Positions 1-62,941 of a DNA stretch of 62,941 nt are shown piece after piece (the first letter of the stretch is position 1; every line of letters begins with the position of its first letter). Source of the stretch: Promethearchaeota archaeon (GTDB taxonomy: Archaea; Asgardarchaeota; Heimdallarchaeia; Hodarchaeales; Hodarchaeaceae). The position numbers and the translations under genes were made by a program. The notes below the pieces were generated by a model. That model did no database searches. It had not been told where the DNA came from and saw only the letters and a program-made list of their open reading frames with translations. The stretch spans positions 1 to 62,941 of the forward strand of contig JBHLMN010000028.1 in NCBI GenBank assembly GCA_048938105.1, in the 5' to 3' direction.

Positions 1-2880
1 TTTCCTTATTGAAAAGGATAGTGAACTTTTTCCTCTTCGTTTTCTAGTCACAATGATTATCATTAGAATTAGAGGAAGATATTCGGGAAGAAATGGTGAA
101 GTCTCACTAATTACTGTTGTGGTAGTGCTTAAAGTTGATGAAGTTGTTGTTGGAGTTAGTGTAGGTGTTGTAGAGAGAGTCGTTGTCTCAAAAGGGTGTT
201 CAACAGGCTGGAGATAAAGGTAGGCTTTCCCAGCACGATAAGCTTGTTCATTATCCAACCAAGCTCCGATTATTATGTCATCATACCCATCATTATTCAC
301 ATCTCCAACACCACTGTGGAATAAACCGAAACCATCTCCTTCAATTCCACTAGTAAACGTACAATCCACTTCTGATAGAGAATATATCTTCTTCCATTCA
401 ATTGTTGGTTTTCCAAGGATCAAATATACTTCATATCCACTACTTTGTTCTCTAAACCAAGTTACTGCTGTTGAAGCTATCATAAAGTCATCGTAACTGT
501 CGTTATTGACATCACCTGCAGCAGAGATTTGCGATCCAGCCCAATCGTAGTCATTTTCACCAATAAACGACGAATCAGCCTGTGAATAAGAGTAAGTATC
601 ACTCCATTGGTCGGTTGGTCGACCTAGGAATATATAAGCTTGACCAGCTTCCTTTCCACCTTCGTTGCTAAACATGTCACCGATAGCAATATCGCTATAT
701 CCATCATTATTCACATCTCCTATTCCAGAAAGCTGAAAAATACCCTGAAGAGCATCAAAATAATATTCCGAAGTTTCATATGTTTTACCTGTGAATGTTA
801 TGTTTGCTTCTGAAAGGGGGACATTAAGTTTCCATTGGCTAGTAGGTCTTCCTAGGATCACAAAGTTTTGTCTAGCGTAATAACCTTCATCTTGGGTTAG
901 ACCACCAATAATAAGGTCATTAAATCCATCATTATTGATATCTCCAGCTCCAGAAATGGACATTCCAGCTCTAGCTTGAGATTTTATCCCATGAAAAGAG
1001 GCATTTGCCTCTGAAAGAGAAACATCCATTTTCCATAATTCAGATGATCTTCCGAAGATTATATAGGTTTTCCCTGTATATACACCAACACTAGGCTGAT
1101 TATGCCAGGCAGCTGCTATTGCAAAATCATCAAAACCATCAGCATTCACATCACCCACACCTGTAAGCACCCATCCTGAAAGATCCCCCGTTACATGAAG
1201 GGCGGATGAAGCAGCGCCTTCACCATAGAAGGAAGCATTGGCATGAGAAAGTGATAATTTATCTGAGGGCCAGGTCTCACGTCCTAGAATTAAATAAGTT
1301 TGGCCTGTATTTACACCCCACTCATCGTTTTCGTATGCACTAATGATGAAATCATCAAAGCCATCGTTATTGACGTCACCAACACCAACACCTCTACCAG
1401 CAACATCGTTTACTTCTTCTGCAATAAAAGACACATTAGCTTGTGAAAGATCAAAGGTAGTCCACTGTTTGGTTGGTCGTCCTAAAAGCAGATAGGTCTT
1501 TCCAGAGTAGAATCCTCTTTCTCCGTTAAAGTCTGAACCAATTATGAAATCATCAAAGCCATCGTTATTAACATCCCCTACTCCATCTATGGATGAAATC
1601 TGATCCATTTCCTTTTCCCCAAGGAATTCAAAAACAAAAGGAGTACTAGGATCTGGAGGTGCAGCTGTTTTCACAGTTACTATCACTGTATCTACAGCTA
1701 TGTTCCTAGAAATATCTACCACTGCTACTGTGAAATTATGATCGCCTACTTCTAATCCCTCTAAGACATAATTAATACATATATCATTATCCCAGTTCTC
1801 TGATTCAATAATTTCGTTATTTTGATATATCCAGTAGTGATCTGCAAACGAATCCTCGGCAGTCCAGCTGATAACCGTTCCTCCTCCACCATTCTCCACT
1901 GTGATATCTGCTGGTACAGAAACAATCTTTGGGGGAATACTGTCTTCAAGAGGCGCATCAACTGAAAAACTGTAGATAATTGTCCCATTACTGACTATCA
2001 CATCAATTTTGAAGCCTGATTCTGTCGCCTCTATAAGACAGATATGATTGTCCTTAAAAAAGTAATCCTCTGGCTTTAATGTGTATATACTGAGATCAGG
2101 ATCCCTTAAAGCACTGGTGCCAGCTCCTGAGACTATATAATTGATTCCGTCCCGAACTGTGGTGTAAAATAGATGGTCATGGCCGTTGACAACAAGATCC
2201 ACACCGTATTTCACAAAGAGTGCGTGCCATTTCGACCGAAGATACGCGTACTCTTCCCAACGAGTCCAAATACTCCACAAAGGTCTATGGAAGAAAACTA
2301 CAAGTCGTCGATTGATATTTGCCGCGAGTTCCACTTCTAACCAGGCATCTTGAGCCTTGGCTTCTAGGATATGACCAGGAAAAAAGTATAGCTCCGAATT
2401 AAGTGCAATAAAATGAGTATCATTCTGAGGAGAATCAAAAGAGTAATAAGTCATATTATTAGGAAAATTGACATTCGTTAGCGTGGTACTCAGATCATCG
2501 TCATACACGTAATACTCATCTGTATAATATTCATGGTTTCCAATGGAATAATATATCGGGATAGTAATGTATTGAGAGACGACAGGATGGTAGTACTTGT
2601 TCCAATCAGATTGGTCTCCTCCCCAATTCACCATATCCCCAGTATGAATACAAAACTCCGCATCTGTTTGATTAATTAGGTTGGCAACGGTAATATGGCC
2701 CGAATTATCTGCATAATCCACTTGAGTATCCCCGTATGTTACGAATTGATAGGGAGTGAATGCTGAAGTCTTCCCCTTAACGTTATGATAACTATTATTA
2801 GAAAATCCTGCAGGAATGAACAGGAAAACGAAAAATATAAGGAAAAAGTACTGTTTGGTTCTGATTCTGTTCATTATCAT
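1..2880 (-). CDS. Secreted, membrane-anchored purple-acid-phosphatase-type metallophosphoesterase fused to a 7-repeat FG-GAP (integrin-alpha-like) propeller; 3' end runs off the window
   Basis: Absent from the ORF track because there is no stop in the window. Manual translation from ATG 2880 gives a signal peptide (MIMNRIRTKQYFFLIFFVFLFIPAG), the motifs GDTQ, HTGDMV, GNHE, FFHRP and NGHDH, seven GDV/INxDG/SF/YxD repeats (~263-1590), a Thr-rich stalk and LPLILMIIIVTRKRRGK at the edge. Confidence 0.88.
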   Translation of the reverse strand, partial: MIMNRIRTKQYFFLIFFVFLFIPAGFSNNSYHNVKGKTSAFTPYQFVTYGDTQVDYADNSGHITVANLINQTDAEFCIHTGDMVNWGGDQSDWNKYYHPVVSQYITIPIYYSIGNHEYYTDEYYVYDDDLSTTLTNVNFPNNMTYYSFDSPQNDTHFIALNSELYFFPGHILEAKAQDAWLEVELAANINRRLVVFFHRPLWSIWTRWEEYAYLRSKWHALFVKYGVDLVVNGHDHLFYTTVRDGINYIVSGAGTSALRDPDLSIYTLKPEDYFFKDNHICLIEATESGFKIDVIVSNGTIIYSFSVDAPLEDSIPPKIVSVPADITVENGGGGTVISWTAEDSFADHYWIYQNNEIIESENWDNDICINYVLEGLEVGDHNFTVAVVDISRNIAVDTVIVTVKTAAPPDPSTPFVFEFLGEKEMDQISSIDGVGDVNNDGFDDFIIGSDFNGERGFYSGKTYLLLGRPTKQWTTFDLSQANVSFIAEEVNDVAGRGVGVGDVNNDGFDDFIISAYENDEWGVNTGQTYLILGRETWPSDKLSLSHANASFYGEGAASSALHVTGDLSGWVLTGVGDVNADGFDDFAIAAAWHNQPSVGVYTGKTYIIFGRSSELWKMDVSLSEANASFHGIKSQARAGMSISGAGDINNDGFNDLIIGGLTQDEGYYARQNFVILGRPTSQWKLNVPLSEANITFTGKTYETSEYYFDALQGIFQLSGIGDVNNDGYSDIAIGDMFSNEGGKEAGQAYIFLGRPTDQWSDTYSYSQADSSFIGENDYDWAGSQISAAGDVNNDSYDDFMIASTAVTWFREQSSGYEVYLILGKPTIEWKKIYSLSEVDCTFTSGIEGDGFGLFHSGVGDVNNDGYDDIIIGAWLDNEQAYRAGKAYLYLQPVEHPFETTTLSTTPTLTPTTTSSTLSTTTTVISETSPFLPEYLPLILMIIIVTRKRRGKSSLSFSIRK

Positions 2881-3124
2881 AATACCACACATTCAATGTA
2901 TCTTGTTTTCCGTAAAATAGTCCAGTAATACCTACAAATGGAGAAGAACACCACTTAAAGTTTTAGTTTCAAAAAAGTGTAACTCTTTCAATTCCTGCTT
3001 AAACTTTCTTAAAAGTCTCAGAATGAACAGATAATGATTATATTCTCCTCCGTCATTTTCGGTGATCTCTCAGACTGTGTTGTGAATTTGAGTGAAGGGA
3101 ATGTATACCTCTATATGACTAGGC

Positions 3125-3934
3125 ATGATCCAAGACTATCGAAATCGTGAGATACCTCCTAATAGCTTCATATCCGCTGATGCACGGTATCTACAGATGC
3201 AGCAGTGCCTTCGACTCGGTATACCACACTTGGGCGATGTTATTGGGCTATATCCAGGCAGTTTAACGTTGATTCAGGGGGATGTGCCAAGTTCAACCGT
3301 ACGCACACTCACCACTCAGCTCACGGTTTCACTGTTGGTAAACAACCCTCGCGTTGATCTTGCTTTTGTTGATGGAGCAAACTTTTTTCCATATTATGAA
3401 ATATCAGTCGAGGCAAGGAAGCGTGGGTTGGATCCACTGAGAATCCTAGATAGGATCCAACTATCGCGTGCCTTTAATTACCATCAAATGACCGAAATTA
3501 TCAGCAAAAAACTGCCTCAATTGGTTGATACGAACCCTCGCATTCGTATTATTCTGGTACCTCAGGTTTCATCCCTTTACTTGTCGAAGGAAGCGCTACA
3601 GTATCTTGAATATGACAAATTAACACCAGCGTCCTCCATTCTAGAGCTAACACAGGCTGTAGGGAAATTGAAAGGTCTGTGTTTACAGTACGATTTGGTA
3701 GGGATAATGACCGCTGAAAGTGCACCTCATTCAAAACATAAGGCCCTTGGAGGCACATTTTTGTCGCATTCGGCAACTGATGTCATTCGTGTGACAGCAA
3801 CTCCTAATAGCAATCAAAAGGATCATACACTCCATTTCCTTGTCCAGAAAGGTGGGCCAGTAGTCCAAGAAAAACTCTCCTACAAAGTAAAGAGGGAGGA
3901 GAGGCAACAAATACCCTTGACACAATTTTGGTGA
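3125..3934 (+). CDS. Inactive RadA/Rad51-like protein of the PolB2 cassette
   Basis: RecA-fold motifs (FVDGANFF, IQLSRAFN, LGGTFLSHSAT) are present, but Walker A (GDVPSSTV) and Walker B (ILVPQV) are degenerate. C-terminus QIPLTQFW. Confidence 0.8.
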   Translation: MIQDYRNREIPPNSFISADARYLQMQQCLRLGIPHLGDVIGLYPGSLTLIQGDVPSSTVRTLTTQLTVSLLVNNPRVDLAFVDGANFFPYYEISVEARKRGLDPLRILDRIQLSRAFNYHQMTEIISKKLPQLVDTNPRIRIILVPQVSSLYLSKEALQYLEYDKLTPASSILELTQAVGKLKGLCLQYDLVGIMTAESAPHSKHKALGGTFLSHSATDVIRVTATPNSNQKDHTLHFLVQKGGPVVQEKLSYKVKREERQQIPLTQFW

Positions 3935-3940
3935 GCAATA

Positions 3941-4246
3941 ATGGGTAGAACCCTTCCCTCTTACAGAAGAATGATCGAAAAAGAACGTGCAATCTGGCAG
4001 CGTAGTTATGCGGCTCGGCTTCGTGAACCACACCGTACGAGTTTCACCGAACTCTGGTTATATGCATTTCAGCTTGCGGACGCGGCTTCCACGAACACAC
4101 GTCCTTTAGTCCTTGATAATGTCATGATGTCAATGTTGATCGGACAACACTCCGAGATTCAAAAAATGAAAGACGAACTAGCAAGGTTAAAGAAGAAATT
4201 AACCCAAATCACAGAGCGAGGTAGTGACCCCGAGAGGGAGACTTAA
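3941..4246 (+). CDS. Small helical PolB2-associated protein (arCOG07300-like)
   Basis: MGRTLPSYR N-terminus and position between the RadA-like gene and PolB2 match the known PolB2 operon. Confidence 0.75.
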   Translation: MGRTLPSYRRMIEKERAIWQRSYAARLREPHRTSFTELWLYAFQLADAASTNTRPLVLDNVMMSMLIGQHSEIQKMKDELARLKKKLTQITERGSDPERET

Positions 4247-4267
4247 TCACCTATTGGAACTACTAAC

Positions 4268-7200
4268 ATGTCTCTGATCCGTGCATGGCTCCACGAAGTC
4301 GAAGCTGGCGATTGGGGGGTTAATACGTACTGGATCACGGGGAGAAAGGTCATTCAAGCCTTTTATCCCCTCACAGCAGAATTTTTTCTCGCGAAGACCG
4401 ATAGCTACATTGAAAAGCAATTGTTGAGTCATCCGTACATTGGAAGTATAGAAAGAGTGTCAAAGTACCTTTCTATCCATGACCAGAAACCGTCATCTGT
4501 TTTATGCATTCGAGTCAACCCTCGTCGAATTCGAGCTACCTATGAAGACTTACGTAAGTATTGGGGCGAGTATCTTCACAATGCAGATTTGAGTTTGTGG
4601 CAGCAGTTTTGTTTTCAAACAGAGCTTTTTCCTTATGCTTGCGCAGAAATCGATATTAGCAATGGACATCTAAAGAACTGGCAGCTGCTTGAGTCCTATA
4701 CTCAAATGGATTATCAACCAGTACCATTTCGTGTTCTTTGGTTTCAACCCTTTTTCGAAGACTCTAATCTTTCTCGGGGAAAGATAACAAAAATCTTGAT
4801 CCGTAAATCGGTAATTGATCAAGAGGAGGAGCCAATTGTCTTTGAAGAACAGACGGAGGCAGAACTCATACGCAACAGTATCCAATACATTCAACGAATT
4901 AATCCTGATCTCTTATTCACACGAGGGGGGGATACCTTCCTTCCAATTATCGCGGAGCATGCTGTACAGGCGGGGGAAGGATATCTGCGTGTTGGTCGGG
5001 GCCCCCGTCCTCTGAGAAGCTATGTGCGACGTAAGGATGCAGGTAATCGGGGCCACAGTTACATGTCGTACGGACGGGTCTTTTTCTCTCAACACGGGGT
5101 TTACTTTGATGGAGGCCGTCATCATTATGATGTTGGCAATTCTTTCATGTGGAAGGATGGAAATATTGCAGGTATTCATGAGCTGGTACGCTTAGGATGT
5201 AGTGATCCTCAGCGTATCGCTCGTGGTACCATAGGAACCACATTATCCGCAGTACAGATGCGAACCGCTTATTACCGAGACATACTAATTCCTGCGCGAA
5301 AAGCCGATCCAGAGTCATTCCGTCCTGCTTGGACCATGGAAACCGATGTTGGAGGGCTTGTGTTTTCACCCCAAGTTGGGTTCCATGCAAATGTGACAGA
5401 GCTAGACTTTTTGAGTATGTACCCTAATATCATGGTTCATCGGAATGTTTCTCCCGAAACCGTCAACTGTACGTGTTGTGTTAGCGACAGGAAGCAGCGG
5501 GTACCTCTTACTAATTATCATGTCTGCACGAAAAGACGTGGTATCATTAGTCTTTCACTTCAAAATATCCTACGACGACGTCAGTATTATAAAGCAAAGC
5601 GAAACGTCCACCCAGATTATGATAGACGTCAGAAAGTGCTTAAGTGGCTCCTAGTGACCTGTTTTGACTCTACTACGATTCTTCCGGTTCACGCTAAAGG
5701 AAAATTGAGATTAGTTAAGATTGGTCCATTCATCGATGATTTATTAGCGAATAATGAAGATTTAGAAGGGATAGCAGTTATCGGGGTGGATGGAACTTTT
5801 AAAACGACATTTAATCCTGTAAAAAAAGCTTTTCGGCTGAGAGCTCCACCTGAACTCTATCGGATCAAACTAGAGACAGGACGGGAATTCACTGTAACAA
5901 AAGACCATACATGCTATGTTTTGGCTAATGGAACTCTACGGGAAAAAACTGCGGCCAAAATCAAGAAAGGGGATTTCCTTCCTGTTATGCTCCAAATGCC
6001 TGAAGTGACCTCTTCTTCCTATGTCGATGTGCTTTCTAAGCTTTTACAGATTGCCTCGGGGGAAGATCTAGATATATGGCGGGTTTGGGGGTCTAATCTT
6101 ACAGAGTACATTCAAGTTAAGAGAGCAGAGATCCAACGTAGTATGAAGGGACACCATAACCCCAGTGCAATTCGTTCTTGGCTAGTTGGTAGTTTCATAC
6201 CCCTTCGTTACTTCAGTTTACTCAAAGTTCCAAAAGAAAAATGGAAGACGTTCAAAGTGGGTTGTGGTCGTCGTGGAGGTGGGGAACTAGGTTTTCTTCC
6301 TGCGTATTTCGAAATTGATGGCGATTTAGGTTTTTTTTTGGGATATTTTCTTGGTGATGGTAGTGCTCGTCCGACATTTCTACGCTTAAGTGTAAATTCT
6401 GCAGATACAGATCTGCTTAGTTGGTTTGAACAGTTTATTGCTGAACGATTCGGTCTTGTGATTCACATACGGAAGGAACCGCACACTCAGATGTATACGC
6501 TCCAGATTAATTCATCGACTCTAGTTCGGATTCTTACAGAAATTTTTGAGGTTGCCAGAACACGAGCACTGGGAAAACTCAAAGTACCCTCGTTGATTCT
6601 CAACAGTTCTGAAGACACCATTCTTGGCTTTTTTGGGGGATTAATCGCAAGTGATGGAAGTGTCCATCCTAACCGTAATGTTGTTAAAGTTTGTAGTTGT
6701 GATTATCCATTTATTCAGGAATTGGCCTATCTTGTTTCTCGCGTGGGTCTTTACGTAACTCTTCAGCATTCTACCCCACAGAAAGGCACCAGTATGCATG
6801 AACTGTGTTTTTCTGGGGCAGAGACCCTGGAAGCGTTAATGAAAAGCGGGTATATCAAACATTTACATGAAATGAAAATCAGATCAAAGAAGAATAAGAT
6901 AAGATCTCGTGCTTGGGCAAAAGACCTTCCAGTGAGAGAATCAGGATTGCTATCCCTCGCTAAAAAGGCACGTACGGCTAGAAGTCCACGTATCGCAGAT
7001 AAAATTCGAACATCTCGTGAAGTTGTACGAATGCAACTCGAGCGGATCATGCAAAAGAAAAAAAGATTGAATTCTGATGACCTCAAGCAGTTTACCATTA
7101 TTGAACACCTAGTAGACAGTGACCTAGGGTTTGCACGAGTTGCCGAAATTAATCGTGTATCCTCAAATCACAACTTTGTATACTGTTTTGAAGTAACTAA

Positions 7201-8095
7201 TCATTTTCCTGGCCTTGTTGCAGGAGCGGCTGGTATCTTTTCGCACAACTGTTTTGGTTATACAGGGTACAGGAATGCACGGTTTGGACGAATTGAGTCA
7301 CACGAGGCGATCTCTGCTTACAGTCGACACGGGTTAACTCTCACCCAACAAATTGCCTCCCGTTATGGATTGGAAGTAATTGCTGGCATTGTAGACTCTG
7401 TTTGGCTGAAAGATCCCGAAGAAGAACCGCTCCCGCTAGATGTAGTGTGTAAATTGCGTCAAGAAGTAGCTGACGTTGTCAAATTACCAGTTGAACATGC
7501 ATGTGATTATCATTGGAGCATTTTTTTACCTCGTCGTCATGAACCAGAAATTGGGGTATTGAACCGCTATTATGGTCTGAAGACGGATGGGACATTTCGG
7601 ATCCGCGGTATTGAGATTCGTCAGTCGAGTAGCCCTCCGTTCATCCAGAAGCTTCAGATGAAAATGCTCGAAATCCTAGCAAAAGCTCGGACAAGAGAGC
7701 AGTTTCAATCAGCTAGCCAACGAGCTAAGAAATTCATGAGAAGCTGCGGTGAGGAACTAGGGAATGGTAACATTCCTCTTGAAGAACTGCTAATAACAAT
7801 TCGTCCCTCACGTTCGCCTAATGAGTACGTCAATAACTCTCGGCAAGCAATCGCAGCTAAACAGCTAGCTGCTTTGGGGGTTAATGTTGAGCCTGGGATG
7901 AAGATCCGCTACCTTATTATTGATGCTGCTGCGAAAGATTACAGGAAACGCGTAAAGGCAGAGCAACTTTTGAGGGGAAACGAACAATATGACGTTAACG
8001 AATATCAGAAACTGATTCTCAGAGCATATGAGAACTTAATCCCCCCTGAATTCGAAATGAAAAATCCAACACTGGAATCATTCTTGTTAGTGTAA
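4268..8095 (+). CDS. polB2: Family B DNA polymerase of the PolB2 group, intein-containing (mature protein ~745 aa)
   Basis: Motif A ELDFLSMYP; motif B KWLLVT|CFGYTGY split by the intein; motif C changed to GIVDS; RGIEIRQ; exonuclease acidic motifs missing. Confidence 0.88.
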   Translation: MSLIRAWLHEVEAGDWGVNTYWITGRKVIQAFYPLTAEFFLAKTDSYIEKQLLSHPYIGSIERVSKYLSIHDQKPSSVLCIRVNPRRIRATYEDLRKYWGEYLHNADLSLWQQFCFQTELFPYACAEIDISNGHLKNWQLLESYTQMDYQPVPFRVLWFQPFFEDSNLSRGKITKILIRKSVIDQEEEPIVFEEQTEAELIRNSIQYIQRINPDLLFTRGGDTFLPIIAEHAVQAGEGYLRVGRGPRPLRSYVRRKDAGNRGHSYMSYGRVFFSQHGVYFDGGRHHYDVGNSFMWKDGNIAGIHELVRLGCSDPQRIARGTIGTTLSAVQMRTAYYRDILIPARKADPESFRPAWTMETDVGGLVFSPQVGFHANVTELDFLSMYPNIMVHRNVSPETVNCTCCVSDRKQRVPLTNYHVCTKRRGIISLSLQNILRRRQYYKAKRNVHPDYDRRQKVLKWLLVTCFDSTTILPVHAKGKLRLVKIGPFIDDLLANNEDLEGIAVIGVDGTFKTTFNPVKKAFRLRAPPELYRIKLETGREFTVTKDHTCYVLANGTLREKTAAKIKKGDFLPVMLQMPEVTSSSYVDVLSKLLQIASGEDLDIWRVWGSNLTEYIQVKRAEIQRSMKGHHNPSAIRSWLVGSFIPLRYFSLLKVPKEKWKTFKVGCGRRGGGELGFLPAYFEIDGDLGFFLGYFLGDGSARPTFLRLSVNSADTDLLSWFEQFIAERFGLVIHIRKEPHTQMYTLQINSSTLVRILTEIFEVARTRALGKLKVPSLILNSSEDTILGFFGGLIASDGSVHPNRNVVKVCSCDYPFIQELAYLVSRVGLYVTLQHSTPQKGTSMHELCFSGAETLEALMKSGYIKHLHEMKIRSKKNKIRSRAWAKDLPVRESGLLSLAKKARTARSPRIADKIRTSREVVRMQLERIMQKKKRLNSDDLKQFTIIEHLVDSDLGFARVAEINRVSSNHNFVYCFEVTNHFPGLVAGAAGIFSHNCFGYTGYRNARFGRIESHEAISAYSRHGLTLTQQIASRYGLEVIAGIVDSVWLKDPEEEPLPLDVVCKLRQEVADVVKLPVEHACDYHWSIFLPRRHEPEIGVLNRYYGLKTDGTFRIRGIEIRQSSSPPFIQKLQMKMLEILAKARTREQFQSASQRAKKFMRSCGEELGNGNIPLEELLITIRPSRSPNEYVNNSRQAIAAKQLAALGVNVEPGMKIRYLIIDAAAKDYRKRVKAEQLLRGNEQYDVNEYQKLILRAYENLIPPEFEMKNPTLESFLLV
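5660..7249 (+). mobile_element. Intein (530 aa) with LAGLIDADG homing endonuclease
   Basis: Starts at CFDSTT, has block B FTVTKDH, LAGLIDADG helices LGYFLGDGS and FGGLIASDGS, block F VYCFEV, and ends SHN before the extein Cys. Confidence 0.92.
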
Positions 8096-8121
8096 TAGAT
8101 TTTGTTTGAGCTTGTATAGTG

Positions 8122-9417
8122 TTAGAGCTTTTTGATCTTCCTTTTCAGCTCTTTTTTGTCTGTTAAGGGGTTTTCAAGTTTTGTTATCGTTTCTTGAATG
8201 ATAGAATCCATCATATTCATGATTCCTTGTCCTGATAGAGCATTGGTATCGAAATACTCCCCCATTTCTTTTAGTAGTTCTCCTGCACTTGCTGTTTGAT
8301 GAAGAGCAGTTTTTATTACTTCTTCTGAAACAGGTAAATTCAACCCAAACTCACGCCATTTATCACGCACACGCCCATAGTAAGTTGATTCATCATTTTC
8401 TGCGATTGTACTAGTTCCCCCTGAATATTGAATGGCAAGAGGCCTACTTTGAAAGAGTATAGATCGTAATTTTCCCCATATTTCCTCTGTTTGAGTTTTA
8501 TTATCTATTTCTTCTGTTAACCGTGTATAGACCAGTTGGGCTGCAATTTCTCGGCATAAAGCTTTCGTATTGGCCTCACTCAAGAGTTTTGTTCCATATT
8601 TATCATCAGATTCTCTTATAGAATTATAAATGAGTGCTTCTAAATCAGGAAATGTAATTTGATTATTCTCTATTTTATATTTCACAATTCTTTCTTTTCC
8701 TTTTTCACTTACCAGAGTTGGAAAAGAGTACTCTCCTATCTCCTGGTTTAGTGTATCTGCTATTTTTTGCATAATCGCTTGTAAAAGTGTTTCATGCCAT
8801 TCTGGATCCTGAATGTGTTTTTCTAAATCTATCTTATTTCCGCAATAAATTATTTGAGCTAGAATCTCTGATTTTCCAATCCCGAGAACTTTTTTGATCT
8901 GCTCAATACTGTTGAAACAAGATAATTCTCTTGATTTATCAAAAACAACAATTAAGTTGTCATCAGGCCCAATCATCTTTCCTAAAACCGCTCTAAAATG
9001 GTCAAAGATGTTTTGCCCACCTACATCATTTCCTAAAAGCCGAATCTTGTATGTTGTGCCATTCTGGTTATATGGAAAGATATATTCGAAATCTTCTAGT
9101 CCCACAGTTTCCGTATCAAGACTAACTGTTTTGATATCCCATATAGTTTTTCCATATCTCAGGAAAAAGCCATGTGTCTTTACCCAATTTTGAAATATTG
9201 GTGTACTCACATGAAAATCCGCTTCAATTGCCTTCTTGGACAAGGAGTAAATTTTTTGGAAATATTCTTCTAATAATCTCGCAAAAGTAATTAGAATCTG
9301 CGTTTTTCCAGACATACCATCCCCAATAAACGTCAATTTTACTACAACTTCTTTCATTGAATGTAAATTGATATTATCTGCTTGAAATCCAGAGAAATTA
9401 CTCGCTTTGTTTGTCAA
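8122..9417 (-). CDS. Ras-superfamily small GTPase with two large insertions
   Basis: G1 GDGMSGKT, G2 ETVG, G3 DVGGQ, IVVFD, G4 NKID, G5-like DTNALSGQG. Confidence 0.78.
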   Translation of the reverse strand: MTNKASNFSGFQADNINLHSMKEVVVKLTFIGDGMSGKTQILITFARLLEEYFQKIYSLSKKAIEADFHVSTPIFQNWVKTHGFFLRYGKTIWDIKTVSLDTETVGLEDFEYIFPYNQNGTTYKIRLLGNDVGGQNIFDHFRAVLGKMIGPDDNLIVVFDKSRELSCFNSIEQIKKVLGIGKSEILAQIIYCGNKIDLEKHIQDPEWHETLLQAIMQKIADTLNQEIGEYSFPTLVSEKGKERIVKYKIENNQITFPDLEALIYNSIRESDDKYGTKLLSEANTKALCREIAAQLVYTRLTEEIDNKTQTEEIWGKLRSILFQSRPLAIQYSGGTSTIAENDESTYYGRVRDKWREFGLNLPVSEEVIKTALHQTASAGELLKEMGEYFDTNALSGQGIMNMMDSIIQETITKLENPLTDKKELKRKIKKL

Positions 9418-9525
9418 AAAATTAAGCTCCTTATCTATTCTTTTGGTATGCTTCCAATGATATAAAGTATTCAGAATAGTATTTATTATAGCAATTATAA
9501 TATTTTCATATCAGAGAGTACTAAT

Positions 9526-11130
9526 ATGACTAATAAGGAGAATCTTGAATCATCGTCTTTAGATATTCAAGATAAGATCATCACACTTCTTAATCAAAAA
9601 GAAAACGAGCTTATACTTGCAAGGGATCGTGAGAAATTATATCGTACTCTCTTGGAGGAATGCAAAAAAGATAGACTAGTGTTAAAGAAATCGAATGAAA
9701 AATACAAAATATTAATTGAGAAAATAGAACAAGGTGTCTTGTTAGAGGATACTGAGGGATTTATAAGCTTTGTTAATCCTAGAGTCGAGGAGATGCTAGG
9801 ATATAAAAAAGAGGATATTTTAGGTAAACATTGGAGCTCATTTGTACCGAGTGAAGAACTTGATAAAATACAATCAGAATTTGCAAAACGATCAGATGGA
9901 ATAGCTAGTACTTATGAATCTAGTCTCTTAACGAACGATGGACGTCGAATTCCAGTAATTATCACAGCGACTCCGATTTCTACAGAACGAGGAGAATTTA
10001 CTAGGATTCTTACTGTCTTAACTGACATTAAGAGACTTAAAAAGGCAGAATATTCGTTAAAAAGAAGTGAAGAGCTGAATCGTAAGCTTGTGGATCTTTT
10101 TCCAGATGCAATTACTTTAACAGACCTGGATGCCAATATTATCATGGTTAATAAACAGGCAGCATTGGTTCTCGGTTATGATAAGCAAGATGAGCTAATT
10201 GGAAAGAATATGTATGATTTAATTGAACCTAGTGATCATTTACAAGCCCTAAAAAATACTAAGCGTGTTTTAGAAAAGGGTATTGTCAGAAACACAGAAT
10301 ACTCACTGATAAAAAAGAATTCTGATTCGTTTCCCGCGGAACTTAGTACCACATACATTACTAATGATTTAGGCCAACCAATGGCTTATATGTCGACTGT
10401 AAAAGATATTTCAAGACGAAAAGAAGCCCAAATAGAACGTCGAAGACTTGAAGAGAAGCGTCGTGACTTTATAGACAAAACTGCGCATGAATTACGAACA
10501 CCTTTGACCATTATTCAAGGTTATGCAGAACAACTTCTTAAACAGGAAACAGAAAATCACAAAATACATATGTTGAATAAAGTTCTCAAGAATGTTAATA
10601 GATTAGAAAATCTTGCTATTAGTGTCAGTGATATTTATCGTATCGAAAGAGAGGATTTCACTTTAACTTTTGATGAAATTAATATGCATGAATTCATAAT
10701 ATCTTTCTTAGAACCATATTTCAAGCAGTACAAAGGACATATTCAGTGGATAGATTCTTCCTGTGAGGATCGAGTAATAATTAAAGGTGATCCAGAGAAG
10801 CTAAAATCTGTGTTCACTACTGTCATAGAAAATTCGATTAGAAACACAGAATCTAATAATAGAAAAATATCTTTAGAAATGATTGTTTCTGAACAAAAAG
10901 TCAGACTTGTAATAACTGATAATGGTGCAGGTATTAACCCTCAGAAATTAGAAAAGATATTTGAAAAGTATGAATCTATTCCAACAAAATATAATGTTAC
11001 TGGCGTGGGGATTGGGCTTTATATTGCTCGTGAAATTATTAATGCTCATAATGGATCAATAAGTGCAGTTAGCAAAGGAGAGGACACAGGAGTAAAAATA
11101 GTAATCTCACTCCCAATTTTGAATAATTAA
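9526..11130 (+). CDS. Cytoplasmic PAS-PAS sensor histidine kinase
   Basis: Two PAS domains, AHELRTPL, DNGAGI, GVGIGL. Confidence 0.93.
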   Translation: MTNKENLESSSLDIQDKIITLLNQKENELILARDREKLYRTLLEECKKDRLVLKKSNEKYKILIEKIEQGVLLEDTEGFISFVNPRVEEMLGYKKEDILGKHWSSFVPSEELDKIQSEFAKRSDGIASTYESSLLTNDGRRIPVIITATPISTERGEFTRILTVLTDIKRLKKAEYSLKRSEELNRKLVDLFPDAITLTDLDANIIMVNKQAALVLGYDKQDELIGKNMYDLIEPSDHLQALKNTKRVLEKGIVRNTEYSLIKKNSDSFPAELSTTYITNDLGQPMAYMSTVKDISRRKEAQIERRRLEEKRRDFIDKTAHELRTPLTIIQGYAEQLLKQETENHKIHMLNKVLKNVNRLENLAISVSDIYRIEREDFTLTFDEINMHEFIISFLEPYFKQYKGHIQWIDSSCEDRVIIKGDPEKLKSVFTTVIENSIRNTESNNRKISLEMIVSEQKVRLVITDNGAGINPQKLEKIFEKYESIPTKYNVTGVGIGLYIAREIINAHNGSISAVSKGEDTGVKIVISLPILNN

Positions 11131-11283
11131 GTTTATTTTCTATAACAAATTACTTTCATAATTAATCTTATATTCAAAATGTGTGAAAATTTACATTCAA
11201 CCCTTTGGATATATACTTATATCTTATATAATAGATCCACTCCTTAGTTAGATTACGAGTAATTTAATGTAGGTATTAAAACA

Positions 11284-12420
11284 ATGAACGAAACAAACCC
11301 AAATGATTCTGAAGATAAATTAATTTTGAAGAAACAATTACAACAAATATCTCAAGAAAAGAAAATTTTGAAAGCAATTCTAAAATATTACAGCAAACTT
11401 GGAACTTTTGATTTAAAAACGGGAATTTCATTACTGGAATTCAAAACTTATCTCATGGATCATGGGTATTCTCAGTTACGTGATGAATTTCTGAAAGATA
11501 TACAATCCAAGGTTGAAGCACGTTTAACTGAGCTTGATAGGTCAGTTAAAACTAAAACTGACAGGATTAAGCACCAAGAAGAATTGGAAGCCCAAAGATA
11601 TATAGAAGAACGTGCTAAACTTCATCAAGAGGAGGAGGAGGAGGAACGCATAATTGAAACTGATCTAGGGAGTTTGAAACAAATTTTATTTATACCATCC
11701 TGGCGGAAATTAATAGAGAGGGAGCATTTCAAAGGATTCTACCTAAATCAACCTGTACATGAGATTACTCACGATAATGTTATACTCTTAGCTGATTTTG
11801 CAGTCACAGGAATAGAAGAAACCCGAGGGGAGGCTTTTATTTTTTTAACAGGAGTGGGAATCTATTATACCCAGTTCCGGTTACGACCAGGAGAGATAAT
11901 TGATGCATACCGCGAAATTACTGGTATTGTGTTACCAATAGATATTTATGAGAAGGGTCAAGATATCTCTGGATCTATTATTGATTCACAAGAACTTTTA
12001 ATGACTGAATATATGACAGCCATTCCTTTCTCATTATTCAATGTTGAGCAAACAAAACAGATGTATCTTCGGGGTGTTGTAGCACGAAATATTTATCACC
12101 CATATAGGGAGTCTTTTGAGAAATTATTGAAAATTTGCCGTGATGCTAATAGCTTAAGCATTGAGGAAGGATTAAAAGTATTATCAGGCGGATTGAATAA
12201 AGAAATTCCTCTCTATACAAATGAGATCTTGACTGAAAAGTACTTGGAAGATTATTCAAAATTAATCGCAGGAATCAAGAACATTCAACCTAAGCTTGAG
12301 AAGATTACCTCTGATCTTCAACTTCAAGGTTTAAAAGAACCAATCTTTCAAAAAATCCAACAAATTAAGAACGATTTCGTAAAAATAGGACATCCGCGCC
12401 TTTTAGACTGGATGCCATAA
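11284..12420 (+). CDS. Hypothetical protein (N-terminal coiled coil, acidic linker, globular C-terminal domain)
   Basis: 378-aa ORF with host-like composition and no recognised motif. Confidence 0.7.
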   Translation: MNETNPNDSEDKLILKKQLQQISQEKKILKAILKYYSKLGTFDLKTGISLLEFKTYLMDHGYSQLRDEFLKDIQSKVEARLTELDRSVKTKTDRIKHQEELEAQRYIEERAKLHQEEEEEERIIETDLGSLKQILFIPSWRKLIEREHFKGFYLNQPVHEITHDNVILLADFAVTGIEETRGEAFIFLTGVGIYYTQFRLRPGEIIDAYREITGIVLPIDIYEKGQDISGSIIDSQELLMTEYMTAIPFSLFNVEQTKQMYLRGVVARNIYHPYRESFEKLLKICRDANSLSIEEGLKVLSGGLNKEIPLYTNEILTEKYLEDYSKLIAGIKNIQPKLEKITSDLQLQGLKEPIFQKIQQIKNDFVKIGHPRLLDWMP

Positions 12421-12446
12421 TCTGAATTCACTACAACATGTTGATA

Positions 12447-12812
12447 TTAGTAGGTTTCCCAGTTAAAATCTATTTCATGGAGAAAGGACTGAAATTCTAG
12501 ATCTCTTCCTTCTATATCCTTGGCAAAAAATTGATAAATTCGATATTTTTCATTTTTGACTGGTTTAGTTGCTGCAAAATCTTTTATTCTTTCATAAATT
12601 TCATCTACTTCTGTTGTGGTTTGATAGAAGAACGTTAACAACCATCCTGTATCCATAACACCCTCTCTTTGACAAAAGCCTATTAAAAAATTATCATGTC
12701 TAAAGATTACACAATCTTTCTGGTCAATCCAAACAGTTGCACCAATCTTTTTCATGTAAAAATCTTTTATCTTCTCTAAGTCCTTTGTTTTAAGAAATAC
12801 TATTCCCGCCAT
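12447..12812 (-). CDS. VOC/glyoxalase family protein
   Basis: LKTKDLEKIKDFY ... FFAKDIEGRDLEF pattern. Confidence 0.88.
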   Translation of the reverse strand: MAGIVFLKTKDLEKIKDFYMKKIGATVWIDQKDCVIFRHDNFLIGFCQREGVMDTGWLLTFFYQTTTEVDEIYERIKDFAATKPVKNEKYRIYQFFAKDIEGRDLEFQSFLHEIDFNWETY

Positions 12813-13041
12813 TTTTCATTCCACTTTTTTGGGTTTAATTTGAGCAAATTATTTGAATCTTATCCCTAATAACTTAAAATGCTTTCTCCTTGGTATTAAC
12901 CTAGAGTAATCGAACTTAATAATGAATGCTACAATATGGATAGGATTCTGAAAAACTATATTTTGATTCTGGTGGTCAGAACAGTTTTAAGTGGCAATTA
13001 GATGGATTGTAGGAGTATGTCAGATATGAGGTTTAATTCAA

Positions 13042-14226
13042 GTGGGTGACGAGTCTATTAGGTTTTTGCATCTTGGTGATACCCATTTTGGTGCCCATTA
13101 TGCACAAAGACCGAAAAATCTACATCGTCGAGCTTATGGGGAGTTATTTTTTCAAAAAGTAGAAGAAGTAGTGAATAAAGCAATCACTGAGCACGAAGTT
13201 GATTTCATAATTCATTCTGGGGATTTTTTCAATCGTAGTCAACCTTCTCCTGAAATTGTTGATCGTGGAATAAAAGCTTTTCAGCTTGCCAGTAAGAAAG
13301 AGATCCCTGTTTTTATCCTACCAGGGAATCATGAACGAAGTAGACTTCCGCTCGGTCTAATTCCATTTACCGATCATGAGACTATCAAATTATTTAGGAA
13401 ACCCTGTTCATATATATACGAAAAAAATGGAATTATAATTAAAATAACAGGATTTCCGTATATTAGAAGGAATGTCAATCTAAAATTCGACTCACTAGTA
13501 AAAAGGGCTTGGTGTAATTCTAATGGTAAAAACACTAAAAGGCCAAATTATTCCATTTTAATGATCCATCAACTTGTAGAAGGATCATGTATAGAAAACT
13601 ATACTTTTCGTAAGGGTGGTCATAATGTCATCCTATTCCAGCAGATCCCCAATTGGTTCAATTATGTAGCCTGTGGTCATGTACATCGTTTCCAATTTCT
13701 CTATAGTACAAAGGTACATTTATCTCATTCAACCAGTAGATTCTATTCGATAGAGCAAGATTGTGATAGTCACAAGTGGCAATTTACAGATAGACAAAGT
13801 ATAGCTTTTACACCTTTTAAAGATCCAATTATCAGTTATACAGGATCTCCTGAGCGTGTGTCCTTTGCAGAGAGAAATGAACCGAAGGGATACATCATTG
13901 GCCACTTGCGTTTATTGCCCTCTGAACCTAGAATCCAGACTGCGAGATTCCAGTTTTATGAATTAAATGCCATTAGAATGGTGTATCTCGTTTGGGATCT
14001 AAATAAAGCGAATATCGATGATTATATCAACTTAACTCTTAAAGAATTATATAGAATCCATTCAGAAAGTTTTCCACCCCGAAATAAGAGAGACACTTTA
14101 TTAACAGCAATTCTTAAAGTTAAAATCAAAGGTAATGGAAGTTATTCATCAATTAAAATCAATGATCTTAGACAGGAAGCAAAAAGACTTGATATCTATC
14201 TCACATTTTCTTACAGTTCAACTTGA
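13042..14226 (+). CDS. Mre11/SbcD-like metallophosphoesterase nuclease
   Basis: LGDTHFG, HSGDFF, PGNHE, GHVH, YTGSPERVSFAE. Confidence 0.85.
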   Translation: MGDESIRFLHLGDTHFGAHYAQRPKNLHRRAYGELFFQKVEEVVNKAITEHEVDFIIHSGDFFNRSQPSPEIVDRGIKAFQLASKKEIPVFILPGNHERSRLPLGLIPFTDHETIKLFRKPCSYIYEKNGIIIKITGFPYIRRNVNLKFDSLVKRAWCNSNGKNTKRPNYSILMIHQLVEGSCIENYTFRKGGHNVILFQQIPNWFNYVACGHVHRFQFLYSTKVHLSHSTSRFYSIEQDCDSHKWQFTDRQSIAFTPFKDPIISYTGSPERVSFAERNEPKGYIIGHLRLLPSEPRIQTARFQFYELNAIRMVYLVWDLNKANIDDYINLTLKELYRIHSESFPPRNKRDTLLTAILKVKIKGNGSYSSIKINDLRQEAKRLDIYLTFSYSST

Positions 14227-14301
14227 GCGTAAGTAGAGTAAACCATTCTAATCTCTTTGACTAATCAAAAACAGGATTCAGAATATTTATTGTGTTAAGG
14301 A

Positions 14302-14427
14302 ATGATTTTTGTGATTTTTGGGAACTCGACATGGATTCGCTCCAGCACTCCTATACCCGCGTGGTCCCCTATTATCCTGATCCTCTCTTTAATAGCAGTA
14401 TTTACTTTCAGAAAACGAATGGAGTAA
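14302..14427 (+). pseudogene. Orphan C-terminal sorting/anchor fragment (41 aa)
   Basis: Translates MIFVIFGNSTWIRSSTPIPAWSPIILILSLIAVFTFRKRME*, a P-x-W motif plus TM plus basic tail like the surface-protein C-termini elsewhere in the window. Confidence 0.5.
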
Positions 14428-14619
14428 GAGTCATTAATCGTTGCATTGGTTAATGTTCCTCCATACTCTCATTTAACTATAATTATATCTGAAAATAATC
14501 TGAGAATCATTGAGTAATAATATTGTCATTTATAAAGGAATGTGGAGGAGGACAAAAGCTTGGTGCATAGGCTAAATTCATACTAACACGGATGTAGATT
14601 AATTGTAATATTTCAGTTA

Positions 14620-14637
14620 CGTTCTAACGTTAGAACG
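14620..14637. promoter_or_regulatory. Perfect 18-bp palindrome, candidate operator
   Basis: CGTTCTAACGTTAGAACG equals its own reverse complement. It lies ~35 bp upstream of a BRE/TATA-like AAAGGCTTAAAT. Confidence 0.6.
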
Positions 14638-14749
14638 GCTAGTACAAGGGTTAGTACGGAATAAAATGATAGAAAGGCTTAAATTGGAGATTTTTCACAG
14701 ATAGAATGTTTCTCACCTATTTAAGACAAGAACAACTCAATTTACGGGA

Positions 14750-16936
14750 TTGAATGTGCGAAACTGGCACGCATTGGTTTTAGTGACACAGCTGGTGTTT
14801 ATTGCTGTTATTCCGACTCCGTGGCAATTTGGGGAAAACCAAACGGAAGAACTCAATAACCTAAAAGCAAGCTCATTAGATCCTCCCAACTCAATACGGA
14901 TCCTTGATATGAGGAGTTCACCATCCTTTCACCCATTCTACGATAGATCTTACGAACTGTCACTAATCTATGATACATTAGTAGACTTCGACCCGGATAC
15001 AGGAGAAACCATCCCTGCACTAGCAAGACAATGGGTAGTAACTAATGATAGTAAGCATTGGACATTCTATCTCAGGGAGGATGTTTATTTCCATGATGGA
15101 TCAAAATTCGACGCTTTTGCCGTAGAACAACTCTTTGACCTGTTATTAAATACGCCAGATCCAGGAGAAAACTATTATTCCTTACCAATTGATTCGGTAG
15201 AAGTTTTAAGTAAATATGTTATAAGAATAAATCTGAATAAACCATATTCCAACTTTATTTGTCGCATTCCATTCATTCCAGCTCCAGGTCACTATGAGAT
15301 TGAATCAGAAGAAAAATTACCAATAGGTACTGGACCCTATAGATTAGAGACTATAGAGACGGAGGAACCGAATCCCGGTTCGAGATTACAAACGTATACA
15401 TTCAGAAGAAACCAAAAGCATTTCAGAGGAATCTCTCCCTTTGAAACGATTCAGAGGTTAATATTCGCAAACTATACGGATTTTGAAGCAGCTGTAAAAG
15501 ACCAACAAGGGGAAATCACTATGGTGTATGTCAATCCTTCAGTTTTAAACGATAGCTACTGGCAATTATCCCCAAAAGGAGGACTAATAGAACTTTGTTG
15601 GTTAAATCATACACAGGAAGAACTGTCGAATCAAAAAGTAAGACTTGCGCTGAATTATGCGATAGATAAGAGAGCTTATACTGAAATCGAGCAAAATAAG
15701 ACAGATATAAAATCTTATCTGCAATCTAACATAATATCAGAAAGCCAACCAGCCTATTGTATAATGCCTACATATAGTAAATATAACCAACAATTTATCA
15801 AATTAAATGTTAATGAATCGAATTTGGGGTATCCTTACAACCCGCAACTGGCTGAAGAACTACTAGATGAAGCAGGATACTTGAGAGGAGACGATGGATA
15901 TCGTTTTGACCTTGTAATCACAGCTCCCGAATGGAGAACAGACAGAGCTCAATTTCTCAGTTCCTATTTGGATGCTATTGGGATACGCTGTAATGTCTCG
16001 ATATCAGAGAGTTACCAAGCATGGTACCAAGATTTAATTTCAGAGAATTTTGATTTATTTGATGCAGGGTTGAGCGACTGGTTTTCCTTTTATGATCTCC
16101 TCCATTCATCAGGTGAACTCAATTTTGGTAGCTTTTCACACGATTTAATGGATCTATATACATTCTTAGACCAACAAACTCCAGTAAGTCAGGAAAAAGA
16201 GTATTATTACAACCAGATACTAATCCTTTCACAAGAATATGCGCCATATATCCTACTGCTAGATGCTCAACAAAATTATCTAGAAGCGACCACGATAGCT
16301 CCTTTTGTCAGACTATCAAATACGGTATCAGGTGCGAGATATGACTTCAATTATACAACGGATCAAAGTCCCAAGGTGAAGTTCTCAGTAAAAGAGCAAT
16401 TTTCTTCGTCAGATCAAGAAATAGCAACAAGAACGATGGAAAATATCGAGTTCAAAAATCAATCGATATATTTCCCGTTTACCGACGCGATTATTACCTC
16501 AAAACAGAAAATTAGAGTCACGATTCGACAAAGTAATAACTTAAAATCGTTTAAACCAGAAATAAATCTTCCTGGAGAATTCTTCTGGGTAGATATTAAC
16601 AATGAACAAGCAGACTATTATCTCCGCTGTTACTACAACCTAGAAGAAATAACAAGTGAAACAGTGGATAATCAAACGTGGATAGAGGGAAAGATCGTAT
16701 CAGCAAATTCAGACCTTCGATATATCGAAATCAAAACCAAGGGAGATATCCTCGCGTATGTGACAAAGTCAGAAAAAGGAAATATAACCGTGTGGGTACA
16801 AACACTCTTACATCCAATAACGTTCAGGTATATACCTTCGATAATGATGATCTCACTTATAATGGTCACATTCCTAAGCATAATACTCATTAAAAATCAA
16901 AAACAGGCAAATAAAATGAGAAAACTGTTTGAATAG
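14750..16936 (+). CDS. Family-5 (DppA/OppA-like) solute-binding protein with an extra C-terminal domain and TM anchor
   Basis: IYDTLV, PALARQW, FHDGSKF, PIGTGPY, VRLALNYAID and YNPQLAEELLDEAG in canonical order. Confidence 0.88.
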   Translation: MNVRNWHALVLVTQLVFIAVIPTPWQFGENQTEELNNLKASSLDPPNSIRILDMRSSPSFHPFYDRSYELSLIYDTLVDFDPDTGETIPALARQWVVTNDSKHWTFYLREDVYFHDGSKFDAFAVEQLFDLLLNTPDPGENYYSLPIDSVEVLSKYVIRINLNKPYSNFICRIPFIPAPGHYEIESEEKLPIGTGPYRLETIETEEPNPGSRLQTYTFRRNQKHFRGISPFETIQRLIFANYTDFEAAVKDQQGEITMVYVNPSVLNDSYWQLSPKGGLIELCWLNHTQEELSNQKVRLALNYAIDKRAYTEIEQNKTDIKSYLQSNIISESQPAYCIMPTYSKYNQQFIKLNVNESNLGYPYNPQLAEELLDEAGYLRGDDGYRFDLVITAPEWRTDRAQFLSSYLDAIGIRCNVSISESYQAWYQDLISENFDLFDAGLSDWFSFYDLLHSSGELNFGSFSHDLMDLYTFLDQQTPVSQEKEYYYNQILILSQEYAPYILLLDAQQNYLEATTIAPFVRLSNTVSGARYDFNYTTDQSPKVKFSVKEQFSSSDQEIATRTMENIEFKNQSIYFPFTDAIITSKQKIRVTIRQSNNLKSFKPEINLPGEFFWVDINNEQADYYLRCYYNLEEITSETVDNQTWIEGKIVSANSDLRYIEIKTKGDILAYVTKSEKGNITVWVQTLLHPITFRYIPSIMMISLIMVTFLSIILIKNQKQANKMRKLFE

Positions 16937-16938
16937 CC

Positions 16939-17499
16939 ATGGAATCTAAAAAAACCCTAAAAGAAAAGGACGAAAGAAATCTGGAGGATGAGGTAGTAGA
17001 GATTATAGCGAAGGAGAGCTACTCACGAGAACAACGAATGAAAATCCCTAAACGATTTCAAAATGGCAGCAATTTGTTACAAGGCAAAACATTCCAAGTA
17101 TATTGGTACCTATTAGAAAATCAACAGGCGGGGGTACGGGAGATTCAAAAAGCACTAAAATTTTCTTCGCCTGGACTGGCAGCTTATCAAATTAACAAAT
17201 TAACAAAGGCAGGAATTATATCAAAAGACGAGAAAACAGATAAGTACTTTATTAATGAAGAAATTCAATCAGGGATTTTAACATTTTATGTGAGGGTCGG
17301 AACCTATCTAATTCCACGAATCTCACTTTATTTAATCACGTTTATCCTGGGATTCATAGTATTTGCATTATGTGCCCTGATATGGGGAGATGCATTCATA
17401 ATGCAACCAGGCAGTGTACTATTCCTAGTTCTATTAATAATAGGAGCGCTAGCATTTAGTTATGAATCAGGGCAAATGTGGAAATTAAAACCAAATTAA
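16939..17499 (+). CDS. Winged-helix transcriptional regulator with two C-terminal TM helices
   Basis: GKTFQVYWYLL..GVREIQKALKFSSPGLAAYQINKL wHTH followed by two hydrophobic segments. Confidence 0.82.
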   Translation: MESKKTLKEKDERNLEDEVVEIIAKESYSREQRMKIPKRFQNGSNLLQGKTFQVYWYLLENQQAGVREIQKALKFSSPGLAAYQINKLTKAGIISKDEKTDKYFINEEIQSGILTFYVRVGTYLIPRISLYLITFILGFIVFALCALIWGDAFIMQPGSVLFLVLLIIGALAFSYESGQMWKLKPN

Positions 17500-17625
17500 G
17501 AATTTTATTGAGATTGAAATCCTAGTAGGTCTAAATTGAATATAAAAGGTGAAATATAATGAAAACACAGAAAAAAAGGAAGAGAGAATTGGAAAGTTTT
17601 GCTAGATGTATAAGGTGTTTGTAAA

Positions 17626-18408
17626 ATGATTACAAGAAAGTTACGAACAGTGGTTCTATTCTTAGTATTTTTTTTAGGCAGTATGTTTTCCCTACCCTCT
17701 GGAGCAAGTCCTGCTACTATCATATGGGAAGAGGATTTTGAAAGTGATTTAGATAACTGGAAAATTTTTGGAGTTGACGCGGAAACACGTCAACCTCGAC
17801 CTGGAAATTTTTCCATCATTGATGGAACTTTGAGAATTAAGGGGAATACGACTCTTTACTCAATCGCAGAGCATCCCAGTACTCAAGCAACTGGGACTTG
17901 GAGTTTTGATGTGAATGTCACTCCTTCCCCAGACCACTTCTATATAGCTTTTTTTGGAGGAGAATTTGGGAATTTCACTGGAGAAGACGGTTTTGAGAAA
18001 GCTTGTCCTTCTGAGTATGGAGTTATGCCTGTACCAGAATGGTTTTCAGTATGGTTTAAGGAGTTTGTCTTCTACAAACGAAAAAACGGTTCTTCTAATA
18101 TTGTGGAGCTAGGGAGTTTTCATCCTCCTCAAATACTTGGTTGGCATCACTTTGATATTACTAGAAACATAGAAGGAAAATTTAATGTCTTCATTGACGG
18201 TTCAAATTGTACATCGTTTCAGGATACGACATACAATACTACAGGAGTTTTCAAATTTTATGGTGGCCCAGGTCCAGGCTTAGATAACATTGTTGTCTAT
18301 GACCATTTCACATTTAAAGGAACTAATGCCTCTGGATGGACATTTGTCGTTGGTCTTTTTGCTTTGAGCATTTACTTATTTCGAAAGAAATTATTATCTA
18401 AAAAATAA
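17626..18408 (+). CDS. Secreted beta-sandwich (concanavalin/LamG-like) protein with C-terminal anchor
   Basis: Signal peptide, WEEDFE, WHHFDITR, FNVFIDG, DNIVV, then ASGWTF-TM-RKK. Confidence 0.7.
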   Translation: MITRKLRTVVLFLVFFLGSMFSLPSGASPATIIWEEDFESDLDNWKIFGVDAETRQPRPGNFSIIDGTLRIKGNTTLYSIAEHPSTQATGTWSFDVNVTPSPDHFYIAFFGGEFGNFTGEDGFEKACPSEYGVMPVPEWFSVWFKEFVFYKRKNGSSNIVELGSFHPPQILGWHHFDITRNIEGKFNVFIDGSNCTSFQDTTYNTTGVFKFYGGPGPGLDNIVVYDHFTFKGTNASGWTFVVGLFALSIYLFRKKLLSKK

Positions 18409-18625
18409 TCAGAATTATTGATATGGAGCTTAATAGCTCAATAAAAAACGACTAGTTCCGCGTTCAAATCGAGAAAAGGGGCCTATTTCCTTTAAAAAAG
18501 TTAATAACCCGTGCAGAAATATGAATAATTGTCGTTGTAATTAGGAATGTTCTTGAGTAATATCAAAATTTTCTCTATAAAAGATAATCCAGGTCCTCAA
18601 ACACAGTCTGAATAAAATATACTAC

Positions 18626-19399
18626 TTAGACAAGCCTCGGATTTGTCGAAGCCTTGAATATCCTTCTTGCAACAATCATCCCTATTAAAGAAGTCACAGC
18701 GAGTTTCCAGAGAAGCATGAACATCCAATAGAAGGATGTCAGGTTAAGCCTATCAATTATAAAAACCTCTGGTGAAAATCGGTGTAATAATCCATAGATT
18801 GTAATTGACAGGTTGCCAATAAATATCGTGAATCCGTAAAGTAATCTTCCATGAGAGACCCGTTCAGGGAGAAGGAAATATCTGTCTTGAAGTGCTAAGA
18901 AGACGAATAGGAAGATAGATCCCCCCATAAAAAACAGAAGAAACTCATCCTCGCCATTATGAAGGGTCGTCATCGTGAATGGACCCATCGGGTCAAATCC
19001 AAACTCAAAGGGTCCTCGGAGATAGTAAGGGAACCGCCAGATAAGACTCGTTATGATCCACATAAATCCGCATCCAGTAATTATGAACGAGAGTATTTCC
19101 TTTTGAGACTTTCTCCAAGTATCCCACCCTTTTAATAACGATATAATGGATATTACGGCAATAACAACTAGATCTAATAATAATGCAACGAATACCGTTA
19201 TATTCAAAATGAAACGTAATGCGAGATATGGATTAGGGGGGAAATCAGCAATCATGTAAAAAAAAGCAGAAAAATAACCTGCTATGTATAAGAATGTGCT
19301 TACAAAGAGCAATAAATTCTGGTTGAACCAGAGGTACCAGATTTTCAGATACCATTTTGAGTGATCAATGTCCCTCAGGGTCTCCACTACTCCAGACAA
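18626..19399 (-). CDS. Multi-pass membrane protein of unknown function
   Basis: About six hydrophobic segments. Confidence 0.65.
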   Translation of the reverse strand: MSGVVETLRDIDHSKWYLKIWYLWFNQNLLLFVSTFLYIAGYFSAFFYMIADFPPNPYLALRFILNITVFVALLLDLVVIAVISIISLLKGWDTWRKSQKEILSFIITGCGFMWIITSLIWRFPYYLRGPFEFGFDPMGPFTMTTLHNGEDEFLLFFMGGSIFLFVFLALQDRYFLLPERVSHGRLLYGFTIFIGNLSITIYGLLHRFSPEVFIIDRLNLTSFYWMFMLLWKLAVTSLIGMIVARRIFKASTNPRLV

Positions 19400-19691
19400 G
19401 ACCGTCCCATCTTTTTATTTTATAAAAAGAAAAAAATTCTCATTGGCTTTAAATTTTCCCGATTTCCCTTTTTTAATGTTTTGTTCACGATCATTGATCA
19501 ATGGGGCCAACGTCTTAAATTTCTTGGTGTAGACTTGTGTTGGCTATTTTTTTAATAAAAGAATTTTTCATTTCAATCGAGAATAAAGTGCGCTCATAAA
19601 CTTTATAATTCTAAAAAATACTACAAGATAGAAATTTCCAGTTACTATCGATAAAAAAGGACGGAGGCTAACTTAAAATTTATTTTAATGG

Positions 19692-20099
19692 TTGGTGAAA
19701 AAAGTGAAAAATAGAATTATTTCAGTTGTTCTTTTCGAATTTCTTTTCATTTTACTAGTTGTTGGAGCCGTTATCACACCAATCAACCCAAAAACTGTAA
19801 CGACTCTGTGGTCATGGAACATTGAAACAGTGGACACTGCAGAGAATGTTGGACGATATACTTCGCTGGTTCTTGATGGGAATGACTACCCACACATCAG
19901 CTACTATGATTACACGAATGGTGATTTGAAACACGCTTATGCTAGTGAACCAACGATTACAACCACTTCGGCAGCAACCATATTAACGACAACCCCTAGC
20001 TTCACATCAACAACCACCACCACTACACCTGGTTGGAATGGTATGCTTTTCCTTCTCTCAGTATCAATCATGATTCCACTTAAACGACGTAATACCTGA
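19692..20099 (+). CDS. Small secreted protein: one propeller-type repeat, Thr stalk and C-terminal anchor
   Basis: Signal peptide, GRYTSLVLDGNDYPHISYYD..GDLKHA, then TTTTTTPGWNG-TM-KRR. Confidence 0.7.
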   Translation: MVKKVKNRIISVVLFEFLFILLVVGAVITPINPKTVTTLWSWNIETVDTAENVGRYTSLVLDGNDYPHISYYDYTNGDLKHAYASEPTITTTSAATILTTTPSFTSTTTTTTPGWNGMLFLLSVSIMIPLKRRNT

Positions 20100-20287
20100 T
20101 GTTGTTTGGTAAAATTCGATAGACAAGGAGGTATTCACTCTGGAGATACTGAAACGGCGGGGGAGGAAAAGAAACAAAACGGTAGGGGCTTTTAATGTAT
20201 GAATAATAAAGCTTTATCAATTATCATTGAACCCTATTACCTCCGATATGATGAAGTCTATAAAGTAATTCCAATCCAGTCTTTATT

Positions 20288-21301
20288 GTGTCTTATCTCA
20301 AACAACTCAGACAAAGGTTAACAAAATCAAGATCTTTGGATGAGAAATCCGAACAGGATGAGTCTATACCTCAAGAAGAAGATAACGACGCGCCATCAAA
20401 GCCTATCAAGCCTATAAGAGGATGGAAACGATTACTAGCAGCTTTTAGGATATTTTTTCCACTCGGGATGTATCAACGAGGACTGAAATGGCACTTGGGC
20501 AATTCTTCACCTCCTTTGATTAATGAAATAAATAAAAATGATCAAAACATCGAAAATGGGAAAATAATTCATATTCAGGAAAAATCTTTCCAATCTCGTT
20601 TTGGTTACTTTACTTCTCGCGCAATTCTACAAAGTATTGGTTTATCGATCATCTTTACTGCCCCTATATCTCTTCCATGGATTTTTAATGTCGTTATTCC
20701 ATTTTCAATTGATTTATTGCCGTTTGGGCTTTCCGAAATCATTCGAGATATTATTAATAGAATTTTAACATTTCTTTCACCATTTCGTGTGGTTGTTGAC
20801 GTTATTATGGCACTCTCTAATGTTTTTGGGACAGCTAATCCAATCTTTTTTTATGGTTCGACCTTATGGTTTCTTACTATGATTGGCCTTACTGATATTG
20901 AGGTTTTTGACGCATTTGAAAACACAAATAACCATGGAACAGGCACAATGATTGAGCTCTTGGGTAACCATTACCAATCAAAATTCACATTACTCCAAGA
21001 ATACATTGCCCCATTACTTATTTTAATAGCAGGTTCGATTTCTTTTTTCCTAGTAATTCGACGTGCTAAGTCAATAATCTTTGAAGTTCAAACAGAGAAA
21101 CAACAAAAGAAAAACATTGAGAAATTAAAGAGGATTTTTATTGGTTATTATCTTGATGATGGATACAATCAAATAGATTACACCGAGAATCGTATCACTT
21201 CATCACCAAAATTAATGTGGCTAGCTCGAATCATTAAATATGGACCGATTGTATCAGTTGTTTTACCTATTAGTTTAGCTATTATTTTTGTTATCTTATA
21301 G
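20288..21301 (+). CDS. Membrane protein of unknown function
   Basis: 337-aa ORF with several TM segments. Confidence 0.65.
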   Translation: MSYLKQLRQRLTKSRSLDEKSEQDESIPQEEDNDAPSKPIKPIRGWKRLLAAFRIFFPLGMYQRGLKWHLGNSSPPLINEINKNDQNIENGKIIHIQEKSFQSRFGYFTSRAILQSIGLSIIFTAPISLPWIFNVVIPFSIDLLPFGLSEIIRDIINRILTFLSPFRVVVDVIMALSNVFGTANPIFFYGSTLWFLTMIGLTDIEVFDAFENTNNHGTGTMIELLGNHYQSKFTLLQEYIAPLLILIAGSISFFLVIRRAKSIIFEVQTEKQQKKNIEKLKRIFIGYYLDDGYNQIDYTENRITSSPKLMWLARIIKYGPIVSVVLPISLAIIFVIL

Positions 21302-21370
21302 CTGACAGCGAGATTATACTGTATGTAAACCAACGAGTAGGAATATATTGAAAATAAAATTTAATGACTT

Positions 21371-21997
21371 CTATGCTAAATGGATCTTAAATTCACACTC
21401 TGCTCCCCCAGAAATACAAGAACATTCCATTTCGACTTTTACATCTTGGTTAAAGTGCTGTGCTATCTCCTTCCAATGTTCTGTTATTAATCCTTTTGCA
21501 CAGTGGCACCAAGAACTTGATACTGTTTCTTCTGGTTTAAGACCTCGCCATATTAAACACCAACACTTCATTCCATACTTCCATTTTGGAGGATTGTATT
21601 TAAGAGTCACAACCTTCCCATCTAAAAAGAGAGTATCTCCATAAGATTTACTATCTTTTATAAAATCGCCAATGTTCTCATATCGATTGATTCTCTGGAA
21701 ATCAGATTTATAAGGATCAGTATGCTTGTTCATCTCAAAACATAGCTTCCCATTATCTTCCATAATTTGAATTTTTGTACTTTCATGTACTTTTTCATCG
21801 ATTCGGTCAATTACTGATCTAAACCAAAGAGAAAAAAGGCGTTGTGATGAAAAACCTTCCTCAACACCCTGAAATATATAATCTATATCTTCTTCCTCTA
21901 AATATTGCGTAAGACTTTCTTTTATTAGTTTAATAGGGGTCTCGGGATCTTTAAGTTTTCCAGTTTTTTTGTTAATAACAAACCAATCTTTTACTAT
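21371..21997 (-). CDS. DUF6144-like Cys-containing protein (V4R-like C-terminus), probably with an ATA start
   Basis: CWC..WCHCAKG..SCISGGAECEF. The frame stays open 79 codons upstream of ATG 21763, up to ATA codons behind a GAGGTG SD. Confidence 0.65.
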   Translation of the reverse strand: MVKDWFVINKKTGKLKDPETPIKLIKESLTQYLEEEDIDYIFQGVEEGFSSQRLFSLWFRSVIDRIDEKVHESTKIQIMEDNGKLCFEMNKHTDPYKSDFQRINRYENIGDFIKDSKSYGDTLFLDGKVVTLKYNPPKWKYGMKCWCLIWRGLKPEETVSSSWCHCAKGLITEHWKEIAQHFNQDVKVEMECSCISGGAECEFKIHLA

Positions 21998-22427
21998 TAT
22001 TCACACCTCATCTACGTAATCAAAACATTTCATTTATGATTTTCTAAAGGTCGTAAAATCCAGGTTTGACGACTTTTCATTACTTTGCTAAATATTTCCT
22101 CTAATTTTGCATGATAAAAATCTCATGACAAGTCTCATGGTCTTTAGCTATCATCTTAGCTTTAAAACATAAAGTGATTAATCTATGTTTTATTCACTTT
22201 TCAGTATTAGAATATCTTGTCCTTGAAGAGAAAATAAAACCTATTTTCAAATCTTATGGATCTTTTTTTTAAAGAATCAGAAAATTATGTTCGAAATAAA
22301 AATGGGATAAAAAACGGAAATGTGAAACTATGTTTATTCAAAGTCCAACATATTGACATAAATGACAGAAAGTAAGAAAAGACCATTATTTTTTAATAAA
22401 TTTCTTAGTTACTTGGTGAATAAGTTT

Positions 22428-23132
22428 ATGAAAGTTGTCGCAGTTAATAGTAGTCCTCGGAAAAATAAAGGATTGACCGCTAATATCTTAAAACCATTCC
22501 TTGAAGGTATTCGTGAAAGTAAAGCAGACTTAGATCTATTTTATACTAAAGATCTTACAATCAATTTCTGCCGTTCTTGCTATCAATGTTGGACCACAAC
22601 CCCAGGTAAATGTGCGCAGAAGGATGATATGGATATACTCCTTCCCAAGTTTTGGGATGCAGACATATGGATATTTGCTTCTCCAATCTATTGTGATGCA
22701 ATAAATGGATCAATGAAAACAGTTATAGATCGCTTGATTGCGTTAATGAAACCTCTTACTGAGTTACGTGCTGGCCGTTGTCGCCATCCGCTAAGAGAAG
22801 ATGTGAAACAAGGAAAAGTAATTTTTGTTTCGAGTGCTGCTTGGTGGAAGATGGAGAATTTTGACCCAATGATTACTTATTTTAAAGCATTTTGTAATAA
22901 CTTTAACAGGGAGTTTGCTGGCGCATTACTTAGGCCTCATTCAGTTGCATTAGTACCATTGCGTAAAGAGAGTGTCATTGATGAAATAAATACTGCTGCA
23001 AAAAAAGCAGGAAATCAACTTATTACGCAAGGAAAAATATCTCAAAATTACCTTTCAACGATAAGCCAAGAATTAATGCCTCAAGACGTTTATATAGACT
23101 TTCTTAACAAAGGTTGGGAAACAAAATCATAG
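22428..23132 (+). CDS. Iron-sulfur flavoprotein / NADPH-dependent FMN reductase family protein
   Basis: MKVVAVNSSPRK, CRSCYQC..C, DDM, FASPIY. Confidence 0.88.
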   Translation: MKVVAVNSSPRKNKGLTANILKPFLEGIRESKADLDLFYTKDLTINFCRSCYQCWTTTPGKCAQKDDMDILLPKFWDADIWIFASPIYCDAINGSMKTVIDRLIALMKPLTELRAGRCRHPLREDVKQGKVIFVSSAAWWKMENFDPMITYFKAFCNNFNREFAGALLRPHSVALVPLRKESVIDEINTAAKKAGNQLITQGKISQNYLSTISQELMPQDVYIDFLNKGWETKS

Positions 23133-23233
23133 AGTAACAGTTGATGGGATATTTTTAAGCAATATTTTAAGAAAAAGGCAAACGAAAAAGTCTGGAGTAT
23201 TAGAAAAAGATCATAAAATAACAAGAACTTCAG

Positions 23234-24319
23234 GTGAAACGAATGACGAAAAATGTTAAGGTCATAGAAGGTTGGACAGGGCCTGGAAGACAGGATAGGC
23301 AAATTACCCCACTAGCATTATCGGAGGATGGATTGCACATTGATATGAAGAAGTGGGGTGTCTACGAGTGGTGGTATTTTGATGCACATTTGGATAATGA
23401 CCATACATTAGTTATTTTTTTTTATGCCAAAAATCCCAATCCAGGTCTACAAGGGAAGAGTGGGATTGAAATTGTACTACTCAGACCAGATGGGAATAGA
23501 GTTCAGAAGTTTGTGTCATATTCTAAATCGAATTTTAGAGCTGCGCGGGATAAACCTGAAATTACAGTTGGTAACAACACCCTCAGAGTGGAATATCAGG
23601 AATACGAATTACCCGTTTACCTGGTTGATGTCCATGAAGGGGATCTGGGATGCCATCTCACTTACAGAGCAGAAGTGAATGGCTGGAAACCTGGTACGGG
23701 TCTCTGTCAATTCGGAGATCTGGGATCCTTTGGCTGGATTGTTCCGTTCGCACGAGCGAAAGTGGAAGGAATTATAACGGATGGAGAACAGACATTTCAA
23801 GTTTCAGGGATTGGTTATCATGACCACAACTGGCTTGATTTCTCATTCCAGAAAATTATAAGATATTGGATGTGGGGTAGAATTTACTCAAAAAACTTCA
23901 CTGTTTCCTACGCATTCATTCAATGTAATAAAAAAGTAAACAACCATCAAGTCAAAGTGTTAATGCTAGCAGAAGGGCAGGAAGTTATATTGAGTACTGG
24001 AGAATTTAGCTTTGACCAAGATGATTTTTCATACGACTCGAGAGTAGAACATCAATTTCCTAAGCAAGTTACCATTAATGTACCTGAAGAAATGAAAGTT
24101 ATCCTAAAAGTTAACCGTGTTCTTGAAGCACAGGATATGTTGGATAATTTTAACTTCCTTTTTCGTTTTGTGGGAAAATATCTCCTTCGGATGCATCCTG
24201 ACTACTTCAGAATTCTCTCTGATTTTGAGTTAGAAGTGACTCAACAAGAAAAAACTGTAAAGGAAACGGGAACTACTTTACATGAAATTGTCATATTTAA
24301 TCCCATACAAGAGGTGTAA
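23234..24319 (+). CDS. AttH/CrtC-like lipocalin-fold protein
   Basis: YEWWYFDA, GIGYHDHNW, WMWGR. Confidence 0.78.
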   Translation: MKRMTKNVKVIEGWTGPGRQDRQITPLALSEDGLHIDMKKWGVYEWWYFDAHLDNDHTLVIFFYAKNPNPGLQGKSGIEIVLLRPDGNRVQKFVSYSKSNFRAARDKPEITVGNNTLRVEYQEYELPVYLVDVHEGDLGCHLTYRAEVNGWKPGTGLCQFGDLGSFGWIVPFARAKVEGIITDGEQTFQVSGIGYHDHNWLDFSFQKIIRYWMWGRIYSKNFTVSYAFIQCNKKVNNHQVKVLMLAEGQEVILSTGEFSFDQDDFSYDSRVEHQFPKQVTINVPEEMKVILKVNRVLEAQDMLDNFNFLFRFVGKYLLRMHPDYFRILSDFELEVTQQEKTVKETGTTLHEIVIFNPIQEV

Positions 24320-24321
24320 CC

Positions 24322-25578
24322 ATGAGTTTAGAGCGATTGGAAGCCCTCAGGCAGGACATGAAAAAATGCGTTCGTTGTAGCTTGTGTAAACTTATCCCTC
24401 TCCCAACCATCCAGCAGACACGGTTTATAAGTGCTTGTCCACCTGTTGATGAGTATCATTTCCATGCTTATTCAGGTGGTGGGATTAATATCATGGCTTT
24501 ATCACTCCTCGATGGACGAGTCAAAGTAGACGAAGATTTAGCTCGCATCGTTTCCGCTTGTACCACTTGTGGTATGTGTGACGTTGCCTGTAAATTTATC
24601 ATGGCAGCTGAACGACAAGAGGTTATACTTGCTCTAAAAGAGCACATTGTAAGGGCAGGGTTGGGGATCACACCAACGGAAGAAAGAACTCAAAAAAGCG
24701 TGTTTTGGGCTGATGGCTTGAATCTTAAAACTCTTTCAGAAGAAAAATCTAATGTCCTCCTTTTTGTAGGAGCTGGAGCAAATTATAATCCACAACACGC
24801 CATATCAGCGCGAAAATTAGCCCAAATACTGCAATATGCCCGTGTAAACTTTGGTATTCTTGAGGGGGAGGAACCAACAAGTGGAATTGAGGCGTACTGG
24901 ACAGGTCAACATCAAGAATTTTCTAAAACCGCACATCAAGTGACAGAGCGACTGAACAAAGCTAGAACGAAAATCATTGTCACATTAAGTGGAGAGGACC
25001 TAGGTATGCTCCGTTCCAAATACTCAAAATTTGGTTATACAATAAAAGCGAAAGTACTCCATGCTAGCGAATATCTGTGGTTTCTTATTCGAAAACATAA
25101 GCTACGCTTAACCCATCCCATTCAGCAGCATGCATCCTATCACGATCCATGTTATCTTGGGAGACAAAGTGAACCTATTCAACCTTGGAAAGGGGAGGAA
25201 CGTCAAACACACGGGGTCATGCGTTATTTCAAGCCACCAAAACCAATCAATTATGGAGTTAAGGGCGTTTTTGATGCTCCTCGTAAGGTATTACGGGCAA
25301 TTCCTGGTTTAGATTTTATTGAAATGCACCGGATACGCGAATATTCCTACTGTTGTGGAGGTGGTGGAGGTGTACCCATTGCTCATCCAAATGTTGCAAA
25401 ATCTGCAGCCCAACAGCGCATTGAAGAAGCTCGTGACGTCGGGGCAGAATTATTGGTTACCGCTTGTCAACATTGTCTACAAAACCTATCTCATTCACAG
25501 GAAGACCCAGTTCTACCAGTGGTAGATCTGGTGGATATAGTTTACGAAGCCACAGGATTGGAATCAAATGATGAATGA
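24322..25578 (+). CDS. GlpC/HdrD-like (Fe-S)-binding CCG-domain protein
   Basis: CVRCSLC..CP, CTTCGMCDVAC, YHDPCYLGR, CCGGGG, TACQHC. Confidence 0.9.
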   Translation: MSLERLEALRQDMKKCVRCSLCKLIPLPTIQQTRFISACPPVDEYHFHAYSGGGINIMALSLLDGRVKVDEDLARIVSACTTCGMCDVACKFIMAAERQEVILALKEHIVRAGLGITPTEERTQKSVFWADGLNLKTLSEEKSNVLLFVGAGANYNPQHAISARKLAQILQYARVNFGILEGEEPTSGIEAYWTGQHQEFSKTAHQVTERLNKARTKIIVTLSGEDLGMLRSKYSKFGYTIKAKVLHASEYLWFLIRKHKLRLTHPIQQHASYHDPCYLGRQSEPIQPWKGEERQTHGVMRYFKPPKPINYGVKGVFDAPRKVLRAIPGLDFIEMHRIREYSYCCGGGGGVPIAHPNVAKSAAQQRIEEARDVGAELLVTACQHCLQNLSHSQEDPVLPVVDLVDIVYEATGLESNDE

Positions 25579-28500
25579 ATCTGATCTCTTAACTCAATTG
25601 CAAAAATTGGTACCCACTGGTACACTGAGTACGAATTCTGAAAAACTGGCCCTTTCTGCCCAATTCGGACTCCATCAAGATGAATACCCCCCAATCTGCA
25701 TTTTATTACCTGGAAACTCTGCTGAACTAGGTGATATTATCCAATTTGCGAATAACCAAGATTTGAATTTGACTGTGACCTCCTCTAAGGGTATACATCG
25801 GAGAGGAGGGATCACGAATCAAAAAAGGCATATCCTAGTTGATTTATCAGATTGGAAAAAAATTGATCTAATTGATCGTCGTAATCGTGTCTGTCGAATT
25901 GAGCCTGGGGTTACATATTCAGAGCTCACAGCTGAACTTGCCCGACATGGTATGACTATCCCTATGCCTTTAGCGCCACGTAACGGAAAAAGTGTCCTAG
26001 CAGCTGTCATGGACAGAGAACCTAGTACTTGGGCAAATAAACAATGGGATAGCGCGGATCCTGTTTGTAGTATTGAATTCTTTTTTGGTACTGGAGATCG
26101 ATTTCGGACAGGAGCTGCGGGAGGCCCTGGGACTATTGAACAACAGCGTGAATCAGGGGGAGCACAAAAATACTCTGGAGGGCCTTCGCAAACAGATTTT
26201 CATCGAGTTATAATGGGTTCTCAAGGTACAATGGGTATTGTGAGCTGGATTACTCTTAGAACAGAGATATTACCTACTGTACAAGAATCATTTTTGGTTT
26301 CTGCAGAAAAATTAGACGATTTACTCCAGTATGTTTATGCTGTACAGCGAGGACTGTTAGGAGAGCAATCTTTCATTCTCAACAGGGTTGCTGCTGCTCT
26401 CGTCATGTCCGCTGAAGACGAAACAACTTTCAAGGATTTTTGTAGCTTACTACCCCCATATCTCTGCCTCCAAAACATTGCTGGTTTTGAAAGAGTACCA
26501 AAAGAACGACTAGCTTATCATAAACAGGATATCACGAATATTGCTCACGAGAATAATTTAAAACTTGAGTCATTAATCGGGAACCTCTCAGCGCGGGAAC
26601 TGTTTGATCGAGCTACTCACTCATGTGGTGAAATTGATTGGCGTGATACTCTATATGGTGGTTGTCTTTCAATTATTTTTCAATCAACATTAAACCGTGT
26701 TCTAAGTCTACTAGACGTTTTTATAAAAGTGGCAGCTAAGTTTAACGTCACTAGCTCAGATATTGGTGTATATATTCAGCCTATGGTACAAAACCATGTT
26801 TGTCATATTGAATTAATGATTCCAGTTGATACCAATTCTATAAAGCAGGTGAAAAGCCTCCAACTACTTGAACAGCAAGCAACGATCCAGCTGATGGAGT
26901 TTGGTGCATTTTTCAGTAGGCCTTATGGTACCGCATCAAACCTGGTTTGGAACCAAAATCCTACTAACACGAAATTAGTTGAAATCATTAAGAGAATTTT
27001 TGATCCAAAAAATGTATTACAACGGGGAAAATGGTTTTCTATTAAAGCTCCCAAGGGATTTTCTGTAGTCAAGGATAAAGAGAGAGAGCTCTCAGAGCTT
27101 GAAGATATTGTAGGTAAAAAATGGGTTTCTACTACCCCTTGTGTTCTCGATACTTATGCTTACTACATGAATCCTGAAACCATAAATAAGGATGGTTCTC
27201 AATGGCTTCCACGGCCAGCAGCAGTAGTTCTACCACAATCTACAGCAGAGATACAGGAAATCATGCGCTTTTGTTGCACTAGTCCCTTCATGGCTAAACC
27301 ACTTTCAACGGGATTTCATGCGGCGGCAGCAGCATCGAATGAAAAAGTGATCATTCTAGACTTAAAACGTATGAATCGTACAATCGAAATTGACATTAAG
27401 AATCAAATCGCGGTTATCGAACCATATGTCAGGGCCACTGACTTACAAACAGAAATTGTGAAACATGGATTAAATTGTCATATTGTTTCATCTGGTGCAA
27501 ATCATTCATTATTAGCTTCCCACGCCGCAGCCTGGGGTTATGGCACCTCGGGGTCAGCAACTAGTTATTCAGGTCGCAACTTACTAGGAGTAGAATGGGT
27601 TTTACCAACTGGAGAAGTACTTACGCTTGGTAGTGCAGGCTCCGGATGTGGATGGTTTTCAGCTGATGGTCCTGGCCCGTCTATGCGAGGAATCGTTCGC
27701 GGATTTCAAGGTACTTTGGGAGGATTAGGTGTATTCACTCGTTGCGCTATCAAGTTATACAAGTGGGATGGGCCCCGTGAATGGGAAATTGAAGGACAAT
27801 CGCCAAAATATGTTCTAAAGAAGATACCTCCTCGATGTGCATTGAATGCACTTGCTTTCCCCTCTCGAGCTGCCGAAAAAGATGCTGGATATAAAATGGG
27901 TGAAGCAGAACTAAATTATGGTGAGTTCCGTACCGCAATGTTTTTTGCAGCTTTAGGGTTAACTGACACAAATGAAGAATTAAAAGTAGCGCTAGAAAGT
28001 GGTATTTTCCAAAAAATTGGACAACATATTATTAGTACGGCGATTTTCTGTGCTTCAGATGCAGAATTTGAATGGAAAATGAAAGCTCTAAAAGAAATTC
28101 TACGCGAAACACGAGGGGTGATTATTCCGATGAACTTACCCCTCCGTCCAAAGCTCCTGAAGCTAAGCGGATTCTTAACAAAATTCATTCGTGACCCTCT
28201 CTTCCCACTTAGATGGTTCCCTGTACTTCAATCTTGGATTCCACGTTTACCACTATGGCAAAAGTTCAGACGTGAAAAGCAATCTACCCTTTTTTGGTTG
28301 CTATTTCGTAATGCAAACAATACTCAAGCTGCTTTTCGGCCATCACAAGGCATGGCTACCATACTTGGAGCATTTGACACTTGGGATCTAGCTCATACCC
28401 AGGCGGAGTATGTAGCAAAAATTAAGCAACCCTACATTAAACAGGGATTGATTCTTGACGATAATGGAGACATAGGTTCTGGTGGGACATTTGAAAGCGG

Positions 28501-28777
28501 ACATCTTGGATATCTTGAAGGTATCATCTTGTACGATCCCACTAATCCTAAATCAGCAATAGCTGCGCGAGAATTAGTAGAAATTGGCATTAAAGGTTCT
28601 CTTAAAAATGCCTTGGGGGTTCCAATTGCAGCTTTTGGCGTTGAAGCGAATCATAAATATGGCCCTGCCTGTAGCGATTATCACATATGGCTAACACGTA
28701 TTAAATCTGCTCTAGATCCAAATTCAGCTTCAGATCCATTCTTTTATGCAGAGATTGCACAAGATACGGAATCTTAG
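25568..28777 (+). CDS. Tandem (double) FAD-binding oxidoreductase of the VAO/GlcD family
   Basis: Two FAD_binding_4 units (IEPGV..GSQGTMGIV..FDPKNVL; IEPYV..GFQGTLGGLGV..LDPNSA). Overlaps the upstream gene. Confidence 0.85.
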   Translation: MMNESDLLTQLQKLVPTGTLSTNSEKLALSAQFGLHQDEYPPICILLPGNSAELGDIIQFANNQDLNLTVTSSKGIHRRGGITNQKRHILVDLSDWKKIDLIDRRNRVCRIEPGVTYSELTAELARHGMTIPMPLAPRNGKSVLAAVMDREPSTWANKQWDSADPVCSIEFFFGTGDRFRTGAAGGPGTIEQQRESGGAQKYSGGPSQTDFHRVIMGSQGTMGIVSWITLRTEILPTVQESFLVSAEKLDDLLQYVYAVQRGLLGEQSFILNRVAAALVMSAEDETTFKDFCSLLPPYLCLQNIAGFERVPKERLAYHKQDITNIAHENNLKLESLIGNLSARELFDRATHSCGEIDWRDTLYGGCLSIIFQSTLNRVLSLLDVFIKVAAKFNVTSSDIGVYIQPMVQNHVCHIELMIPVDTNSIKQVKSLQLLEQQATIQLMEFGAFFSRPYGTASNLVWNQNPTNTKLVEIIKRIFDPKNVLQRGKWFSIKAPKGFSVVKDKERELSELEDIVGKKWVSTTPCVLDTYAYYMNPETINKDGSQWLPRPAAVVLPQSTAEIQEIMRFCCTSPFMAKPLSTGFHAAAAASNEKVIILDLKRMNRTIEIDIKNQIAVIEPYVRATDLQTEIVKHGLNCHIVSSGANHSLLASHAAAWGYGTSGSATSYSGRNLLGVEWVLPTGEVLTLGSAGSGCGWFSADGPGPSMRGIVRGFQGTLGGLGVFTRCAIKLYKWDGPREWEIEGQSPKYVLKKIPPRCALNALAFPSRAAEKDAGYKMGEAELNYGEFRTAMFFAALGLTDTNEELKVALESGIFQKIGQHIISTAIFCASDAEFEWKMKALKEILRETRGVIIPMNLPLRPKLLKLSGFLTKFIRDPLFPLRWFPVLQSWIPRLPLWQKFRREKQSTLFWLLFRNANNTQAAFRPSQGMATILGAFDTWDLAHTQAEYVAKIKQPYIKQGLILDDNGDIGSGGTFESGHLGYLEGIILYDPTNPKSAIAARELVEIGIKGSLKNALGVPIAAFGVEANHKYGPACSDYHIWLTRIKSALDPNSASDPFFYAEIAQDTES

Positions 28778-28956
28778 AGCTAATTTTTTGACCGTCAGAC
28801 CTCTAGAATCGCAGGATAGAAGTTACAAAAACAAGCCATAGTATCAAGATCATTAACACTGAATTGAATATTCTTAGATTTCAAGACTACAGAAATTAGT
28901 TAATTTTAATGTTTATAACAACCCAATTTCTCTTCTAGTACTCTGAAGCTAAGTTA

Positions 28957-29035
28957 AGTCTCTTGGGATAATTTTACCAGTTTTTCAATCATTTTTTGTT
29001 GTTTCTTTTCAATTTGTTAAACTGAATCCCAGCGG
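28957..29035 (-). pseudogene. Degenerate, internally deleted copy of the roadblock gene
   Basis: 28961-29015 matches 31593-31647 at 48/55 nt, and 29019-29035 matches 31812-31828 at 16/17 nt. Confidence 0.75.
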
Positions 29036-29205
29036 ATTAGTTGAAATATTTGGTCAACTCATTCCTCAAGAGTTATTGTGTTGGTAAAGGAAAGAAGAAT
29101 AAAGAACTCTGGACACACTAAAACATAGGAAAGATTATAAAGAAGTATATCTAAAGAATCCTCATCTACAAACCTGGGAAGGTAAATGAGACCTAGGAAA
29201 TTAAA

Positions 29206-31131
29206 ATGTGGAAGAAAGAAAGAGTATTTATGTTGTTAATAGTGTTTTTCAGTCCACTTCTCATTCCAAGGGAAATTTCCGATCACATTCAAGCGAAACC
29301 AGAAGGGAGAGAACTAGAATGGTTCTATGATCATTTAACATCAGAAGATCGTAAGAAAATCCGCCAAGCCATGGATTATTGTATCCAAAGGGAGTGGATC
29401 ATTAAAAAATTGTATCGTGGACATGCTATGTCTATCCCTTCACCTATTGGAGTGAATTTTGTTGGTGTGTATGATAACACCGTTACTGCTAGAACATACA
29501 ACACCACTAAAGCTCTTACACTTCTAACGGAAGTATTTAATAAAACCTATAATAATAAGACTGATAATGATACGTTTACTACTGAACCTTACTTCAAAAT
29601 GTCGCTTATTGTCCCATCGAGTAATAGGTTAAGTACTTCTTGGGGAGACATGATTGATGATTGGTTTAATAACATTGGAATCGATGTGGAAATAATATTT
29701 TTGAATTGGAATTATATTCTATCCCGTATTTTCCATGATCCAGTGGAAACTGGGTTTGATTATGCACATGGTGGTTTTGATGCTCTCGTGATGACTTGGG
29801 ATATGAATGTTGATCCTGATTTACATCGATTATATAACAAAGAATACTTTCCTTCCATTTTAAATGATTCCCTCCCAAACAATTATTATTGGATTGAGAA
29901 CGAAGAGATTGAAGAGATCTGGGATAGAGCACTCAACTCAATCAAGATTAATGATCGAATTCAAGCACTAAAGGATTACCAGGCATGGCATAAGAAAAAT
30001 GTCCCTGCGTCAATTATTTGCCAAGAAAAGTCATATTTTGGCGTTAATAAAAACTTAGGTGGCTTTGACTTCTTTCTAGGTTATAATATTCAAAATTGGA
30101 CAATACAAGATCAGATTTCCGCAACTATTATACAAGATAGCCCCCTTTATCACTATGTTAACCTTAATCCATTAATATGCAACAATTATCATACACAAGT
30201 TATTCTTGACAACATCTTCTGTAGCCTCGCTCGGAGAAGAGGGGCATACAATCTCACTCATGCTGTACCATGGTTAGCTGAATCATATATACCCAGTACT
30301 GATTATCTTACATGGGACGTTAAGCTCCGAGAAGGAATCCGCTGGGAAGATGGGACTGAAGTGACTGCGGATGACGTAGTATTTACCTATCAGATGGCTA
30401 TGGATAAGGATGTAGCCTGCCCTATTAAAGAACTCCTCCTGAATATTCTTGGTTCTTCTGATAATGTGAAAAAAATAGACTCCTACAATGTTAAGTTTAC
30501 CTTACCCCAATTCTATCCCTATGTGGAAACAGTCTTATTCACTTTAAGCATATTACAGAAAGCTGAAATGTCACAGGTTATATCCAAAAATTGGAAAACT
30601 GACGATACTAACGTCAAACGTTCGCCAATGGGTTGTGGGGCATATAAATTCAATTCATCCTCACCCGATACATTTTTTGACACCATTATTATTGAAAAAA
30701 ACCCCTATTATAATGAGACAAAGATGGGTCACAATCCAAACATGGTTGGTGGTGGTAATTGGCTTCCTACTCCTACCATCACTACTGCTACTTTTAAATG
30801 TATTGCTGATGTTTCTACAACTATTACTGGTTTAAATGACGGTCTATACGACGTCATTGGCCCTTATGAAATTCTCTTTTTCGGTGATAGTAATAAGGTT
30901 GATGAGATCAATGCTAGCGATTTAGGAAAGCTGATTCCAACCCTCGGATGGAGTTATGAAGAAATAGGTTATAACCAGTACTCACCTATCTGGGGGATGA
31001 ATCCCCACGATCCCCGCGAGATGTACCCCCCAGAACCTTGGTTTCCTCCATCATGGTTTGGTAGAACGCTATTGTTTGTAATAATTCTCTCAGTCGTTAT
31101 TATTGTTATTAAGAAGCAAAAGAACGTATGA
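29206..31131 (+). CDS. Circularly permuted family-5 solute-binding protein with C-terminal TM
   Basis: IRQAMDYCI and NNYYWIEN precede PWLAES..WEDGTEVTADDVVFT and PMGCGAY. Confidence 0.85.
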   Translation: MWKKERVFMLLIVFFSPLLIPREISDHIQAKPEGRELEWFYDHLTSEDRKKIRQAMDYCIQREWIIKKLYRGHAMSIPSPIGVNFVGVYDNTVTARTYNTTKALTLLTEVFNKTYNNKTDNDTFTTEPYFKMSLIVPSSNRLSTSWGDMIDDWFNNIGIDVEIIFLNWNYILSRIFHDPVETGFDYAHGGFDALVMTWDMNVDPDLHRLYNKEYFPSILNDSLPNNYYWIENEEIEEIWDRALNSIKINDRIQALKDYQAWHKKNVPASIICQEKSYFGVNKNLGGFDFFLGYNIQNWTIQDQISATIIQDSPLYHYVNLNPLICNNYHTQVILDNIFCSLARRRGAYNLTHAVPWLAESYIPSTDYLTWDVKLREGIRWEDGTEVTADDVVFTYQMAMDKDVACPIKELLLNILGSSDNVKKIDSYNVKFTLPQFYPYVETVLFTLSILQKAEMSQVISKNWKTDDTNVKRSPMGCGAYKFNSSSPDTFFDTIIIEKNPYYNETKMGHNPNMVGGGNWLPTPTITTATFKCIADVSTTITGLNDGLYDVIGPYEILFFGDSNKVDEINASDLGKLIPTLGWSYEEIGYNQYSPIWGMNPHDPREMYPPEPWFPPSWFGRTLLFVIILSVVIIVIKKQKNV

Positions 31132-31555
31132 TTTACCTTTTAAACCAGTTTTTCTTAGATAGAAATGTGGAATCATGATGAAATGGCTTTTAACATCATA
31201 TAAATTATTGGATAAACTAATAAAGTAACGACATACACTAAAGAGAAAACAATATATAGATTACTCCAGCAAATGCTTGTTTTAAATCTTCATTCTAGAC
31301 TTTTAGTTCATCATAGAATTAGTAAAAAGAAAGATGTGATTTTATAACAACAAATTAGAATTGTGTAGTTTTATGTTTATCGTACTAAAGGTTTATTCGC
31401 CTTAGTTTAGAATATTTTAAAATAAAACCACCAATACAATTAGATTTTTGGTATAGAAAACCTTAAAGCAGTCGGGTCATCTGTGTGAAAGCATACATTA
31501 AGTTATATATAAAATGCTAGACTTATCCAAGGTTATTTGTATTATTTCGAGGTTT

Positions 31556-32029
31556 TTAAAATGTCAGCTCATCTAACAGCTTCTCATAGTCCTCTTGGGA
31601 TAATTTTACTGATTTTTCAACCATTTCTTGTTGTTTTGTTTCAATTTTTTCTGCTGCTTTCCAAAGATCTAGTTGCTGAGTGATATTACTACTTAATGCC
31701 TTAAGAGCTGCTTTTAACTTCTTGATCGAGATATTCTTATATGTTATGACAATTAGAACATGCTCCTTGGTAACGCCAAATAAGCAGAGATTATTCTCTG
31801 GGAAGTCTGCCAAATTGAATCCCAGCGGTCCAAGCTTTAATTCAGACATACCCAGATATAACGCCGTAGAAATTGAGGCAAATCCTTCGAAATCTGAGTG
31901 AATTCCAGTTTCTTTTGTCACTTTCGATATGATCAATCCAGTTGCGTCTGAAAGCATTATTTGCTTTATCCCTGGAGTTACATCAATGAATTTTACTAAA
32001 AGATCGTTAATAGCATTATTGATATCCAT
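31556..32029 (-). CDS. Roadblock/LC7 domain protein
   Basis: PGIKQIMLSDATGLII..FASISTALY roadblock pattern. Start taken at ATG 32029. Confidence 0.82.
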   Translation of the reverse strand: MDINNAINDLLVKFIDVTPGIKQIMLSDATGLIISKVTKETGIHSDFEGFASISTALYLGMSELKLGPLGFNLADFPENNLCLFGVTKEHVLIVITYKNISIKKLKAALKALSSNITQQLDLWKAAEKIETKQQEMVEKSVKLSQEDYEKLLDELTF

Positions 32030-32158
32030 AGTACTCCAAAATATACAATTACTTAATAACATTCATATTATTACTGTGTTCAATAACAATCTAGAATTGA
32101 TAATTTTTCAGGAAATCTTTTTTTTCACTGGTTTACGTGAAATAATTAGGAGTAATGG

Positions 32159-33037
32159 TTGATGACGATTGTAACTGGCGAGGAGCTTGCAGCTCAAAAG
32201 TACATTTCGAACCCAGAGATTAATATAACTCTCCAATTAGCTTTAAAGTTAAATCGTCCCATTCTAGTCGAAGGACCAGCAGGAACAGGTAAAACTAGTA
32301 TAGCAATTTCTATGGCTCAAGCTTTAAATTGGAAATTGTTCAGAATCCAATGTTATGAAGGAATAACTTTTGAAAGTGTCATTGGGGAGTTCGATTATAA
32401 GCGACAATTACTTCACATTGAATTAGAGAGACAGAGGCATTCGTCAACGACCTCATTAGATTTGGAAGACATTTTTTCAAAGAAATTTTTCATTGAAAGG
32501 CCACTTTTTCTTTCTTTTATTGAAAATGATCCCAATATTTTACTGATAGACGAAATTGATAAGTCTGATGAAGAATTTGAGGCTTTTCTCTTGGAAGCAC
32601 TTGGAGAAAGACAAATAACAATTCCTGAATTAGGAACTTTTCATTCAAACAATGAAAATCAGATCGTAATATTAACTAGTAACTCTAGTCGTGACTTAAG
32701 TGAACCTCTTCGAAGAAGATGTCTTTACTTATATATCGATTTTCCCACATCAGAGCGTGAACGGCAAATCCTTGCAGTTCATACAGGGAAAAATTTCGAT
32801 GATCCACTACTTAAGAGTATTTCAGGGATTGTACATCAAATTAGGCAATATGATCTCCGTAAAGTACCCTCTATTGCTGAGACGATTGATTGGACGAAGG
32901 CATTAATTCTTCTAGGTAAAGAACACATTGATGAACAAGCTTTGAAAGAGACCATTACAGTTCTTCTAAAATATCAAGAAGATATTAATCGATTAGAGAC
33001 CCAATTAAAAGAAATCATTCGTTTGGGAACAGCATAA
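32159..33037 (+). CDS. MoxR-family AAA+ ATPase (CoxD-like)
   Basis: EGPAGTGKT, RIQCYEG, LLIDEIDKSDEEFEAFLLE, LRRRC. Confidence 0.93.
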   Translation: MMTIVTGEELAAQKYISNPEINITLQLALKLNRPILVEGPAGTGKTSIAISMAQALNWKLFRIQCYEGITFESVIGEFDYKRQLLHIELERQRHSSTTSLDLEDIFSKKFFIERPLFLSFIENDPNILLIDEIDKSDEEFEAFLLEALGERQITIPELGTFHSNNENQIVILTSNSSRDLSEPLRRRCLYLYIDFPTSERERQILAVHTGKNFDDPLLKSISGIVHQIRQYDLRKVPSIAETIDWTKALILLGKEHIDEQALKETITVLLKYQEDINRLETQLKEIIRLGTA

Positions 33038-33044
33038 GGGGGTT

Positions 33045-34466
33045 ATGCAAACGGGAGTAATCCTAGATTTTGTTTCTATGTTAAGATATCTTGGATTACC
33101 TGTTTCCCCCGATGAGACTATTACAGCACAAAAGGCGTATCAGATTTTGGGAGCAAAAGAAAAGGAAGCATTACAGCTAGGTTTAAGAGCAGCTATTGTG
33201 AAAAAGTGGGAAGATTTTCATATTTTTGACATTGCATTCGATTCCTTTTTTTTTCATAAAACAGCTGCTTCTTCAGGGGGTCGTTTTCAACAGGCGTTTG
33301 AACGAGCTAAAAACAGATTCTTTAAACGATTAGAGGAAACACCTTACCAAGAAATTGGCCATCTGCTGTTAGATAACCAAATCAAACAAGCGATTCAAAC
33401 TGCAGAGATGATGAGTGGGGAAGGAATAAGCTTTTCTTCGGGTCAATCGATGGTTAATGGATTCATTAATCTTCAAAATAGTCTTCAACGTGCTTTTCGT
33501 CTTGCTTTTGGTGTTAGAATCCCTATTCGTGATTTAAGCTCAGAACAACGTCGCGAATTACCAGAATATACTATCCGAATAGGAGTAAATCTCCAATTAT
33601 TCGAACAATTGATGTATAAAAGACTTCAAATGCTTCAAGAAGATCCCACTGAACTAGTACAGTTACAACAAGAAAAACCAGCTGACATTTCTCCAATAGC
33701 CTCTTTTCTATATCGTGATCTCTCGTATCTTTCTATTGCTGTCTCGAATGTGAAAGAACATCTTATTAAAATGGGTAATATTCTAGCTTCACGAGAAAAA
33801 CGCCGTCGGAAACATGCAAAATATGGCAAACTTGATTTTCGTCGAACATTTCGTAAAAATCTATCCAATAATGGAATCCCTCTTAATCTTGTCCAGAAAC
33901 AAAGAAGAATTCAAGATCCCGAAATTATTATTCTCAATGACGTCTCGGGATCTACTCGCTGGGTAGCAGATTGGTTCTTTGTTATTACTTACGCTGCTCA
34001 GAGTGTGTTTAGAAAAGTTAGAATATTTGAATTCGACAATACAATGGTTGAGGTCACCAAAGCTCTGGATCGAAAGACTATTAATCGAGCTTTGGAGGAG
34101 AGAAGTCTATGCTGGGAAAACACAATTCGCTCCCGAAGAATTCATTCTGATTATCAATCATCTCTAGAAGATTTTTTTCAACTGACTAAATATCGGCCAA
34201 TATCACGACGAACTACGGTGTTAATTCTTGGTGACTGTCGAGATTATGATGGGATGTGGACTATCTCAAGACCAATTAGTGCAGAATTATTAGAAAGAAT
34301 AGTTCTACCTGCAAAAAGAGTCATTATATTAAATCCAGAGGAGAAAACTTTGTGGAATACTGGGGATTCAGTAGTGAAGCATTTCCAAGCTGTAGGGGCA
34401 GAAGTACATCATGTAAGTACTTTAAACGATTTGATAGAGTTTGTGTTTAAATTAAAACGTCAGTAA
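33045..34466 (+). CDS. VWA domain protein (CoxE-like)
   Basis: LDFRRTFRKNL, MIDAS DVSGS, ILGDCR, LNPE..WNTGDS. Confidence 0.9.
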   Translation: MQTGVILDFVSMLRYLGLPVSPDETITAQKAYQILGAKEKEALQLGLRAAIVKKWEDFHIFDIAFDSFFFHKTAASSGGRFQQAFERAKNRFFKRLEETPYQEIGHLLLDNQIKQAIQTAEMMSGEGISFSSGQSMVNGFINLQNSLQRAFRLAFGVRIPIRDLSSEQRRELPEYTIRIGVNLQLFEQLMYKRLQMLQEDPTELVQLQQEKPADISPIASFLYRDLSYLSIAVSNVKEHLIKMGNILASREKRRRKHAKYGKLDFRRTFRKNLSNNGIPLNLVQKQRRIQDPEIIILNDVSGSTRWVADWFFVITYAAQSVFRKVRIFEFDNTMVEVTKALDRKTINRALEERSLCWENTIRSRRIHSDYQSSLEDFFQLTKYRPISRRTTVLILGDCRDYDGMWTISRPISAELLERIVLPAKRVIILNPEEKTLWNTGDSVVKHFQAVGAEVHHVSTLNDLIEFVFKLKRQ

Positions 34467-34490
34467 AACCAAAAATTTAAATTAAAACTT

Positions 34491-35006
34491 TTAAGAATCT
34501 CTCTTTTTACTAAAACGAATGCTTAAGATTATAATACCAGCGAAAAAACTTAGAGTACATATTGAATAAATGAGGATTCCAGGGACAACTCCATACCAGG
34601 GATTACCTATTCCAAATGGGTAAACTAGATCCATTTCAGGATATAAGGGAGTGTCAAGAATAATATGAGAAAAAGTTCCTATAAAAGCGCTAAGAAGCGA
34701 ACACCTAAGAGAGTACTGAGGAATTGCAATCGGTAGTTCTAAGTGGAGTCGTTCTACTATAAATGGAATAATATGGGTAAAAACCATCCAAGAGCAAGTT
34801 CCAACAATTAAGCCTAAAAAAATTGCCCCTGTGAACGAATGTAAGGGGCCATGTAGAGGCAGTCCCCTTCCTGGTAATATAAACCACGCAGTGATTCCTT
34901 CAATATCAGGAATGACACTTCCAATGAAAAGTGCTAAAGGATCTAAAAAGAGTAATAACGACTGAATAAGAAGACTAATTCCCCAATGAAAAGGTGTGAA
35001 TGGCAA
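34491..35006 (-). CDS. Membrane-bound metal-dependent hydrolase (DUF4184/YdjM-like)
   Basis: MPFTPFH, IPDIE, HGPLHS, SHIILD. Confidence 0.8.
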   Translation of the reverse strand: MPFTPFHWGISLLIQSLLLFLDPLALFIGSVIPDIEGITAWFILPGRGLPLHGPLHSFTGAIFLGLIVGTCSWMVFTHIIPFIVERLHLELPIAIPQYSLRCSLLSAFIGTFSHIILDTPLYPEMDLVYPFGIGNPWYGVVPGILIYSICTLSFFAGIIILSIRFSKKRDS

Positions 35007-35238
35007 ATTAATCCTCTTAGTTTTTTTTTGAAATCTTTTCTAATAAAAATCTTACTAGTTTTTCATCCTTAAGTAACAAATTGATAACAACTAAATATAG
35101 GTGTACTGCAAAGTATATTAAATACACGCGTAAAATACATTTAGTATAAAATTATAATAGATTGTATTTAGTTTCAGTGATTACTTCATGGTTTTCAGAA
35201 GTTTGAGTAAATAATCATGGAATTTAGGAGTTGAATCA

Positions 35239-35994
35239 GTGCCCTATACACTAGCAGTCATCTCAGATATTCATGCGAATATCATGGCATTGGATGCTGT
35301 ATTGAAAGATATTGAAAAGAATTTTCCAGAAGTGATAGAGTATCTATGCCCAGGAGACCTTGTTGGATATGGCCCTAATCCTGTTGAAGTAATAAACAGA
35401 GTCATCAATGAAACAAAATTCGTAGCTATAACAAAAGGTAATCACGACCATGCCATAGGAGGTGGAGGTAGAGATATCGCTAATTTTGCCACGTATATTG
35501 GTAATTTTAATAGTCACGCTCAAGAAGCAATTAAATGGCAAGCTCAAAAACTAACCCCTGAAGAAAAAACACTCTTGTATCAATTACCCAGCTCAAGAAC
35601 TGTGCCTTACAATGAGATCAGCATTTCAATCATTCATGGTTCCCCTCAATATCCTCTGAATGAATATATTAGGCCAAATACTCCTGAACAAAAGGATCTT
35701 TTTCCATTCATGGAATTATTCGAGATAGGAATATTACTACTAGGCCACACACACATTCCCTTCATTGACAAGAGTCAATCATCTGAAACAGGTCAAGATA
35801 TTTTGATGTGTAATCCTGGAAGTGTAGGCCAACCTCGTGATAGAGATCCTAGAGCTAGTTATGCTGTACTCGATTTAGAAACAATCTCTGCTGAGATAAT
35901 TAGAGTTGAATACGATATCGATGAAGTAATAAAAAGAATTGATGAAGCTGGATTACCAACATTTCTGGGTGAACGATTACAAAAAGGAACATAA
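35239..35994 (+). CDS. Metallophosphoesterase (YfcE/ApaH-like)
   Basis: SDIHAN, GDLVGYGPNP, GNHD, HGSP, GHTH, NPGSVGQPRD. Confidence 0.92.
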   Translation: MPYTLAVISDIHANIMALDAVLKDIEKNFPEVIEYLCPGDLVGYGPNPVEVINRVINETKFVAITKGNHDHAIGGGGRDIANFATYIGNFNSHAQEAIKWQAQKLTPEEKTLLYQLPSSRTVPYNEISISIIHGSPQYPLNEYIRPNTPEQKDLFPFMELFEIGILLLGHTHIPFIDKSQSSETGQDILMCNPGSVGQPRDRDPRASYAVLDLETISAEIIRVEYDIDEVIKRIDEAGLPTFLGERLQKGT

Positions 35995-36016
35995 TTCGCA
36001 CATTGTGGTATTTAAA

Positions 36017-36550
36017 ATGTCAATAGAACTAGAAGATGATGTATGGTGTTTTAAAATCGTCATTGCTGGAGAGGCCTCGGTTGGAAAGACTACATTAGTC
36101 AATCGTTATATCGCTGATAAATTTACTTCCGAATATAAGGCAACTATAGGCGTAGATATTTTCACTAGAGATGTGATTTTGCAAAAAGATGATAATCTCC
36201 ATGTGAGGCTCCTAGTGTGGGATATTGCAGGCCAGTCATTATTTCGAGGTTTTAGAAGAAAATTCTTCGAAAATGCTCGAAGCGCGCTTCTGGTATTCGA
36301 TTTAACAGCACCTAGGACTCTAAATCTCCTTGATATATGGATAAAAGACATTCTTGAAGTAGCTGGTGATGTACCCTTAATTCTAATAGGTAATAAGTCA
36401 GATTTAGAGGAGCTCATTGAATTTGAACCAGAGGAAATTAGTAATTTTATAGATCAACATTCAAATATTGTGTTAAATTACAATACTTCTGCTCTTTCTG
36501 GCGAGAATGTCGAAGCAGCTTTTCTTGGTTTAATTTCTCAACTCATGTAG
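36017..36550 (+). CDS. Rab-like small GTPase
   Basis: GEASVGKT, YKATIGVDIF, WDIAGQ, LVFDLT, NKSD, TSAL. ATG 36017 chosen over the overlapping upstream start. Confidence 0.93.
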   Translation: MSIELEDDVWCFKIVIAGEASVGKTTLVNRYIADKFTSEYKATIGVDIFTRDVILQKDDNLHVRLLVWDIAGQSLFRGFRRKFFENARSALLVFDLTAPRTLNLLDIWIKDILEVAGDVPLILIGNKSDLEELIEFEPEEISNFIDQHSNIVLNYNTSALSGENVEAAFLGLISQLM

Positions 36551-36708
36551 TGAATCACAGAAATTCCATTCACTGCTTTAAACTTCAAATGCTTCATTGG
36601 ATTGAATCATGATAATTTTAGAATGTATTTAATAAAGGTTTATAAGGAGGAGGATAGTTAGAAACTTAATCGCTTGAAGGAAGGATAAACATACTCGAGG
36701 TAGACTAA

Positions 36709-37221
36709 TTGAAGTTTAAAATAGTGTTAGCGGGGGATGGAGCGGTGGGGAAGACTTCATTAATTAATCGCTTTGTTACAGGTTCTTTCACAGGAGACTA
36801 TAAGGCTACGATCGGTGTAGCTATAACTTCAAAAAGTCTCGTTATTCAAGATCAGGAAATATACTTACAAATATGGGATATCGCTGGCCAAACACTTTTC
36901 CGTCAGTTTAGAAAAAAATTCTATACTAAGGCTAAAGGAGCTTTGTTAGTCTTTGATTTAACGGTCCCTAAGAGTTTAGATAATCTTCACTCCTGGATAA
37001 TAGATATCCAAGATATTACAGCAGAGATTCCATTCGTATTGATTGGGAATAAGCTGGATTTAACTGAACTTCGCGCTGTATCTCAACAAGAAATAGCACG
37101 GTTTATGGAAGACAATGCGAATATTGCTGCTTACTTTGATACTTCTGCGCTTACTGGAGAAAGCGTTGAAAGTGCCTTTAATGAATTAGTTTCCCAAATC
37201 TCATCCTTCTATTATCCATAG
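36709..37221 (+). CDS. Rab-like small GTPase
   Basis: GDGAVGKT, YKATIG, WDIAGQ, NKLD, TSAL; TTG start after GAGG. Confidence 0.93.
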   Translation: MKFKIVLAGDGAVGKTSLINRFVTGSFTGDYKATIGVAITSKSLVIQDQEIYLQIWDIAGQTLFRQFRKKFYTKAKGALLVFDLTVPKSLDNLHSWIIDIQDITAEIPFVLIGNKLDLTELRAVSQQEIARFMEDNANIAAYFDTSALTGESVESAFNELVSQISSFYYP

Positions 37222-37373
37222 TAAAGTATAACCTGAAATAGAATACCAAACCATTTTCTGATTAAAACACCAAAAAAGGAAATATCAAAGCTTTAATACT
37301 ACTCTAGTTTCTTAGTACATAATCTAGTTTTCTTGGTTTTATTGATATAATTCTCTGTTTAAATGTTATAACT

Positions 37374-39680
37374 GTGTTGTCAAACATGAAAATAGACGAT
37401 ATATCCGAAGATATCCCACCTCGAATTAAAAATCACATGAAGGATATTCTTAAGCAATACGATAAGAAGTACAGAGATGTATTGAACGAGCTTCGTGAAA
37501 GTGAAGAAAAATATAGGATGTTATTTAAAGAAGCTCCCATCCTCATCATATTACTTGATACAAATGGTAAGATCATTGACTGTAATGATACCATAGGAAC
37601 AATAACTGGTTTGACGAAAAAAGAAGTACTAGGGAAACATTATAAAGAAATTGGCATATTTTCTATTGAAGATCTCCCTAAATATGCCACACTCTTCAAT
37701 ACTTATTTAGAAGGATCTGATACTACACCTATTGAAGTAAGAATAAGGGATAAGAATGGTCGTATTCATTATCTTGAAGCATTTTCAAAATTAATTTTAA
37801 AGAATGATGAAGTTATATCCATTCAAGTTATTGCTCATGAAATTACACAACGGAAACTTGCGGAGGAAGCCCTAGAAAAAAGTGAGGAGATGTACAGAAA
37901 CTTAGTAGAAACAATGAAAGATGGTGTGGGTATTCTTGATAACAATGGTACAATCGTCTATGCTAACAAAAGAACTTTCGAAATGCTAGGTTATTCTCAA
38001 GACGAAGTACTTCATCATCCTGTCACAGATTTCTTAGATGAAGAAAACCAAGATATTTTGAGTAAGCAATTAATCAAAAGAAAAGCAGGAAAAATCGAAA
38101 AATATGAACTTACATGGATACGGAAAGATGGTTCTTACCTCAATACTCTGGTATCACCAAAACCTCAATTTCATGAAGATGGGACAATTAAAGGCTTTTT
38201 TGCAGTAGTAACAGATATTACAGAACGTAAGAAGACTAAAAAAGAGCTAGAAAGAGCAAAAAACGAAAGAGAACAGATATTAAATTCCTTGGTAGAACAT
38301 GTTGTTTTACAAGACTTACTACAAAGAGTTTTATGGGCAAATAAATCTGCTTGTCAATCCGTTGATAAACCACTTGACCAATTAGTAGGAAAATATTGTT
38401 TTGAAATATGGCCTCAGAGAAGAGAACCTTGCATTGGATGCCCAGTTTTTAAGGCCATTAACACAAGAGAACCACAAGAAAATGAAATTACTACCCCTGA
38501 TGGGAGAATATGGTATATTCATGGTAGTCCTGTATTTGATAAAAATGGTAAGATTATTGGTGCGGTAGAAACGACATTAGAAATTACTGAACGGAAGAAA
38601 GCAGAGATTGAACAACGTGAATCCAAAGAGAAATATCAAATGCTTGTTGAAAAACTAAGAGAGGGAGTACTATTAGAAGATGTTGGGGGATTTATTTCTT
38701 TTGTAAACCCAAGAACAGCAGAGATGTTGGGTTATTCAGAAAATGAGTTATTAGGTAAACATTATACTTTTCTTGTTCCAGAAGAGGAGCTTGTTAAAAT
38801 TAAAGCTGAATCTGCAAAACGTTCGGAGGGAATAAGTAGTACTTATGAAGCAAGTCTATTAACAAAAGATAAGCACCGTATTCCAGTTATTATTACTACC
38901 ACTTCAATTATTTCCCCAGAAGGTGAATTTAACGGAGCCCTTTCAGTCTTTATCGACATCACAGAACGGAAACAAATAGAAGAGGAAAGGAAGAAATTAA
39001 CAGAAAAACAACGAGAATTCATGGACCAAACAGCTCATGAGTTAAGAACTCCTATTACAGTTATTAAAGGGTATACCGAATTCCTTTTGAAACGTGAAAA
39101 GAATACAGAAAATAGAAATATCTTGAATACCATTATGAATAATGTTGCTCGATTAGAAGAATTAGGAATCAATGTCAGTGACCTTTATCGCATAGAAAGA
39201 GACAAATTTGAAGTATTTTTAGAAAAAATGGAGTTTTGTAACTTTTTATCAGCATTTTTAGAACCTTATCTTAAATTGTATGAAAACCAAATTCATTTTA
39301 ATAAAACCCAGTTAAATGATCAGATTTTTATTTCTGGGGATCCTAAAAGACTGAACAATGTTTTAAATAACGTTTTTGATAACGCAATTAGAAATACACC
39401 CCATGAAAATAGAAAGATAAATTTAGAACTGACTTTTACCGAAGAAAAAGTCAAGTTAATAGTAATGGATAATGGTGCCGGAATAAAATCCGAGAATATT
39501 GACAAAATATTCAATAAATTTGTATCATTTCCAACCAAATATGATATCACTGGTACTGGAATAGGCCTCTACATTGCTCGAAAAATAATTAACGCCCACA
39601 ATGGATCGATAAGCGCATACAGTGAGGGTGAGGATAAGGGAACCGAAATCACAATAAGCCTTCCACGAATGCATGAATAA
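37374..39680 (+). CDS. Multi-PAS sensor histidine kinase
   Basis: Four PAS/PAC units (one with CFE..EPCIGCP), AHELRTPI, DNGAGI, GTGIGL. Confidence 0.93.
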   Translation: MLSNMKIDDISEDIPPRIKNHMKDILKQYDKKYRDVLNELRESEEKYRMLFKEAPILIILLDTNGKIIDCNDTIGTITGLTKKEVLGKHYKEIGIFSIEDLPKYATLFNTYLEGSDTTPIEVRIRDKNGRIHYLEAFSKLILKNDEVISIQVIAHEITQRKLAEEALEKSEEMYRNLVETMKDGVGILDNNGTIVYANKRTFEMLGYSQDEVLHHPVTDFLDEENQDILSKQLIKRKAGKIEKYELTWIRKDGSYLNTLVSPKPQFHEDGTIKGFFAVVTDITERKKTKKELERAKNEREQILNSLVEHVVLQDLLQRVLWANKSACQSVDKPLDQLVGKYCFEIWPQRREPCIGCPVFKAINTREPQENEITTPDGRIWYIHGSPVFDKNGKIIGAVETTLEITERKKAEIEQRESKEKYQMLVEKLREGVLLEDVGGFISFVNPRTAEMLGYSENELLGKHYTFLVPEEELVKIKAESAKRSEGISSTYEASLLTKDKHRIPVIITTTSIISPEGEFNGALSVFIDITERKQIEEERKKLTEKQREFMDQTAHELRTPITVIKGYTEFLLKREKNTENRNILNTIMNNVARLEELGINVSDLYRIERDKFEVFLEKMEFCNFLSAFLEPYLKLYENQIHFNKTQLNDQIFISGDPKRLNNVLNNVFDNAIRNTPHENRKINLELTFTEEKVKLIVMDNGAGIKSENIDKIFNKFVSFPTKYDITGTGIGLYIARKIINAHNGSISAYSEGEDKGTEITISLPRMHE

Positions 39681-39754
39681 ATGAAAATAGCAATTCGAAA
39701 GAAAATTCCAAGGTCATTTTCTAGATATCCGTTGATCAAACATATTGAGGAACC

Positions 39755-40876
39755 ATGTTTAAATACACAAAATGTCAGATTTGTAACATAAAACCACCAA
39801 TATTAGCTGCTTCTTTAGGTATCTGTTCAGAATGTGTTAAAAATTACCCTGAAGAAGCAATTGAGTGGTCACGTATATCTCATGGTAAGAATCGTGCGAA
39901 ATGGGATTTAATGCCTGATATCCCGAACGGTTTTGGGGGCCAGCAGTGTCGTATTTGTTCAAATGAGTGCCTCATTGGATTAGGAGAAAGTGGCTATTGT
40001 GGAATTAGGAAAAATGTCAACGGTCATTTAGAATCTATTGCAGGGAAAAACAAAGCATTGTTACATACATACCTTGATCCTATTCCTACAAATTGTTGTA
40101 GCACATACTTTTGTCCAGGAGGAACAGAAGCTGGTTATCCCCAATTTTCATACCACAAAGGCCCAGAACGTGGTTATTATAATCTTGCCTGTTTTCTTTA
40201 TGGATGCAATTTTTCTTGTTTAGGTTGCCAGAATGATCAACATAGGGCCGTGAAAACCGCAGAAATATACACATTTGATAAATTTGTATCTAAAATTCAA
40301 AATAATCCAAAAATATCCTGCATTTGTTGGTTTGGAGGATCTCCTGAACCACAGTTGTCATGGGCCCTTCGGGCTAGCAGACGAGCTAGGGACATTGCAC
40401 TTGACCGAATTCTTCGAGTGTGTTGGGAATGGAATGGGGCTGGAAATCCAAAACTTGTGCAAAATGCAGTAGCATTATCATTCGTAACAGGGGGTAATGC
40501 GAAGTTTGATTTAAAATATTTCTCTCCCACACTCTCTCTAGTCTTAAGTGGGGTATCTAATGAACAGTCGTTTAAAAATTTTGAGATATGCTTTAATAAA
40601 TTCTATCATGAGAGAAAAGAAAACCCAGTTTTAACTGCAACGACTTTATTGGTTCCCAGTTACGTTGATAAAGAGGAGGTCAGTAATATTGCTCAATTCT
40701 TAGCTTCATTAGATAAATCTATTCCATATTCCCTTTTAGTTTTCCATCCCGATTCGTTTCTAATGGATCTTCCTGTTACACCTCTCCGACAAGTTAAAGA
40801 ATGTTATGAAGCTGCTACGAAGCACCTAGAAAATGTTCATATTGGTAATAAGCACTTAATTGGCTGGGCTATTTAG
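39755..40876 (+). CDS. Radical SAM protein (AmmeMemoRadiSam/PflA-like)
   Basis: CRICSNEC..GYCGIR, DPIP, GCNFSCLGCQN, GGSPEP. Confidence 0.88.
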   Translation: MFKYTKCQICNIKPPILAASLGICSECVKNYPEEAIEWSRISHGKNRAKWDLMPDIPNGFGGQQCRICSNECLIGLGESGYCGIRKNVNGHLESIAGKNKALLHTYLDPIPTNCCSTYFCPGGTEAGYPQFSYHKGPERGYYNLACFLYGCNFSCLGCQNDQHRAVKTAEIYTFDKFVSKIQNNPKISCICWFGGSPEPQLSWALRASRRARDIALDRILRVCWEWNGAGNPKLVQNAVALSFVTGGNAKFDLKYFSPTLSLVLSGVSNEQSFKNFEICFNKFYHERKENPVLTATTLLVPSYVDKEEVSNIAQFLASLDKSIPYSLLVFHPDSFLMDLPVTPLRQVKECYEAATKHLENVHIGNKHLIGWAI

Positions 40877-41013
40877 TTATAAATTTCTGGGAGAGCTTAA
40901 ATTATCCTTTTTTTAACAGTATCATACAACTACCAGTTAGGACGTAGTGTACCCACATCAAGTTTCTCTTTCATGGTCAGACATTTTTCTGCCAGTTTAG
41001 AGATCATATTTGA

Positions 41014-41280
41014 AATAAATTCCCTATTTATCCAATTGAAACAACAACTGTGCTAACAACAGAGACAATAACTGTACCTACAACAATACCTACAAAAGTA
41101 CCAACCACTGTGACGGCAATAAAACCGACAACTGTGATATTAGCTGAATCAACGGAATCAATTACATCATCTAGAACAGAAACAACAACAAAAGCAGCAG
41201 CCTACAGTTTCTCTGGGTTAATAATTTTCATACTACTTATTACAGGTATCACTACTCTTCGTAGAAAAAGGGGTTCCTAA
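41014..41280 (+). pseudogene. Orphan Thr-rich stalk and membrane anchor of a surface protein
   Basis: Contains only a stalk, TM and RRKR, with no signal peptide; in-frame TGA at 41011 upstream. Confidence 0.55.
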
Positions 41281-41430
41281 AAGATCAGTCACTTTATATC
41301 CCTATTTTTCATATTACTCGTAAAATGCAGTAGTTATACCATTTAATTCAGTTGAGAATGTAAAATTTGATCTGAAATATTTCTTTTCCTCCCTTTTAAG
41401 TATTAAGTGGAGTATCCAATTTTGATAGTG

Positions 41431-41667
41431 TTAGATTTCTGGGAGAGTCCAAATTAAAGCTTTCTTTTCCCGTGAAATAATTTTTGTGATCAATCCTTGA
41501 GAATTTAATTCCGCTAATGCAGCTGGAATCCGATCACTACATTCCTCAATTCCAAGACTCTCGGCCTCTTTAATTAATTCAGTTGTAGTGGCCTCTTTCA
41601 TATCCTTTAATAGTTCTATAATTAACGTATTTGTTTTATCTTGATCTTTCATTGACATTATAAACAC
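41431..41667 (-). CDS. Small winged-helix protein
   Basis: IIELLK..ATTTELI..ALAELNSQGLITK..W pattern. Confidence 0.65.
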   Translation of the reverse strand: MFIMSMKDQDKTNTLIIELLKDMKEATTTELIKEAESLGIEECSDRIPAALAELNSQGLITKIISREKKALIWTLPEI

Positions 41668-41695
41668 TGTAAGAACATTAAATTTAATGGGTCGT

Positions 41696-42949
41696 TCAAG
41701 TCATAATATCAAATATTTCTTGTAAGGTTTCTACAAAGATATTAACCTCTTCAACAGTATTATAAAAATACCAGCTGGGACGGAGAGTACCCACGTCGAG
41801 ATGCTTTTGATGGTGGAATGCGTGCGTACAGTGAAATCCTGATCTTAGAAATATATTTTTCATTTCATCCATTAGAATCGCAACTTCGTGTGGGTTTAAT
41901 TGATCTTTTAAATCGATAGCCGCTAATGCTGCTCTCTGTTCAGGATTTTCTGGGCCTAAAATGTGTATTTTATTCCCAAAAGTCTCTCTCAAATTAATTA
42001 TCATTGTTCGACTAAGAAGTTTCTCATGAGATTGGATTTTATCCATACCAACTGAAGCTAAATATTTCACAGTTGCACCTGAAGCTATTGCTCCTGCATA
42101 ATTTTGCAGACCTGCTTCAAACTTGGTTGGAGGACTAAGAAGGTTGATATCATGTGGATAATGAACATCAGAAACGGTCTCCCCACCCAGAATCAAAGGT
42201 TCCATTCTTTCTAGAAGATCATATCGTCCATAAAGAAAGCCCATGCCTGTGGGTCCACAGGCTTTATGCATAGATGCAGCAAAAAGATCTACCCCCATTT
42301 TTTGGACATCAATCGGTCGATGGGGAAAACTTTGAGCTGCATCTAATTGTAATATACCATCTCTTTCGTGTACAATTTGAGCTATCTCAGTTTCAGGAAT
42401 GTGGGCGGCAGTAACATTACTAGTATGGTTTAAACTCGCAAGAAAATTCCCCTCCTCACACTTCTCCACAATTTCAGTAAATTCTTCGATATTAAACTTT
42501 CCAGTTAATGGCATCTCCATGATTTTTAAGTCGATCTTTCCCAAATTATGCAACCGAACCCATTTCACTAAATTAGAATTGTGACTTTCAGATGTTGTGA
42601 TTATAGTTCCCTTTTCATTCCCTTCAATCGAGAGACAATTGCTACCTAGGTTTAATGCTTCAGTTGTATTCCGTACCCAAACAATTTCAGCTGGATTTTT
42701 CGCGTTGATAAACCTTGCCAAGTCTTTTCGAGCTTCATCATATAGACGGGTCGTTTTTAACGAAAAAGCATGGGGGCTGCGACCAGCACATGCAGTATAT
42801 TCAGTGTAATATGCTATCAGAGCATCGATAACCTGTTGAGGCTTGAGTGCCATACAAGCCGAGTCAGCGTAAATAATTGGTTTTCCATCTTTAAGTTGAT
42901 GAAGCGCTGGAAAATTAGTCCTAACATTTTTTACGTCCAATCCCATTTT
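41696..42949 (-). CDS. sufS: Cysteine desulfurase, SufS family
   Basis: IYADSAC..KP, RNTTEALN, DAAQS, SMHKACGPTGMG, FEAGLQN, RSGFHC. Confidence 0.88.
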   Translation of the reverse strand, partial: KMGLDVKNVRTNFPALHQLKDGKPIIYADSACMALKPQQVIDALIAYYTEYTACAGRSPHAFSLKTTRLYDEARKDLARFINAKNPAEIVWVRNTTEALNLGSNCLSIEGNEKGTIITTSESHNSNLVKWVRLHNLGKIDLKIMEMPLTGKFNIEEFTEIVEKCEEGNFLASLNHTSNVTAAHIPETEIAQIVHERDGILQLDAAQSFPHRPIDVQKMGVDLFAASMHKACGPTGMGFLYGRYDLLERMEPLILGGETVSDVHYPHDINLLSPPTKFEAGLQNYAGAIASGATVKYLASVGMDKIQSHEKLLSRTMIINLRETFGNKIHILGPENPEQRAALAAIDLKDQLNPHEVAILMDEMKNIFLRSGFHCTHAFHHQKHLDVGTLRPSWYFYNTVEEVNIFVETLQEIFDIMT

Positions 42950-43234
42950 AGAAACCATCTGTAACAGGTATACTTCATTCAATTGCAAGAGTTTTTCATA
43001 AGTCTGATTTTAGCAGGAATTAATCTTTATTTTGTGTTTGAACCAATTTCCCAAGTAGTATTAAGAACTGTTGGCTAGCACCTCTGGAAATAATATTCAG
43101 CTTTATTTTAAATCTGTGGCTTAGGGGAATGAGTTTACTGGTTATTATAAATTCTAGATCAGAATTGTGGCATTTCCAGACTTAAATCGCAAGAAGAAAG
43201 ATTATTATGATTTGTCAAGTTGTGAAGTGAACCT

Positions 43235-43927
43235 TTAGACTATTTTTTTGGGGTTAAAAAATGGGGCACCATGACCTGGAATGATTACTGAGGCATATTT
43301 AACGATTTTTTGAAATGAATATTCTGCTATTTGAGATGATTCAAAATCAGGATTATAATTCCAAGTTTTTCTTGCTAAAAAATAAGATAATGATGTTACC
43401 GCATCACCTGCAACCACGATATTATTTCCATCATAGATAAAACGAAGAGAAAAATGATTAGCAGTATGACCTGGAGTTGACATTGCATATACTCCCTTGA
43501 TAATTTCATCACCATCCTCTACTCCTATTAAATTGGAGAAACGGGTATCAAGACGGTGATGACTGATAGCTGTTCTAGATGTAAAAATTTTAGCGTTGGA
43601 AAAAAGTTTTAAATTTCCAAAATGATCTCGGTGCCAATGAGTAATAAATATATTCTCAATGTTTTCAGGAATATATCCTAATGTGAGTAAACGCTCCTTA
43701 AGCTTTTCCTGATTCTTTTCTAGGTTGGAAACGGATCCATCTTCCTCATTCTCGAAACCAGTATCTACTAATAATGCTTCAGTTGGCGAAGCATCATTTT
43801 CAATTAGAGTGACTGAAGAAGCTCCAGTAATTCCCAATGATTTTTTGAATGGCCAAACTGTAATTGGTTCAAACTGTTCAATTGGTATAGTTCCTGTTTT
43901 AATAATACATACAGTCTGAATCGACAT
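43235..43927 (-). CDS. MBL-fold metallo-hydrolase
   Basis: VDTG, THWHRDHFGN, TPGHT, AGDA, PGHG. Confidence 0.9.
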   Translation of the reverse strand: MSIQTVCIIKTGTIPIEQFEPITVWPFKKSLGITGASSVTLIENDASPTEALLVDTGFENEEDGSVSNLEKNQEKLKERLLTLGYIPENIENIFITHWHRDHFGNLKLFSNAKIFTSRTAISHHRLDTRFSNLIGVEDGDEIIKGVYAMSTPGHTANHFSLRFIYDGNNIVVAGDAVTSLSYFLARKTWNYNPDFESSQIAEYSFQKIVKYASVIIPGHGAPFFNPKKIV

Positions 43928-43946
43928 TTTAGTACCCTCTTATTTT

Positions 43947-46010
43947 TTAATTATTCAGAATTTCTAATGTCCTGCGAATTCTCTCTCTCAAAGCCATTTT
44001 TTCATGAATAATTTCTTTAATTTCTTGTGAGATAGCATTTTTTTTCTCCTTATCTCGTGGTATTGGTAAATATAAGTCCAATAGTCTATTACCTAATGTT
44101 GAAATGGTTGATTGAATGAAAGTCTTTGCTTTTATTTGATCTTGTACGATATCGGTATTGAAAGCCCAAAATAGTAGAAATTCATCCAGAAATTCCTTTT
44201 TAACTACTCTTATCTTTTTCAAATGGCTTTGAATAAGAATCTGGGTATCTTTTTCCGTTATCATTGCAGTTTTCCCAATTAAGAACGTACCATCATTCAC
44301 TAATAGAATATCTCCTGTTCTAATATCCTGTTTGTCTTTAAATAGCTCAAATACTTCCCTTGCGACTTGTTTCTTAGGATCAATGTTAATTTCCCAATTA
44401 ATAAGATCTGATGTTCTTACGAATGGAATTCTACCAGTCCCATAAAATTTGGATCCTATTTCATGTCCTCTTGTTATTTGGAGTATTCCTTCTTTTACTA
44501 GGTCCCCAATTTTAACTAGTTGATATTTCCCCTCGTTATCAATGATATGTAATCGTTGAGTGATCTCTGGATTATAGTACTCTGGGATGAGAATTTGGTT
44601 CTCAATCTGGGAGTTTGAAAAGATGAATCCCAAGTGTGATTGATCTTGTAGAGTACCCGTTCTAAATTTTTTATATTTTTCAACTATTTTGGGGAAATCA
44701 TCATTAATTACTTTATTTCCATTTCCACCCAGTAAAAAATCTCCTGTTTTATCCATTAAATAAAGTGGTTTACCGTTTTTATCGTGTCCAACGTTTTCTG
44801 CAATAGCCATAAAAAAAGAATATTCTTTATGCGGTTTACGCTTTTCTATGAACAAAAGTGATGTTTTAGTATGTGTGTGAGGGAGAAATGCTAAATGTGA
44901 ACAACTTATCAACGCCAGAATTGTTACATGTTGGCGTAAATAGTGTAAAATGTATCGATCTGAAGGATTTCCAAAGATCCCATCAGGTAATACTATTCCC
45001 AAACGACCTCCTGGTTTTAGGAGTTCAAGACATCGTTCAATAAAGAGTATTTGAGGTGGTTGTTTATCTTGAAGAGTTTTACTCTCATACCAAGATCCAT
45101 CAGATCGTTTCTTCCATTTATGACCTAGGTGATAATTACGTAAAGTCTCTTTCGAACTTATGGGTATTTTCGCCCCGAATGGTGGATTGGTGCACACTAT
45201 ATCGAAGCTATTCAGTTTAATTGCCTCGAATGCTTTAAAACTCCAGCTTTGTGGTGGATTCAAAGAATTCTCACAAAAAATTACCTTTTTCTGAAAGCCT
45301 AGTATCGCTAAATATAATTGAGTAATTTTTACTAAAAATCGATCCTTATCTATCCCGAAAAATAAATTCGAGTTATAAAGTTCTTGTACACTATCATTTT
45401 TATTTTTTTTTGTTTGTTGAGCTAATCCTACAACCAGAAATCCGCCTGTTCCACAAGCAGGATCGATAAATCGCTCCTTTGGCTTAGGATCAAGAATACC
45501 AATCATTGTTTGAACAATGTTTCGTGGAGTAAAGAATTGTCCTTTGTTTCCTCTAAGAGACGGTCCTAGAAATACTTCAAATGCATCTCCAATTGCATCA
45601 CGACTCGCTTTAATGATGCTATATCTCTCAATACTTTCCACTATTGAAGTTAATGATGATTTATCCACAAGTAATCTATCTTGGTCATCAAACATTGACC
45701 TGTATTGGTTCTTGAGATGATTAAATAACAAAGTCACTCTTTCTGTTAACGTATTTGGAGATTTAATATTGGGGTAATTCAATTGGAAAAGAACTGGTTC
45801 ATCTAGAGAACCATTTAATTCATCATAAATCTTACAGAATAAAAGAAAGATTAGCTGTTCAGCAAGTCTTTCGTCTCTAGTCGTCCCAACAAAATTTCCA
45901 GCAAGTTGATTTCTCATTATCCTAAAAATTTGTTTTAAATCCTTGATTTCAGCTAAATCTTTACGATAAATAATCCTATTCGCGTTAGAGGTCAGAACGC
46001 ATCTCACCAT
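43947..46010 (-). CDS. N6-adenine DNA methyltransferase fused to a single TRD (type I M-S / IIG-like), no nuclease domain
   Basis: GQFFTPR, DPACGTGGF, NPPF, GIVLPDG; C-terminal GHEIGS..IPFVRTSD TRD. Confidence 0.88.
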   Translation of the reverse strand: MVRCVLTSNANRIIYRKDLAEIKDLKQIFRIMRNQLAGNFVGTTRDERLAEQLIFLLFCKIYDELNGSLDEPVLFQLNYPNIKSPNTLTERVTLLFNHLKNQYRSMFDDQDRLLVDKSSLTSIVESIERYSIIKASRDAIGDAFEVFLGPSLRGNKGQFFTPRNIVQTMIGILDPKPKERFIDPACGTGGFLVVGLAQQTKKNKNDSVQELYNSNLFFGIDKDRFLVKITQLYLAILGFQKKVIFCENSLNPPQSWSFKAFEAIKLNSFDIVCTNPPFGAKIPISSKETLRNYHLGHKWKKRSDGSWYESKTLQDKQPPQILFIERCLELLKPGGRLGIVLPDGIFGNPSDRYILHYLRQHVTILALISCSHLAFLPHTHTKTSLLFIEKRKPHKEYSFFMAIAENVGHDKNGKPLYLMDKTGDFLLGGNGNKVINDDFPKIVEKYKKFRTGTLQDQSHLGFIFSNSQIENQILIPEYYNPEITQRLHIIDNEGKYQLVKIGDLVKEGILQITRGHEIGSKFYGTGRIPFVRTSDLINWEINIDPKKQVAREVFELFKDKQDIRTGDILLVNDGTFLIGKTAMITEKDTQILIQSHLKKIRVVKKEFLDEFLLFWAFNTDIVQDQIKAKTFIQSTISTLGNRLLDLYLPIPRDKEKKNAISQEIKEIIHEKMALRERIRRTLEILNN

Positions 46011-46257
46011 GATAGCTTGGTCTAAATTCCCATCATTTTCAAAGCTAGTTATTCATTTCAGAGCTGTTTTGATAAATATTCTCATGAAGTTTCATAAAAA
46101 TAAAATTCATATAGATTCTTAAAGCTCAACGTATAAAGAGTAATAAACCATAATTAAAAGCAAATGGCCATTGAGTTGTAAAAGACCTAGTATTTGGGTT
46201 CAGTCATGGGAATTAATTCCGCTAATTCAATATTATTTTTTTTGTTGGTTAAGTCTT

Positions 46258-47085
46258 ATGCACCCTGACATGTTTAACTATCCTGTGGAAGTTTCTAAGC
46301 ATGAAGATGGGGTTTGGCCATTTAACGTAGATTTTGATCAAACAGAAATTCTTCAATGCCTTAATGCTTTCTTTGGGCATCCTGACATGCATAGTAATGT
46401 TTTCCAGTTTTATGAGGTTAATCGTCCAGGTTTTGGAATAGATCGAGCAGTCACCGTCTTATCTAATCTGAAGAATGAATACTATACTATTAGAATTTTT
46501 ACCAAACCAAGTATTGTATCCACTACAGTTCCTTTTGATCCTGCAGCTTATATTAAGGATCGGATTCAACAGCTTTTTATGGCATTACGAGACCATTATC
46601 CAGCTACCTATTTTCTTAATACGAAACATCTTCTAATTATTCTCCAACAATTCGTTTTCTTTCCAGTATGTCAATTCATCAAACCTAGCGAAATTAGAGA
46701 TCTGTTGGAAATAATTTGGTATGCAGCAAAAGCTCGAATTCTTCTTGACTATAATCAAAATCATTGGCTAGTATCAGATGAAGGACACTTGTTGTATGTT
46801 GATACTGATTTCATGGGACAGGTTTTAGAAGATCGTCAAATTGCTTTCTATGAGAATTTTAATCAAGCCATGGTATTCATAGACTTTGAGAATTGTAAGA
46901 TACTCTCCAAAATTTTACCAGAATTCGCAACACGAGGCAATGACTATTCTCAATTTTTAGATGAATTTTTCACTGTACTTAAAAACTATCTAGAAAGCTG
47001 GAAGAAAGTTGAAATCATTTCTGAGAAAGTCCAAAGAAAATTAGATTGCTTCTATGATATATTGAACAAATACTGGACTAGGTAA
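46258..47085 (+). CDS. Divergent protein-kinase-fold protein (probable pseudokinase)
   Basis: GFGIDRAV, YTIRIF, ILQQFV and LLDYNQNHWLV..LLYVDTD at kinase-like spacing. Confidence 0.55.
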   Translation: MHPDMFNYPVEVSKHEDGVWPFNVDFDQTEILQCLNAFFGHPDMHSNVFQFYEVNRPGFGIDRAVTVLSNLKNEYYTIRIFTKPSIVSTTVPFDPAAYIKDRIQQLFMALRDHYPATYFLNTKHLLIILQQFVFFPVCQFIKPSEIRDLLEIIWYAAKARILLDYNQNHWLVSDEGHLLYVDTDFMGQVLEDRQIAFYENFNQAMVFIDFENCKILSKILPEFATRGNDYSQFLDEFFTVLKNYLESWKKVEIISEKVQRKLDCFYDILNKYWTR

Positions 47086-47091
47086 TCAATA

Positions 47092-47634
47092 TTGCCCAGT
47101 GAGTCAAAGTACAAACATATACTTATAACTGGGAGGCCTGGAATTGGAAAAACAACATTAATTAAAAAAATAGTAACAGAAATCAAAAGATTAAGGCCTA
47201 ATTGGCATATTACAGGCTTTTACACAAGCGAATGTCGTCAAAAGGGACGGAGGATAGGATTCGACATTCATACACTAGATGGACAACAAGGTGTTCTTGC
47301 ACGCTTAATTGATACTGAATTCAAATCTAACTTTCGAGTAGGAAAATATTCAGTTGATGTTACAGATTTAAATGATATTGCTGTTCCTTTATTGTATCAA
47401 CAAGCTGAATTAGTAATTATTGATGAGCTCGGCAAAATGGAGCTTTTCTCCCCCCAATTTAGAGAAGCCGTGGAATACGCACTTGATAATCAATCCAGAA
47501 TACTAGCTACGATTCCCTACTATGAAAATATATTTCTAACTTCCATTAAACATAAATCTAGTGTCCAAATATGGGAATTGAACCGTTCAAATCAAAAAAA
47601 GGTTTTTGAAAAAATCGTGGAGCTTTTTAAATAG
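47092..47634 (+). CDS. THEP1-family NTPase
   Basis: ITGRPGIGKTT, GFYT, RIGF, VGKY, IIDELGKME. Confidence 0.93.
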   Translation: MPSESKYKHILITGRPGIGKTTLIKKIVTEIKRLRPNWHITGFYTSECRQKGRRIGFDIHTLDGQQGVLARLIDTEFKSNFRVGKYSVDVTDLNDIAVPLLYQQAELVIIDELGKMELFSPQFREAVEYALDNQSRILATIPYYENIFLTSIKHKSSVQIWELNRSNQKKVFEKIVELFK

Positions 47635-48052
47635 ATTTAGCTACATTTAGTTGATATTCGATCCGTTTTACTAGATCTTGATTATTCCATGGCTTCAAAA
47701 TATAATCTCTCGCTCCACTTTCATAACCTCTTCTAATATCATCTGGGAAAGTTAACGCTGACAAAATAATAACAGGAATGTCTTTATACTTGTTATTATT
47801 CTTAAGTTCTTGACAAAATGTGAAACCGTCTTTCCCTGGCATCTTAATATCTAATAAAATTATATCAGGTAATGGGTTTCCTGACTCTAAGATTTTTATT
47901 GCATCTTTAACCGTATAGGCTTTATTAATCAAATAATTTTCTCTTTTAAGAATCAACTCAAGTAGTTCTACAGCATCTTTTTCATCATCAACCACTAGAA
48001 TACGGAGGCTTGTTTTCTCAGATAAATCTTTAGTATTTTTGATTACATTCAT
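47627..48052 (-). CDS. Stand-alone response regulator receiver
   Basis: ILVVDDE, LLDIKMP..DG, LSA, DYILKP. Confidence 0.93.
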   Translation of the reverse strand: MNVIKNTKDLSEKTSLRILVVDDEKDAVELLELILKRENYLINKAYTVKDAIKILESGNPLPDIILLDIKMPGKDGFTFCQELKNNNKYKDIPVIILSALTFPDDIRRGYESGARDYILKPWNNQDLVKRIEYQLNVAKSI

Positions 48053-48404
48053 GAAAATCAACCTCTCTAGATTCTATCTGTATTTTACTAACATTATCCT
48101 TGTATCATCCTTAATATTGCGTGTGTTATACATATCATAAAGGGTACTATTACGGTTTACCCTACTCAATCACTATTTTATAACTCCATTATCTCTAAGT
48201 ATTATTTGTTTAGACCTTGAAGCTTTGCTTATGTCGAATTGTCTTATTGGAAACTCCTCTCACTATTATAATTGAGTATATAATATATAAGGGTTCCGAA
48301 AATATTTATCTTTTATTACCATAATAATTCGATTAAATAAAAACCTCTTAATGACTTATTTTAATGGATTTTTCTCTGATTCTTAATCAAGAAATTATAT
48401 CAGA

Positions 48405-49043
48405 TTAGAGAAATATAATACCAGTCTGAGAAAAACCAAAATTACGAATAAAATTGTATGATACCTTATTTTCATGGTAGACTTCGCAAATTAGTTCCAT
48501 AACATTGTTCTCTTCAAAATATTTCGCAGCTCTTGCTGCTAAAAGAAATGCGATTCCTTTACGTCGATAACGAGGGTCTACTCCTATCCCAGCAATAACA
48601 CCCTGTCTATCAAGGTGTATTCCTTGTTTTATCAACGGTTCTATAACCAGAAATATAAAACCGACTATCTGGCCATATAGTTCAGCTACAAATGTCGATT
48701 CTTTAAAATGTTGGACATCCTGCAATGTTAAAGAACGATAAGGATCAGGTGCAGTAATAAAGGCTCTGTTGTAACACCGAACGAACATTTCTGCGTCTTT
48801 ATCTAGTTGAAGTTCTCTTATTCTGACTTTTTTTAGAATAACTCCGTTTTCTTCTTTCATTTCTTTTTCTAGGCGTTTCATTACATCTAGTGCTTGATCC
48901 CAACTCATTTTCATTACAAGGAACTTGTGTTTTTTTCTCGTCTCATTTTTTTCTGCTATTTCTTCCGTTACTTTGGAGTTTCGAAAAAGGAGTCGTCTGA
49001 GTTTAACTGATGCACGTTCAGAGGGATCTCTTAGTCTAGGCAT
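48405..49043 (-). CDS. GNAT N-acetyltransferase
   Basis: IGVDPRYRRKGIA, N..SYNF..GF. Confidence 0.88.
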   Translation of the reverse strand: MPRLRDPSERASVKLRRLLFRNSKVTEEIAEKNETRKKHKFLVMKMSWDQALDVMKRLEKEMKEENGVILKKVRIRELQLDKDAEMFVRCYNRAFITAPDPYRSLTLQDVQHFKESTFVAELYGQIVGFIFLVIEPLIKQGIHLDRQGVIAGIGVDPRYRRKGIAFLLAARAAKYFEENNVMELICEVYHENKVSYNFIRNFGFSQTGIIFL

Positions 49044-49157
49044 TTTTCAATTCCATTTGATTTCAATCATTTGAGCTGATAAATTTCTTTTCTGTGCTGA
49101 ATTAAGATACTATTAAAAAAAGGAATAATAACATTTCACCATTTTGATGAATAACAA

Positions 49158-50099
49158 ATGAATTTAGTTGATTCCACCTTCAAAGAGGTTATTGACTCAC
49201 ATGTTCACCCTATCCAATCGTTAACTTCTGGTGAATCTCTTATAAAAGAAATGGAGAAAGCAAAAGTCACTAAAGCGGTACTATTGGCTCTAGATCTAGA
49301 CCCGAATGTTTTGGATACAGATTTAAACCTTAGGGACGAAATTATTTATGATTTTTTATCTTATTCACTCTTTATAGACCCTTATCAGCTTCTTAATACA
49401 ATGAAAACGATTCTACGTATAGGAAATACTCCAAACGAGCGAGTAGCAAATATAGTTCAACAATACCCTACTCGATTTATTGGATTTGGCTCTGTAAACC
49501 CATCAAAAGATAGTAAATACATAAAGGTAAAACTTCAGGAAATATCAGATCTGAACCTAAAGGGAATAAAATTAATTCCAACATTACAATTTTTCGATCC
49601 TAAGAAGAATAAGAATCTAAAAATCATTTTTAAATTTAGTTATCGTTTAGATTTACCGATATTAATCCACCTTGGGAAGGATCCAGGGCCTTGGGAGATT
49701 CACACCTTACGATGTGTTAAAAAAGGTCACCCAAAGTTCTGGACTAAAATTATTAAGAAATTTTCAAAGAATAAGATAATCTTCGCTCATCTTGGTGGTT
49801 ATGGGAAAACAGATGATGACTCATGGTTGAATGAAGTTCTTAAATTGACCAAAAAAAACACTAATATTTATCTTGATACATCTGCAGTCCCTTACCATTT
49901 GGAGGATCCCTCAGTTGTAAAAATAATTCGTGAAACATGTGGATTTGAAAAAGTATTATTCGGTACTGACACACCAATTGTTATGGGAACATCCATGGAA
50001 CATTCACGATATTTGATTGAGAATAATCCAATTTTAACCAAAGAAGAGAAGTTAATGATTTTTTCAGAAAATGCAAAGGAATTATTTCAGATCAAATGA
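49158..50099 (+). CDS. Amidohydrolase_2 family protein
   Basis: IDSHVH, GIKL, IHLG, AHLG, DTS, FGTD. Confidence 0.9.
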   Translation: MNLVDSTFKEVIDSHVHPIQSLTSGESLIKEMEKAKVTKAVLLALDLDPNVLDTDLNLRDEIIYDFLSYSLFIDPYQLLNTMKTILRIGNTPNERVANIVQQYPTRFIGFGSVNPSKDSKYIKVKLQEISDLNLKGIKLIPTLQFFDPKKNKNLKIIFKFSYRLDLPILIHLGKDPGPWEIHTLRCVKKGHPKFWTKIIKKFSKNKIIFAHLGGYGKTDDDSWLNEVLKLTKKNTNIYLDTSAVPYHLEDPSVVKIIRETCGFEKVLFGTDTPIVMGTSMEHSRYLIENNPILTKEEKLMIFSENAKELFQIK

Positions 50100-50169
50100 A
50101 GTGGTAGATGACTTATTAAATTTAGAAATGTTCCACTAATGTAATTGAATTAAGGAAGGATGGCTACCT

Positions 50170-50955
50170 GTGCTTAAGGTGTGTGTTTTAGCTTCATCTA
50201 GTAAAGGAAACGCAACCTTTGTGCGCGTAGGTACTGATAGATTCTTAATTGATGCTGGAATCAGTGCACGAAGAATTAATAAAACACTGAGTGAAATTGG
50301 AGAGAAGATCACTGATCTAACAGGAGTTATTCTTACTCATGAACATCAGGATCATATTACTGGCGTTAAAACCTTATCTAAAAAGTTTAATCTAAAGTTC
50401 TGGGTAACATTTGATACGTATCAGAGAATACGAAAGAAAATTGGGAATTTTGATGCGGAGTTTATCGAGGTAGGGGAGGAATTTCGACCTGGGACTGAAT
50501 CAGTTATCACCCCTTACGAAATTCAACATGATGCTGTTGATCCTATTGCATTTATTGTTAAATCATGTGATAATATTCCTCTTGTAGGTTATCTTAATGA
50601 TTGCGGTAGAACCACACCTTTCTTAGTAGATGGTTTTAGGAATGTGAAAGTCTTAATAATTGAAGCTAACCATTCCTTCGATCTTCTTCTACAAAGTTCT
50701 TATCCAAATTTTTTAAAACAACGATTATTAAGTCCTAAGGGGCACCTTTCGAATTGGAGTGCTGGTGAATTTATATCTGCAACAATGCCTCAAATTGCAG
50801 TCCTTTCTCATCTCTCTGAGGAGAATAACACTCCAGAGTGCACTTTATCAGAAATCGAACCTTTGTTAACCTGCCACAATGAAAATTTAAAACCATTTTT
50901 AGTAATTGTCCCATATAAAGGACGGAGTGTCATAATTGAGACTTTCAATAAATAG
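50170..50955 (+). CDS. MBL-fold hydrolase, YycJ/WalJ-like
   Basis: LASSSKGN, THEHQDH, HDA, EANH, GHLSN, HLSEENN. Confidence 0.9.
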   Translation: MLKVCVLASSSKGNATFVRVGTDRFLIDAGISARRINKTLSEIGEKITDLTGVILTHEHQDHITGVKTLSKKFNLKFWVTFDTYQRIRKKIGNFDAEFIEVGEEFRPGTESVITPYEIQHDAVDPIAFIVKSCDNIPLVGYLNDCGRTTPFLVDGFRNVKVLIIEANHSFDLLLQSSYPNFLKQRLLSPKGHLSNWSAGEFISATMPQIAVLSHLSEENNTPECTLSEIEPLLTCHNENLKPFLVIVPYKGRSVIIETFNK

Positions 50956-51015
50956 AAGATACAATTGAAAGCATGATAAAGATAAGTAATTTCATTTTTC
51001 AGCATAGAGCTTTTA

Positions 51016-51405
51016 TCACGGATCAAAGGAAGGTTGTTGCATGTACATCTTTTTAATTGAAACTAACTCACCATTTGTAAGAGTTAATATTCCAAGCTTC
51101 TCAGCAAGTTCCCGAGCTGTAGCTGAGAATTGATTCGCACATACCATTACTTTTGCTAAACCAGGTGTACTTGTTTGTAGCCTTTCAGCTTCCAATATGA
51201 CATTGTACCCGCACGATCTAGCCCAATCTTTAACAATTACCCCAATTTTTCCGCCTATGTCAACATTTTTATCTTTTGATTGATGAACTAAATAAGAAAA
51301 TTGAACTTCTTTATCATTCTTAGCCCTTATTGTGACATTTGAATCAAAGTCAAATTGTCTGAACCGTAAAAAATCTCTTACTAAGTTATCCAACTCTAAT
51401 TCCAT
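51016..51405 (-). CDS. Mrr-like restriction-endonuclease-fold protein with a degenerate active site
   Basis: VIVKDW..CG, VCANQFSATARELA..GILTL. Confidence 0.65.
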   Translation of the reverse strand: MELELDNLVRDFLRFRQFDFDSNVTIRAKNDKEVQFSYLVHQSKDKNVDIGGKIGVIVKDWARSCGYNVILEAERLQTSTPGLAKVMVCANQFSATARELAEKLGILTLTNGELVSIKKMYMQQPSFDP

Positions 51406-52045
51406 TTCCAGCCAACCATGACTTTCCCAGTAGTGTTACAAATCAAAAGCATTTATCCTTAAAAAAGTTTACAAATCGTATTACGCAGAGGGTACCCCTC
51501 CAATCAACTTTTCAAAGGCGACAAAAGAAATAAGTCCTCTATTGGTTTTTTACCTATTTTTGTCGGTAAAAAATCTCTAATATCGCAAAAAGTATTTTTT
51601 CTTTAAATTATATATCAAATCAGTATTTATCACTTTGAATCGTTTTATATTGATTATAAATCTCTATTTTTACAATAATAATTCTTAATGTTGTTTTATT
51701 AATAAATACCTGAACTTCATGCGTTAGTATAATGATTTTTATATTCACATCTTCTTTTCTTTTAATAAAAAACAATTTTTAACGCAATTCTTTTAATCTA
51801 CTGATAGTCCTTTTATCATTCCAGAATTCTTAAAAGAATCTTTGTTGGAATCCCAGAGAGATGATGATAAATAACAAAACAAATTTCATAACTTTGTGAT
51901 TTAAATACACTAACTTTTTTAGTCATTATAAGGTAATAATCTTTCAAAGTCAAAATTCTGATTTTAATTCAATATAAGAACTCAGGTTAAAACAACTTCT
52001 CTCAAAGGATTGACCATAAGATCATCATTGGAGAAACTAATCGTA

Positions 52046-53140
52046 ATGTCGAAAAAACAAAAACGAGATGTCCAGTTAGGCTTCGATTATAAAGAATGTT
52101 GGCACCTTTTGAAAAAAACGGGTATTCCTCGTGTATCAAAGGAGAGTGTTGATGCACTAAATAAATTAGTAACACGACGAGCTCGAGAACTTGCCACGAA
52201 AGCAGTTACTTTAGCTGCAGAAAAAGATCGAGATGAGATTCTAGAAGAAGATTTCACACAAGCAGTAAGAATGTCAACTATATCAACCTATGAAATTGGA
52301 GAAGAGGCACCTTTTGTTCATTATGTGTGGTTTATCAGTGAAGGTGGAACTTGTCTTCTAAGTCGCTCTTATTCAGGATTGGAGTTTCCCGATACGATCT
52401 TTAGCGGATTATTAACTGGGATATTGGATCTTATGTCTGAAGTTACTGGTAGATTGATTGAGAAGTTCTCAACCGATGATCTGACCATTCACATAAGACG
52501 AATAGCAGATATTACAGTCGCAGTCATATGTGACAGTGAACAAAGTGATCCTATTGATGAGTTAACTGATTTATTAGCTTTTAGATTCGCTGAGGTCTTT
52601 AACGAGGAAATACAAAAGGAAGTTATAGATACAAGTATCTTCGATGATTTCACACCAGTTTTGGATGCTTTGGTAGCAAGCTCAGGATTAAAAATTCCAA
52701 TGGAAAGTTTAAGAATCATAAGAACTAGTGCTAGTCTCACTGATAAACAACTTGAGGAAACTGTTGATGCTGCGGCACTTCGCGAAGAAATGAGACGAGC
52801 TCAGGAGCGAATTCAAGATCTTGCTCTTTTTAGGAAAGATGATGAATTAGAAACTGTCGAAACATCTAAGATGGAGTCACTATTTCATGAACCTCCTGAT
52901 GTCACCGAAATAAAAGCAGTTCTACGACAAGCAACACAAGATATTCGAGAAGAATTTAATGGTGAAGAAGAACTCCCTCAAGAAGAATCAATTCTTCATG
53001 ATATTTCACGAGAAGAAGTCTTAAAAGAGATTTCAAAAGATTTCCCAGAAATTACTACCCAAAAGAAAGAACAGAAAGAAAAGTCTACCAAGAAACCTAG
53101 AAAGAAATCTAAAAGAAGACGAAAAAGAAGGAGAAAATAG
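52046..53140 (+). CDS. Histone-fold plus longin-domain fusion protein with acidic linker and polybasic tail
   Basis: Histone fold GIPRVSKES..ELATKAVTLA..RDEILEEDF; longin HYVWFISEGGTCLLSRSY..IFSGLLTGI..FDDF; C-terminus KKPRKKSKRRRKRRRK. Confidence 0.8.
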   Translation: MSKKQKRDVQLGFDYKECWHLLKKTGIPRVSKESVDALNKLVTRRARELATKAVTLAAEKDRDEILEEDFTQAVRMSTISTYEIGEEAPFVHYVWFISEGGTCLLSRSYSGLEFPDTIFSGLLTGILDLMSEVTGRLIEKFSTDDLTIHIRRIADITVAVICDSEQSDPIDELTDLLAFRFAEVFNEEIQKEVIDTSIFDDFTPVLDALVASSGLKIPMESLRIIRTSASLTDKQLEETVDAAALREEMRRAQERIQDLALFRKDDELETVETSKMESLFHEPPDVTEIKAVLRQATQDIREEFNGEEELPQEESILHDISREEVLKEISKDFPEITTQKKEQKEKSTKKPRKKSKRRRKRRRK

Positions 53141-53172
53141 AGAAAGATAAGACAAAAATGAATCCTCTTTAT

Positions 53173-55902
53173 TTAAACAATTGTATTTCTTAATTCTTTT
53201 ATACATTGCTGGTCTTCTTTATTTATACCGTATAACCTGAAAACAAGGCAATCAACAACTTTTTTCTGGTTTAACAATCTTGAAAGCTCTTTTTGTATAA
53301 CTATATTCCAATATTTTGGCCTTTTTAATTGTTCCTTCAATGAATAGTGTTTTAAAATTTCATTACTTAAACATAATCTTAGAAATTGACGTTGAGAGCT
53401 GAATGAATCTCCTGAATCCTGAAAAATATTCCAGAGCTCAGTTAAAGCCAATGTAATCTTATTTCCTGTTTTTAAACATTCTTTTACAGTTGTTTCAAGT
53501 TGAGAAATAATTGATCTATCTTCTATTCTATCAATATCTACTATTGGAAACGTTTTCAAATCATTTAATCTTATCTGAGGATAACGACTGGATTTCCTTT
53601 TTGGTTTACGAATGATATTTAAATATTCGCCAATCCAATTTCCTAGCGATGAATTCATTATTCCAAGGATAAATAGGAGAGAGTATGGTTGTATTGGACG
53701 GTAAATCAAATGAGTATTTCTAAGGGTGAAAAATTTCTGGTCATCAAGAGTTGCAATAAACTTAGTCGCAGTCTGCCTTAGAATAATTTTAGGGCTGATA
53801 AAACGATCGGAGTTTCCTGATATCATTATGACTTTCTTTTTTTCTCTTGAGATATCTTGATTACTGTCTTGAAGTTGTTTTTCAAAGTTTTTATCAAATC
53901 GCACATAAGAATTTAATAATCCTGGAACCCAAAAGAGGATATAGGATTGTTGTAAACCATTTGAGCCATCAATAACGGGATAAAAATTCTTCTTACATTT
54001 ATTAGAAAGAAAATGGGTTTTAAGGAGACTACCATATTCTAAACCACATGAAATATATACTATTTGACCAAGTTGCTTGGAATTTTCTTGAATACGAGAA
54101 AAGAAAAGTGGAGCTTTTAGGTATCTAAACATATAATTGGGTTGAGATAAAAAATGATTTTGAGAAATTCTTTGTGGCTTTCTTACTAAAGTTTCTTGCC
54201 AGATTGTTTCATGATTAGCTTTTGTTCGATTTCTCAAAATTAAGAGGGATAGGTCAACAACAGCTGTTTTTTTGTAATTATAGTTTGCCAGAACATAGTA
54301 TAAATTGTAATTCGTTAGAATAAAGTGTCGAATCTTCCCATATGAAGGCAAATCTAGGAAAGAATGATCAATAACAAAACTCAAAACACCGTTTGAAGTC
54401 AGGAAATACTGTAAGCAAATACCTAAGAATAATAAGTAGGTATTATCCCGTTTTCCACTAAATATAGGTATTAATTGTTGAAGGGTTGTTAATTTATTCT
54501 TTAAAGATGACTTTTTAGTGAAACGACTATGGAAAGCAAGATATGGAGGATTTGAAAGAATTACATCATATTTAGGCAAAGATTGATCACTTTTGGATTG
54601 AGAAATAAAGAATTCAATGAAATCTCTTTGCACTAAGTTCTTAGTGATATCAATCTTCTTGAGTCCCTTCATACAGAATAAATCAAAAAAAATATTGCTA
54701 ATTTGAATGCAATTTTGGTCAATATCATTACCATAAATTCCAGAATTGAGAATCTTCCTTCTCAAACCGATAAAAGAATTCCCTGATGATACATGTGACA
54801 TCATAGAGTTCAAAATCCATTCTAATGCAAACACCAAGAGAATTCCAGTTCCTGCTGCAGGATCATATATTTTTATGTCAGTTATTGATCTGTTCAAGTT
54901 CTGTTGATTTACGAATGAGTAAGCAACAATCGTCTCAGCAAGCTCGATTGGGGTGAAAAATCCTCCAATATTTTGATTTTTAATCTCACTGTAAATTTGT
55001 GGAGGAATCTCAATGAAATTAATAAGGTGGAGATCCAAGAACCAACAATTATCTGTTTGGGTAAAACTGTGTAGAGGATTATAAAAATGTTCTATTAATG
55101 AATCAAAAGTTGGAATATTTTCTAATTTAGAAATTAGCATTGAATAGCTAATATTATTGATCTGTTTGGATACTAGATCAAAATCATCAATTTCATTAAT
55201 GGAAATAGAGATTAAGTGATTGTTAATTATCTCCAGAATGCATTTTTGGATAGTTGAAAACATATTTGTCAATAAAATGAAACGTTGAATAACTGATTTT
55301 TCTTTTATTTCTTTAAGCAGATGTTTCATGATATATCGTTTTAAGAAGCTTATTAATTGCGTTTTCACTTGATCAATAAGATCCCATCTTAAAGCATCAC
55401 CTAGAGTTGTTAATCTTGTGTTATCTAATAACAATGAAGCCAAGAATAACTCTTCTAAACCAGGAATAATGGATGACCAAATTAAGAGATGATTATTGGA
55501 AAGTGAAAACATATAAATGGATTTTTGATCAATTAAACAGACCCAATCAGTAGAATCTGAAATAAGTTCATTTCGAATAGATTGCAAAATATATAAGTGC
55601 TTTTTTTGGATAAATATTTTATGAATTGGGATCTCTTGGAGATAGATAAAACTTATTTTCTTGAATCGCCAAAATAACTTATTTTCATCTATTTGAATTT
55701 CATTGAAAATTTCATGATATTTTTTTTCTCTTGCTTTTTTAATTAAATTTAAGAACAACTGTTGATGGGTTGAATCATTGCCATAAAATAAAGATTCTAA
55801 TGTTTCGTTTACCATAATTAATTGCTTACGATTTGGTAAAGCAGGGATTATCGATATAGGAATATTATCTTCCAAGTGGTGAGAAAATAAACTAGAATAC
55901 AT
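53173..55902 (-). CDS. Eco57I/TaqI-type N6-adenine methyltransferase with C-terminal specificity domain
   Basis: GGFFTP, DPAAGTG, NPPY, PKIILRQ, LGIMNS, D..VFRLYG. Confidence 0.87.
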   Translation of the reverse strand: MYSSLFSHHLEDNIPISIIPALPNRKQLIMVNETLESLFYGNDSTHQQLFLNLIKKAREKKYHEIFNEIQIDENKLFWRFKKISFIYLQEIPIHKIFIQKKHLYILQSIRNELISDSTDWVCLIDQKSIYMFSLSNNHLLIWSSIIPGLEELFLASLLLDNTRLTTLGDALRWDLIDQVKTQLISFLKRYIMKHLLKEIKEKSVIQRFILLTNMFSTIQKCILEIINNHLISISINEIDDFDLVSKQINNISYSMLISKLENIPTFDSLIEHFYNPLHSFTQTDNCWFLDLHLINFIEIPPQIYSEIKNQNIGGFFTPIELAETIVAYSFVNQQNLNRSITDIKIYDPAAGTGILLVFALEWILNSMMSHVSSGNSFIGLRRKILNSGIYGNDIDQNCIQISNIFFDLFCMKGLKKIDITKNLVQRDFIEFFISQSKSDQSLPKYDVILSNPPYLAFHSRFTKKSSLKNKLTTLQQLIPIFSGKRDNTYLLFLGICLQYFLTSNGVLSFVIDHSFLDLPSYGKIRHFILTNYNLYYVLANYNYKKTAVVDLSLLILRNRTKANHETIWQETLVRKPQRISQNHFLSQPNYMFRYLKAPLFFSRIQENSKQLGQIVYISCGLEYGSLLKTHFLSNKCKKNFYPVIDGSNGLQQSYILFWVPGLLNSYVRFDKNFEKQLQDSNQDISREKKKVIMISGNSDRFISPKIILRQTATKFIATLDDQKFFTLRNTHLIYRPIQPYSLLFILGIMNSSLGNWIGEYLNIIRKPKRKSSRYPQIRLNDLKTFPIVDIDRIEDRSIISQLETTVKECLKTGNKITLALTELWNIFQDSGDSFSSQRQFLRLCLSNEILKHYSLKEQLKRPKYWNIVIQKELSRLLNQKKVVDCLVFRLYGINKEDQQCIKELRNTIV

Positions 55903-57649
55903 CAGTACTCGCGTTCTTCTTTACTTCAACCTTTTCTGAATAGAATTGTCCAGCAAGATTTCTGATTATACGGTCGTTATCATATAAAATAATTTTCTCT
56001 AATGCTGAGATCACTTTATCAAGCTCAAGATCGCTGTAAGTCCCATTTCCCAAGTGGTGTAATGCATCCATTCGTTTTAGGATATTCTCTGATGTTGTAG
56101 CGATTTTTATGATCTCATTAAGAGAACTGTCTTCTATTGCTTTAGAAGATGTTATGTCATCTTCTGGAGAAACAAGGAGAGGTAACGTGATTGAAACAGT
56201 AGTTCCTTGATTGTAACCTGAGGAAGTGATTTCTAATGACCCGTCATGGGCTGTAATAATCTCTTTAGTAAGATAGAGGCCTAATCCTAAACGACTTGCT
56301 GAGGGATGAAATGTTCTAAATGGTTTTCCTACATTTTCAAGATTAGAAGACTCAATACCTACTCCACTGTCTTTCACAGTGAATTTGAGGTTTTGACCTT
56401 CATTTGTAACAGAAATATTTATTTCTACAACCCCATGGCCAGTAAACCTTATTGCATTTTCCAAAACATTTCTAATTGCTTGTGAAATGCGATTTCTATC
56501 AAGATTAACTATGTATGGTGTGGATGGGTATTGTACAATAAGATCAACACGATATTTTCGTAATAAAAATTCAAGGTCTTCAATAACCTGCTGAATGATT
56601 GGATTGAAGTTTTCACCACGAAGATTGCACTTTAATTTTCCACGACGAATCAAGGCGACATCATTTAGATCTTTTGTCAATGATTCCATTTGATCAATGT
56701 TTCGGCTAAAAACTCCTATTAACTTTGATTCTAATGCTTGTTTATCCTCTAAACTGATTCCTTTATTAATCTGTTTTTTATAATAGTCTAGATAGCCTTT
56801 TAGATTAACTATTGGTGTCCGAAGTTGGTGTTGGGTCATTGTTAGGAAGTCAAGTTTCATATCCTGAAGCTCTTTAATTGCAGATAGGTCAATTAGGACA
56901 CCTTGTACAATCACATCTTTTTCGGAATACACCCTTCTTACAATAGCATGAATAGGTATACGAGAACCATCTTTGCATAAGAGTTCAAATTCAGTATTCT
57001 CATCAGGCTGTTGATATCGGTTATAAGTGTATTTTTCTTTGGGAATCTTTCCTGTAATCAAATTTCTTTTACTCTGAAGTAAAAATCGGGCAATCTTTTC
57101 TCGATGTTCTGGAGCTACAAAAAAAGTAGGCATATGACTATATTTCTCAATTTCCTCAAATGTGTAGCCTAGCTTTTCAATAAACGCATGGTTATAGTAC
57201 TCTAAGATCCCATTCTTAAGAATAAATAGGAAATTTGGATCATTTTCAACCAATGCCTGATATTGTGCCTCAGTTGTAGATACTTTGTCCAAAATTTCTT
57301 TAATCTTGCCAATATTTCTAATAATGACAATATAGTAGTTGTCATCTAATGGTGAAATTCGTAATTGCATCCATGTTGGTTTTCCAGCTAGTGTTGTGCT
57401 TTTCCATTCGCTAATTTCAGGTATTAAATCTGAATTTGAAATGTCTATGAATTTTTGTCGGACTGAAGGATCGAGGAACGCTAAAAAGTGTTCTTTACTT
57501 AATTCTTGCTCCTCATTCAGGTGTAGGTCTTCTTTAACCTTTTTATTTGCAAAAACTGGCTTATTTTTATTAAATCTATCAAGAATTACGATTCCTGCTG
57601 GAATTTTATCAAGAAGATTAGTATCAAAAGGCATTTTTTCTGGATGCAA
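55892..57649 (-). CDS. PAS sensor histidine kinase with C-terminal HEAT-like repeat
   Basis: QHQLRTP, NVLENA, DSGVGI, LGLGL; C-terminus KRMDALHHLG..D..IRNLA. Confidence 0.88.
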   Translation of the reverse strand: MHPEKMPFDTNLLDKIPAGIVILDRFNKNKPVFANKKVKEDLHLNEEQELSKEHFLAFLDPSVRQKFIDISNSDLIPEISEWKSTTLAGKPTWMQLRISPLDDNYYIVIIRNIGKIKEILDKVSTTEAQYQALVENDPNFLFILKNGILEYYNHAFIEKLGYTFEEIEKYSHMPTFFVAPEHREKIARFLLQSKRNLITGKIPKEKYTYNRYQQPDENTEFELLCKDGSRIPIHAIVRRVYSEKDVIVQGVLIDLSAIKELQDMKLDFLTMTQHQLRTPIVNLKGYLDYYKKQINKGISLEDKQALESKLIGVFSRNIDQMESLTKDLNDVALIRRGKLKCNLRGENFNPIIQQVIEDLEFLLRKYRVDLIVQYPSTPYIVNLDRNRISQAIRNVLENAIRFTGHGVVEINISVTNEGQNLKFTVKDSGVGIESSNLENVGKPFRTFHPSASRLGLGLYLTKEIITAHDGSLEITSSGYNQGTTVSITLPLLVSPEDDITSSKAIEDSSLNEIIKIATTSENILKRMDALHHLGNGTYSDLELDKVISALEKIILYDNDRIIRNLAGQFYSEKVEVKKNASTDVF

Positions 57650-57926
57650 AGAGTTTCAGTCCTTTTCTCTTTCTCAATCTCAAATAGAGCTGATTTCAAA
57701 ATTATTTTATATCATATTCAATAGACATAGTTTTTTATTGGTTGATATAATGAAAAGCTTACATAGAACGTCTAGGTCTAGGATGATTATCCAATGAAGA
57801 ACTATCTACTAACCATGCAGGTGAAAGTTCCGCCTTGTCTTAAGCATTAACGGGTTAATAGGTAGATCGAGTAAAGAATGGAAAAACTAGAAAAGAATAT
57901 AACCAATATTAGCAGGAATGTGAAAT

Positions 57927-58553
57927 TTGATGCTGGAACGGCTAAAAGAACTTGAAACCACTCAGAACTATTCGGAAATGCTAGATGAGATTCGAAAACA
58001 TGAAAGCCTTGCCACTCAAGCTTATGCAAGATTAAGTTCTCTCATAACCAATCCCGAAATAGCAGGAATTCTCAAAGCTTTAGAAGAAATATCTATTTCT
58101 GCTACTTCGTTATTACGTCATTGTACTACTCTTCTAGAAGAAGAAGTAGTGGTTGCTCCTCTCGCAGGAGAGACCGAAGTGTCGAGTACTATTGCAACTC
58201 CAGTTGATGTCTCTAGAGATCGTGATAACATGTTTACATTAGATAGTTTAAAGACATTAATATCTGAAATCCCACCAAGTGAAATTTCGAAGGAGGATAC
58301 AAAGGTAACAGGTAAGTTTTGGTTTATAAAAGGTGGAAAAAATGAATCAATTGAATTATCTTTATCTGAAAAAGAAATCTTTGGAAAAATCCTTCTTGAT
58401 ATTCTAAAACAAATCGAAGTTGGATCAGATGAAAAGTTTTCAATTTCCCCGCTTGGATATGAAGCTTTACTTGGTTACCAACTTCTAAATTCATTTGGTC
58501 AGATTATTAAAGCATATGGAGGAGAATTTACTTTAATCAAATTGTATTCTTGA
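57927..58553 (+). CDS. Hypothetical protein (5' end possibly frameshifted)
   Basis: 208-aa ORF with a helical N-terminus. Confidence 0.6.
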   Translation: MMLERLKELETTQNYSEMLDEIRKHESLATQAYARLSSLITNPEIAGILKALEEISISATSLLRHCTTLLEEEVVVAPLAGETEVSSTIATPVDVSRDRDNMFTLDSLKTLISEIPPSEISKEDTKVTGKFWFIKGGKNESIELSLSEKEIFGKILLDILKQIEVGSDEKFSISPLGYEALLGYQLLNSFGQIIKAYGGEFTLIKLYS

Positions 58554-58749
58554 TATTTATGGTATGAAGAGAAATTTAGATGTCTTGAAACAATAATTAT
58601 GTTATTTTCTTCACTATTTTCACGTAATATAATGATGTAATCTCGAGAAAAGTTTATATTATGTATTGGATTACCGTAATTACTAGACTATTATTTTTTT
58701 TCTCATTGGATAAAATTGACACAACATACGAGAAAATGAGGTTCCTATT

Positions 58750-58989
58750 TTGGAAACAGATGAACTTGAACCTAAGACAGTTATTTTATCAGCAAACATA
58801 GCTAATAGCATAGTAGAATATATGGACCTACTTATTGAACGTGGCTATTATTCTTCACGAGAAGATATCATTCGTCAAGCTATAATAGATCTTTTCATTG
58901 ATAAATTTGAGATCAGTCTGATGGATCTTGAGCCAGATCTATTCGAATTTCCATCTTTAGAGGACATTGAAGAGCCAGAAGAAGATTAA
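58750..58989 (+). CDS. Ribbon-helix-helix (CopG-like) protein
   Basis: ILSANI..YMDLLIERGYYSSREDIIRQAI. Confidence 0.82.
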   Translation: METDELEPKTVILSANIANSIVEYMDLLIERGYYSSREDIIRQAIIDLFIDKFEISLMDLEPDLFEFPSLEDIEEPEED

Positions 58990-59143
58990 TTTTGTTATCA
59001 TAAGCACTTGAAATTCTTCATTAAAATAATTCCATAGTAATTAATTTACTGATGGATAAAGTACCATTAATTATAAGAATTATTTCTTAGAATGATAGAT
59101 TAGCCTTCATTTGAACTAATTTTCCGTTGAGTTGTATCATTAT

Positions 59144-59461
59144 ATGATTGAGATTCATTTATATGGTTCATTAAAGAAAAAAATTGACCCAAAGGCTTCA
59201 TTAGCAGTTGATACCATACTACGCCTTCCATATGTTAAGAATGAACCTTTATCTCAATTGCTAGAGAGGTTAAACATTAGTTTAGACGATTGTGGAGAGA
59301 TTTTCTGTAATGGTAAAGTTGCCACTACATCTACTTTAATCCCAAAAGGAGCACGGATTGGATTATTTTCAAAAGGCATGTATCTTTTATGTGGTGGACA
59401 ACATCTGAAAGGCCATGGATTTATCACAAAAAAACCAACCCAAGAAAGTGAATACTTCTGA
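59144..59461 (+). CDS. MoaD/ThiS-like ubiquitin-fold protein with C-terminal extension
   Basis: IEIHLYGSLK, LSQLLERLNI, IFCNG, RIGLF followed by LLCGGQHLKGHG. Confidence 0.72.
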   Translation: MIEIHLYGSLKKKIDPKASLAVDTILRLPYVKNEPLSQLLERLNISLDDCGEIFCNGKVATTSTLIPKGARIGLFSKGMYLLCGGQHLKGHGFITKKPTQESEYF

Positions 59462-59478
59462 ATGGAAGACTTTCAACA

Positions 59479-59736
59479 ATGATAGTGAAAGTAAAACTCT
59501 TTGCAACATTAAGGAGATTCGGACCTACTAATGTTAAGCTCGGAGAAAGTTTTCCAGTCTCTCTAGATGAAGCTGCTAATATAGCTACTTTGCTAAAAAA
59601 ATTAAAGATTACTGAAGATCAAGCGAAAATTATAATGATAAATGGGAATCCAGGTGAAATACGTACTATACTAAAACAGAATGATGTAGTAGCTATTTTC
59701 CCACCTGTTGGTGGTGGTGTTGGTACATATACCTAA
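59479..59736 (+). CDS. MoaD/ThiS/SAMP ubiquitin-like protein
   Basis: VKLFATLR, MING, VAIFPPVGGG followed by VGTYT. Confidence 0.88.
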   Translation: MIVKVKLFATLRRFGPTNVKLGESFPVSLDEAANIATLLKKLKITEDQAKIIMINGNPGEIRTILKQNDVVAIFPPVGGGVGTYT

Positions 59737-59748
59737 TTGCTTTTTCGA

Positions 59749-60408
59749 TTATATTTGATTTAGAATCTGATCCATGCCAATCAATAAATCTTTAGGATTT
59801 TCCATCGGAAAGTTTATTAATTTTGATAATACTCCTCGAAATCGTGAAATAAACTCTCTATTTGTTGTATCAGAAGAAAATTCTTCAATAATTTCTTGAA
59901 TGTGTCCAATATTCTGCTCATGTTTCTTTACTTTCTCAGAGAAAATGTCCATTATTATGGTTGCTGCAATACTTGAGAATTTTTGACCAATAATATCATG
60001 TAGAATTAAAAGGTGAGGTTTAGTAGATAAAATATCTAAATTCATAAACATACTGATCTTTTTTGCTGTAATTTCATCAACTTTGTGGAGAAGTGCACGA
60101 TAAATATTCATCTCATCTTTACTTATTGTGCCATCTATTTTCGCTCGCTTATATGTATTGGATACTATTTCTTTAAGAATTCTCCTTTGTTTTATTAGTA
60201 AGATTTGGATTTCATTTTTAGAAAAAGGTTGAGTTTTAGAACCCAATTTCGGTATTTTTTCCGAATGTATTGATAAATCATGTTCTATTCCAGCTATTAG
60301 TGCTTGTTCTTCTGTTGTAATCGTTAAATCCTTTAATGCTTCCTGTAATACAACCTTCAGAATTTCCTCGGACGGCATTCTAAGGAGGTACGAAATATCA
60401 TCTTCCAT
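59749..60408 (-). CDS. Hypothetical helical protein with two TerB-like motifs
   Basis: ALKDLTITTEE and AKIDGTISKDE. Confidence 0.55.
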   Translation of the reverse strand: MEDDISYLLRMPSEEILKVVLQEALKDLTITTEEQALIAGIEHDLSIHSEKIPKLGSKTQPFSKNEIQILLIKQRRILKEIVSNTYKRAKIDGTISKDEMNIYRALLHKVDEITAKKISMFMNLDILSTKPHLLILHDIIGQKFSSIAATIIMDIFSEKVKKHEQNIGHIQEIIEEFSSDTTNREFISRFRGVLSKLINFPMENPKDLLIGMDQILNQI

Positions 60409-60649
60409 GTTAAAGCTGAGCTCCTTGGGCTTATTTGACAGTTACAAAAGTATGTTACTTCTCAAGTTCTGATGACATTAAGGTTCTTAATGAATCTTAT
60501 GATAGATTCTGGTTATTTGATATTTGTTGATAAAAAAAAAATTATCCAATCATTCGCAAAGCTTTTATTGAACTAAGTACCAGATTTCTGACATCTTCCG
60601 TGATGGCGGTTAGGCTATCAATGGAGAGTGCAAATGGTGTAGATTAAAA

Positions 60650-62422
60650 ATGAGCAAAATCCTAAGAGTAAATATGAGTACTTTGGAACATTCTTTTGAA
60701 GATGTTCCAGAGAAGTACAAAACCCTCGGAGGAAGAGCGCTTACGAGTAACATCGTTTTTGACGAAGTAGATCCGAAGGTTAACCCACTTGGGCCCGAAA
60801 ATAAGCTTATTGTAGCCCCAGGCATTCTCGCAGGTACGAATGCGCCATCATCAGGTCGATTGAGTGTTGGTGGTAAATCTCCTCTAACAAATGGGATTAA
60901 AGAAGCCAATGCAGGTGGATTATCTGCTCAAAAACTTGGATGTTTAGGCATAAAAGCCCTGATAGTTGAAGGGCAAGCCTCAGGCGATAATTGGTACAAT
61001 ATTGTCCTGACAAAAGATAAATGTGAAATCGTTGAAGCTAATGAGTTTCATGGTATGGGTTTATACGAATTAATTGCTAAAATCTGGGAAAAATATCCTA
61101 ACAAACCTGGTATTATTGGCTGCGGGATTGCAGGACAGAAACAACTGACTGGTGCAGGGATTTTTGGTAACAACACTGAAAATAGTGATCCTGGACGTTT
61201 TGCAGGTCGGGGGGGATTAGGTGCAGTCCTTGGAAGTAAGAGAGTCATTGCAATCATATCTGATGATACAGGTACGGAACGTCCCAAACCAGTTGATCAG
61301 GAGTTGTTTGATACTGGTCGAAGAAAATTACGTGAGGCACTAAATGAACATGCGGTAACAGGAGTAATTGAAAAAGACGGGAAGGCTTACGGTGGGTTAA
61401 AGAATTACGGAACTAATATTCTCCAAAACATTATCAATGAAGCTGGGGCTCTTCCTACACGCAATTGGACTGCAGGCCGTTTTGAGGGTGCAGCAAAAAT
61501 CAGTGGTGAAGCTGTTCACGAATTAGTTGATAGAGTGAAAGCTAAATTCCCGAATTCAACAGCAGCTTACAATCATGCATGTCACCCAGGATGTATAATG
61601 AGATGTAGTAACATTGTTCCTTATGAAGAAACAGGCGCACATCAAGTTGCACCACTTGAATATGAAAGTGCTTGGGCCCTAGGAACTAATTGTGAAATCA
61701 GCGATCTTCATTATGTTGCTGAACTCAATCGTGTATGTAATGATCTCGGGCTTGATACTATAGAAATGGGGAACACCATCGCTGTTGCTATGGAAGGTGG
61801 TGAGCTTGAATTTGGAGATGGCCCTGGGGCAGTAAATTTCTTGAAGAAAGTTGCCACAAGTGAAGAAATCGGTAAAGTTATCGGTAATGGTGCCGTAGCT
61901 ATGGGTAAATACAAAGGCGTTACTCACGTAGCTCAAGTTAAAGGTCAAAGCTTGCCCGCGTATGATCCACGACCTATTAAAGGTATCGGTGTGACATATG
62001 CAACTGGTCCTCAAGGAGGTGACCACACCCAAGGATATACAATAGCACCTGAAATCTTGCAAGTTGGTGGTAAACCTGACCGAATGGACGTGAAAAAAGC
62101 CGAATTATCACGAGCTTTCCAAACCACAACAGCTTACATTGATTCAACTGGATATTGCCTCTTTATTGCTTTTGCTATTCTCGACATTGAATCTGGACTT
62201 AATGGTATGGTCGAATCGATCAACGGTTTCTTAGGTACAGAGATTGATGTTGGTAAATATGGGGCTGACATAATTCGAATTGAACGAGAATTCAATAAAC
62301 GAGCTGGTTTTACAGCCAAAGACGATAGATTACCTGAGTTCTTCTATAAAGAATCTCTACCTCCACATAACGTTGTTTTTGATGTACCCGATGAAGAATT
62401 AGACAAAGTTCATCAGGAGTAA
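60650..62422 (+). CDS. aor: Tungsten-dependent aldehyde ferredoxin oxidoreductase
   Basis: LGGRAL, KSPLT.GIKEANAGG, AGRGGLGAV.GSK, CHPGCIMRC, EYES, DLGLDTIE, DDRLP. Confidence 0.93.
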   Translation: MSKILRVNMSTLEHSFEDVPEKYKTLGGRALTSNIVFDEVDPKVNPLGPENKLIVAPGILAGTNAPSSGRLSVGGKSPLTNGIKEANAGGLSAQKLGCLGIKALIVEGQASGDNWYNIVLTKDKCEIVEANEFHGMGLYELIAKIWEKYPNKPGIIGCGIAGQKQLTGAGIFGNNTENSDPGRFAGRGGLGAVLGSKRVIAIISDDTGTERPKPVDQELFDTGRRKLREALNEHAVTGVIEKDGKAYGGLKNYGTNILQNIINEAGALPTRNWTAGRFEGAAKISGEAVHELVDRVKAKFPNSTAAYNHACHPGCIMRCSNIVPYEETGAHQVAPLEYESAWALGTNCEISDLHYVAELNRVCNDLGLDTIEMGNTIAVAMEGGELEFGDGPGAVNFLKKVATSEEIGKVIGNGAVAMGKYKGVTHVAQVKGQSLPAYDPRPIKGIGVTYATGPQGGDHTQGYTIAPEILQVGGKPDRMDVKKAELSRAFQTTTAYIDSTGYCLFIAFAILDIESGLNGMVESINGFLGTEIDVGKYGADIIRIEREFNKRAGFTAKDDRLPEFFYKESLPPHNVVFDVPDEELDKVHQE

Positions 62423-62445
62423 TCTCCTCCTCCCTTCTTTTTTTT
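62423..62445 (+). terminator. Archaeal pyrimidine/poly-T terminator
   Basis: TCTCCTCCTCCCTTCTTTTTTTT directly after the AOR stop. Confidence 0.55.
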
Positions 62446-62479
62446 AATAAAATAACTAAAATTCATCATCTCTACTTAT

Positions 62480-62941
62480 TTATGAGATGAGAGACGTTTC
62501 TTGACTCATTTGAGATTCTAATGATTCCCGTCGTCGGAATTCAGTCTTTCTTGTAATTATCAATAAAAAGATAAGTGTAATTGGAGTAATAATCAGAACA
62601 GATATTACCTGAAAGAAAACTGAACTAATTGTATGTAACAATAATAATCCTGATGATATTATTAGATACCCAGCAAAACCTCTATTGATAATAACTTCTT
62701 TAAATCCAATATTCTTAATTTTAAAAGCTTTAGAATCTTTTAGAATACACCAAAAAAGATACAATAGATAAATTGATCCGATTCCAATTATCACGGTATA
62801 ATAAAAAATCTCATAAAGCGTAGCGAGCTCGGTTCCTTCAATTAAAATTACAGGAACTATTGATATTCCATTAATAACCCCGTGGATTAACATTGGATAT
62901 ATTACATTTCTTGTTTCCCTCTTGGTATTTTTGAGGTTATT
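62480..62941 (-). CDS. CPBP (CAAX protease-like) intramembrane protease, 3' part
   Basis: Frame open to the window edge; TRNVIYPMLIHGVIN matches the last CPBP motif; TM segments follow. Confidence 0.65.
   Translation of the reverse strand, partial: NNLKNTKRETRNVIYPMLIHGVINGISIVPVILIEGTELATLYEIFYYTVIIGIGSIYLLYLFWCILKDSKAFKIKNIGFKEVIINRGFAGYLIISSGLLLLHTISSVFFQVISVLIITPITLIFLLIITRKTEFRRRESLESQMSQETSLIS

What the first reader, a model, noticed from the sequence alone, without database searches (positions are those of the whole stretch)
3125..8095. PolB2 cassette with PIP boxes on both the dead RadA-like protein and the polymerase: candidate archaeal mutasome
Seen: three tightly linked genes. The RadA-like protein lacks Walker A/B and ends in QIPLTQFW (3908-3931), a canonical QxxLxxF[FW] PCNA-binding motif. 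PolB2 lacks proofreading motifs, has GIVDS in place of YGDTDS and ends in the PIP-like NPTLESFL. Known: the PolB2/arCOG07300/RadA-like operon is described, and Sulfolobales Dpo2 is damage-induced and error-prone. Inference: the dead recombinase is a sliding-clamp adaptor, paralleling bacterial ImuA-ImuB-DnaE2.
Basis: partly seen in the sequence, partly recalled or inferred. Interest (0 to 1): 0.72.

Follow-up and report, generated by a model that had tools for sequence, protein, structure and literature searches.

The report
Known PolB2 mutasome operon, Asgard copy
These three genes are an Asgard (Hodarchaeales-type) copy of the already published archaeal error-prone "PolB2 mutasome", so it is a new example of a known system; the one small addition is that in this lineage both large proteins keep a sliding-clamp docking tail.

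Summary
Window 3125-8095 (+) carries three genes 6 and 21 nt apart. They are an ATPase-dead RadA homolog ending in QIPLTQFW, a 101-aa protein starting MGRT, and a proofreading-less family B polymerase with GIVDS at motif C. The polymerase motif NPTLESFL is followed by two more residues (LV). The polymerase is also split by a 530-aa homing-endonuclease intein, which the finding does not mention.

Timinskas, Timinskas and Venclovas 2025 (PMC11791011) describe the PolB2-PPB2-iRadA "mutasome". They report PCNA-binding motifs on iRadA or PolB2 ("rarely in both") and modelled the complex of a Heimdallarchaeota ortholog about 80-86% identical to this one.

New here:
- The iRadA tail motif is kept in 49 of 53 orthologs.
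- A Gln-less PIP-like tail is kept in 33 of 34 PolB2 of the Heimdall/Hodarch/Thor/Hermod clade, against 4 of 87 more distant PolB2.
- Both tails occur together in all 6 operons checked.
- A PCNA/PolB2-tail complex prediction gave only weak support (0.50, best control 0.00).

The ImuA-ImuB-DnaE2 parallel is loose, because there the clamp adaptor is ImuB, not the RecA-like ImuA.

This scan has already found the same system on several other genomes. Verdict: new member of a known kind, low interest.

The parts
3054..3071 (+). Conserved upstream element CATTTTCGGTGATCTCTC, 70 nt before the iRadA ATG. From position 3055 it matches the core of the Sulfolobus damage-response element consensus (ANTTTCRGWDNNCTCWS).
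   Evidence: There are 2 matches to the 17-mer in the whole genome on both strands, and one is here. The element is conserved in 5 of 6 related loci; G009 has TTTTTC instead. The consensus is from PMC6061795. Its function is inferred only.
3125..3934 (+). iRadA: a 269-aa ATPase-dead Rad51/RadA-fold protein without the HhH N-domain.
   Evidence: Pfam Rad51 E 2e-4, below the cut-off. AF2 model pLDDT 78.8, and Foldseek hits to Dmc1/Rad51/RadA at E about 1e-16, TM 0.70. Alignment A1.
3167..3178 (+). F15-I-S-A18, aligned with the FxTA polymerisation motif of the genome's RadA paralogs.
   Evidence: Alignment A1. [FW]xSA is kept in 51 of 53 iRadA orthologs. Its role was not tested.
3278..3307 (+). 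Destroyed Walker A (GDVPSSTVRT, where RadA has GEYRTGKTQ).
3548..3565 (+). Destroyed Walker B (IILVPQ, where RadA has hhhVDS).
3908..3931 (+). Canonical C-terminal PIP box QIPLTQFW.
   Evidence: Column counts in 53 orthologs: Q 31; L/I 53; F/Y 50; W/L/F 50. Residues 250-269 have pLDDT below 50, consistent with a flexible tail.
3941..4246 (+). PPB2 (arCOG07300; Pfam DUF8156 in the precomputed hits of orthologs): a 101-aa helical protein with the N-terminal MGRT arm, Arg3 and Arg9.
   Evidence: It is 59-61% identical to the PPB2 genes of the Thor and Hodarch operons. The MGRT arm is described in PMC11791011.
4268..8095 (+). PolB2 precursor, 1275 aa. N-extein 4268-5659, intein 5660-7249, C-extein 7250-8095.
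   Evidence: NCBIfam PRK05761.1-4/-2 at E about 1e-94; Pfam DNA_pol_B, LAGLIDADG_3 and Intein_splicing. Boundaries.
5405..5428 (+). Polymerase motif A DFLSMYPN, with the catalytic Asp kept.
5660..7249 (+). A 530-aa class-1 intein with a LAGLIDADG homing endonuclease, inserted in motif B (KWLLVT | CFGYTGY). It has Cys1, a C-terminal His-Asn and a +1 Cys; both LAGLIDADG blocks are present.
   Evidence: Intein-free orthologs read KWLLVTCFGYTGY without a break.
7385..7399 (+). Motif C GIVDS (first Asp of DxD replaced by Val, second Asp kept).
8063..8086 (+). Gln-less PIP-like motif NPTLESFL, 2 residues before the stop.
   Evidence: Alignment A4: L/I 34 of 34, F/Y 34 of 34, L/F/W at least 31 of 34, position 1 variable. 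It aligns with the C-terminal PIP tails of the genome's two other PolBs. The PCNA complex prediction gave weak support.

Best explanation
This is the archaeal PolB2 mutasome operon in the published gene order iRadA-PPB2-PolB2 (group 1a), in an Asgard genome of the Hodarchaeales/Heimdallarchaeia type. By homology with the characterised Sulfolobus Dpo2, PolB2 is a proofreading-less translesion or extender polymerase. It becomes whole only after its intein splices out. According to the published models, one PolB2, one ATPase-dead iRadA and a PPB2 trimer assemble, with the MGRT arm of PPB2 inserted between PolB2 and iRadA. The flexible C-terminal tail of iRadA ends in a canonical PIP box and most likely tethers the complex to PCNA. 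In this clade PolB2 also keeps a Gln-less PIP-like tail at the position where its replicative paralogs carry their PIP box, and this probably gives a second, weaker clamp contact. Shown here: gene content and order, loss of the ATPase and exonuclease motifs, the Rad51 fold, conservation of both tails, and synteny across relatives. Inferred: assembly, PCNA binding, translesion function and damage induction.
For: Identity of the three genes. The operon is conserved in the same order in four same-genus genomes, one further Hodarchaeales contig and one Thorarchaeota contig. iRadA tail: the strict PIP pattern lies at the exact C-terminus of only 5 of 5086 ORFs, four of which are DNA enzymes, and PolY and a PolB carry it within 6 residues of the end. 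The hydrophobic core of the motif is kept in 49 of 53 orthologs down to 44% identity, while the preceding linker varies. The tail has low pLDDT. PolB2 tail: 33 of 34 in the clade against 4 of 87 in more distant PolB2. It aligns with GQVNLMEFFG and IIPLTVFLK of the other two PolBs. TLESF is shared with the human Pol eta PIP MQTLESFF, a Gln-less PIP. Both tails are present in all 6 operons read in full. Literature: PMC11791011 describes the complex, reports PIP motifs on iRadA, and modelled the pentamer of Heimdallarchaeota UCE14984/UCE14986. Those sequences appear to be the same as P0059 and P0014 (identical over the excerpts shown), which are 76-86% identical to these proteins. PMC8764526 shows that Dpo2 is an active extender (abstract).
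Against: No binding or activity was measured. The PolB2 motif lacks the Gln at position 1, and a loose motif of this kind occurs near the C-terminus of 0.7% of ORFs. iRadA orthologs P0020 and P0021 have degenerate tails, so the iRadA motif is not absolutely required. All evidence for assembly is in silico and comes from other authors.
Confidence: 0.85

Rival explanations
1. Only iRadA docks to PCNA. On this reading the conserved PolB2 tail is not a clamp motif. It would instead be a structural or inter-subunit element, for example packing on the thumb domain or contacting iRadA or PPB2, that merely resembles a PIP box.
For: There is no Gln at position 1, and positions 1-2 vary. PMC11791011 finds motifs rarely on both proteins. 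The preceding LIPPEF segment is also highly conserved, so the whole end could be a folded element.
Against: The motif sits where the other PolBs of the genome have their PIP tails. The conserved positions are exactly PIP positions 4, 7 and 8. Gln-less PIP boxes are known in translesion polymerases (Pol eta).
Confidence: 0.35
2. The cassette is a recently acquired foreign island rather than a resident repair system.
For: The operon has GC 0.437 against a genome mean of 0.351 (sd 0.02 for 5-kb windows, z 4.3). GC3 is 0.39-0.46 in the exteins, iRadA and PPB2 (0.33 in the intein) against a genome mean of 0.27. PMC11791011 proposes frequent PolB2 transfer among archaea.
Against: The operon lies at the same syntenic locus in relatives G009, G015 and G011, next to orthologs of the window genes at 12447 and 13042. 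In G009 the orthologs of the genes at 8122 and 11284 are there too. The operon is a GC-rich island in each of these and in G003. It was found in 14 of 20 same-genus genomes searched.
Confidence: 0.1
3. PolB2 is a catalytically dead relic and the operon has a non-polymerase role (the older view of PolB2).
For: The first Asp of motif C is replaced (GIVDS), the exonuclease is decayed, and an intein interrupts motif B.
Against: Sulfolobus Dpo2 has the same substitution and is an active extender polymerase required for damage-induced mutagenesis (PMC8764526 and PMC7390963, abstracts; PMC11791011). The motif A Asp and the second motif C Asp are kept. The intein has all its splicing residues. PolB2 is 70-90% identical across the genus, more conserved than its flanking genes.
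Confidence: 0.05

Closest known systems
Archaeal/bacterial PolB2 mutasome operon iRadA-PPB2-PolB2, group 1a (Makarova et al. 2014, PMC4104785; Timinskas, Timinskas and Venclovas 2025, PMC11791011)
   Same: It has the same three genes in the same order. PolB2 has the first motif C Asp replaced and a dead exonuclease. PPB2 has the MGRT arm with Arg3 and Arg9. iRadA lacks the N-domain and the Walker motifs and ends in a PIP box. A Heimdallarchaeota ortholog about 80-86% identical was one of the complexes modelled in the paper.
   Different: Here, and throughout the Heimdall/Hodarch/Thor/Hermod clade, PolB2 also keeps a Gln-less PIP-like tail. Both subunits are therefore tagged, which the paper calls rare while conceding that weak motifs may have been missed. 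This copy also carries an intein in motif B, and inteins are not mentioned in that paper.
Sulfolobus islandicus Dpo2 (PolB2), a damage-inducible extender polymerase (PMC8764526, PMC7390963)
   Same: Same polymerase group, the same type of motif C substitution (IID/VDS), and an inactive exonuclease.
   Different: Distant in sequence. Damage induction, activity and mutagenesis were shown only in Sulfolobus. Nothing has been measured in Asgard archaea.
Bacterial ImuA'-ImuB-DnaE2 mutasome (PMC10421592, PMC11791113)
   Same: A three-gene damage-tolerance cassette with an error-prone polymerase, a RecA-family accessory protein and one non-catalytic subunit that carries the clamp motif.
   Different: The polymerase there is C-family, not B-family. 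The clamp adaptor is ImuB, a dead Y-family polymerase, not the RecA-like ImuA'. There is no PPB2 equivalent. The two systems are analogous, not homologous.
E. coli Pol V (UmuD'2C-RecA) and eukaryotic Pol zeta
   Same: Each is a multisubunit translesion polymerase. Pol V uses a RecA-family subunit bound through an oligomerisation-like motif. Pol zeta is a proofreading-less B-family extender. These are the comparisons made in PMC11791011.
   Different: In Pol V the clamp motif is on the catalytic subunit UmuC and RecA has none. Here the recombinase homolog carries the canonical motif.
Non-canonical PIP box of human Pol eta, MQTLESFF (PMC8784325)
   Same: The PolB2 tail NPTLESFL shares TLESF and, like the Pol eta motif, lacks Gln at position 1.
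   Different: This is a resemblance of short motifs only. The proteins are unrelated (Y-family against B-family).

Membership tests
PolB2 mutasome operon (iRadA-PPB2-PolB2) | Three co-oriented, tightly linked genes in the order iRadA, PPB2, PolB2 | tested here: met
   Gaps of 6 and 21 nt. The same order is found in 6 related loci.
PolB2 mutasome operon (iRadA-PPB2-PolB2) | B-family polymerase of the PolB2 group: first Asp of the motif C DxD replaced, motif A Asp kept, exonuclease active site lost | tested here: met
   NCBIfam PRK05761.1-4/-2 at E about 1e-94. GIVDS against YGDTDS. Exo I and II residues replaced and Exo III deleted.
PolB2 mutasome operon (iRadA-PPB2-PolB2) | iRadA: a Rad51/RadA ATPase core without the N-terminal domain and without Walker A/B residues | tested here: met
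   Alignment A1. AF2 model and Foldseek hits to Rad51/Dmc1/RadA at E 1.6e-16.
PolB2 mutasome operon (iRadA-PPB2-PolB2) | PPB2: a small helical protein with a conserved N-terminal MGRT arm | tested here: met
   It starts MGRTLPSYR. Orthologs align at 59-61% identity. The trimeric state was not tested.
PolB2 mutasome operon (iRadA-PPB2-PolB2) | The three proteins assemble (1 PolB2 : 1 iRadA : 3 PPB2) | not tested
   Only the published AlphaFold models of a close ortholog exist (PMC11791011).
PolB2 mutasome operon (iRadA-PPB2-PolB2) | DNA-damage-induced expression | tested here: inconclusive
   A match to the Sulfolobus damage-response element lies 70 nt upstream of the iRadA ATG. One relative has the ANTTTC core broken, no regulon was detected in the genome, and there are no expression data.
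Canonical PIP box (Qxx[LIM]xx[FY][FYW]) on iRadA | Consensus match at the C-terminus after a flexible linker, conserved in orthologs | tested here: met
   QIPLTQFW followed by the stop. Conserved in 49 of 53 orthologs. Tail pLDDT below 50. Only 5 of 5086 ORFs in the genome share the pattern at the exact C-terminus.
Canonical PIP box (Qxx[LIM]xx[FY][FYW]) on iRadA | Physical binding to PCNA | not tested
Published models for other species only.
PIP box on PolB2 | Gln at position 1 | tested here: not met
   Asn here. Position 1 varies, and Gln is found in 1 of 34.
PIP box on PolB2 | Aliphatic residue at position 4 and aromatic or hydrophobic residues at positions 7-8, near the C-terminus, conserved | tested here: met
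   L/I 34 of 34, F/Y 34 of 34, L/F/W at least 31 of 34. Aligns with the PIP tails of the other PolBs.
PIP box on PolB2 | Docking on PCNA | tested here: inconclusive
   The complex prediction gave weak support only. See Tried and rejected.
ImuA-ImuB-DnaE2 mutasome | A C-family DnaE2 polymerase and a dead Y-family ImuB as clamp adaptor | tested here: not met
   The polymerase is B-family. There is no Y-family gene in the operon; the only PolY is on contig C20.
Class 1 intein with LAGLIDADG endonuclease | Cys1, a C-terminal His-Asn, a +1 Cys, two LAGLIDADG blocks, and intein-free orthologs continuous across the site | tested here: met
   Orthologs P0059, P0085 and G009/G015/G011 lack it.

The most novel reading that the evidence does not exclude
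In the Heimdall/Hodarch lineage the mutasome may be a three-handed adaptor. It would have two independent PCNA-docking tails: a canonical one on iRadA and a Pol-eta-like Gln-less one on PolB2. In addition, the N-terminus of iRadA keeps the [FW]xSA copy of the RadA polymerisation motif, which could plug into a RadA protomer at a filament end. That would couple error-prone extension to recombination intermediates, in a lineage close to eukaryotes and possibly under a Sulfolobus-like damage-response element. The published models do not address an iRadA-RadA contact.
Probability: 0.15. Interest if true: 0.55.

Novelty: new member of a known kind. Interest (0 to 1): 0.25.

Why it matters
The practical value is modest. 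It shows that the published PolB2 mutasome is resident and syntenic in a genus of Hodarchaeales-type Asgard archaea, which are close relatives of eukaryotes. In this clade both large subunits keep clamp-docking tails, so the published statement that the motifs are rarely in both probably reflects the sensitivity of the motif search rather than the biology. It gives precise peptides and a PCNA for a simple binding test. It does not open a new kind of system.

Tried and rejected
1. Complex prediction of PCNA (residues 1-256, alignment of 111 sequences) with the last 90 residues of PolB2 (alignment of 34): verdict "weak support". The median score was 0.50 over three runs (0.49, 0.58, 0.50) and the best of 3 controls was 0.00. 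The tool's mark was reached by 58 of 80 solved complexes and 2 of 110 mismatched pairs. At 0.60 or under, however, only 7 of those 80 solved complexes passed, as did both of the mismatches that passed. The runs agree in at least 84% of contacts and the partner pLDDT is at least 64. PolB-PCNA complexes have been solved, so the pass may reflect likeness to known structures. No interface was returned. I do not count this result for or against.

2. Recent horizontal transfer as the explanation of the GC island: rejected, because relatives have the same GC-rich operon at the same syntenic locus.

3. A genome-wide damage regulon defined by the Sulfolobus element. Only 2 full matches and 16 core matches were found, mostly with no gene start downstream. 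Nothing was found upstream of PolY, DUF72, PCNA, the RadA paralogs or the other PolB. No regulon was detected with this pattern.

4. Rfam scan of 2800-8400 at E up to 1: no match.

5. Pfam on PPB2: no family in the local Pfam copy, although the precomputed hits of orthologs list PF26485 (DUF8156).

6. The bacterial-type promoter and terminator scan is not informative for an archaeon.

7. I tried to find in the paper's supplement whether its Heimdallarchaeota operon was scored as carrying both motifs. The stored file is cut off, so this could not be determined.
Full report
**What is there**

Window 3125-8095 holds three + strand ORFs: 3125-3934 (269 aa), 3941-4246 (101 aa) and 4268-8095 (1275 aa). 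They are separated by 6 and 21 nt. The upstream neighbour is a divergent FG-GAP/metallophosphatase protein. The downstream neighbour is a convergent Ras-like GTPase. The cassette therefore stands alone as one transcription unit. The genome has 5.85 Mb in 65 contigs. By the names sources give to the closest homologs, it is an Asgard archaeon of the Hodarchaeales/Heimdallarchaeota type.

**Gene 1: iRadA**

- Pfam and NCBIfam give only sub-threshold Rad51/RadA hits.
- An AF2 model built on 53 orthologs folds confidently in the core, with block pLDDT mostly 85-94 over residues 41-200.
- Foldseek finds Dmc1, Rad51 and RadA at E about 1e-16 and TM 0.70.
- I aligned it with four full-length RadA paralogs of the same genome. 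The HhH N-domain is absent. Walker A GEYRTGKTQ has become GDVPSSTVRT. The Walker B Asp is Pro, and VPQ is conserved in the iRadA orthologs aligned.
- Residues 250-269 have pLDDT below 50 and end in QIPLTQFW followed by the stop (nt 3908-3931).

**Gene 2: PPB2**

It starts MGRTLPSYR. This is the "MGRT arm" with Arg3 and Arg9 that defines PPB2 (arCOG07300) in PMC11791011. It is 59-61% identical to the middle gene of the Thor and Hodarch operons.

**Gene 3: PolB2**

- NCBIfam PRK05761.1-4/-2 match at E about 1e-94.
- Compared with the genome's two exonuclease-proficient PolBs, the Exo I and Exo II catalytic residues are replaced and the Exo III segment is deleted.
- The motif A Asp is kept. Motif C reads AGIVDS where the others have YGDTDS.
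- A 530-aa intein (aa 465-994, nt 5660-7249) sits in motif B between KWLLVT and CFGYTGY. It has Cys1, a C-terminal His-Asn, a +1 Cys and both LAGLIDADG blocks.
- Same-genus orthologs in G009, G015 and G011 lack the intein. Many other orthologs are long enough to hold an insert, and most of these carry intein Pfam domains. The intein is thus a sporadic homing element.
- The finding did not mention the intein, although another note of this scan did.

**Are the two tails more than chance?**

I called all ORFs of at least 100 aa in the genome, 5086 in total.

- The strict pattern Qxx[LIMV]xx[FYW][FYWL] lies exactly at the C-terminus in 5 ORFs. These are iRadA, a DUF72 protein, an RmuC-like nuclease, an N6/N4 DNA methylase and one membrane-like ORF.
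- Within 6 residues of the end there are 13 ORFs, including the Y-family polymerase and one PolB. The pattern therefore marks clamp clients in this organism, and iRadA is one of the clearest.
- Among 53 iRadA orthologs (44-83% identity), 49 keep the hydrophobic core of the motif within 6 residues of the end. Position 4 is L/I in all 53, position 7 is F/Y in 50, and position 8 is W/L/F in 50. The basic linker before the motif varies freely.

The PolB2 motif is weaker on its own.

- It lacks the position-1 Gln.
- LxxF[FLWY] within 2 residues of the end occurs in 0.7% of ORFs.
- It is conserved in 33 of 34 PolB2 of the Heimdall/Hodarch/Thor/Hermod clade: L/I 34 of 34, F/Y 34 of 34. It is conserved in only 4 of 87 more distant PolB2.
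- It aligns column for column with the C-terminal tails of the genome's other PolBs, GQVNLMEFFG and IIPLTVFLK. It therefore looks like the ancestral PolB PIP position, retained.
- It shares TLESF with the Gln-less PIP of human Pol eta, MQTLESFF.
- Both tails are present in all six operons that I read in full: the window, G009, G015, G011, a Thorarchaeota contig and a Hodarchaeales contig.
- The one complex prediction available (PCNA with the PolB2 tail) gave only weak support. Details are under Tried and rejected.

**What is already known**

- PMC4104785 described the gene association.
- PMC7390963 and PMC8764526 showed that Sulfolobus Dpo2 is damage-induced, active, and an extender.
- PMC11791011 (2025) names the proteins PolB2, PPB2 and iRadA. 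It models a heteropentamer for 40 species. It reports PCNA or beta-clamp motifs on iRadA (common) or on PolB2 (rarer), "rarely in both". It calls the complex a mutasome and compares it with Pol V and Pol zeta.
- Its modelled set includes a Heimdallarchaeota operon, UCE14984/85/86. The sequence excerpts shown match P0059 and P0014 of my searches, which are 76-86% identical to the window's proteins.
- Its ImuA-ImuB-DnaE2 parallel is loose, because in that system ImuB is the clamp binder.

**What this adds**

In this clade double tagging is the rule rather than the exception. The authors themselves allow that weak motifs may have been missed. Where the iRadA tail has decayed (P0021), the PolB2 that appears to share its contig (paired by matching contig length, 11673) still has its tail (P0070). 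That fits redundancy between the two tails.

**Side observations**

1. GC island. The operon has GC 0.437 against a genome mean of 0.351 (z 4.3). GC3 is 0.39-0.46 outside the intein, against a genome mean of 0.27. Relatives have the same GC-rich operon, and in three of them it lies at the same syntenic locus. This is not a recent insertion. The cause is unexplained. The operon proteins are also unevenly similar across relatives (PolB2 71-89%), while the flanking proteins are about equally distant (55-57% and 69-72%).

2. Upstream element. The 75 nt upstream of iRadA are conserved across the genus. They contain ATTTTCGGTGATCTCTC, 70 nt before the ATG. This matches the core of the Sulfolobus Orc1-2 damage-response element, AATAGTTTCRGWDTACTCWS (PMC6061795), at every specified position of ANTTTCRGWDNNCTCWS. 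That pattern has only 2 matches in the genome. On the other hand, one relative has TTTTTC, no wider regulon was found, and the promoter layout is unclear. Four Orc1/Cdc6 paralogs exist.

3. Polymerisation motif. iRadA keeps [FW]xSA (51 of 53 orthologs) aligned with the RadA FxTA polymerisation motif. The paper's main text contains no "FxxA" and discusses no such motif on iRadA.

4. This scan has reported the same system, the DUF72 clamp tag, the damage element and the [FW]xxA idea on other genomes.

**Verdict**

This is a new member of a known kind.

Noticed in passing
window 5660-7249: A 530-aa LAGLIDADG intein sits in motif B of PolB2, with all splicing residues present. It is absent from the same-genus orthologs in G009, G015 and G011. 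Many other PolB2 are long enough to hold an insert, and most of those carry intein Pfam domains, so it is a sporadic homing element. A second PolB of the genome (G000:C6, L021:100-5076, at least 1658 aa) also carries an intein.
   Followed up: partly
window 3000-8100; L036, L037, L038, L039: The operon is a GC island: 0.437 against a genome mean of 0.351 (z 4.3), with raised GC3 as well. Relatives have the same GC-rich operon, and in G009, G015 and G011 it sits at the same syntenic locus, so this is not a recent insertion. The operon proteins vary from 70 to 90% identity among relatives, while the flanking proteins are about equally distant. The cause is unexplained.
   Followed up: partly
window 3050-3124 (core 3054-3071): A 75-nt upstream region is conserved across the genus. 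It contains a full match to the core of the Sulfolobus Orc1-2 damage-response element (ANTTTCRGWDNNCTCWS), which has only 2 matches in the genome. One relative has the ANTTTC core broken, and no wider regulon was found.
   Followed up: partly
window 3167-3178: iRadA keeps F-I-S-A, aligned with the FxTA polymerisation motif of RadA ([FW]xSA in 51 of 53 orthologs), although the N-terminal domain is lost. It may be a docking site for a RadA protomer. This was not tested.
   Followed up: partly
G000:C6:31070-31912 (L015); L022:1740-2732; L023:245-1231: The genome's DUF72 protein ends in a canonical PIP box (RRQMSLREFF). DUF72-Zn-ribbon genes lie 5-7 kb from the PolB2 operon in the Thor and Hodarch contigs. 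PMC11791011 notes that DUF72 is enriched near polB2.
   Followed up: partly
G000:C38:5308-6717 (L017); G000:C31:75137-75898 (L016): An RmuC-like nuclease (ending AQINLDSFF) and an N6/N4 DNA methylase (ending KQSTLERFL) also end in exact C-terminal PIP boxes. They are candidate PCNA clients.
   Followed up: no
L002-L006 (G000 contigs C52, C41, C11 twice, C27): Besides iRadA there are five full-length Rad51/RadA-family matches, one of them with an in-frame TAG (C27). The RadA on C52 lies about 1.6 kb from a divergent Orc1/Cdc6 paralog, and the RadA on C41 lies about 9 kb from another.
   Followed up: no
L001:1495-2364: The single PCNA found has an Asp/Glu-rich C-terminal extension of about 35 residues.
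   Followed up: no
P0104-P0177: Many Bathyarchaeia-type PolB2 end in a different conserved tail, [EG][EK][KR]Q-x-x-L-x followed by the stop (for example EKQLVLN). It has no aromatic pair. It may be another clamp- or partner-binding motif.
   Followed up: no
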